NCBI GenBank assembly: GCA_027031765.1
Contig: JALVPN010000041.1
Location: forward strand, 1-32,000
DNA length: 32,000 nucleotides
From: Promethearchaeota archaeon
Lineage (GTDB): Archaea > Asgardarchaeota > Thorarchaeia > Thorarchaeales > Thorarchaeaceae
Direction of reading: 5' to 3'
Notes under the pieces: model-generated
The model's database searches: none
What the model was told of the DNA's origin: nothing
What the model saw: the letters and a program-made list of their open reading frames with translations, nothing else
Made by a program: the position numbers and the translations under genes
Shown here: positions 1-32,000 of the stretch, one piece after another
How positions within the stretch are numbered: position 1 is the first letter of the stretch
Layout of the letters: each line of letters starts with the position of its first letter

Positions 1-1
1 C

Positions 2-490
2 GTGCGTATGTTCGTGAGGATACCTCTGATACCGGGGCTCGTCGAGCTCACGCCGGGCTTCATGTTCTCGGAGCTCGGTGGGGTCATGGCGGGCATCCCG
101 GGTGGCCTCCTTGTAGGGGCGATTGTCGGGTTCGGCGGTGCGATGGCTGCGAACGAGCCGCCGTTGCTCCTGATGATTGGCAACATCGCCCTCGGCGTGG
201 GGACGGGCATTGCACTGCACATTGAGCCTGACCGTAACCGCCTGCGCTACATCGTCATGGTCATCCTGGGCGGTGGCATAATTGGCGGCCTGTTACCAAG
301 TATGACGATTTTTGCTCCACTGACGGAGTCTTTTGCAATCACCCTCAGTTATGCAATGCTTGACATGTACCAAGGGTTCGTCTGGGGGGCTGCTGCACTG
401 CTTGTCGAGGCGTTCCTCCTCCGCCCCATGCTTGCCCGCTACATGTACGCCGAGGAGAAAGAGCTCCTCTTGGACGAGGATGAAGGCTAG
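2..490 (+). CDS. Multi-pass membrane protein, possibly an ECF-transporter S component (probably 5'-partial)
   Basis: Several Gly-rich hydrophobic helices; ELGGVMAGIPGGLLVGAI resembles the GxxxGxxxG helix pattern of ECF S components; stop lies 6 nt before hypB. Confidence 0.45.
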   Translation: MRMFVRIPLIPGLVELTPGFMFSELGGVMAGIPGGLLVGAIVGFGGAMAANEPPLLLMIGNIALGVGTGIALHIEPDRNRLRYIVMVILGGGIIGGLLPSMTIFAPLTESFAITLSYAMLDMYQGFVWGAAALLVEAFLLRPMLARYMYAEEKELLLDEDEG

Positions 491-496
491 ACCGCA

Positions 497-1150
497 ATGG
501 CTGACAGGAAGACAGTATCAATCGATGTCCGGCGAGACCTGTTCGGCGCGAACGATGACGTGGCCGCACTGAACGCTGAGATGTTCAGGGAGCACGGTGT
601 GCGTGTCTTCGACATAATGGGCTCCGTGGGGACCGGGAAGACCCAGCTCATCGAGGCCATGTGCGACCGCCTGTCGCAACAGTACCGGGTCCTGATGGTC
701 GCCGGCGACCTCGCCACCCGGATTGACGCCGACCGTGTCGGTTCGCATGGTGTCGACACCGTACAGATCAATACGGGCACGGCATGTCACCTCGATGCAC
801 GGATGGTACGTGTTGCCCTGCGTGGTGTTGACCTCTCAAAGTACGACATCGTGTTCATCGAGAATGTCGGGAACCTGATATGTCCTGCCGGCTACAGCCT
901 CGGTGCCGAGAAGAAGGTCGTGGTCGTCAGCATCACCGAGGGGCCGTACATGATCCGCAAGCACCCGCTCACAATCAAGCGGTCTGACGCAGTCGTCATC
1001 AATAAGGTCGACCTGGCAGAGACCTTGGAGTTCGATGTCGACGCACTCGTCCGGGACATACGTGCGGTCGATGCCAACCTCCCCGTCTTCAGGGTCAGTG
1101 CAAAGACGGGGGACGGCATAGACGACCTCATGGCTGGGCTAGGCCTCTAG
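497..1150 (+). CDS. hypB: Hydrogenase nickel-incorporation GTPase HypB
   Basis: P-loop GSVGTGKT, DAxRV, QINTGTACHLDA, FIENVGNLICPA, VINKVDLA, SAKTGDG. Confidence 0.95.
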   Translation: MADRKTVSIDVRRDLFGANDDVAALNAEMFREHGVRVFDIMGSVGTGKTQLIEAMCDRLSQQYRVLMVAGDLATRIDADRVGSHGVDTVQINTGTACHLDARMVRVALRGVDLSKYDIVFIENVGNLICPAGYSLGAEKKVVVVSITEGPYMIRKHPLTIKRSDAVVINKVDLAETLEFDVDALVRDIRAVDANLPVFRVSAKTGDGIDDLMAGLGL

Positions 1151-1836
1151 CCACCGTGGTCCCCACTGCACATCTCTTCCAGGGCCCGCCTGACCCCAGC
1201 AACATGTCCAGCACCGAGTACGGCCACCACTTTTCCGGTGGTGTCGCCCAGTACCTGTCTGAGTGCCCTGGCCACGTACCTGTCACGTCCCTCAAGGAGT
1301 ACTGCATACATCCCCGGGAACTGCTCCCTGAACTCCTTGAGCACAGACTCAACACCGTCCTCTGTCTTGAGTTCTCCCACGACCTCATGGGCATCACAGT
1401 TGCCTAGCTCTTGGGCTGCGCTCGCCGCCATGTCCAGGAACGTATACACCTCTTCCAGTGAGACCTGCCGTTCCAGTTCGCGCATGGTCTCCGCAATGGG
1501 CCTGTCAACAAGTGCTACCTTTGCTCCCACGGCCCGTCCCTCCTCGATGGCTGCAAGCATCTCGTTCCCGACGCCAGCGCCAGTGGCAACACCTATGCTC
1601 TCCTCGAGAGTTGCGAGTTGCCACATCAGGTCGGTGACCGGGTCGCCACCCGCCGGTGGCATAGCTGTTACGTCCCCCGCTGCGCTCACCATGTGACTGT
1701 ACCTGTCCACGTCCAGTTCCACGGCAACGACCTCTGGTCGTACCTCCCTTATCACTCGCCTTACACGGTCCGTGCTCTCGTTGTCTGTGTGGATCACTGG
1801 CACGATGACGAGCCTCTCGATGTCAGCTGGCACCAC
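1147..1836 (-). CDS. TraB/PrgY/GumN (TIKI-like) family protein
   Basis: PVIH...RPEVVAVELD, EMLAAI, VALVDRPI, LLEGRDRYVA, VVAVLGAGHVAGV motifs. Confidence 0.85.
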   Translation of the reverse strand: MVPADIERLVIVPVIHTDNESTDRVRRVIREVRPEVVAVELDVDRYSHMVSAAGDVTAMPPAGGDPVTDLMWQLATLEESIGVATGAGVGNEMLAAIEEGRAVGAKVALVDRPIAETMRELERQVSLEEVYTFLDMAASAAQELGNCDAHEVVGELKTEDGVESVLKEFREQFPGMYAVLLEGRDRYVARALRQVLGDTTGKVVAVLGAGHVAGVRRALEEMCSGDHGG

Positions 1837-2030
1837 TGTTCCCTCACCTGAGAGGGTGCTGTCTACAGATATAAGCGCGTCCTGTCAGGCATGCGCCCAG
1901 AGTGTCCCATGTGCAGGTCGGGGGTCAGTGCGCCACGGACAATACATACTCTCATCAATGCACGCCAACCTTTTTCACCGGCTGCAGGTGTGACACACAG
2001 CAGTCCTGACTCACTGAAGGGGCGACCACT

Positions 2031-2396
2031 GTGCCAAGACCCGAGCTGGAACTCACACTGTCGAAACTCAAGAACCCACGCATGAGCGCCGGTCTGATGG
2101 TGCTCTACAGTCTGTTGGCTGGACTGAAGGGCCCAGTAGTGCCCCCAAGGGAAGTCCGCGAGAGGACTGAGGTGTGGACTGGGGGCCGCCCCCCTTCAAA
2201 ACAGTCCATCAGCAATGCTGCACGTCGCCTCGACGAGGCCGGCCTGGTAGAACGCACCGAGGGCTACTCGGTCAAGTACGGCTACCTGATTGCGGTACTG
2301 TTGGACTCGTTGCTCGACCTGTCAGACCGTGTGGCCGAGCTCGAGGAGGAACTGGCGTCCATGCGCTCGAAGATGCGCACCCCGGTCGAGGCGTAG
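2031..2396 (+). CDS. Small winged-helix DNA-binding protein with C-terminal coiled coil
   Basis: SKQSISNAARRLDEAGLVERTEG fits a wHTH recognition helix and wing; LSDRVAELEEELASMR has a heptad pattern. Confidence 0.65.
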   Translation: MPRPELELTLSKLKNPRMSAGLMVLYSLLAGLKGPVVPPREVRERTEVWTGGRPPSKQSISNAARRLDEAGLVERTEGYSVKYGYLIAVLLDSLLDLSDRVAELEEELASMRSKMRTPVEA

Positions 2397-2470
2397 TGCA
2401 GCAGCGTCCTGCGACGACTGACACACTGTATGACAGTCCCGGCCACAAGACTGCGTGGTAGCTGCTACGT

Positions 2471-3652
2471 TCAGTCTGCCGGTATCGTCGTGGAGACCAC
2501 GTCGAGGTCGTTGAACAGGGCATTGAGAGTGCCCCGTGTGACGTGTGGCATTATTACCAGCCTGATTGACGACGGCAGTGGAGATGTCGCCATCCGCCAC
2601 CCGCGCCCCTCCATCGCTTCCACAATCCTGTCAACAGGCACCTCGCGGCTGGTGATTGCCACTATGTTCATGACCGGCGGGATTACGGCTTCGAGCATCG
2701 GGTTCAGGTGCACCCGTTCTACGGCATGCTGTGTCGTCTCCATGCACTGTGCAACGACCTTGCGGTACCCTTCCCTTCCGAGGTGACGCATGATTGCCCA
2801 TGCTGCAATTATGGACGCCGCCGGACGTGTGCCGAGCATAGATGCCTGGCGTGACGATGCACCGGGTAGATATGGGACTCGTGTCGTTATCGCCTTCAGG
2901 TACTTCGACGACCTGAACAGTATGCACCCCGAGGGGATCGGTGCCAGCCCCATCTTGTGCGGGTCGGTGCTCACACTGGTCACCCCCTTCACTGAGAAGT
3001 CGAACGGGTAGTCCCCGAGACCCAGGTCTCTCAGGAATGGTATCACGAAGCCACCGAACGCAGCGTCTACGTGGAGCGGCAGCCCGTACTCGGAGGCAAT
3101 CTCTCCAATCTGTTCAATGGGGTCCACCTGGCCCAAATAGGTCGTACCGGCGGTCACAAAGATACCGACCGTGTCTGGGGTTATTGCCCGCTCGATTGCC
3201 CGTGGTACCGCACGGTATGACCTGTCCACGCGTGTCGCGACCAGCCGCACACCTAACAACCATGCAGCCTTCTTGACCGAGGAGTGTGCAGTCCTCGGAG
3301 CAATCACCTCTGGCCTGTCTGTCCTCTTCTTGGCGAGCTCTCTCGCAGCCAGCATTGCAAGGATGTTGGACTCTGTGCCCCCGGAGGTCGTTGTCCCATG
3401 TGGCCTGCGGAGGCCGAGCAGGTCTCCTATCATCTCTAGGAGCTCCTGTTCGATTTTCGCCGAGCCCTGGAAAGTGTGCAGTCTACCTGCGTTCTTCTCC
3501 AGTGTCCTCACGAAGACCTCCGCACCGAGTGCATGTGGTATCGTCGACATCGATGCTGTCGGATGGCCAGAACGGTAGGTCGCATCCGCCCTGAGGGTTC
3601 TGTCCAGGGCTGCAAGGACCTCCTCTGCGCTCACTCCGTGTTCGTCAAACAT
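2471..3652 (-). CDS. mfnA: PLP-dependent L-tyrosine/L-aspartate decarboxylase (group II)
   Basis: TSGGTESN, AGTTYLGQVDPI, LHVDAAFGG, DPHKMG (PLP lysine), LGTRP. Confidence 0.9.
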   Translation of the reverse strand: MFDEHGVSAEEVLAALDRTLRADATYRSGHPTASMSTIPHALGAEVFVRTLEKNAGRLHTFQGSAKIEQELLEMIGDLLGLRRPHGTTTSGGTESNILAMLAARELAKKRTDRPEVIAPRTAHSSVKKAAWLLGVRLVATRVDRSYRAVPRAIERAITPDTVGIFVTAGTTYLGQVDPIEQIGEIASEYGLPLHVDAAFGGFVIPFLRDLGLGDYPFDFSVKGVTSVSTDPHKMGLAPIPSGCILFRSSKYLKAITTRVPYLPGASSRQASMLGTRPAASIIAAWAIMRHLGREGYRKVVAQCMETTQHAVERVHLNPMLEAVIPPVMNIVAITSREVPVDRIVEAMEGRGWRMATSPLPSSIRLVIMPHVTRGTLNALFNDLDVVSTTIPAD

Positions 3653-3824
3653 GCTCAGAGCTCCACCATTGTGGTGGGCGAGTGTCTGCCGGGCTAAGTA
3701 TAATGCTTGTGGAACATGCTTCTCCCGGCCGACGTGGTCATTGTGTCCAACACTACTGGGACAACTGCGTGACCGATGACCTGGTGGTGCAACTACCTGG
3801 AGGACCGGAAGACCTGGTCAAAAA

Positions 3825-3930
3825 TGGGGCCCGGAGCGGGAATTGAACCCGCGGCTAGGGATCCACAGTCCCCAAGGTTGCCATCTGGCTCCACGGCACT
3901 GCATGCCAGCGGAACTACCCCATCCGGGCC
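3825..3930 (-). tRNA. tRNA-His(GUG) with encoded G-1 and CCA and a ~30-nt insertion (putative non-canonical intron) in the D-loop
   Basis: Acceptor GCCCGGA/TCCGGGC, D-stem GGGT/ACCT, anticodon arm GGGGA-CTGTGGA-TCCCT, T-arm GCGGG-TTCAATT-CCCGC, C73, CCA; 105 nt from G1 to A76; TTTT follows. Confidence 0.92.
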
Positions 3931-4099
3931 ATGGCTGAATACCTGCGCCCTCTTGGGCACGGTGCAGGGTGTCCTGTCCTCTTATTAGCTTTGTCCATGT
4001 GCCACAGTCCTTCCACTCCGCACCAGTACTGGTACCATATGTGTGGCTATGCTCCCACTGTCCTGGACTCTGTGCCGTCCAACGCGTACACGGCACGGC

Positions 4100-4543
4100 T
4101 CATAGGTGGTAGTCGTGGTGATGGTGGTGGTCTTCGTCACTGTCAGGTAACGAGAATGTGAACAGTCTGACGTACTCGATGCCAGAGAGCCCTCCTATCT
4201 GGTCAGCAAGCCTCTGGATGCTCTCACGGTTGCCACGTATTGTGAGGATTTCAAGGCAGTGGCTGCTGGTGAGGTGCACATGCACTGTCGACATTACGTG
4301 GGCCTCCGCATCGTGCTGCATCTTGATCAGTTTCGCCATCAGTACGGGCCTGTGCCGGTACACGATGTTGAGGGCAGCAAGGTTCACGTCTCTGTCCGAC
4401 TCCCAGTCGTCCTGACTGAGGTACAGGCGCATGGCGTCCCTGATGGCCTCTGAACGCCCCACGTACCGGCGACGGGCAACGAGCCGGTCAAACCTCTCGA
4501 GCAGGTCCTCTGGGACTGACACTCCAAACCGCTTGAGCGACAT
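4100..4543 (-). CDS. nikR: Nickel-responsive ribbon-helix-helix regulator NikR
   Basis: N-terminal KRFGVSVP ribbon, RSEAIRDAMR, Ni ligands QHD...HVHLTSSHCLE; ATG at 4543 preferred over the longer ORF start at 4762. Confidence 0.95.
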   Translation of the reverse strand: MSLKRFGVSVPEDLLERFDRLVARRRYVGRSEAIRDAMRLYLSQDDWESDRDVNLAALNIVYRHRPVLMAKLIKMQHDAEAHVMSTVHVHLTSSHCLEILTIRGNRESIQRLADQIGGLSGIEYVRLFTFSLPDSDEDHHHHHDYHL

Positions 4544-4566
4544 GCTTGGCACAACCTGCACAGTTA

Positions 4567-4593
4567 GTAGCACGATTTCGGAAGAAGTAACAC
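4567..4593. promoter_or_regulatory. Candidate NikR operator, GTAGCAC-N13-GTAACAC
   Basis: 7-bp direct repeat with one mismatch and 13-bp spacer between nikR and nikM, directly abutting the TATA box. Confidence 0.7.
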
Positions 4594-4600
4594 ATTTAAG
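4581..4600 (+). promoter_or_regulatory. Archaeal BRE/TATA promoter of nikMNQO
   Basis: Purine-rich gaagaagtaa stretch then ATTTAAG about 40 nt upstream of ATG 4639; GGAGGT SD at 4623-4628. Confidence 0.6.
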
Positions 4601-4638
4601 TCTGCCTGCCGGCGCTGCCCCCGGAGGTATCTGGACGT

Positions 4639-5352
4639 ATGCATGTAGGCGACGGCATTGTGCCACTGTGGCTGCTCCTCGTGATGTACGTTGTGAGCGG
4701 TGCCATGCTTGTCCTGTCGGCGCGCCGTATCCGGGCCAGGTTTGATGACCGCCTTGTCCCATACATGGGTGTACTTGCTGCTGTGATCTACGCAGCGCAG
4801 TATGTCAACTTCCCTGTGTCGGTGTCAAGCGGTCACCTCATCGGTGCCACCATGATTGCAGTGATGGTGGGCCCCTATGCTGGTGCGCTTATCATGGCAC
4901 TCGTGCTCTTTGTACAGGTTTTGGGTGGTGACGGCGGGATACTGACGTACGGCCTAAATACGTTCAACATGGCTGTGTTCTCCTGTTTTGTGGGCTGGGC
5001 GCTCTCGGCCTATCTCTACAGGGTGCTGGCGCAGCGTCTGACAGAGGAACGGGCCGTGCTTGTAGCCACCTCTGTAGCATCATATGTCACAACAGTGGCA
5101 GCCGCACTGGTGCTCGGTATTGAACTGTTCACAGTCCCAGGGTTTGGCATCGTGCCGTTCACCGCAATAGTGGGGATCCATGCCCTGATTGGGATTGGCG
5201 AGGCAGTCCTCACATTTGTAATCCTGCTCTACTTTGTGAGGGCACGGCCGAACCTGATATCGTTCCTATCAGGCAACGAGGTCTCCGAGATAGCACAGGT
5301 GGGCGGGGCCCCGTGGGCAACACCGGAAGCGGCTGCTCCGACTACCAGCTAG
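4639..5352 (+). CDS. nikM: ECF Ni/Co transporter substrate component NikM/CbiM
   Basis: N-terminal metal-binding MHVGDG, SGHLIG, GGDGG, GIHALIGIGEA. Confidence 0.92.
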   Translation: MHVGDGIVPLWLLLVMYVVSGAMLVLSARRIRARFDDRLVPYMGVLAAVIYAAQYVNFPVSVSSGHLIGATMIAVMVGPYAGALIMALVLFVQVLGGDGGILTYGLNTFNMAVFSCFVGWALSAYLYRVLAQRLTEERAVLVATSVASYVTTVAAALVLGIELFTVPGFGIVPFTAIVGIHALIGIGEAVLTFVILLYFVRARPNLISFLSGNEVSEIAQVGGAPWATPEAAAPTTS

Positions 5353-5364
5353 ATGTGATGTGGG

Positions 5365-5658
5365 GTGTTACCAGTGGAACGAGATGAACTTGTCCGGTTC
5401 GTACTGCCCATAGTCGTAGTACTCATTGCTGTTGTCACGTTCCTCGTGCTCGGGGGCCTGGCCTCTCAGAACCCTGACGGGTTTGAATGGGCACTGTTCG
5501 AGGTGGCCAACGTCACGGAGCCTGAGGGCGTGTTCGAAGGCATCTGGGCCCCCTTGGGCGAGGGGCCTTTGGTGGACGCACTCGTAGGCACCATTGGCAT
5601 AGTCTTGGTGTTCGTCCTTGCCATGTTGGTCTTCTACCTGATGGCCCGCAGGGAGTAG
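5365..5658 (+). CDS. nikN: NikN-type (PDGLE domain) accessory membrane subunit
   Basis: Two TM helices flanking LASQNPDGFE; position between nikM and nikQ. Confidence 0.85.
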   Translation: MLPVERDELVRFVLPIVVVLIAVVTFLVLGGLASQNPDGFEWALFEVANVTEPEGVFEGIWAPLGEGPLVDALVGTIGIVLVFVLAMLVFYLMARRE

Positions 5659-5720
5659 TCCCACGGGCCGGGTGAGTGCTGTCCGGTAACACCGACTGGA
5701 GCGGACATGGTGGTGCTCTG

Positions 5721-6497
5721 ATGGCGAGGTTCCTGTTGCCACTGAGAGAGGGCCGCACGGAGCCCGGCCCTTTCTCACCCGCTGCGCTGTTCGTGTCTGC
5801 AGTGGTGGCTGCGGTCGTGGTGAACCTTGTGACTGAGCCCATGGTGGTCCTCTCCCTTTTCTTTCTCGTGCTCATCGGGGGGACCGTTGCACGTACAAGG
5901 TGGCGTGCGGTCCTGGGCCTCGCTGCTAGGTTCGAGTTCGTAGTCCTGTTCTGGGTCCTCTTGGAGCCCATCACGTATGGACAGACCGTTGTCGGTGTCA
6001 TCCAGACGCCATGGGGGCCCTTGCCTGTCTACCGGGAGGGCATCCGGATGGGCATACTGCTCGGGCTGCGCATGGTGACAATCCTTACAACAGTGCTTGC
6101 GGCCCTCTCCCACATGACACTGAGCGACCTGATTGGGGCGCTCCAGACGATCAGGTTGCCCGGCATCATCCTGGGCTCTCTGGTCATCATGATGAGGTAC
6201 CTGCCTGTCTTCATGGAGGAGCGCAGGCGTATGGAGGACGCCCTGGCCCTGCGGGGGCTACAGACTGGCAGTCGTCGGGAGCGGCTCAGGGCACTTGGTT
6301 CCATGGTCGGCACTACCATCGACCGTGCATTCACCAGGAGCGAGGCGGTATATGATGCCATGAAACTACGTGGGTTCTCCGGCTGCGTACCCGTCACCGC
6401 AGCGGGCCTGCGACGTACAGACGTACTCCTCCTCATGCTGCTGGGCCTGTTCGCCCTCGCGGCGTTCTATGTGTTCCCTGCGGTGGTGGTACTGTGA
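5721..6497 (+). CDS. nikQ: ECF transmembrane T component NikQ/CbiQ
   Basis: Multi-TM; MRYLPVFMEERRRMEDALALRG and RAFTRSEAVYDAMKLRGF motifs; alternative GTG start at 5676. Confidence 0.9.
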   Translation: MARFLLPLREGRTEPGPFSPAALFVSAVVAAVVVNLVTEPMVVLSLFFLVLIGGTVARTRWRAVLGLAARFEFVVLFWVLLEPITYGQTVVGVIQTPWGPLPVYREGIRMGILLGLRMVTILTTVLAALSHMTLSDLIGALQTIRLPGIILGSLVIMMRYLPVFMEERRRMEDALALRGLQTGSRRERLRALGSMVGTTIDRAFTRSEAVYDAMKLRGFSGCVPVTAAGLRRTDVLLLMLLGLFALAAFYVFPAVVVL

Positions 6498-7285
6498 CCT
6501 GCGCCATTGATATCATTGACCTGAACTTCCGATACGACTCCTTTGCACTCCGGGACATTACGACACAGCTGCATATCGGCGAACAGAAAGCGGTCGTTGG
6601 GCTGAACGGTTCGGGCAAGACGACCCTGTTCAAGCTCATTGTGGGCCTCCTGAGACCGCTGTCCGGCGAGGTCTACGTGTTGGACCGTCGCGTGACGCCC
6701 GAGGACCTCTGGGAGATACGGCAGCAGGTCGGTTTTCTGTTCCAGAACCCTGAGGACCAGCTCTTCGCACCAACGGTGTGGGAGGATGTGGCCTTCGGCC
6801 CGCAGAACATGGGCCTTTCCAACGAGGAGGTCGAGGACCGTGTGGTCGAGGCGCTCAGTACTGTTGACCTGCTCGACCTCGCCGACCGGCCGGTCAACCA
6901 GCTGAGCCATGGCCAGGCGAAACGTGTGGCACTGGCAGGCGTCATCGCCATGCGTCCCAAGGTGCTGCTCTTGGACGAGCCCTTTGCTGGCCTCGACTTT
7001 CCCATGGTGGAGGCGGTGGTGGACACGATAGAGAGGCTGCGCAGACGTGGTGTGAGTGTACTGTACACTACTCACAGCCGCTTCTTCCTTGAGAACTGGG
7101 CCGACTCTGTGCTGGTACTTGAGAGTGGGCGTGTGGTCTATGACGGCCCGGCAGACGAGGCCCTCCGGGAGCCCCGCGTCCTCGGACAGGTCGGGGACTG
7201 GGGACGTCTGCGGGAGTCGATTCACCGGTCACGCACGGTACCCCTTGATATCGATGCCGGGCTTGGTGCCGACATGGAACCGTGA
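6494..7285 (+). CDS. nikO: ECF ATPase NikO/CbiO
   Basis: Walker A GLNGSGKT, FQNPEDQLF, LSHGQAKR, LLLDEP; GTGA overlap with nikQ. Confidence 0.92.
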   Translation: MTCAIDIIDLNFRYDSFALRDITTQLHIGEQKAVVGLNGSGKTTLFKLIVGLLRPLSGEVYVLDRRVTPEDLWEIRQQVGFLFQNPEDQLFAPTVWEDVAFGPQNMGLSNEEVEDRVVEALSTVDLLDLADRPVNQLSHGQAKRVALAGVIAMRPKVLLLDEPFAGLDFPMVEAVVDTIERLRRRGVSVLYTTHSRFFLENWADSVLVLESGRVVYDGPADEALREPRVLGQVGDWGRLRESIHRSRTVPLDIDAGLGADMEP

Positions 7286-7452
7286 TGCCGGTTGGTGGCG
7301 GGGAGTGGGTCCGGGTGCAGGGGTCAGCCTGTCCTCTGTCTGATGGGATTGATCTGTGTGCGTTGTGGGCCTACACACTCGGGAAGGACTGCTATGTTTG
7401 CCCGAAAAGGTAAAAAGACATACCACATCATTGCAGCGTGCCTGTTCTCAGT

Positions 7453-7540
7453 GCGGAGGTTGCCAAGCCAGGTCAAAGGCGCAGGGCTCAGGTCCCTGTC
7501 CCGCAGGGGTTCGCGAGTTCAAATCTCGCCCTCCGCACCA
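7453..7540 (+). tRNA. tRNA-Leu(CAG), long variable arm, encoded CCA
   Basis: GCGGAGG/CCTCCGC acceptor, CAGGG-CTCAGGT-CCCTG anticodon arm, GCGAG-TTCAAAT-CTCGC T-arm, A73-CCA. Confidence 0.97.
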
Positions 7541-7974
7541 CTCTCTCCAGTCCCCTCATGCGGGGGGATGAGGAACATGGTCTCTACCTTCTCGACACCA
7601 TCGATACGCTCAAGGTCTCCAGTCAGGAACCTCGACAGGTCTGCCATGTTCCGGAACCGTGCCACACAGACGAAGGTCGCCGGACCTGTCGTCCAGTAGA
7701 CCCGTGTTATGTCCTGACATGTCAGGAGTGTGTCGTATACGGTTCTCGTCACGCCGGGCCGTACTGTCACGAGGAGCACGGCCTGGATGTCATATCCGAG
7801 CCTCCGCCAGTCGACGTCCACCGTGAACCTCTCGATGATCCCCTCGTCCCTCAGACGCCTTATCCGGTTGCGTACAGCCCCTGGACTGAGTGACACCTGT
7901 CGCCCTATCTGCCGCAGGGAGCTCCTCGAGTCCTGTGTGAGGAGCCCGATTATTCTCATGTCCTTCTCGTCCAC
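7519..7974 (-). CDS. Lrp/AsnC family transcriptional regulator
   Basis: DEKDMRIIGLLTQDSRSSLRQIG...VRNRIRRLRDEGIIERFT HTH plus RAM domain; GTG start at 7974 assumed. Confidence 0.92.
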   Translation of the reverse strand: MDEKDMRIIGLLTQDSRSSLRQIGRQVSLSPGAVRNRIRRLRDEGIIERFTVDVDWRRLGYDIQAVLLVTVRPGVTRTVYDTLLTCQDITRVYWTTGPATFVCVARFRNMADLSRFLTGDLERIDGVEKVETMFLIPPHEGTGESGAEGEI

Positions 7975-8121
7975 TTGTTCCAAAGGCCGCACCTGGCGAA
8001 GACCGCTCTCCCTCCAGTGGCACACTCAGATGTGATAAAGCTTCTCCGGTTGTCTGTCCACATGGCCCGGTGGTCCTGGCTCCCAAGCTGCTGTCCGGCC
8101 AGTCCCGGCGACTGGTCCTGT

Positions 8122-8520
8122 TCACTTCACACGCACAATCACTCTGCGGCCCATTATCTCCCAGTACTCGACCTCAGCATTGAGGGCAATCTTTGCGGCA
8201 AGCTCCTCGTCCGTCGGCCGTGCTATCTCAAAGGTCTCGTACGTCTCGCTGTCCATCAGGCTGAGGGTCTCGCCCATGTCGGCTATTATTGTTGCAGCCC
8301 TCTTGTCTATCACCGGTACGTCGACCATGCGGTCTGCAGGCATGACCACATTCCGTTTCCGGTTGTCGAAGAACCCGATGGCCATTATGTTGGCCTTTGC
8401 AGCACCGTGTTTGCCCGGCTTTGACTTCTCAATGCTCACCACACGGCAGGGCTCCCCATCAATGATGAAATAGCTGCCTGGTTTCAATGTCTTGACGCTA
8501 GTCTTCCTGACACTCAACAC
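8122..8520 (-). CDS. eif5a: Translation factor aIF5A
   Basis: SKPGKHGAAK hypusine-site motif; LMDSETYETFE. Confidence 0.97.
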   Translation of the reverse strand: MLSVRKTSVKTLKPGSYFIIDGEPCRVVSIEKSKPGKHGAAKANIMAIGFFDNRKRNVVMPADRMVDVPVIDKRAATIIADMGETLSLMDSETYETFEIARPTDEELAAKIALNAEVEYWEIMGRRVIVRVK

Positions 8521-8657
8521 ACTTCACCAATCCAGTCTTGCAGACCGTCATGGGGTCACCTGCCGTCCATCTAAATACTTTGTGGGGGCCGGGCAGGTAC
8601 GGGGCCTGCCGATAATAGTAAAAGGCGCCCCCAGTTGGGTCACCCCGGTGCGTCTCG

Positions 8658-9527
8658 GTGATTGAACACAACCCCACCATTCTCAGCGGGCGTCGGGCCG
8701 TAGGCCTCGTGTGCAAGCCTGGCCGACCAGAGACCGAGCAGGTCGCACGTGAGTTGGTGGACATGCTCCTGTCTAGAAACATCCGGGTGCTCGTAGACCC
8801 CGGTTCATGCCATGTCGTCCATGAACGGACAGAACAGGTCGATATCCGTGACATGGACGTCGACTTTGTCATCACCATTGGCGGGGACGGCACAATCCTC
8901 TATACACTGGCGCATCTCAGACGACGTAACACGCCGCTCTTCTGCGTGAACAAGGGCACTGTGGGCTTCATGACCGAGAGTGACCTCACAGATGCTGCGG
9001 CAGCACTGTGCAAGATTCTTGACGGGGAGTGCGTCATCGAGTCTGCAGTCAACATTGCATCTGGGGTGGGGGAGCGTGAGTTCGACAATGCCCTCAACGA
9101 GGTATATGTGGTGTCGGCCGTACCTGGACGACTGTTGACCTTCAACGTGTTCTTGGACGGAGTGCACATCGACTACGGCCGCGCGGACGGTGCCATGCTG
9201 GCCACTCCAACTGGTTCCACCGCATACGCACTTGCAGCTGGCGGCTCTGTCCTTACCCCCAATGTGCATGGCCTGATTTTCGTACCTGTGTGCCCACCGC
9301 GGTTTGAATTGAAGTCCCTGGTAATACCTGACGACAGCCTGCTTGAACTGGAGCTGGCAAAACCGGGTGCCCCTGGCCTTGCAGTAATCGACGGCCAGAC
9401 CCGCCACGAGGTGCACCCACGCGAGACCGTGTGGATGAGAAAGGCACAGGGCGTTAGCAGGTTCATCCGGCTCTCGGACAACTACTATCACCGGTTGAGG
9501 ACACGACTTGTTCCTAGGACGCTGTAG
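8658..9527 (+). CDS. nadK: NAD(+) kinase
   Basis: GGDGT, NKGTVGF, ALNE, ADG..ATPTGSTAYALAAGG. Confidence 0.95.
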   Translation: MIEHNPTILSGRRAVGLVCKPGRPETEQVARELVDMLLSRNIRVLVDPGSCHVVHERTEQVDIRDMDVDFVITIGGDGTILYTLAHLRRRNTPLFCVNKGTVGFMTESDLTDAAAALCKILDGECVIESAVNIASGVGEREFDNALNEVYVVSAVPGRLLTFNVFLDGVHIDYGRADGAMLATPTGSTAYALAAGGSVLTPNVHGLIFVPVCPPRFELKSLVIPDDSLLELELAKPGAPGLAVIDGQTRHEVHPRETVWMRKAQGVSRFIRLSDNYYHRLRTRLVPRTL

Positions 9528-9536
9528 GCGAGGACT

Positions 9537-10058
9537 ATGTCCGAGGTCTACGTGCTCGATACAGCAGCACTGCTGTCAGACTGGCCCCACCGGCACCCGG
9601 ACAGACCGCTCATCACTACGCCGGGTGTTGTCGCAGAGGTGCAGAACAGGCCCAGCAGACGGCGAGTGTCAGACCTCATGTCCATCGGTCGTCTCTCTGT
9701 CGTCGAGCCTGATACCCGTCACCTCTCAGATGTGCGCCGGGTCGCCAGCAACACAGGTGATGCCCCTGTCCTGTCAGACACCGACCTCTCAGTGCTCGCC
9801 GTTGCACTTGCCGAACGCAGCTCTGGACGCAGGGTCACTATGGTCTCTGCCGACACAGCGGTACTGAATGTTGCGCGCCACCTGGGCCTTGACATTGCCG
9901 ACCTGTCAGGTGTCATGCGCGATACGGTTGTCTGGCGCTACCGTTGTCCGGCCTGCGGCCACTCAGAGCCGAGGTGTCCGCCCAACTGGGAGTGTCCTGT
10001 GTGTGGTACTCGCATGCGCCGTTCAGTACGTTCCCGGAGGCCCGTGTCACGGCGCTAG
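9537..10058 (+). CDS. nob1: Nob1-like PIN endonuclease with Zn ribbon (SSU rRNA maturation)
   Basis: YVLDTAALL, TTPGVVAEV, LSDTDLSVLAVA, SAD..VLNVA, C-terminal CPACG...CPVCG. Confidence 0.88.
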   Translation: MSEVYVLDTAALLSDWPHRHPDRPLITTPGVVAEVQNRPSRRRVSDLMSIGRLSVVEPDTRHLSDVRRVASNTGDAPVLSDTDLSVLAVALAERSSGRRVTMVSADTAVLNVARHLGLDIADLSGVMRDTVVWRYRCPACGHSEPRCPPNWECPVCGTRMRRSVRSRRPVSRR

Positions 10059-10189
10059 CAGTACCCCTGTTATGCCACCTGCTATTGGGCCAGCCCCGTG
10101 TGTCAGTCGGCAGGTGCAATGTGGGGTGGGTAATACCGGTGTCGTACAGCTTGTTATCTTGTCATCAAGAAACAGTGTGGCGGATGACG

Positions 10190-10441
10190 ATGAGTGGTGA
10201 TAGGTTCTCTACGGTCCGGCGGGACCTGGACGAGGTCCGGGCCCGTGTGCAGGAGGAGCTCATGACGGTGCGCGAGCTCATGGACACCCTGCCATACCAC
10301 AGGGACAGTACCGACTGGCACACTCCCTTCCAGCTCCACAGGTTGCGACGGGCGCTCAGGGTGCACTACCTCGCCATGCGCCTGAGGGACTCCCGCATGC
10401 CCGTGGCCACACCACCGATGGCGTGGCACCTTGAACAGTGA
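10190..10441 (+). CDS. Small hypothetical helical protein
   Basis: 3' part of the 9944..10441 ORF; amphipathic helices and gene-like codon usage; start at ATG 10184 or 10190. Confidence 0.5.
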   Translation: MSGDRFSTVRRDLDEVRARVQEELMTVRELMDTLPYHRDSTDWHTPFQLHRLRRALRVHYLAMRLRDSRMPVATPPMAWHLEQ

Positions 10442-10460
10442 GGACAGCACCCCAGTACCG

Positions 10461-10880
10461 TCACTCACCCACCAGCATTATCTCCACCGTGCGACTCCGT
10501 GCCCTGACATCAAAGTCCACAAGTGTGATCTGTTGCCACGTACCAAGGACAAGGCGTCCGTCAACAAAGGGCACTGTCAGGCCCGGCCCCACTATTGAGG
10601 CCCGGATGTGTGAGTGCCCGTTCTTCTCTCCCCATCTCTTATCATGTCTGTAGTCCCCGGTCTGCGGGACGAGCCGTTCCATTGCGTCCCCGAAGTCGTC
10701 CAGCAGTCCACTCTCGTACTCGGTGGTCATAATGGAACAGGTCGAGCCCGTACAGTACACAGTACAGGTCCCGTTCTTGAGCCCGCTCTCCGCAAGGATT
10801 CCTTTGACCCTGCTGGTCATGTCAATCATATCACACTTGCCCGCTGTATCGACAGTCAGTGTCTTGTGGTAGGTTGGCAC
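10461..10880 (-). CDS. yjbQ: YjbQ/UPF0047 family protein
   Basis: YRHD...NGHSHIRAS, LVLGTWQQITLVDFD..R.R. Confidence 0.93.
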   Translation of the reverse strand: MPTYHKTLTVDTAGKCDMIDMTSRVKGILAESGLKNGTCTVYCTGSTCSIMTTEYESGLLDDFGDAMERLVPQTGDYRHDKRWGEKNGHSHIRASIVGPGLTVPFVDGRLVLGTWQQITLVDFDVRARSRTVEIMLVGE

Positions 10881-10940
10881 ACCATCACCTCCCGGCGTGC
10901 TCTGTCAGTGTATATTATTCAAACTTGTGACGACCACATG

Positions 10941-12764
10941 TCACCGGCCATACCTCTTCGACACACCACGTCCTGTCCGGGGCCTCCGGATCTCGACCAG
11001 ATGACGCAGCGTAGTGAGCTTGTCGCCCAGCTCCTCCTCTCTCTCCTGGAGTGCCAGTACTGCAGCGACGTAGTTGTCCTCCACCAGTGGGCGGACGACA
11101 GCCATTACAGCCTCCATGTGTGCGTCCTTGCGGCGCCTTATAGTCCTCTCCATGGCCTCCACCACCCCCGTGACCTCCTCACGTTCCGCGGGCCTGTGTT
11201 CGAATATGGTTGCGAAGACCCGGAAGTAGTCGCTGAAGGCCTCCGCAAGCTCGCCCATCTCTTCGAAACCTGCAGCAGCGTCCATCAGGTACTCGATTGC
11301 TCTGTCGGTGTCGTCCTGACTGCCTGTCTTGAGCGCCTCAATCCCGGCGCTCCTCTTCCAGAGCGTTGCGAGTTCTGTTACTTCAAGTCCTGCATAGAAC
11401 TGGGCGGCAGCAGCTGCTCTCTCACTCGCCAGCCTGTGGAACTTCACGGCCGCCGGGCTGTCGCCCATGCGTTGTGCACACTCGCCGGCCTTGCTATAGT
11501 ACTTTGAGGCCTCGTCCTGTTGTCCGGCGTCCTCGCTCTCCTTCGCCAGCTCCTCGTAGAGTGCAATCACCCTCTGATACTGGGCCCAGGCCTCGGCATC
11601 ACGTCCGGCCTCAGACAGTACCTCTGCTGCCTCCTCAAGGGCCACTGCCTGTGCCTCCTTGTCGCCCCGGGCTGCCTCCTGCTCGGCCTCCACCAGATAC
11701 CTCTGCACGACGGTGTCGTATATCTCATCTGCCTCCTCTGTACTGCCCCATCTGCGGAGGCACATCGCTTGGAAGCGCAGGTAGTTCCTCTCTGCCTCCA
11801 TGTCCCCCTGTTCGGCCGCGCGCTCGACGAGTTTTGCGAACAGGCTGCTTGCGTACTTGTATGCCCATTTGGCCTTCATCTCACGCCCGATTTCTTGGAA
11901 CATGTCGGCCGCCTTGACCACAAGTGGTGCTGTGACCTCAAGCTTCCCGCCCGCCATGACGTAACAGAGTGCTGCTCTGTTCATTATCTGTCGGCGGGCC
12001 CACGTCTGTCTGAGCGCCCTGTAGACCTCTTGGGCGGCGTCATACATGTTGCCTGCCTTTTCAAGGAGGCGGGCCCGCTCGTAGCAGTGGCCTGCGTCCA
12101 CCATGTGTTTTGCCGCCTCTGTGAGCTCTCCCATTGCCTGGAGGATCTGTGCTGCCTCTGCAGAGGCGTTCGCGGCCGTGGTGTAGTCCTCCCTGTCCTT
12201 TGCCTCACCGGCCCACCTCTGACATATCCTGATTGCCCGGCGGTATATCCTGTCCGACAGCTCCTGGTCGCCCCCAGCATAGTACAGTCTGCCGACCCGC
12301 TTGAGCAGGCTGACCGCCTCTTCAAAGTCACCCTCTTCCTCGTAGGCGTCTGCAAGTTCCTCTAGGGCATCGGCTGCAGCTATCATGAGCTCCGCCTTCT
12401 CGTCTCCGACTGCAAAGTCAGCAGCCCTGAGATAGAAGTCGGCAGCCCGCCTGTGTTCTTCTGCCATCACTGCAATCCTGCCGGCATCCCTGTTGAGCCG
12501 GACTATCTCAGTATGGATTTCTGGTGACCCCTCCAGTCTAATGAGCATCAGGGTGGCTGAGTCGAACGCATCGAGGCACTCCTCTGCGAGGTACAGCTCA
12601 CTGTAGAGTAGTGCCATCTCCTCGTAGACCTCAGCAGCCTCCCTGTACTGTCCAGCCGCGGCAAGCTGTTGTGCTGCATCTTTGAGCACTCCCACTGCCT
12701 CCATCTTCTTGTCCGCCCGGGCAAGTTCCTTTGCCCTTTCAATGAGCGAGTTGGTAGCGGTCAA
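10941..12764 (-). CDS. Large all-helical TPR/SNAP-like repeat protein (~607 aa)
   Basis: Recurrent A-x2-(Y/F)-x2-A helices (AAEVYEEMA, AADFYLRAA, AGNMYDAA, ASKYYSKAG); TTG start at 12764 after GGAG assumed, ORF is open to 12881. Confidence 0.8.
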   Translation of the reverse strand: MTATNSLIERAKELARADKKMEAVGVLKDAAQQLAAAGQYREAAEVYEEMALLYSELYLAEECLDAFDSATLMLIRLEGSPEIHTEIVRLNRDAGRIAVMAEEHRRAADFYLRAADFAVGDEKAELMIAAADALEELADAYEEEGDFEEAVSLLKRVGRLYYAGGDQELSDRIYRRAIRICQRWAGEAKDREDYTTAANASAEAAQILQAMGELTEAAKHMVDAGHCYERARLLEKAGNMYDAAQEVYRALRQTWARRQIMNRAALCYVMAGGKLEVTAPLVVKAADMFQEIGREMKAKWAYKYASSLFAKLVERAAEQGDMEAERNYLRFQAMCLRRWGSTEEADEIYDTVVQRYLVEAEQEAARGDKEAQAVALEEAAEVLSEAGRDAEAWAQYQRVIALYEELAKESEDAGQQDEASKYYSKAGECAQRMGDSPAAVKFHRLASERAAAAAQFYAGLEVTELATLWKRSAGIEALKTGSQDDTDRAIEYLMDAAAGFEEMGELAEAFSDYFRVFATIFEHRPAEREEVTGVVEAMERTIRRRKDAHMEAVMAVVRPLVEDNYVAAVLALQEREEELGDKLTTLRHLVEIRRPRTGRGVSKRYGR

Positions 12765-12940
12765 TATGTGGTCTCCTGGAAGGACGGGCCTCCTGATGAG
12801 TTGCAATGCGGACGCAGTGCAAATATTAGTTGCCTTGGTGGAGTCGTAATCCACATTGCTGGCGGGCCAGTACCCAGTCACAACTCCCTGTCTGAGTTGC
12901 GGCTGCTTCCAAATAAATAAGACTCATATACGGCGCCCAC

Positions 12941-14065
12941 ATGGTCTACCCCGGTAGTGAAGGCCAAGTGACGCCGCGGATTGGCATCGGTCTGATTGGA
13001 GCCGGAAGCGCCGGGCTGCAACACCTCAAGGGGGTCGAGGCCCTCCGCAAGGCCGCACTCTTGGACCTGGAGGTCGCGGCCCTCTGTGACAAGGATGATG
13101 GCCGTCTCACATCGGCTGCACGGGAGTTCCACCCACAGAACACATACCACGACTATCACGACCTTGTGAACGACGAGCGCGTTGACGTCGTGTATGTGTG
13201 TACACCGACGACAATGCAGTCTGATGTCGTGAAGGCTGTCGCGGCTGCCGGCAAGCCGGTCCTCTGTGAGAAGCCGTTGGCACACAGCTGTCCACAGGCA
13301 CGTGACCTGCTGGCGGTGGCCAACAGTGCTGGGATTGCAACTGCCGTTGCACTGTTGCTGCGCTACGATGCGTTCCTGCTATATGCCCGCCGCCTTATCT
13401 CCTCGAACGAGTTCGGCCGTCCAATCCTCGCCCACATCCGTGATGACCGGCATGTACCGGCTGACTACATCGAGGAACAGCGCACCAGCAACCATTCTGT
13501 TGCGGCAGGCGGTGCAATCCTTGAGGACAGCATCCATGACATTGATGTGTTCCTGTGGTTCTTGGGTGATGTCGAGCGCGTGTTCGCGACTGTGAGGTTT
13601 GACGAGGAACGCCGGACGGAACACCTGGCCTCGGTCATACTGACCCACAAGAACGGGGCCATCAGCACCCTCGACTCAGTGTGGCACTGGGTCGACCGGC
13701 CCGATGAGCGGCGTGTCGAGCTGTTCTTTGAGGATGGGTTCCTCGGCATAACTCTCGAGACGGGCAACCGACACTTGGACTATCAGCTACGGGGTGAGGG
13801 CCCCGTCCGGGTCTCTGAAGAGAGCGCTCGGGAGGCGCTGCTGGATACGCTGGGCATACGTACATCAACCGTGGCGACAACGGTGTTCGTGTCCTCAGTC
13901 CGCGCTGGTGACGAGCGGTACCCCGCGCTCAGCTATGCGTTCTTGACGTCGCTCCTTGGAGGCCGACAGAGCTGTCCCACTTTCAAGGATGCTGTTGCCG
14001 CTCACAAGATAATTGATGCTGCCTACGAGTCGGCCTCTTCGGGACATGCAATCGACCCGCTGTAG
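12941..14065 (+). CDS. Gfo/Idh/MocA family NAD(P)-dependent oxidoreductase
   Basis: IGLIGAGSAG, DVVYVCTP, VLCEKPLA, GGAILEDSIHDID. Confidence 0.92.
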   Translation: MVYPGSEGQVTPRIGIGLIGAGSAGLQHLKGVEALRKAALLDLEVAALCDKDDGRLTSAAREFHPQNTYHDYHDLVNDERVDVVYVCTPTTMQSDVVKAVAAAGKPVLCEKPLAHSCPQARDLLAVANSAGIATAVALLLRYDAFLLYARRLISSNEFGRPILAHIRDDRHVPADYIEEQRTSNHSVAAGGAILEDSIHDIDVFLWFLGDVERVFATVRFDEERRTEHLASVILTHKNGAISTLDSVWHWVDRPDERRVELFFEDGFLGITLETGNRHLDYQLRGEGPVRVSEESAREALLDTLGIRTSTVATTVFVSSVRAGDERYPALSYAFLTSLLGGRQSCPTFKDAVAAHKIIDAAYESASSGHAIDPL

Positions 14066-14128
14066 CCCGTGCACCGTTCCCCATGCCAGTCATGCTTAAG
14101 TATAGGGGGCCCACACCTACGTGACATC

Positions 14129-15505
14129 ATGGATGAGATCTCGGTCAGTGATGTCCGCTCCTCGGAGTATGATGTTGTGGTTGCTGGCGCGGGGGCCGGA
14201 GGTCTGCTCACGGCGCTGGCCCTAACAGGTGCTGGGCACCGTGTGCTCGTTGTCGAGGCGCAGGATCATCCCGGTGGGGTGTGGTGGGGACACAGTGTTG
14301 ACGGCTTCCGGGTCGACCAGGGGCTCCACGTTATCACCCGTGTGCGGTCCGGTCCATTCGCCCGTTTCATTCGCAGGTACCTGCGCCCTCCACCGTCCAT
14401 TGTCCTCCATGATGGGTGGTACTTCAGGGTTCATGACCGGGTCGGTACAATCCCCAACAGTATTGGTGCAGCACTACGCTGGCCGCTCACGGGTCTTGGT
14501 GGCCGGTTCTCGCTTATCCGCATCGGTGCAAAGATCAAGACGATGGATGTTGCGGAGATGCGGGAGTACAAGGACATCACGTTCCTTGAGTTCATGCATG
14601 CGAACGGTGTGACGGACCAGAACATCCTTGACGTGATGCAGAGCGCCATCTACATGGCTGCTGGTGTCCCCATTGACCGGGCCTCCGCCTATGAGGCACT
14701 GAGGACACTGAAGGACACTGATAAGGAGCTACCACGGGGCGAGTCGCTGCGGCGCATACTGTTCGGGAGCGAGGAGTACGACGAGGGCGTTGTTGTGGGC
14801 GGGATGCGCGCCCTTGTTGAACAGGTTGTGGATGCCATCAATGGTGACTACGTACTTGGTGCTCCTGTGGAGCGGGTCATCGTGCGTGATGGCCGTGTGA
14901 AGGGCCTCGTTGTGGCCGGCAGGGAGATTGGACACCATTGTGTGGTGAGCAACATCCCACTACGTAACATGCCCCGGATTGTGGACTCTACGAGCCCGGA
15001 GGTGACGTCCTTCTTTGAGCGCTGGAGCAACATGTTGCCCACTCGCGGCCTCACCCTGTGGCTGGGCCTCGACCGCGTCGTCATTGGTGACCGCAAGTCC
15101 CGTGTTGTCGTCCATCCTACCCCCTGCACATGGATTGTCTCGCTGTCCAGTTTTGACCCGACCTGTGCACCAGAGGGAAAGGAGCTCGTAGGAGTCGCGA
15201 CAGTACTGTTGGAGGGGGACAGGCCGGACAGCGTCCTCAAACAGGTCAAAGAGAACGTGCTCGCCAGATACTTCCCGGGCCTGCTCAGGCACACTGTGAT
15301 GGAACACGTGCAGGTGTCATATGCCACACGGGCCGCGCTGGTGCCCGGTCAGACAGCACTTGACCGTCCCGGCCCCCGCACACCAGCCCGCGGACTATAT
15401 ATCGTGGGCACGGACACTGCTGGTGAAGGGGTGGGACTGCAGCAGGCAGCCAACTCCGCAACTGGTGTCGTGCGCGCTCTGCTTGACGACATCGAGTACC
15501 TGTAG
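14129..15505 (+). CDS. FAD-dependent oxidoreductase, phytoene desaturase-like/amine oxidase family
   Basis: YDVVVAGAGAGGL, VVEAQDHPGG, VDQGLH, GGMRALV, LYIVGTD; TTAAGTATA TATA-like element ~30 nt upstream. Confidence 0.85.
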   Translation: MDEISVSDVRSSEYDVVVAGAGAGGLLTALALTGAGHRVLVVEAQDHPGGVWWGHSVDGFRVDQGLHVITRVRSGPFARFIRRYLRPPPSIVLHDGWYFRVHDRVGTIPNSIGAALRWPLTGLGGRFSLIRIGAKIKTMDVAEMREYKDITFLEFMHANGVTDQNILDVMQSAIYMAAGVPIDRASAYEALRTLKDTDKELPRGESLRRILFGSEEYDEGVVVGGMRALVEQVVDAINGDYVLGAPVERVIVRDGRVKGLVVAGREIGHHCVVSNIPLRNMPRIVDSTSPEVTSFFERWSNMLPTRGLTLWLGLDRVVIGDRKSRVVVHPTPCTWIVSLSSFDPTCAPEGKELVGVATVLLEGDRPDSVLKQVKENVLARYFPGLLRHTVMEHVQVSYATRAALVPGQTALDRPGPRTPARGLYIVGTDTAGEGVGLQQAANSATGVVRALLDDIEYL

Positions 15506-15513
15506 CCAGTCCC

Positions 15514-16002
15514 TCACCGCTGGTCTAGGCCGGACATGGTGTCTAGGAGCCTGCGTATCAGGTGTACAAGACGGTCTGCACAGGCCTCGTAGGCCGCCAC
15601 CGGTCTGCCCCAGCAGTCCTCAATCTCACCCTCTTCCCCAACATACTCGGTCAGTAAGTGGACCCTGCCCTCACCACTGGCCTCCCCTGCTGTCATGTCC
15701 AGTACGGCCCTCTTCTGAGCCCCGGTCATTGTGAGTACTACGTCTGCCCACTCCATGCACCCACGCGTGAGCTGCCTTGACAGGTGTGACGACATATCCA
15801 CTCCCCGTGCCTTGAGCACAGTGACTGCAGCATGTTCGGGCCCTTCTCCATCAACTGCTGAGACCCCAGCTGAGCGGGCCTCCACGAGGTCGTCAAGTCC
15901 ACGTATTCCCGCCTCGTGTCTGAATATCGCCTCTGCCATTGCGCTCCGGCCTGTGTTGCCAGTACACACAAACAGTACTCGCATGTGTGGTCGCGCCTCC
16001 AT
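15514..16002 (-). CDS. Low-molecular-weight phosphatase family (LMW-PTP/ArsC/YwlE-like)
   Basis: VLFVCTGNTGRSAMAE P-loop, SAGV, WADVVLTM, IEDCWG; start at 16002 or 15984. Confidence 0.88.
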   Translation of the reverse strand: MEARPHMRVLFVCTGNTGRSAMAEAIFRHEAGIRGLDDLVEARSAGVSAVDGEGPEHAAVTVLKARGVDMSSHLSRQLTRGCMEWADVVLTMTGAQKRAVLDMTAGEASGEGRVHLLTEYVGEEGEIEDCWGRPVAAYEACADRLVHLIRRLLDTMSGLDQR

Positions 16003-16217
16003 GTGCGGCCCACCTTTTCCGTGCTGCCAGCTCCCCGGATGTGCAGTAGTACACTGGCTGGAGTCATCTTGCACTCAAGGGAGTGTCCACAACGTGTGCA
16101 GGCCACCCGGTCACGGTCGGCTGGCATGACCTCGTGTCCTCTTGGTCTCAGCGAAAGAATTTTGTTGTTGCGATGTGGCCTGCACTCTGACTTCAGTGTG
16201 ACGAAGGAGTCTTTTTC

Positions 16218-16775
16218 ATGCTGGTAGAAATCCGGTGGCACGGAAGAGGCGGACAGGGTGGCGTCACATCCGCCGAGCTATTGGCAAAAGCAGCATATCT
16301 TGACGGCTACAAGGGTGTCCAGGCGTTCCCGTTCTTTGGCGCTGAACGGCGTGGTGCTCCTGTCAAGGCCTTCACGCGGATATCGGACCGCGAGATCAAT
16401 GTCCGCTGTCAGATCTACGAGCCAGACATCGTGGCCGTGCTCGACCCCGATATCATAGACCTCATAGATGTCTGTGAGGGGCTGAAGGATGACGGTATAG
16501 TCATTGTCAACACCCCAAAGGCGCCGAGCGAGCTCGACCTGCGGGGTCATGTCTACACTTTCGACGGGACGGGCATCGCGCTCCGTCACGGCCTCCTCGT
16601 TGCAGGGCTCCCAGTGGTCAACACTACCATGCTGGGTGCTTTTGCAAGGGCCACAGGGCTGGTGAAACTGGAGACCGTGCAGCGTGTGATCATGGAGAAG
16701 TGGCCTGGCAAGGTCGGCGAGAGGAATGCCGAGGGTGCCAAAGAGGCCTACGACTCCTGCACCGACCAGGGCTAG
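16218..16775 (+). CDS. porG: Pyruvate/2-oxoacid:ferredoxin oxidoreductase gamma subunit
   Basis: EIRWHGRGGQGGVT, FPFFGAERRGAPV, VNTTMLGA. Confidence 0.93.
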   Translation: MLVEIRWHGRGGQGGVTSAELLAKAAYLDGYKGVQAFPFFGAERRGAPVKAFTRISDREINVRCQIYEPDIVAVLDPDIIDLIDVCEGLKDDGIVIVNTPKAPSELDLRGHVYTFDGTGIALRHGLLVAGLPVVNTTMLGAFARATGLVKLETVQRVIMEKWPGKVGERNAEGAKEAYDSCTDQG

Positions 16776-16955
16776 CGCCGCCCCAATCTGTTGCTGCTAC
16801 GTGGTGACCGACTGGGGTACACCAGGTCCCGCCAACACTGGCACCACCGTGTGTCAGCGGCCGTCCTCATACGTGGCTGCAGGACTGCCCCTGCATGTCT
16901 TCCGTGCCGTGAGGCTGCCGACCGCGCCTCATAAGGGGTCTGGAAACTGCCCATG

Positions 16956-17735
16956 CTATGCATATATCCTCTCGTAGCCTGGCCGTGCCACCTCTGGCCT
17001 GTGTCTACGGAGGCCCTCGACCTGCTGTGCCATCTCCTCCATCTTCCTCTTTATGAGCTCAGCACTCTCTTTGAGCTCGGTCGTGTCGACGCCGACGCTG
17101 TACAACCTGTTGAGTGCTTCTAGCAGGAGGACTGCAGCTTCAGGGTCTGGTACGACGGCTATTGCGGGTGTCAGGAGGGCAAACCCGACCATGTCGCGAC
17201 ACAGGGTCTCGGAGAGGATGGAGCCCGCAATGCCTGTGATTATGCCCTTCTTTAGGATTTCCATCTCGGGGCCCTTTGAGAGCTCGTCAATCTTCTCCTC
17301 CTCCGCAACAAAGAGCACTTTCCTGTTCGTGGGAATCCCCTGGGATGGTATACCGTCGAGCACGACGGTCTCACGCACCCCGACGCCAGCGGCCCAGTCT
17401 AGGAGTGCCGAGCTGACAGCATACATCCCCTCGTCAGCCACTGGCAGCTCCGTTGTCACTACGAGGAGGTTCCTCTTCTCGTGGCCATAGACCCTGAACG
17501 GGTGTCGGAGCCGCCCCTCAAGGAACACCGCCGCAGATGGGATGTACTTTGACCGCACATGGGCTATCTCTCTCATGTCAAACTGCTCGATTATTGTGTT
17601 GGCTGCAATGGTCCCCACAACGCCCGCTGACGGAAAACAGCACACGAGCAGTGGCTGGTCCAGCTCCAGCGTAACGGTCTGGACGACCTCTGCATCTGGA
17701 GCACCAAGTATCTTGGACGCACACTCTTCCGCCAT
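16956..17735 (-). CDS. PAC2-family proteasome assembly chaperone with C-terminal HbYX motif
   Basis: FPSAGVVGTIAA, HPFRVY, VLDG, GIITGIAGSIL, PDPEAA; ends in IYA; TTAATA element upstream; ATG 17735 preferred. Confidence 0.9.
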   Translation of the reverse strand: MAEECASKILGAPDAEVVQTVTLELDQPLLVCCFPSAGVVGTIAANTIIEQFDMREIAHVRSKYIPSAAVFLEGRLRHPFRVYGHEKRNLLVVTTELPVADEGMYAVSSALLDWAAGVGVRETVVLDGIPSQGIPTNRKVLFVAEEEKIDELSKGPEMEILKKGIITGIAGSILSETLCRDMVGFALLTPAIAVVPDPEAAVLLLEALNRLYSVGVDTTELKESAELIKRKMEEMAQQVEGLRRHRPEVARPGYERIYA

Positions 17736-18156
17736 GACTTGCAAACCCACTGAAAGGGTGTTCAGTCGTTGAATATTAAGTTTGAGTGACCGAACGGGGT
17801 GTTGTCCCGGGCAGTGTAACACTCCTTGTGGTACGACAACAACGTAGTCCTGGTGCCCGGTCCTGACCCGTGTCGTGTGACCCATGAACAGGCCTCGGAC
17901 TGAGTGGACGCTAAGACCATGTCGTGTACAGTATGCTAGGTTGTGTACCCGGCCGGACGCGACCTGATGCAGATGTCACGCGCCGGTAGTATCCCTCGCC
18001 TCTCCCCAGTCCCTCGACCCGGGCCCATATGTTGCCGGTGCCTACATGACCGTCCCCGGGTGCCAGCACCACGGTGGTCTGCTCGACAACCTGTGCGGAC
18101 CCCTTAATAGCCGCTTTTTCCTACCTGTAGGTGCGGTTCTCTTCCGGCCGTGAACA

Positions 18157-19335
18157 ATGGAGTACGGAATGACGATGAAGTTCAGGACAGCATCCATTGT
18201 GCCTCCCCCGATTGTCGAACTGTCACTTGCTGCCCGTCGCTTTGCATCCAGACCGGACTACCTGGATCTGGGGCAGGGGGTACCGGGCTTCATCCCGCCA
18301 AGGGCTGCGCTGGCCGTCCTGAGTGACAGGATCCACCACCCCTCCGCACACAGGTATACTCCCGACGAGGGCCACATCGAGCTGCGTGAGGAGCTGGCAG
18401 TGTATCTGCGACGCATGTCTGGCGTGCTCGTGGACCCGGAACGTGAGGTGGTGATAACTGCGGGCGCGAACCAGGCCTTTGCTGGAGTTGTCCTGACGGT
18501 TGTGAGTCCCGGAGACCGTGTCATCATGCCTGCCCCCTACTACTTCAACTCGTACATGGCAGTCCAGATTGCCGGGGGCATACCGGTGCCGGCACCTGTG
18601 GACCACGAGTTCCAGCCCGTCCCGGAGGTGATTGAGGGGCTTGTTGACAGCCGCACGCGCGTGGTGCTCCTCGTATCGCCAAACAACCCTACTGGGGCTG
18701 TGTACGAGCGCTCACGTATCGACCAGATTGTGGACATCTGTCTGGAACACGACCTCCTCCTTGTTTCGGACGAGACGTATGCGCGTCTGGTCTTTGATGA
18801 CGCACGGCACTACAGTGCAAGGTCGCGCCGCGATGCCTGCGAGAATGTCGTAATGATTGGCAGCTTCTCAAAGGACTTTGGGATGAGTGGCTGGCGTGTG
18901 GGCTACATTGTGGCGCCCGAACACTTTGTCAGGGAGTACCTGAAGGTCCACGACACCGTGACGATATGTGCACCGACGGCAGGCCAGCTATTGGCACTGG
19001 AAGTCCTCAGGTATGGACTTGATACCCTCGACGATGAGATCCGGCGCATGGCGGCACTCCGTGACCTGGCGTACCGGCGTGCCTTCGAGATAGATGCCCT
19101 CGAAGTGGTGCGCACTGCTGGGACCTTCTATATGTTCCCGCGTGTGCGGTCATCGCTCTCGACGCGCGGACTTGCTCTCGACATCCTTGAGAAGAAGCAC
19201 ATCTTCCTGCTCCCCGGGAGCCTCTTCGGGGAGGTGGGCGAGGGCCACCTCAGACTATCCCTCGGCCCCTTGACCGCAGATGCTGTGGACGAGGCGTTCG
19301 ACCGTTTGGCCTCGTATTTCGCGTCGCGTCCCTGA
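18157..19335 (+). CDS. Class I/II PLP aminotransferase (aspartate aminotransferase-like)
   Basis: LGQGVP, TAGANQA, SPNNPTG, SDETY, SFSKDFGMSGWRVG. Confidence 0.93.
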   Translation: MEYGMTMKFRTASIVPPPIVELSLAARRFASRPDYLDLGQGVPGFIPPRAALAVLSDRIHHPSAHRYTPDEGHIELREELAVYLRRMSGVLVDPEREVVITAGANQAFAGVVLTVVSPGDRVIMPAPYYFNSYMAVQIAGGIPVPAPVDHEFQPVPEVIEGLVDSRTRVVLLVSPNNPTGAVYERSRIDQIVDICLEHDLLLVSDETYARLVFDDARHYSARSRRDACENVVMIGSFSKDFGMSGWRVGYIVAPEHFVREYLKVHDTVTICAPTAGQLLALEVLRYGLDTLDDEIRRMAALRDLAYRRAFEIDALEVVRTAGTFYMFPRVRSSLSTRGLALDILEKKHIFLLPGSLFGEVGEGHLRLSLGPLTADAVDEAFDRLASYFASRP

Positions 19336-19349
19336 AACATCACCGCGCC

Positions 19350-20654
19350 TCAGAGGTCCTCGTAGGCCTCCCACTCCCAGTCAGTGACGGCGTACTTGAT
19401 GTAGCGTTCCCATTCCTCGGTCTTGAGTTCAAGGAACGCCTCTACTATGTCCCGGCCAAGGGCCTTGCGGATGACGGTGTCACGGCGGAGGGCGTCAAGG
19501 GCCGCTATCAGGCTCTCCGGCAGGACCTTAATCCCGAGCTTCTCGCGCTCTCTTTCGTCCATCTCGAATATGTTCTCCTTCCGTGGTTCGGGTGGTGTTA
19601 GACCTCTCTCTATACCGTCGAGGCCTGATGCGAGGAGCGCTGTGAACAGCATGTACGGGTTCGCTGTCGCATCGGACGCCCTGTACTCAAGGGCTGCCTT
19701 CTTGGCCCCCTCGAAGAGCGGCACACGCACAAGAGCGGTCCTATTGAGGGCGCCCCACGTAATGTATACTGGGGCCTCATAGTGCGGGACGAGCCTCTTG
19801 TAGGAGTTTATTGTTGGGTTTGCTATAGCGGTTATTGCCGGGGCGTGTTCGAGGAGTCCAGCAACGAACATCCTAGCGGTCTCTGAGAGCTCTCTGCCTC
19901 CTGCCCCGAAAAGGTTTTTGTCCTCCTCCCACAGCTGGAGGTGACAGTGCAGGCCGCTACCCGCCTCTTGCGGGAACGGCTTGGGCATGAACGTGACCCC
20001 GATGCCGTGTTTCCTTGCAAGTGCGTGTGCAGCATTCTTGAAGGTCAGGAATGCATCAGCCATCCTCCTGGCCTCCGCATGCTGTATCTCAATCTCCTGC
20101 TGCCCATGTCCCACCTCGTGGTGTATGACATGTGGCTCAAGGCCCATGCCCCTTATGACATGTGCGAGTTCGAGGAGCAGTTCGGCGTTCGAGCTCACAG
20201 GGTGGGCATCGGCATACTGTGCATCATCAAGTGGTCGCCTGCTGTCAGCAACAAAATAGAACTCGGGTTCAATTTTAACCCTCAGTTCTCTCTCTTCACC
20301 GAGCTGTCTCTCACAGAACCCGTGGAGCACTCCACGACAGTCGCGTGAGTAGTACTTGCGGTTGCTCTCAATGTCGCGAACCTTCCGGTCGACAAAACAC
20401 ATCACTGCCGCCCGTCTCGGCACCGTGTATGGCAGTTCGACGAGCGAGTCCGGGTCTGCTATCAGTCTGAGGTCTGAGGCCTCCACACTTGAGAGGCCAG
20501 CTATCGAGCTGCCGTCAAGCGAGGTACCGCGCTCTAGTGCGGGGTCTTTGCGCACCTCGCCCAGGGTGGCGACCGGCCTGCACGGGACGGTCATTGCTTT
20601 GAGCCTTCCTAGGATGTCTGCAAACCTGAACTCAATGAACTCTATCTTGTCCAT
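19350..20654 (-). CDS. glnA: Glutamine synthetase type I family
   Basis: DGSSI, EPEFY, HHEV..GQQEI, TFMPKP, GSGLHCH, SYKRLVPHYEAP, NRTALVRVP, EYRASDATANPY. Confidence 0.92.
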   Translation of the reverse strand: MDKIEFIEFRFADILGRLKAMTVPCRPVATLGEVRKDPALERGTSLDGSSIAGLSSVEASDLRLIADPDSLVELPYTVPRRAAVMCFVDRKVRDIESNRKYYSRDCRGVLHGFCERQLGEERELRVKIEPEFYFVADSRRPLDDAQYADAHPVSSNAELLLELAHVIRGMGLEPHVIHHEVGHGQQEIEIQHAEARRMADAFLTFKNAAHALARKHGIGVTFMPKPFPQEAGSGLHCHLQLWEEDKNLFGAGGRELSETARMFVAGLLEHAPAITAIANPTINSYKRLVPHYEAPVYITWGALNRTALVRVPLFEGAKKAALEYRASDATANPYMLFTALLASGLDGIERGLTPPEPRKENIFEMDEREREKLGIKVLPESLIAALDALRRDTVIRKALGRDIVEAFLELKTEEWERYIKYAVTDWEWEAYEDL

Positions 20655-20759
20655 AGGCGAGTGCTCCTAGGGAGTTGGTGGCCTGCTCTGCTCCGAGCCT
20701 GTATATAATCCCTATTGATGCGCTGCTGTCATGGTCCTGCTTTGAGCTGGCCTCCTGTG

Positions 20760-21068
20760 TCAGCTCCACAGCTCATTGTACCACTCCTGCGCGTCCCTGC
20801 CCACTTCAAGCCTTATTGACCCACTGAGGACGCTCACCTCATCGCCTTCCCTGACCTCGAAGTTCATGGCTGATATCCTGATGGCCTTCTTCTCAAGGTG
20901 GACGTTGTTGATGTTCCGGGCATGGAGTCGTGCAACTCTCTTTCCACCGTCCATCACGAGCATCAGGTCCTCATAGGTCACGTCGCACTTCATCTTGAAC
21001 TTCCGGTCACGTAGCGGGCCCATGTGCACCTCAAGGTTTGAGAACTCGGCCTTGACTCCCTTCGCCAT
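20760..21068 (-). CDS. Small beta-rich hypothetical protein (possible PH-like fold)
   Basis: 102-aa 3' part of the 20760..21302 ORF; alternating beta strands and a C-terminal helix; TATTTAAG element ~60 nt upstream. Confidence 0.7.
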   Translation of the reverse strand: MAKGVKAEFSNLEVHMGPLRDRKFKMKCDVTYEDLMLVMDGGKRVARLHARNINNVHLEKKAIRISAMNFEVREGDEVSVLSGSIRLEVGRDAQEWYNELWS

Positions 21069-21240
21069 CACTGTGTTCACAGCCGTATGCTTACCTGTTT
21101 GGACCGCCCCCTCAGAGTACGCGTGCATATTTAAGTGCAAGGGGCCATGAGGACTCCTGAGTTGTCCGGGGCCCCTCACGGCCATCTCCCCGGGTCCGGG
21201 ACGTGGGCCTGTGGTCAGTGGGCCCCTATGGGTGGCGGTC

Positions 21241-22083
21241 ATGAGGAGCGGACTGTTCATTGGCACCAGTGGATGGTCATATCGTGAGGACTGGCGTGGC
21301 ATCTTCTACGATCCAGGTGCTCCCATGCTGGCCCAGTACTTCCTGTACTTCGACACCGTGGAGATCAACTCCACTTTCTACGGGCAGCCACGCAGGCAGT
21401 TCATCGACCACCTGACACACTCTGTAGGGCCGGACAAGTTCTTCACGGTCAAGATGCCACGCATGGTCACGCACGAGGGACGGCTCGATGTCCATGGTGA
21501 TGCCAGTCGACACCTTGAAGAGTTCCTGGCACTCCTCCACCCACTTGCCCCCAAGGTTGAGGCCGTGCTCATACAGTTACCCCCATGGGACATCGACCAG
21601 ATGGCCGACCTTGAGGCGTTCCTCTCAGGTCTTGACAGGACGTTCCGTTATGCCATCGAGTTCCGTCACGAGAGCTGGCTGGTCCCGAAGACCTGGCGCC
21701 TGCTCGAAGACTATGACATCGCCTATGTGGTGGTCGACCAGCCACTGCTCCCCGTGGATTTGCGGGTGACAACGGACTTCTCCTATGTGCGATGGCACGG
21801 GCACGGCGCCAGGCCATGGTATGATTACCGCTATTCACTTGAAGAGCTCAGTGCGTGGGTGCCACGGCTCCGCCAGCTGCAAGATGAGGTGCCCCTCCTG
21901 CTCGGCTACTTCAACAACCATTTTCGAGGCAATGCACCACTGAATGCGCTCCAGATGCTTAATCTCCTCTCGTCCCTTGAGGGACGACATGCAGCCAAAC
22001 TACAACGGATGATACGGGCTGCCTCTGTGGTCCAGATGTCCCTCTCCGACTTCGAGAGGGATGCTGAAGAGTCACAGTACTGA
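21241..22083 (+). CDS. DUF72 (YecE-like) family protein
   Basis: IGTSGWSY, FDTVEINSTFY, FTVKMP..VTH, LIQLPP, AIEFRHESW, YVRWHG, YFNNH. Confidence 0.93.
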   Translation: MRSGLFIGTSGWSYREDWRGIFYDPGAPMLAQYFLYFDTVEINSTFYGQPRRQFIDHLTHSVGPDKFFTVKMPRMVTHEGRLDVHGDASRHLEEFLALLHPLAPKVEAVLIQLPPWDIDQMADLEAFLSGLDRTFRYAIEFRHESWLVPKTWRLLEDYDIAYVVVDQPLLPVDLRVTTDFSYVRWHGHGARPWYDYRYSLEELSAWVPRLRQLQDEVPLLLGYFNNHFRGNAPLNALQMLNLLSSLEGRHAAKLQRMIRAASVVQMSLSDFERDAEESQY

Positions 22084-22688
22084 GCTGCACTGTACTTGCT
22101 GATGAGCTAGCGTAGTGATGTCGGGCAGTATGCGTCCACTCAGGGAGTGCAGCAATGTTTGGGTTCACAGATGGTGTCAGCTGCTACTACATGCGAATGG
22201 AGGTCTTGTTTGGGCTGAACACCGTCCCTGCATGACCGACCGGTGGTGGTGGCACGCCGTCCATACCGTGACTACCCCCTACAGTGTGTGCAGTCGGTTC
22301 AGTACTGTGACCGGGTGGTCCTCTAGGCCGCCCGCCTCTTCTTGTCACAGGCCTCCTGTTCTCGTCAGTACCACAACACATGTTGTGGTCTTCCAGTCTT
22401 CCTCCTCACGGCTCCTGCTGGCCGCTGGACGCAGCTACGTCCGTGGAGTGTTGGGGATCTGTGATGCTGGGTGAGCACGCTATGGACTCCTCCCGACCAA
22501 TCTCTGGTCCTACCCGACTGTGAGAGTGGTCTACGTGCAGCGGGTCGTGGCTTGCCGTGGAGCGATAGTGCCGGCCCCATGACGTCGGACTCGTGATGTG
22601 ATGTAGTCCGTCCCGACGGTGGCACTTGCCGCTCGGAAAGCCTAATAAGCAGTCCTCCTGTCCTCGCCCAATGACAGGTGAACCGGTA

Positions 22689-23132
22689 ATGAGCTCAGAG
22701 GTTGTTGCTGAGGCCATGATACGGTCTCCACGTGATGGTCGTCCGCGCAGGGGTCGTGGGTTCAGCCGTGAAGAGATAAGGCGGGCAGGGCTCACGGTAC
22801 ACGAGGCACGTCGCATTGGTCTGATGGTGGATGTACGACGGAAGACCGTGTATGACGAGAACGTGGAGGCGGTCAGGCAGCTGCTCGCTGACCTGGAGAC
22901 CATGGGGCCGGGGGTCACTGCTCCAGCGTCAGACAAGGGCCGTGACGCTGCAGTCCGTGCTCTCTCGTTCCTGAAGGAGGTGACAGAGGCCGACGCCGAA
23001 GCGCTCGTTGCCGCCGGAGTCCGTTCTCTTGAAGACCTTGCCTACTGCGATATCTCTGCTGTCGTGTCCAAGACGGGTATCGACCAGGACCGTCTCACAT
23101 CGATGGTAAAGGCTGCACTGAAGAAGGTGTGA
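22689..23132 (+). CDS. rpl13e: 50S ribosomal protein eL13 fused to a C-terminal helix-hairpin-helix domain
   Basis: RRGRGFSREEIRRAGL..EARRIGLMVDVRRKTVYDENVEA is the eL13 core; ALVAAGVRSLEDLAYCDISAVVSKTGI resembles HhH/RadA-NTD. Confidence 0.85.
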   Translation: MSSEVVAEAMIRSPRDGRPRRGRGFSREEIRRAGLTVHEARRIGLMVDVRRKTVYDENVEAVRQLLADLETMGPGVTAPASDKGRDAAVRALSFLKEVTEADAEALVAAGVRSLEDLAYCDISAVVSKTGIDQDRLTSMVKAALKKV

Positions 23133-23153
23133 TGCACAGGGACATCCCAACTA

Positions 23154-23195
23154 CGTAGAGTATCCCCTGCTGTTCGTAGAGTATTCCCTGCTGTT
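23154..23195. repeat. 21-bp tandem duplication (2 copies, 1 mismatch)
   Basis: CGTAGAGTATCCCCTGCTGTT followed by CGTAGAGTATTCCCTGCTGTT. Confidence 0.9.
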
Positions 23196-23529
23196 GCACG
23201 GTGTGCGTGGCAATGGGCACTGTTCCGACCGGCCCGACACGCCATTCCAGCACAGCAGGTCAGTGTGGTCACTGTAGTGCCGACCGGCCCACTCATTGTC
23301 CCGCCTAGCGAGCTGGCACGACCAGCTGAAGATGTGGTGCCCTGCTGAACAGGTGACTGGTGGGGGCTGTCAGTGTTGTCCATTCACCTGTTTCCACCGC
23401 TCCACCGGCAACATGTGCCCTTGCCAGTCACATCCCCTTGAGCGCTCGGAGAGTTGTGCGGGAAGCTACTTGAGCCACCGAACACCACTTGTTTGCCATT
23501 CACCACTGGTACCCGTGGGACTGCTGGTG

Positions 23530-24437
23530 GTGCCGGTTGGGCCTAGAGCATGTGCTGACCAAACTCAGGTCTGACGAGTCCGTACGGGGGTATGCACTAC
23601 TGACCAGTTCCGGCCGGCCAGTCCTCTCATTCAGGCTGCCCGAGGAGGTCATGTCAAGGACACATGGCACCCTGCAGGTATTGGCGGCCTCGCTCAGGCC
23701 CGTGAATGTCATTGCTGACGAGGGGACTGCTGTTCTCGCACATCTGAACTCTGACTAGGTACTCACTGTCACATTTGATTCCAAGTTGAACCTTGGCGAG
23801 GCCCTCGAGAGAACCCCGGTTGTTGTGACCCTCCTCAGGCGGGCAGACCTCCCCGAACCCCCAGACTCAGAGGTCTCTGTGCCCACTGTTGAGATTCGGG
23901 TGGTCCACACTGCCGCCACTGTGGGCCCAACATGGTCCGCTTAGGGGCCCCTTTTGCCACGCCCCGCGTTCCAGATACGCCACGGCTGTGTGATGTCACC
24001 GGACAGACGCTACGATGAGGCAATCCGCATCGGTTACGACCTGGATGTCCAGATACGGTCATGGTTCTCAAACATGGGCCTTGACATGCTGATGTATGTT
24101 GACAGCAACAACACCCTCACATCGAGATTGCCGAAAACTTGCGCAGGATGTCGAGAGGGTGATCAATGTCCTGCAGTGGTGCTATGATAACTGGGTTGTC
24201 GGTGCTGAATGTCCTGAAGAGCAGGCGCCAGCAAAGAGGGAAATCCTTGAGATGCCCACGTACGAAGGGCACCTTGAGGACGCCAAGAAATAGCACCGGA
24301 GAGTCCTTGAACTGTGCTACGGTACGAGGACGGTCCAGGAGGTTGCCGACCATCTGGGCCTCCTCTACTTGGATGTGTTGAAGGCCATACTCCCCTATCG
24401 GGACAAGACTCTGAGAATGGTGCGTCGTACAAGATGA
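23530..24437 (+). pseudogene. Disrupted paralog of the roadblock-2xwHTH gene at 26517..27485
   Basis: By-eye collinear match along the whole length (LEHVLTKLRSDESVRGYALLTSSGRP vs LERALSKLRFDDQVIGYSLMTKAGRP; LELCYGTRTVQEVADHLG vs ISMCDGTRTPEEIAEALG); TAG at 23756, 23942, 24291; frameshifts near 23540 and two within 24116-24141. Confidence 0.88.
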
Positions 24438-24453
24438 CTGTGGAGGTCAAGTC

Positions 24454-24957
24454 GTGGGTGTGAAGGGAAAGTTGGCATGGGCACTGAAGACTGACAGGGT
24501 ATCGGAGCCGTCATTCCAGGCCATCTACCGCGAGTTCGTGAACCTGCTACTTGAGACATGCGAGAGCGTTGACGAGATCAACCGCCGACTGAAAGAGGTC
24601 GGCTTTCATGTTGGGGGGCGTATCCTCCCTTAGTATGCCGACAAGATACGGGAGCACGCAAAGGAGTTCCATGAGTCTGCGTCAACCTTGCAGCTGGCGT
24701 ACAAGGTGAACCTTGGACAGGAGTTCACGACCGTGTGGATTAGAAACGACCGAAAGACCATCAAGTTCAGCGATGAACGGTGTGTCATCTGCGAGGGAGT
24801 TGAGATTGCGGACATGCCGGGACTGCAGTACTGCAACCTTTTGAGTGGCGTGTTCCAGGCTGTCCTGGGCCTCCGGGGCTTCAAGGGCACGACGTATCAG
24901 GAGACCTGTCGGGCACTCGGCGACCCGGAGTGCATGTGGACAACCAAGTCCGAATAG
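24454..24957 (+). pseudogene. Bet3/TRAPP-like V4R gene interrupted by a single in-frame TAG (24631-24633)
   Basis: GGAGGT SD then GTG 24454; FQAIYREFVNLLLE..SVDEINRRLKEVGFHVGGRILP*Y continues in frame into the 24688..24957 ORF; paralog of 27525..27998. Confidence 0.82.
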
Positions 24958-25136
24958 ACCGCGCACCACCCACACCCGGTGCACTTGGTATGTATGTTGG
25001 ACACTGGAGTGGTCAGCCCATCCTGACCGGCCGGTCTCCGCAAAGGTAAAGAGTGGTAGTAGTCTTACCAGGCCTGCATGTGTCGGCTGTCACCTGCACA
25101 ACAATGGTCGCCGTGTGCACGCGAGAGGAGATAGAC

Positions 25137-25637
25137 ATGGGTCAAATTACCGGTGCCTTCCTTGGATTCATCACTGCATTCATTGCCTGCTTCCTGATAC
25201 TGCTCTTCGGGACGTTCGTCCCAGAGGATGTCGTGGCGTCCAGCATAGTGGACGACTTCGTCGGGCACCCCGACTTGGAACTGAAGCTTGCCATTGTTGG
25301 GACCGTCCTGTACCCACCCCACCTGGGCCAGATGTTACCGTACGGTGCGCAGCAGAGCACCGTGCTCATGGCCCTAGTGTGGGGCCTCGGGGGCCTGCTC
25401 GCCGGCCTCGTTTCTCGTGACATCGTGAAAGGGGTCTTTGCAGCAATCTTTGCCGTGGTCATCGGTGCTGTGCTGACATGGCTGATGGTCTTCATTGTCC
25501 AGACTGCCGACATCGCCGCAATCTTTGGGTCGTTGTCACTCCTGATCTTACAAGTCACTTTTGAGGGGACATTATACCCGCTAATAGCTGCAGTGATTGG
25601 TGGTCTCCTCGGGAGTGCTATCACGCGCGAGCGGTAG
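25137..25637 (+). CDS. Four-TM membrane protein of unknown function
   Basis: GAGGAG SD before ATG 25137; four hydrophobic Gly-rich segments. Confidence 0.8.
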   Translation: MGQITGAFLGFITAFIACFLILLFGTFVPEDVVASSIVDDFVGHPDLELKLAIVGTVLYPPHLGQMLPYGAQQSTVLMALVWGLGGLLAGLVSRDIVKGVFAAIFAVVIGAVLTWLMVFIVQTADIAAIFGSLSLLILQVTFEGTLYPLIAAVIGGLLGSAITRER

Positions 25638-26360
25638 TCAGTCCTGATGACCTGCACCGACAGCCCCCACACATTCCTCCCACTCGTCCTCAGCGGCTCC
25701 CATCTCCAGCTGTCGTCCGCAATATGCACAGACGAGTGGGTTCGACTTGAAGACCGCGCCGCATGTGCACACCGTTTCGATTTTCAGTGGTGGTGGTACC
25801 TGCTGTCTGCGGGTGATGGCCGTCTTCAGGGTGGCCGTCGTCATCCACCCGGGCACGGAGAGGCCAGACGCCAACATCGCAGCAACGAAGTGCAGGAACA
25901 GTGCCCAGTTCCGGGCATCTCTGTCGCCAGTCCAAAGTGTGGGGTCAAGTAGGAGGGCTGATGTCAGCGAACCAAGGAGCACAAGCCCTCCCATCCAGAC
26001 GGATGTGCGCATACAGTTGCTGCGTGATGTGGCGGGGATCCCCGCAACAGCACCCATCAGGGCCCACACAAGGGCGTACTGAATCCATGCACCAGCACTG
26101 GCTGATGTCATGCTGACCGGGTGGAGGTGCTGAGTGCCTGTCAGGAACACCCACAAGGGCCAGGACAAGCGCACTGGATACCCGGGCTCCTGGAGGTCTT
26201 TCAAGACGACCACTGCAACTGCTCCCAGTGAAACGCCAACCATGGCGCCGAGAAAGTCTCTCAAGGCCTGCCGTCTCCGCGCTTGGGCACAGTTGTAGCC
26301 CGGGGGAGTGCTCCCGGCCATCGCCGGACGTCCATCCATCAGACGGACCCGTGCCCGCAT
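25638..26360 (-). CDS. Four-TM membrane protein with C-terminal Zn ribbon
   Basis: Four hydrophobic segments, PPP linker, CTCG...CAYCG; exact start uncertain. Confidence 0.75.
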   Translation of the reverse strand: MRARVRLMDGRPAMAGSTPPGYNCAQARRRQALRDFLGAMVGVSLGAVAVVVLKDLQEPGYPVRLSWPLWVFLTGTQHLHPVSMTSASAGAWIQYALVWALMGAVAGIPATSRSNCMRTSVWMGGLVLLGSLTSALLLDPTLWTGDRDARNWALFLHFVAAMLASGLSVPGWMTTATLKTAITRRQQVPPPLKIETVCTCGAVFKSNPLVCAYCGRQLEMGAAEDEWEECVGAVGAGHQD

Positions 26361-26516
26361 GTGTGTGTCCTCTCGCTGATGCGGAACACTTAATGGTTTC
26401 TAAGGCGCCTTACAAGAATGGCTGAGTATGGAACCACAATGCTTTTCAGACCTCTAGACGACATACGAGCTTGTCCTGCAGGTCTGGACTAACAAGAGGC
26501 TGTGAGGTGGACCAGG

Positions 26517-27485
26517 GTGCCGGGTGACCTTGAAAGAGCGCTTTCGAAGTTGAGGTTTGATGACCAAGTGATTGGCTATTCGTTGATGACCAAAGCGGGG
26601 CGCCCGTTCGTGAGCTTCTCTTTCCCGGATGACCTGTTCCCCCGTGTCAAAGAGAGCATCAGCCTCTACAAGGCAGACCTGCGTCTCATGACCATTGACA
26701 CGGACAAGGGCCTCGTTGTCCTGTCACCCGTGGACAACAACTGGATCCTGACCGTGCTGTATGTGCCAGAGCTCCAGCTTGGGCTTGCCATCGCGAAGAC
26801 CAAGAACGTGCTCCGTCAGCTTGAGGGTGCCGAGCTGCCACCGCCGCCAGAAGACTTCGAGGACTCGGCCGAGGAGAACCTCCAGGTGTTGGAGCGTGTC
26901 GCAATCCAGGCTGCGTCGACATCCACAGTCACGAGCACAGTCGCGCCCCCAGCCGCCCCTGTAGAAGAGGCGGTGCCGGCAGAGAAGTCCCCTGAGGACT
27001 TTGTGGTGACTCCGAGCACGGTCCCAAAGAAGGGCCCCCAGTACTCTCTGGCCCTCTCCCTAGACTCGCCCCTCTACAATGACATGCGTGAGCGCTACCG
27101 CAACTTTGGTTTCGACGTCCTCATGCTTGTCGACGGCACGATGACCGCTGGTCAGATTGCCGAGGCGATGTTCCAGCCCAACGACCGCATCATCGAGCTA
27201 CTGAAGTGGGCTGCGTCAAAGGACATCGTTGAGGTGCCGGAGGCGGAGGCCGCAGGCCAGGCAGTTTCGGAGCCCACAGCGATAGGACGCTTCGTCAAGT
27301 GTCCAAAGTTCGAGGGCGACATCTCAAAGGTGCGGGCTGAGGACCGGCAGATAATCAGCATGTGCGACGGCACCAGGACTCCTGAGGAGATTGCAGAGGC
27401 GCTTGGAATCCCCCACGCAAAGGTAGTCCAGGCCCTTGGCCGGAACCGTCGTTATGGCCTGAAGATGATTGGCCGGGCCAAGTAA
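26517..27485 (+). CDS. Roadblock/LC7 (MglB-like) domain plus low-complexity linker plus two winged-helix domains
   Basis: N-terminal alpha-beta-beta-alpha-beta-beta-beta-alpha pattern (VIGYSLMTKAGRP...GLVVL...ILTVL...LGL); repeats LVDGTMTAGQIAEAM and MCDGTRTPEEIAEAL; GAGGTG SD before GTG 26517. Confidence 0.75.
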   Translation: MPGDLERALSKLRFDDQVIGYSLMTKAGRPFVSFSFPDDLFPRVKESISLYKADLRLMTIDTDKGLVVLSPVDNNWILTVLYVPELQLGLAIAKTKNVLRQLEGAELPPPPEDFEDSAEENLQVLERVAIQAASTSTVTSTVAPPAAPVEEAVPAEKSPEDFVVTPSTVPKKGPQYSLALSLDSPLYNDMRERYRNFGFDVLMLVDGTMTAGQIAEAMFQPNDRIIELLKWAASKDIVEVPEAEAAGQAVSEPTAIGRFVKCPKFEGDISKVRAEDRQIISMCDGTRTPEEIAEALGIPHAKVVQALGRNRRYGLKMIGRAK

Positions 27486-27524
27486 GGACGGCCAGTTCCA
27501 ACTGTTCCCAGAGGTGCACCAGTC

Positions 27525-27998
27525 ATGGCAAAGGCACAGAACCCACTTTTCCTGAGTCTGTACTCGTTCAACGTCGACAGAATCCTTGAGGAGTCCAGCA
27601 ACGTCGAGGAGGCCAATGAACGGCTCCGTACCCTCGGGAGGGAGCTGGCCCAGCAGCTCTACTTCTCTACAGACATTGAGGAGCGGAGCAAGGAGACCAT
27701 ACTTACACGTGAGGATGTCGCAAAGCTCGTGGAGGTGGTCTTCAGGGCACTCTTTGACAAGAAGCCCACCGAGATTGACCTGGAGTCGGCGCGCGGGTCA
27801 ATCAGGGTGTCCGACCGTGACTGCATATTCTGTCAGGACATTCACCTTGAGGGGGTGCGCGGGGTCGGGTACTGCGAGGTCTTCAGTGGCATCCTTGAGT
27901 CCATTCTTGAGTTCAAGGGTGTTGACTCGAAGGTCTTTGAGGAGCTCTGCAAGGCCACAGGGGCCGACTTCTGTGTGTGGAACATCCGTTTGATCTGA
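27525..27998 (+). CDS. Bet3/TRAPP-like V4R-fold protein
   Basis: LFLSLY...EEANERLRTLGREL...FRALFDKKP...YCEVFSGILESIL...LCKATGADFC; by eye this matches the Bet3 pattern (LFTLTY, VNKQLDKMG, AFKMYLG, YSNLLCGVLRGAL). Confidence 0.75.
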   Translation: MAKAQNPLFLSLYSFNVDRILEESSNVEEANERLRTLGRELAQQLYFSTDIEERSKETILTREDVAKLVEVVFRALFDKKPTEIDLESARGSIRVSDRDCIFCQDIHLEGVRGVGYCEVFSGILESILEFKGVDSKVFEELCKATGADFCVWNIRLI

Positions 27999-28120
27999 CC
28001 GGCACCCGGAGCGACACATGTTGCAGTCGCTATGAGATGGTCCGTTGTCATGTAGGCCATAGGTCAGCACAAAGCACTTAACTCACTATTCTGCCACAGG
28101 TGTAAACGGGAGAGTCCGCG

Positions 28121-28675
28121 ATGTCGAAGCAAGAAACCCTACATTGGTGGACTGGCAAGCTGAAAGAACGTGACCTGATGCGTGCGTTCTTTTCCAAGAC
28201 GTGGAACAAGATTGGCAGTCGGATTGCTGTGATGTTTCCCGACCGTGTCCGTGACCTCTACTACAGTGCAGGACGCCTTGCGGGCCTCGAGGCCCAGCGG
28301 GAGTACTTCAAGGTCGGGAAGCAGAAGCCCCCCGGCGACTTCAAGGGCATCGTTGAGTTCATCAAGATGGCCCTTGAGACCCTCATAATCCCGTTCGGTG
28401 ATGTCAAGATCACAAAGCTGTACAAGCTGTGGCTTGACGAGGAGGCAATAATCGAGATCAAGGACAACCCATACGCATCGGGATACCAGGCCGATGAGCC
28501 GTCGTGCTTCTTCCTGAAGGGCTTCATCGAGGCGGTTATGGAGTACCTGGCAGACTTCAACAGGCTCGAGTACGAGAAGATGTTGATTGTCGAGGAGACC
28601 TGCATGTCTGCAGGGGCGCCGTCTTGCACTTTCAAAATCACACTCTCGCACCCTGCACGCGGCCAGGAGCGGTAG
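28121..28675 (+). CDS. V4R-domain protein
   Basis: LYYSAGRLAG, DNPYA, PSCFFLKGFIEA, EETCMSAGAPSCTF. Confidence 0.85.
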   Translation: MSKQETLHWWTGKLKERDLMRAFFSKTWNKIGSRIAVMFPDRVRDLYYSAGRLAGLEAQREYFKVGKQKPPGDFKGIVEFIKMALETLIIPFGDVKITKLYKLWLDEEAIIEIKDNPYASGYQADEPSCFFLKGFIEAVMEYLADFNRLEYEKMLIVEETCMSAGAPSCTFKITLSHPARGQER

Positions 28676-28732
28676 TACAGACGTTACCCAAACACATTCC
28701 TTAAGTGGGTGGACACGAGTGTCGCACTGGTC

Positions 28733-29497
28733 ATGACTATGGGCCGAGTCAAGGTGAAGACCGCTGTCACTGTGGGCACTGCACTGATAGTGACTTCTGT
28801 ATTGTTCGGGGTGCTGCTCGTACTCCCCACTGCTGTAGACAACAACGGTGCTCCCCACTCATACCATGCTATGGGGCCTGCCCACCATGCCCTTGCTGCA
28901 CTCGACCTCACAGTATCTCTCCCGTGTACCAGTGCAGGCACCTCGGTGGTGCTCCCGGGCCAGTCCCTCCCAGCACTCGCGACCTCCACATCGTTTGCCC
29001 TGCTCACCGGGACCGTGGTCATTGAACGGAAGGGCACCAAGTGTCGTTCGGACCTCAGGATACGGGTTGTGGACATCATCGCCTCTGAGCCCGGTATCCA
29101 CTTGCGAGGAATACGCAGGGCCCTTGGCTGTGCCATGGGAGCCCTCCAGTACCACATTGCCCAGCTTGAGTCTGACGGGGAAGTCGTGTCGGTCCGGACT
29201 GGCAACGCGCGCCACTTCTTCGTGTCCACTTTTTCGGATGACGCACGCGTCCTGCATCTTGCATCCGTACTGCGGAACCCCACGGTCAGCGCAATCGTGC
29301 GGGCCTGTATGGATGCCAGTCCGGTCACGCAGGCGCAGATTGGCCGGGCCCTCAGCATTGACAAGAGCCTTGTGGCACACTATGTCCGGTCACTGCTCGA
29401 CGCCGATGTGCTGCGTATAGTGCCCACCTTTGGCCGTGAGCGTCCGCTCGCCCTGACCGACTGGGCAATGACAGCGCTGACAGACCTGCTCACGTGA
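28733..29497 (+). CDS. Membrane-anchored double winged-helix transcriptional regulator (COG3398-like)
   Basis: N-terminal TM helix; RVVDIIASEPGIHLRGIRRALG..GALQYHI..LE; second HTH TQAQIGRALSIDKSLVAHYVRSL; CCTTAAGT TATA ~30 nt upstream. Confidence 0.8.
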   Translation: MTMGRVKVKTAVTVGTALIVTSVLFGVLLVLPTAVDNNGAPHSYHAMGPAHHALAALDLTVSLPCTSAGTSVVLPGQSLPALATSTSFALLTGTVVIERKGTKCRSDLRIRVVDIIASEPGIHLRGIRRALGCAMGALQYHIAQLESDGEVVSVRTGNARHFFVSTFSDDARVLHLASVLRNPTVSAIVRACMDASPVTQAQIGRALSIDKSLVAHYVRSLLDADVLRIVPTFGRERPLALTDWAMTALTDLLT

Positions 29498-29578
29498 CTG
29501 GTCTCGTCCTCACCCCTCGTGACGACCCGGTCAGTCCGGGTAGGACACACAGACACAGACTGGAGGCCTCTCCACTTG

Positions 29579-30325
29579 ATGGACAACACCGACGATACGA
29601 CTGAGCCCCTCACAATTGAGGAGACCGTGGCCCCCGAGAGGGAGGTCGAGTTTGCCGTAAGGCTAACGGATGTGACACGTACCTATGTACTGGGAAAGCG
29701 CGAGATACATGCGCTCCAGGGCGTCAGCTTCGAAGTGCGTCCCGGTGAGTATGTGGTCGTCCGGGGCCCCTCTGGTTCCGGCAAGACCACACTGCTGAAC
29801 ATCATCGGCTGCATCGACCTCGCCACAAGTGGCCGTGTGGTGGTCATGGACGTCCCGATTGCCGAGTACGATGAGGTGTTCAGGGCCACTTTCCGCCTCA
29901 CGTACACCGGGTTCATCTTCCAGAGCTACAACCTGATCTCGACGCTCACGGCCATGGAGAACATCATGTTCCCGATGCAGCTCTCGGAGCAGCCGGAGAG
30001 TGAGGTGCGTGAGAGAGCTGCCATGCTGCTCGAGCGCGTGGGGCTTGCCGACCGGGCAGACCATCTCCCATGGCAGTTGAGCTCGGGTGAGCAACAGCGT
30101 GTGGCCATTGCACGGGCCATGGCGAACGACCCGCCAATCATCCTCGCAGACGAGCCCACTGCGAACCTCGACCAGGAGAGTGCCGGGATGATCCGCGAGT
30201 TACTGCGGGAACTGAACGGGGATGGCAAGACCGTGATTGTCATGACCCACGACGACGAGATAGTCTCGACGCCGGGTGCTCGCCGGTTTGTAATGGACGG
30301 GGGTGTGCTGCTCCAAGATGACTGA
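29579..30325 (+). CDS. ABC ATPase, LolD/MacB family
   Basis: GPSGSGKTT, GFIFQSYNL, LSSGEQQRVAIARA, ILADEPTANLD, MTHD; GGAGG SD. Confidence 0.93.
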   Translation: MDNTDDTTEPLTIEETVAPEREVEFAVRLTDVTRTYVLGKREIHALQGVSFEVRPGEYVVVRGPSGSGKTTLLNIIGCIDLATSGRVVVMDVPIAEYDEVFRATFRLTYTGFIFQSYNLISTLTAMENIMFPMQLSEQPESEVRERAAMLLERVGLADRADHLPWQLSSGEQQRVAIARAMANDPPIILADEPTANLDQESAGMIRELLRELNGDGKTVIVMTHDDEIVSTPGARRFVMDGGVLLQDD

Positions 30326-32000
30326 ACTCGACTTCGCCTCCCGCGACCTGAAGCGCCGCCCGTTCCGCACGGCCCTCGTCCTGCTGTCGATGGTCACAGT
30401 TGTCACGGCGACTACATTCCTGTACCTCTTTGCAAATGTCCTCTTGGACATCAGCCTGTTCGTTGTGTCCGAGGGGCCAATGGCGTCGCTCAGTGTGCTC
30501 TTTGAGACCTTCGTCTGGGCTGTGCTCCTCCTTGTCCTGATCCTCGGTGTGGTGGTCGTTGCAAGCACAGTGTCACTTGAAATGGCCAGCCGGTACAGGG
30601 ACATCGGCCTGATGAAGGCAGTCGGTACCACTGTCGATGTGCTCTTCGACCACTTCACAGCCCAGTCGGTGTTGCTCCTGGTCTCCAGTGTCGTCTTGGG
30701 TGTGGCCTCCGGTACGGCCATCTATCTCGCCTCGTTGTTGTGGCTTGCATGGGTGTTACCGGGCGTCCACTTCGTCTTCCAGTTCCCGTACCTACAGGTC
30801 GGGCTCCTGGCTGTGGTGTACTTGCTCACTGGCTACTTTGCAGCCCAGAAGGCGATATACGATGCTGTGCAGGAGCCCCCTGTCCATACACTGAACCCGG
30901 ATGTGGGGACCCGTGTTCAGAGGGCTGGCTTCCTTGATGGTCTGGGCCTCTCCTTCAGGATTGCAGCCAAGGCCACTGGACGCAGGTTCCATGGCACACG
31001 CAGGGTGATACTCTCCCTGTCCCTCGGCATCATGCTCGCCTCTGTCCTCTGGGTCGGTGGCGGCGTCGTCGAGGCCACCACCCACTCGTACGTCGAACGC
31101 GCTATGGGTAGGAACATCGTGGCTGTTGGTCACCCGGCCCTCCTTGACAGGTACTATGAGGCATACTCTCTCTATGGACGTCCCCTCAACGAGTCGTGCT
31201 CGTTCATAGACGACTCCTACATGGTGCCGGACAGCCTGGTCAGTGCCCTCGCTACTACAGACGGTGTCCTGCAGGTCGACGCACGCCTGATAGACTTCAC
31301 GACGGTGGAGGAAAAGCGTGGTGTGGTCTGGAACCCCACGCTGGAACAGTACGAGCTCATCGGTCAGGAGCGTACCGGCCAGGCACTGGTCGTTGGTGTG
31401 GACTGGGGGTCTACGGTTTCGGACTGGTACTATGAGGGTGAGCCAATCAACGCGACTGGACAGGTATGGGTGGGTGGCCGGCTTGCGACCACGATGTTTG
31501 ACGACCCCTTGGTACAGAGCATGGGCGTCCATGGCCGTGCCCTCAAGGTGCGTGCCATCATGTTCGACATCGTGAACAACGGGATGGTGGCGGTGACGAC
31601 GCGGGACTTCCTCCAAGAGGCACTGGGCACTGATGGCGTGAACCTCGTCCTCGTCCAGCTGGAAAGCTATGATGGTGTGCTCCTCTCACGGATTGAGGAC
31701 ATGGCTGCGGAGTACGGCCTTGGCATCTATCTGCAGGAGGAGGTCCTCAGTCAGAACCACAGGGTGATCTCCACCCTCTGGTCCCTCATATCGCCGCTGT
31801 CCCTGATGGCCTTCGCAAGCGCTTTCTTCAGCCTGACAGACTACCTGCTGGTGGCAGTATTCTCCAGGCTCCGAGACTATGTCATCATGCGTTCCATCGG
31901 TGCAAAGCCACTGTTCATAGCAAAGTGCATTGTTGCCGAGGGCCTCGACATGGGCCTGCGCGCTGCCGTCCCGGGCATTCTGGTCGGCGTCGTGCTGAGC
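30318..32000 (+). CDS. FtsX/MacB-type ABC permease, 3'-truncated by the window edge (absent from the ORF track)
   Basis: Manually translated open frame from ATG 30318 overlapping the ATPase stop; RRPFRTALVLL, RYRDIGLMKAVG, second unit RLRDYVIMRSIGA with a large extracellular domain. Confidence 0.9.
   Translation, partial: MTELDFASRDLKRRPFRTALVLLSMVTVVTATTFLYLFANVLLDISLFVVSEGPMASLSVLFETFVWAVLLLVLILGVVVVASTVSLEMASRYRDIGLMKAVGTTVDVLFDHFTAQSVLLLVSSVVLGVASGTAIYLASLLWLAWVLPGVHFVFQFPYLQVGLLAVVYLLTGYFAAQKAIYDAVQEPPVHTLNPDVGTRVQRAGFLDGLGLSFRIAAKATGRRFHGTRRVILSLSLGIMLASVLWVGGGVVEATTHSYVERAMGRNIVAVGHPALLDRYYEAYSLYGRPLNESCSFIDDSYMVPDSLVSALATTDGVLQVDARLIDFTTVEEKRGVVWNPTLEQYELIGQERTGQALVVGVDWGSTVSDWYYEGEPINATGQVWVGGRLATTMFDDPLVQSMGVHGRALKVRAIMFDIVNNGMVAVTTRDFLQEALGTDGVNLVLVQLESYDGVLLSRIEDMAAEYGLGIYLQEEVLSQNHRVISTLWSLISPLSLMAFASAFFSLTDYLLVAVFSRLRDYVIMRSIGAKPLFIAKCIVAEGLDMGLRAAVPGILVGVVLS

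Follow-up and report, generated by a model that had tools for sequence, protein, structure and literature searches.

Three co-directional genes in the window, the 32,000-nucleotide stretch of Thorarchaeota DNA analyzed here, form an operon-like unit whose products, in the reading we favor with about even confidence, cooperate as a small-GTPase-regulating platform. They encode a roadblock protein with two winged helices (RBwH2), an ortholog of Bet3/TRAPPC3 (TRAPP2) and a V4R protein (Table 1). The open reading frame calls place all three on the forward strand, spaced by 39 nt and then 122 nt, which bears out the arrangement and the first gap given in a preliminary description of this DNA; the fold assignments made there (roadblock with two winged helices, Bet3/TRAPP-like and V4R) also hold by Pfam, PDB matches, an AlphaFold2 model and Foldseek. 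The individual components are already known and published as eukaryotic signature proteins, and some Asgard homologs have been crystallized. In the literature reachable by text search, we found no description of the conserved RBwH-TRAPP pairing.

TRAPP, Ragulator and GATOR1 are built on roadblock/longin platforms, TRAPP also on Bet3-fold subunits, and their origin is a question of eukaryogenesis. A published view holds that the arrangement of Asgard genomes gives no sign of which parts cooperate (Tran et al. 2024, PMC10933270). A two-gene unit that occurs across several Asgard classes, is fused once and lies by Rab-like GTPase genes twice supplies a concrete set for co-expression. The pairing also yields a short list of candidate GTPases, which would turn a catalogue of homologies into a testable early GTPase-regulating complex.

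Table 1. Genes of the trio and of the region upstream of it, with positions in the window
Feature	Position	Strand	Description
RBwH2 (gene 1)	26502/26517-27485	+	327/322 aa; roadblock and two winged helices; NPRL2-like layout
TRAPP2 (gene 2)	27525-27998	+	157 aa; ortholog of the crystallized Thorarchaeota TRAPPC3/Bet3-fold protein
V4R protein (gene 3)	28121-28675	+	184 aa; third Bet3/V4R-fold protein of the region
RBwH1 pseudogene	23537-24437	+	paralog of 26517-27485; TAG codons and frameshift
TRAPP1	24454-24957	+	PF04051 match; one in-frame TAG at 24631-24633
Multi-pass membrane protein	25137-25637	+	weakly DUF5518-like (Pfam), glycine-zipper C-terminus; between both modules
Membrane protein with C-terminal CxxC...CxxC zinc ribbon	25638-26360	-	ORF; divergent from RBwH2

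Domain architecture of the three proteins

RBwH2 comprises a roadblock domain (residues 1-111), a helix (114-134), a disordered linker and two winged helices, wH1 (approximately residues 160-240) and wH2 (residues 259-321). Its AlphaFold2 model, with a pLDDT of 84 overall and above 90 across most of the roadblock domain, has the alpha-beta-beta-alpha-beta-beta-beta-alpha roadblock topology at the N-terminus (helices at 3-13, 38-50 and 88-102; strands at 18-25, 30-34, 58-61, 66-71 and 76-82), followed by the two winged helices. When compared with solved structures by VIA, the modeled roadblock domain matches MK-D1 Roadblock3 with a Z of 13.5 (rmsd 2.3 Å over 106 residues), p14/LAMTOR2 with 13.4, MglB with 12.4, MglC within 12.4-12.5 and Thor-RB (7f8m) with 12.0, and Loki roadblocks also fall within Z 12-13.5. 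The G-x-P in the beta1-beta2 loop of RBwH2 is a general feature of roadblock domains. The Pfam roadblock family Robl_LC7 (PF03259) does not match RBwH2 at E-values up to 1, nor is it among the Pfam families matched by 111 RBwH members at E-values up to 0.01. The 15 Robl_LC7 matches in this genome all lie away from RBwH2, and its canonical roadblock genes, unlike RBwH, adjoin GTPase genes elsewhere. Sequence searches of the PDB with RBwH, as a single sequence and as a family profile, returned nothing useful, and a search of the ESM Atlas retrieved Thorarchaeota clusters only.

TRAPP2 matches two PDB entries titled as TRAPPC3 from Thorarchaeota, 7yh2 and 7yh3, over its full length (E-values of 3e-69 and 1e-67). 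This crystallized protein, Thor-TRAPPC3, is a homodimer closest to eukaryotic TRAPPC3 (Tran, Akil, Senju, Robinson 2024, Commun Biol 7:273, PMC10933270). The same source describes a PoxR-like Zn(Cys)4 site and cavities, and proposes a ligand-binding homodimer; its searchable text treats the protein alone, with no mention there of an upstream RBwH partner or a V4R neighbor. Like Thor-TRAPPC3, TRAPP2 is 157 residues long; the two align over their whole length with about 60-68% identity, and TRAPP2 keeps all four zinc-binding cysteines (C100, C103, C117 and C150), which are invariant across orthologs. It is the most diverged copy among the species compared (median identity 61.8%, versus a typical 69.7%). 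Judging from its sequence, we expect no structural difference from Thor-TRAPPC3: TRAPP2 is predicted to adopt the two-layer alpha/beta Bet3 fold, with four helices and a four-stranded sheet, and to dimerize via its N-terminal helices.

The Pfam TRAPP family (PF04051) matches TRAPP2 with 26.3 bits against a gathering cut-off of 27 (E-value 6.9e-6), and V4R only with an E-value of 0.025. The SMTZ1-45 ortholog scores 47 bits to Pfam TRAPP, and nearly all database orthologs carry PF04051. In a search of the PDB, the TRAPP2 ortholog profile retrieves the two Thorarchaeota structures first, followed by about 16 eukaryotic TRAPPC3, Bet3 and TRAPPC5 chains over near full length (E-values of 0.004-0.4), with no MJ1460, PoxR, MopR or DmpR among the matches. 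By this profile TRAPP2 is placed with the eukaryotic Bet3 subunits and not with prokaryotic V4R proteins, in agreement with the preliminary description, which had called it Bet3-like and named a grouping with ordinary archaeal V4R proteins as contrary evidence.

Gene 3 belongs to V4R by sequence score (PF02830, 39.3 bits against a gathering cut-off of 31) and by a predicted V4R/Bet3 fold, its AlphaFold2 model (pLDDT 78) having the topology alpha-alpha-alpha-beta-beta-alpha-beta-beta. Foldseek relates the model to MopR, PoxR, Bet3, TRAPPC3 and MJ1460 with E-values of 1e-6 to 1e-4, and the MopR/PoxR sensors score about the same as eukaryotic Bet3/TRAPPC3 (TM 0.6-0.68). When the V4R and TRAPP profiles were compared with each other, the alignment was confined to 42 columns at the C-terminus, with 76.9% probability. 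A complex prediction for RBwH2 (322 aa, 111-row alignment) and TRAPP2 (157 aa) gave 0.02 against a mark of 0.32, a value that speaks neither for nor against binding.

Conservation of the gene pair in Asgard archaea

Loci of 67 Thorarchaeota species were fetched for synteny. Every locus whose contig extends far enough shows the order RBwH1-TRAPP1-TM-TM-RBwH2-TRAPP2-V4R; the trio keeps its own order in about 60 of the species, and gene 3 is found in 64 loci. The gap between RBwH2 and TRAPP2 is short (median 24 nt, range 10-36, n=61), as are the median gaps of 18 nt between RBwH1 and TRAPP1 and 68 nt between TRAPP2 and V4R. Downstream of the trio, nearly every Thorarchaeota locus has an HTH gene of the HVO_0163 type and ABC ATPase/FtsX genes, and the conserved block also contains genes for eL13, a PfkB kinase and an ABC transporter. 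Because unrelated neighbors such as eL13 and the ABC transporter are part of this block, the synteny within Thorarchaeota may be inherited order and not selection for linkage.

The pairing recurs in at least five other Asgard lineages with varied genomic surroundings and partner architectures, a roadblock- or longin-winged-helix gene preceding a TRAPP-like gene in four, so the preliminary description was right to call it conserved. In Atabeyarchaeia, Freyarchaeum and Borrarchaeum, one or two TRAPP-like genes come immediately after a gene for a roadblock/longin domain, linker and winged helix. In Hermodarchaeota, the gene upstream of the TRAPP-like gene encodes a short protein with a winged helix only, and this pair is flanked by LarA-like and HMG-CoA reductase genes. 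A genome of the same order as ours, but outside the family, has a single RBwH-TRAPP-V4R trio. One lineage encodes a longin-TRAPP fusion of 296 aa, and another such fusion has been reported from Heimdall (Tran et al. 2024, PMC10933270). A word-limited search for further fusions returned the query's own cluster only, which does not imply rarity.

None of the genome's 27 Ras-family matches lies on this 47-kb contig, in keeping with the earlier statement that the window has no small GTPase gene, and the 7 kb around the module are likewise free of GTPase genes in all 67 Thorarchaeota loci. Tran et al. (2024, PMC10933270) found no operon link with GTPases in MK-D1. Elsewhere such genes do adjoin the pair. 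In Borrarchaeum, three tandem, co-directional Ras-family genes lie immediately upstream of the longin-winged-helix and TRAPP pair, and the longin-winged-helix partner matches Pfam Sybindin, the TRAPPC1/C4 longin family, end to end but weakly (E-value 0.028). A Jordarchaeia/Freyrarchaeum genome has the gene order Robl, KaiC-like, TRAPP, Ras-family. A separate operon in the genome studied here encodes an XylR_N-V4R protein, an Arf-like GTPase and roadblock proteins.

The upstream pair, RBwH1-TRAPP1, is recognizable and broken. RBwH1 is interrupted by in-frame TAG codons at 23756, 23942 and 24291, and its reading frame shifts at least once between 24118 and 24138; in tblastn, intact orthologs give two HSPs in two frames over it. 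Intact copies occur in 49 of 53 other species, and the copy in the window is 39.7% identical to its orthologs, compared with a typical 53.1%. TRAPP1 scores 37.3 bits to PF04051 and, apart from its single TAG, is 61-69% identical to intact orthologs. It is closer to the TRAPP-like genes of other Asgard classes (34-42% identity) than TRAPP2 is (21-26%) and belongs to the pan-Asgard type of TRAPP-like gene, a type marked by a conserved MG-x-K-G N-terminus.

Recoding of the four in-frame TAGs was considered and rejected, given the frameshift and the excess divergence. TAG terminates 39% of long frames genome-wide, TAG-joined frame pairs occur in equal proportion, and TRAPP1 itself ends at a TAG where its orthologs end. 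Assembly error is an unlikely source of the breaks, since the Logan assembly of run X1 is letter-identical over 23400-24492 and 24568-25000; this assembly probably derives from the same sample and serves as a check on the assembler, not as an independent population. The pan-Asgard-type pair has decayed in this genome, and RBwH1-TRAPP1 is thus dispensable here. The preliminary description had counted the roadblock and Bet3 pairing twice in the window. The upstream copy can be made out as claimed, but as a pseudogene pair it adds no support for the pairing in this window.

Relationship to known systems and alternative explanations

The eukaryotic TRAPP core combines Bet3/TRAPPC3, Trs31/C5 and Trs33/C6 with the longins Bet5/C1, Trs23/C4 and Trs20/C2, and acts as the GEF for Rab1/Ypt1. 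The Asgard loci resemble it in that several Bet3-fold paralogs (three in most Thorarchaeota) are encoded beside members of the roadblock/longin superfamily; beyond Thorarchaeota, a longin that weakly matches Sybindin takes the partner's place, and Ras-family genes are adjacent in two lineages. They differ in the Thorarchaeota partner, whose roadblock domain is joined to two winged helices that have no counterpart in TRAPP longins, and in the absence of large TRAPPII/III subunits. In place of the arrangement found in eukaryotes, these Bet3-fold proteins also have a Zn(Cys)4 site (PMC10933270). The suggestion of a TRAPP-core-like module in the preliminary description stands in part: the Bet3 grouping, the wide pairing, the fusion and the GTPase neighbors elsewhere favor it, but the Thorarchaeota partner is roadblock/NPRL2-like and not a sybindin/sedlin longin. 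That the TRAPP core descends directly from this archaeal pair of roadblock/longin-winged-helix and Bet3-fold genes is, we consider, improbable. Bet3-fold dimers would then flank a roadblock/longin dimer, the whole acting in Asgard archaea as an exchange factor, or another dedicated regulator, of Rab-like GTPases; the winged helices would dock the conserved N-terminal peptide of the Bet3-fold protein, a link later made covalent in longin-TRAPP fusions.

The GTPase-platform reading that we favor is less specific. RBwH2 would dimerize via its roadblock domain, a fold used as a GTPase platform by MglB, Ragulator and the Rag C-terminal domains, and its winged helices would carry the two Bet3/V4R-fold proteins as dimers, whose zinc-stapled hydrophobic cavities could deliver the signal of a lipid or small molecule. 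As target we would expect one of the approximately 27 Ras-family GTPases whose genes lie in other parts of the genome. We infer the physical binding, the stoichiometry, the GTPase target and the direction of the effect, whether it resembles the GEF action of TRAPP or the GAP action of MglB and GATOR1. The reading draws on the folds, the orthology of gene 2 to Thor-TRAPPC3, the tight and widespread adjacency, the longin-TRAPP fusion and the GTPase genes next to the pair in two other lineages. Against it count the missing GTPase genes around the Thorarchaeota modules, the lack of a Robl_LC7 match in RBwH, the possibly inherited gene order, the ligand-binding interpretation of Thor-TRAPPC3 by Tran et al., the decay of RBwH1-TRAPP1 here and the weakness of both the Sybindin match and the GATOR1 resemblance. 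Bacterial systems offer a further comparison. The actinobacterial conservon consists of the roadblock protein CvnB, the DUF742 protein CvnC, the GTPase CvnD and the membrane kinase CvnA. Like MglB-MglA and the conservon, the Thorarchaeota locus combines a roadblock with a DUF742/HTH_47-type winged helix and has membrane proteins nearby; in contrast to them, RBwH fuses roadblock and winged helices in one chain, the constant partner is a Bet3-fold protein, and the Thorarchaeota operon has no GTPase gene.

NPRL2 and NPRL3 of GATOR1 (Npr2 and Npr3 of yeast SEACIT) form the GAP for RagA/Gtr1, and the predicted layout of RBwH resembles theirs in domain order, with an N-terminal roadblock/longin-superfamily domain followed by C-terminal domains containing winged helices. 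The best full-length Foldseek matches of RBwH2 are chains of 362-402 residues from GATOR1, KICSTOR-GATOR1 and SEAC (E-values of 2e-7 to 1e-4), which, from their length, we take to be NPRL2. These matches, together with an NPRL2-like family of such domain organization reported in most Thor MAGs (Liu et al., 10.1101/2020.10.19.343400), would fit a GATOR1-like GAP and not a TRAPP-like GEF, with RBwH1 and RBwH2 as counterparts of the NPRL2/NPRL3 heterodimer that stimulate GTP hydrolysis by a Rag- or Arf-like GTPase, and the Bet3-fold proteins as accessory sensors. Two diverged RBwH paralogs in most species would suit a heterodimer, and the roadblock protein MglB is a GAP according to PDB titles. 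Nonetheless, we judge this explanation unlikely. The resemblance to the GATOR1/SEAC chains is weak despite the full-length alignment (TM about 0.2, rmsd about 19 Å), because domain order alone agrees and packing does not. The N-terminal domain of RBwH2 has roadblock and not longin topology, neither RBwH2 nor any of the 111 family members matches Pfam NPR2/NPR3, and the family profile retrieves neither of these from the PDB. GATOR1 contains no Bet3-fold protein, whereas RBwH adjoins one, and this genome does without RBwH1.

The Bet3/V4R-fold proteins could instead bind a hydrophobic small molecule, as do the V4R domains of PoxR, MopR and DmpR, and modulate a DNA-binding RBwH2, which perhaps controls the adjacent HVO_0163-type HTH gene and MacB/FtsX-type ABC exporter. 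Such ligand-sensing control of transcription, which we hold to be rather unlikely, is consistent with the equally good fit of the gene 3 model to phenol sensors and to Bet3, with the PoxR-like site and ligand binding proposed for Thor-TRAPPC3, with the HTH and ABC genes behind the trio, and with weak Pfam matches of the winged helices to Sigma70_r3/r4, TrmB, HTH_20 and MarR. However, the commonest Pfam winged-helix match is HTH_47 (86 of 111 members), DUF742 matches 10 of the 111, and the RBwH profile weakly matches PqqD in the PDB (E-value 0.55); winged helices of the DUF742 kind (as in conservon CvnC) and of the PqqD kind (RiPP recognition elements) bind proteins or peptides. The ABC and HTH neighbors are also not retained outside Thorarchaeota, two other lineages have GTPase genes beside the pair, and a roadblock domain is unusual in transcription factors. 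The genes may, finally, be neighbors only through inherited Thorarchaeota gene order, their products acting independently. Unrelated genes do share the conserved block, and kin within one family are not independent observations, but the recurrence in other lineages with different surroundings and partners, the duplication of the two genes as a unit, the fusion of both domain kinds in one lineage and gaps of only 10-36 nt make the lack of a functional link very unlikely.

Both membrane-protein genes between the modules keep their position across Thorarchaeota, and their products are possible membrane partners. By eye, a gene for a similar hydrophobic, glycine-rich membrane protein adjoins the RBwH-like gene in one Hermodarchaeota locus, as does a gene for a membrane protein with a C-terminal zinc-ribbon motif.

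Predicted folds of the three genes

Contig C41, which carries these genes, comes from a Thorarchaeota metagenome-assembled genome of 2.95 Mb and 60% G+C; run metadata indicate a hydrothermal-vent metagenome. ORF calling agrees with the preliminary description of three co-directional genes, placing 39 nt between gene 1 and gene 2 and 122 nt between gene 2 and gene 3. Position 26517 was taken as the start of gene 1 because it matches the N-terminus of the orthologue consensus.

Features of the window (plain positions) and of loci compared with it (L, fetched loci; C144, another contig of this genome)
Feature	Position	Strand	Basis or detail
eL13 gene	22626-23132		
Space after eL13	23133-23536		
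RBwH1, paralogue of gene 1	23537-24437		TAG at 23756, 23942, 24291; frameshift between 24118 and 24138
TRAPP1, paralogue of gene 2	24454-24957		TAG at 24631
Membrane-protein genes	25137-26360		
Gene 1 (RBwH2)	26502/26517-27485	+	ORF
Roadblock-topology domain	gene 1 residues 1-102		predicted model
Long helix (a disordered stretch follows it)	gene 1 residues 114-134		predicted model
First winged helix	gene 1 residues about 160-240		predicted model
Second winged helix	gene 1 residues 259-321		predicted model
Gene 2 (TRAPP2)	27525-27998	+	ORF
Gene 3 (V4R)	28121-28675	+	ORF
Separate operon	C144:2099-5004 (L105)		XylR_N-V4R sensor-type protein, 245 aa; Arf/MglA-like GTPase, 209 aa; roadblock-like proteins
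eL13, SMTZ1-45	L068:1468-1917		
PfkB-family sugar kinase, SMTZ1-45	L068:1953-3053		
Two membrane-protein genes adjoining the Hermodarchaeota RBwH-like gene	L071:2602-3731		
Longin-TRAPP fusion	L090:1492-2379	-	296 aa
Borrarchaeum gene row	L106:1744-5364		
Tandem TRAPP-like genes, Jordarchaeia and Freyarchaeum	L092:869-1974, L095:1492-2747, L109:3585-4835		

The only Pfam matches of gene 1 are weak ones to winged-helix families, located in its C-terminus. Its model (pLDDT 84), folded from 111 aligned orthologue and paralogue sequences of related loci, contains a roadblock part that aligns structurally with MK-D1 Roadblock3 (Z 13.5), p14/LAMTOR2 (Z 13.4), MglB (Z 12.4) and Thor-RB (Z 12.0); the crystallised Thor-RB is encoded by a gene distinct from gene 1. 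The winged helices most commonly match Pfam HTH_47 (86 of the 111 members) and sometimes DUF742. With the whole chain as query, Foldseek ranks highest a set of chains, 362-402 residues long, from entries for GATOR1, KICSTOR-GATOR1 and SEAC. Similarity to the GATOR1/SEAC chains has E-values of 2e-7 to 1e-4 and a TM of only about 0.2, so the domain order is shared and the packing is not. These chains, unlabelled in the Foldseek output, are presumably NPRL2/Npr2, whose length they fit. Liu et al. (10.1101/2020.10.19.343400) describe a family that has the domain organisation of NPRL2 and occurs in most Thor MAGs, and the RBwH proteins are probably this family.

Judged by sequence, gene 2 is an already known protein of the Thor-TRAPPC3 type, aligning end to end with "TRAPPC3 from Thorarchaeota AB25" (7yh2, E 3e-69) and "SMTZ1-45" TRAPPC3 (7yh3, E 1e-67). 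Both structures were solved by Tran et al. 2024 (PMC10933270), who describe a homodimer structurally nearest to eukaryotic TRAPPC3/C6, note internal cavities as well as a Zn(Cys)4 site, and propose that the protein binds a ligand. Four cysteines are invariant among the orthologues (C100, C103, C117 and C150 in gene 2). With Pfam TRAPP, for which the cut-off is 27 bits, gene 2 reaches 26.3 bits and its SMTZ1-45 orthologue 47 bits. Searched against the PDB, the orthologue profile finds the two Thor structures followed by eukaryotic TRAPPC3, Bet3 and TRAPPC5 chains only, and no prokaryotic V4R protein; the proposed Bet3-like identity therefore holds against a grouping with ordinary V4R proteins.

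Decay of the upstream pair

The pairing had been said to occur twice in the window. A paralogous upstream pair is indeed recognisable, but it is broken by four in-frame TAG codons, the only nonsense codons present, and at least one frameshift. One TAG stands for a Trp (TGG) conserved in orthologues and one for a Lys (AAG). Recoding does not account for the breaks, since TAG serves this genome as a normal stop codon, and the letters are identical in a separate assembly made from the source run. Identity to orthologues is 39.7% for RBwH1 (typically 53.1%) and 61.4% for TRAPP1 (typically 74.0%), and no other species compared has copies this diverged; the divergence of gene 1 and gene 3 is typical. 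Elsewhere RBwH1 is intact in 49 of 53 and TRAPP1 in 50 of 52 other species loci. RBwH1 and TRAPP1 are thus a pseudogene pair in this genome, and the lineage is losing them. The duplication within the window lends the pairing no independent support.

The PfkB-family sugar kinase gene that elsewhere separates eL13 from RBwH1 has no match in window positions 23000-25100, and the space after eL13 is about 400 nt, compared with about 1.2 kb elsewhere. The eL13 protein carries a C-terminal extension, also found in its SMTZ1-45 orthologue. The intact TRAPP2 of this genome has a median identity of 61.8%, below that of every other species compared (typical value 69.7%, lowest 63.1%); it might be compensating for the lost TRAPP1.

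Conservation of the pairing across Asgard lineages

Among 67 Thorarchaeota species loci with a TRAPP2 relative, the order wherever the contig is long enough is eL13, PfkB, RBwH1, TRAPP1, two membrane-protein genes (forward, then reverse), RBwH2, TRAPP2 and V4R, followed downstream by an HVO_0163-type HTH gene and ABC ATPase/FtsX. In all Thorarchaeota the two modules are separated by these membrane-protein genes, one of which encodes a zinc ribbon at the C-terminus. Median gaps are 18 nt for RBwH1-TRAPP1, 24 nt for RBwH2-TRAPP2 (range 10-36) and 68 nt for TRAPP2-V4R. Since unrelated genes share this synteny, at family level it is weak evidence by itself.

Stronger evidence comes from outside the family, where the pairing recurs in several other Asgard lineages. 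A genome of the same order has a single RBwH-TRAPP-V4R trio. In Atabeyarchaeia, a roadblock-linker-winged-helix gene directly precedes a TRAPP1-type gene, and in Candidatus Freyarchaeum deiterrae a partner of this type precedes a tandem pair of TRAPP-like genes. In Borrarchaeum, three tandem Ras-family GTPase genes are followed directly by a longin-winged-helix gene and then by one of TRAPP-like type, all in one direction; the longin part aligns weakly over the whole Pfam Sybindin model (TRAPPC1/C4 family, E 0.028). A Jordarchaeia/Freyrarchaeum genome has the order Robl_LC7, KaiC-like gene, TRAPP and Ras-family GTPase gene. In Hermodarchaeota, the gene upstream of the TRAPP-like gene encodes a protein of 160 aa that shares the C-terminal winged helix. 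The RBwH-like gene lies apart, beside two membrane-protein genes that by eye resemble those between the Thorarchaeota modules, and this shared neighbourhood suggests membrane anchoring of the roadblock protein.

TRAPP1-type proteins are common to the outside classes (34-42% identity), and TRAPP2, the crystallised protein, is 21-26% identical to the outside genes. On these identities, TRAPP1 is the type shared across Asgard classes and TRAPP2 a Thorarchaeota-specific sister. Tandem duplication of TRAPP-like genes has also occurred independently in Jordarchaeia and Freyarchaeum.

Candidate function and small GTPases

The most economical explanation, and about an even call, is a functional and probably physical unit in which a roadblock/longin-winged-helix adaptor joins Bet3-fold proteins, tied to small-GTPase regulation that could resemble either the GEF activity of TRAPP or the GAP activity of MglB and GATOR1. 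Gene 3 scores 39.3 bits against Pfam V4R, and its predicted model, with a complete Bet3-type topology, matches the bacterial phenol sensors MopR/PoxR and eukaryotic Bet3/TRAPPC3 about equally. The main rival, that the genes form a ligand-sensing transcription module, appears unlikely.

For the adaptor-Bet3 unit, a possible mode of contact is suggested by a protein in which a longin-like N-terminal domain and a TRAPP/V4R-fold domain are directly fused. An N-terminal MG-x-K/R-G-x-hydrophobic-A/G-W motif is conserved in TRAPP1-type proteins of every class, and the fusion lacks both this motif and the winged helix, which may accordingly dock the TRAPP1 N-terminal peptide. A second longin-TRAPP fusion is reported from Heimdall (Tran et al. 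2024, PMC10933270); the same authors found genome layout of little help for partner matching. The RBwH, TRAPP and V4R proteins are already published as eukaryotic signature proteins, and the searchable literature yielded no description of a conserved operon with GTPase neighbours.

As first described, the window has no small GTPase gene: none of the genome's 27 Ras-family matches lies on C41, and no Ras-family GTPase gene was found in the 67 Thorarchaeota loci. The canonical Robl_LC7 genes of this genome adjoin GTPase genes on other contigs. The C144 operon, whose two to three roadblock-like proteins comprise a clear Robl_LC7, a weak one and one without a Pfam match, gives this organism a second link between the V4R fold and roadblock/GTPase modules.
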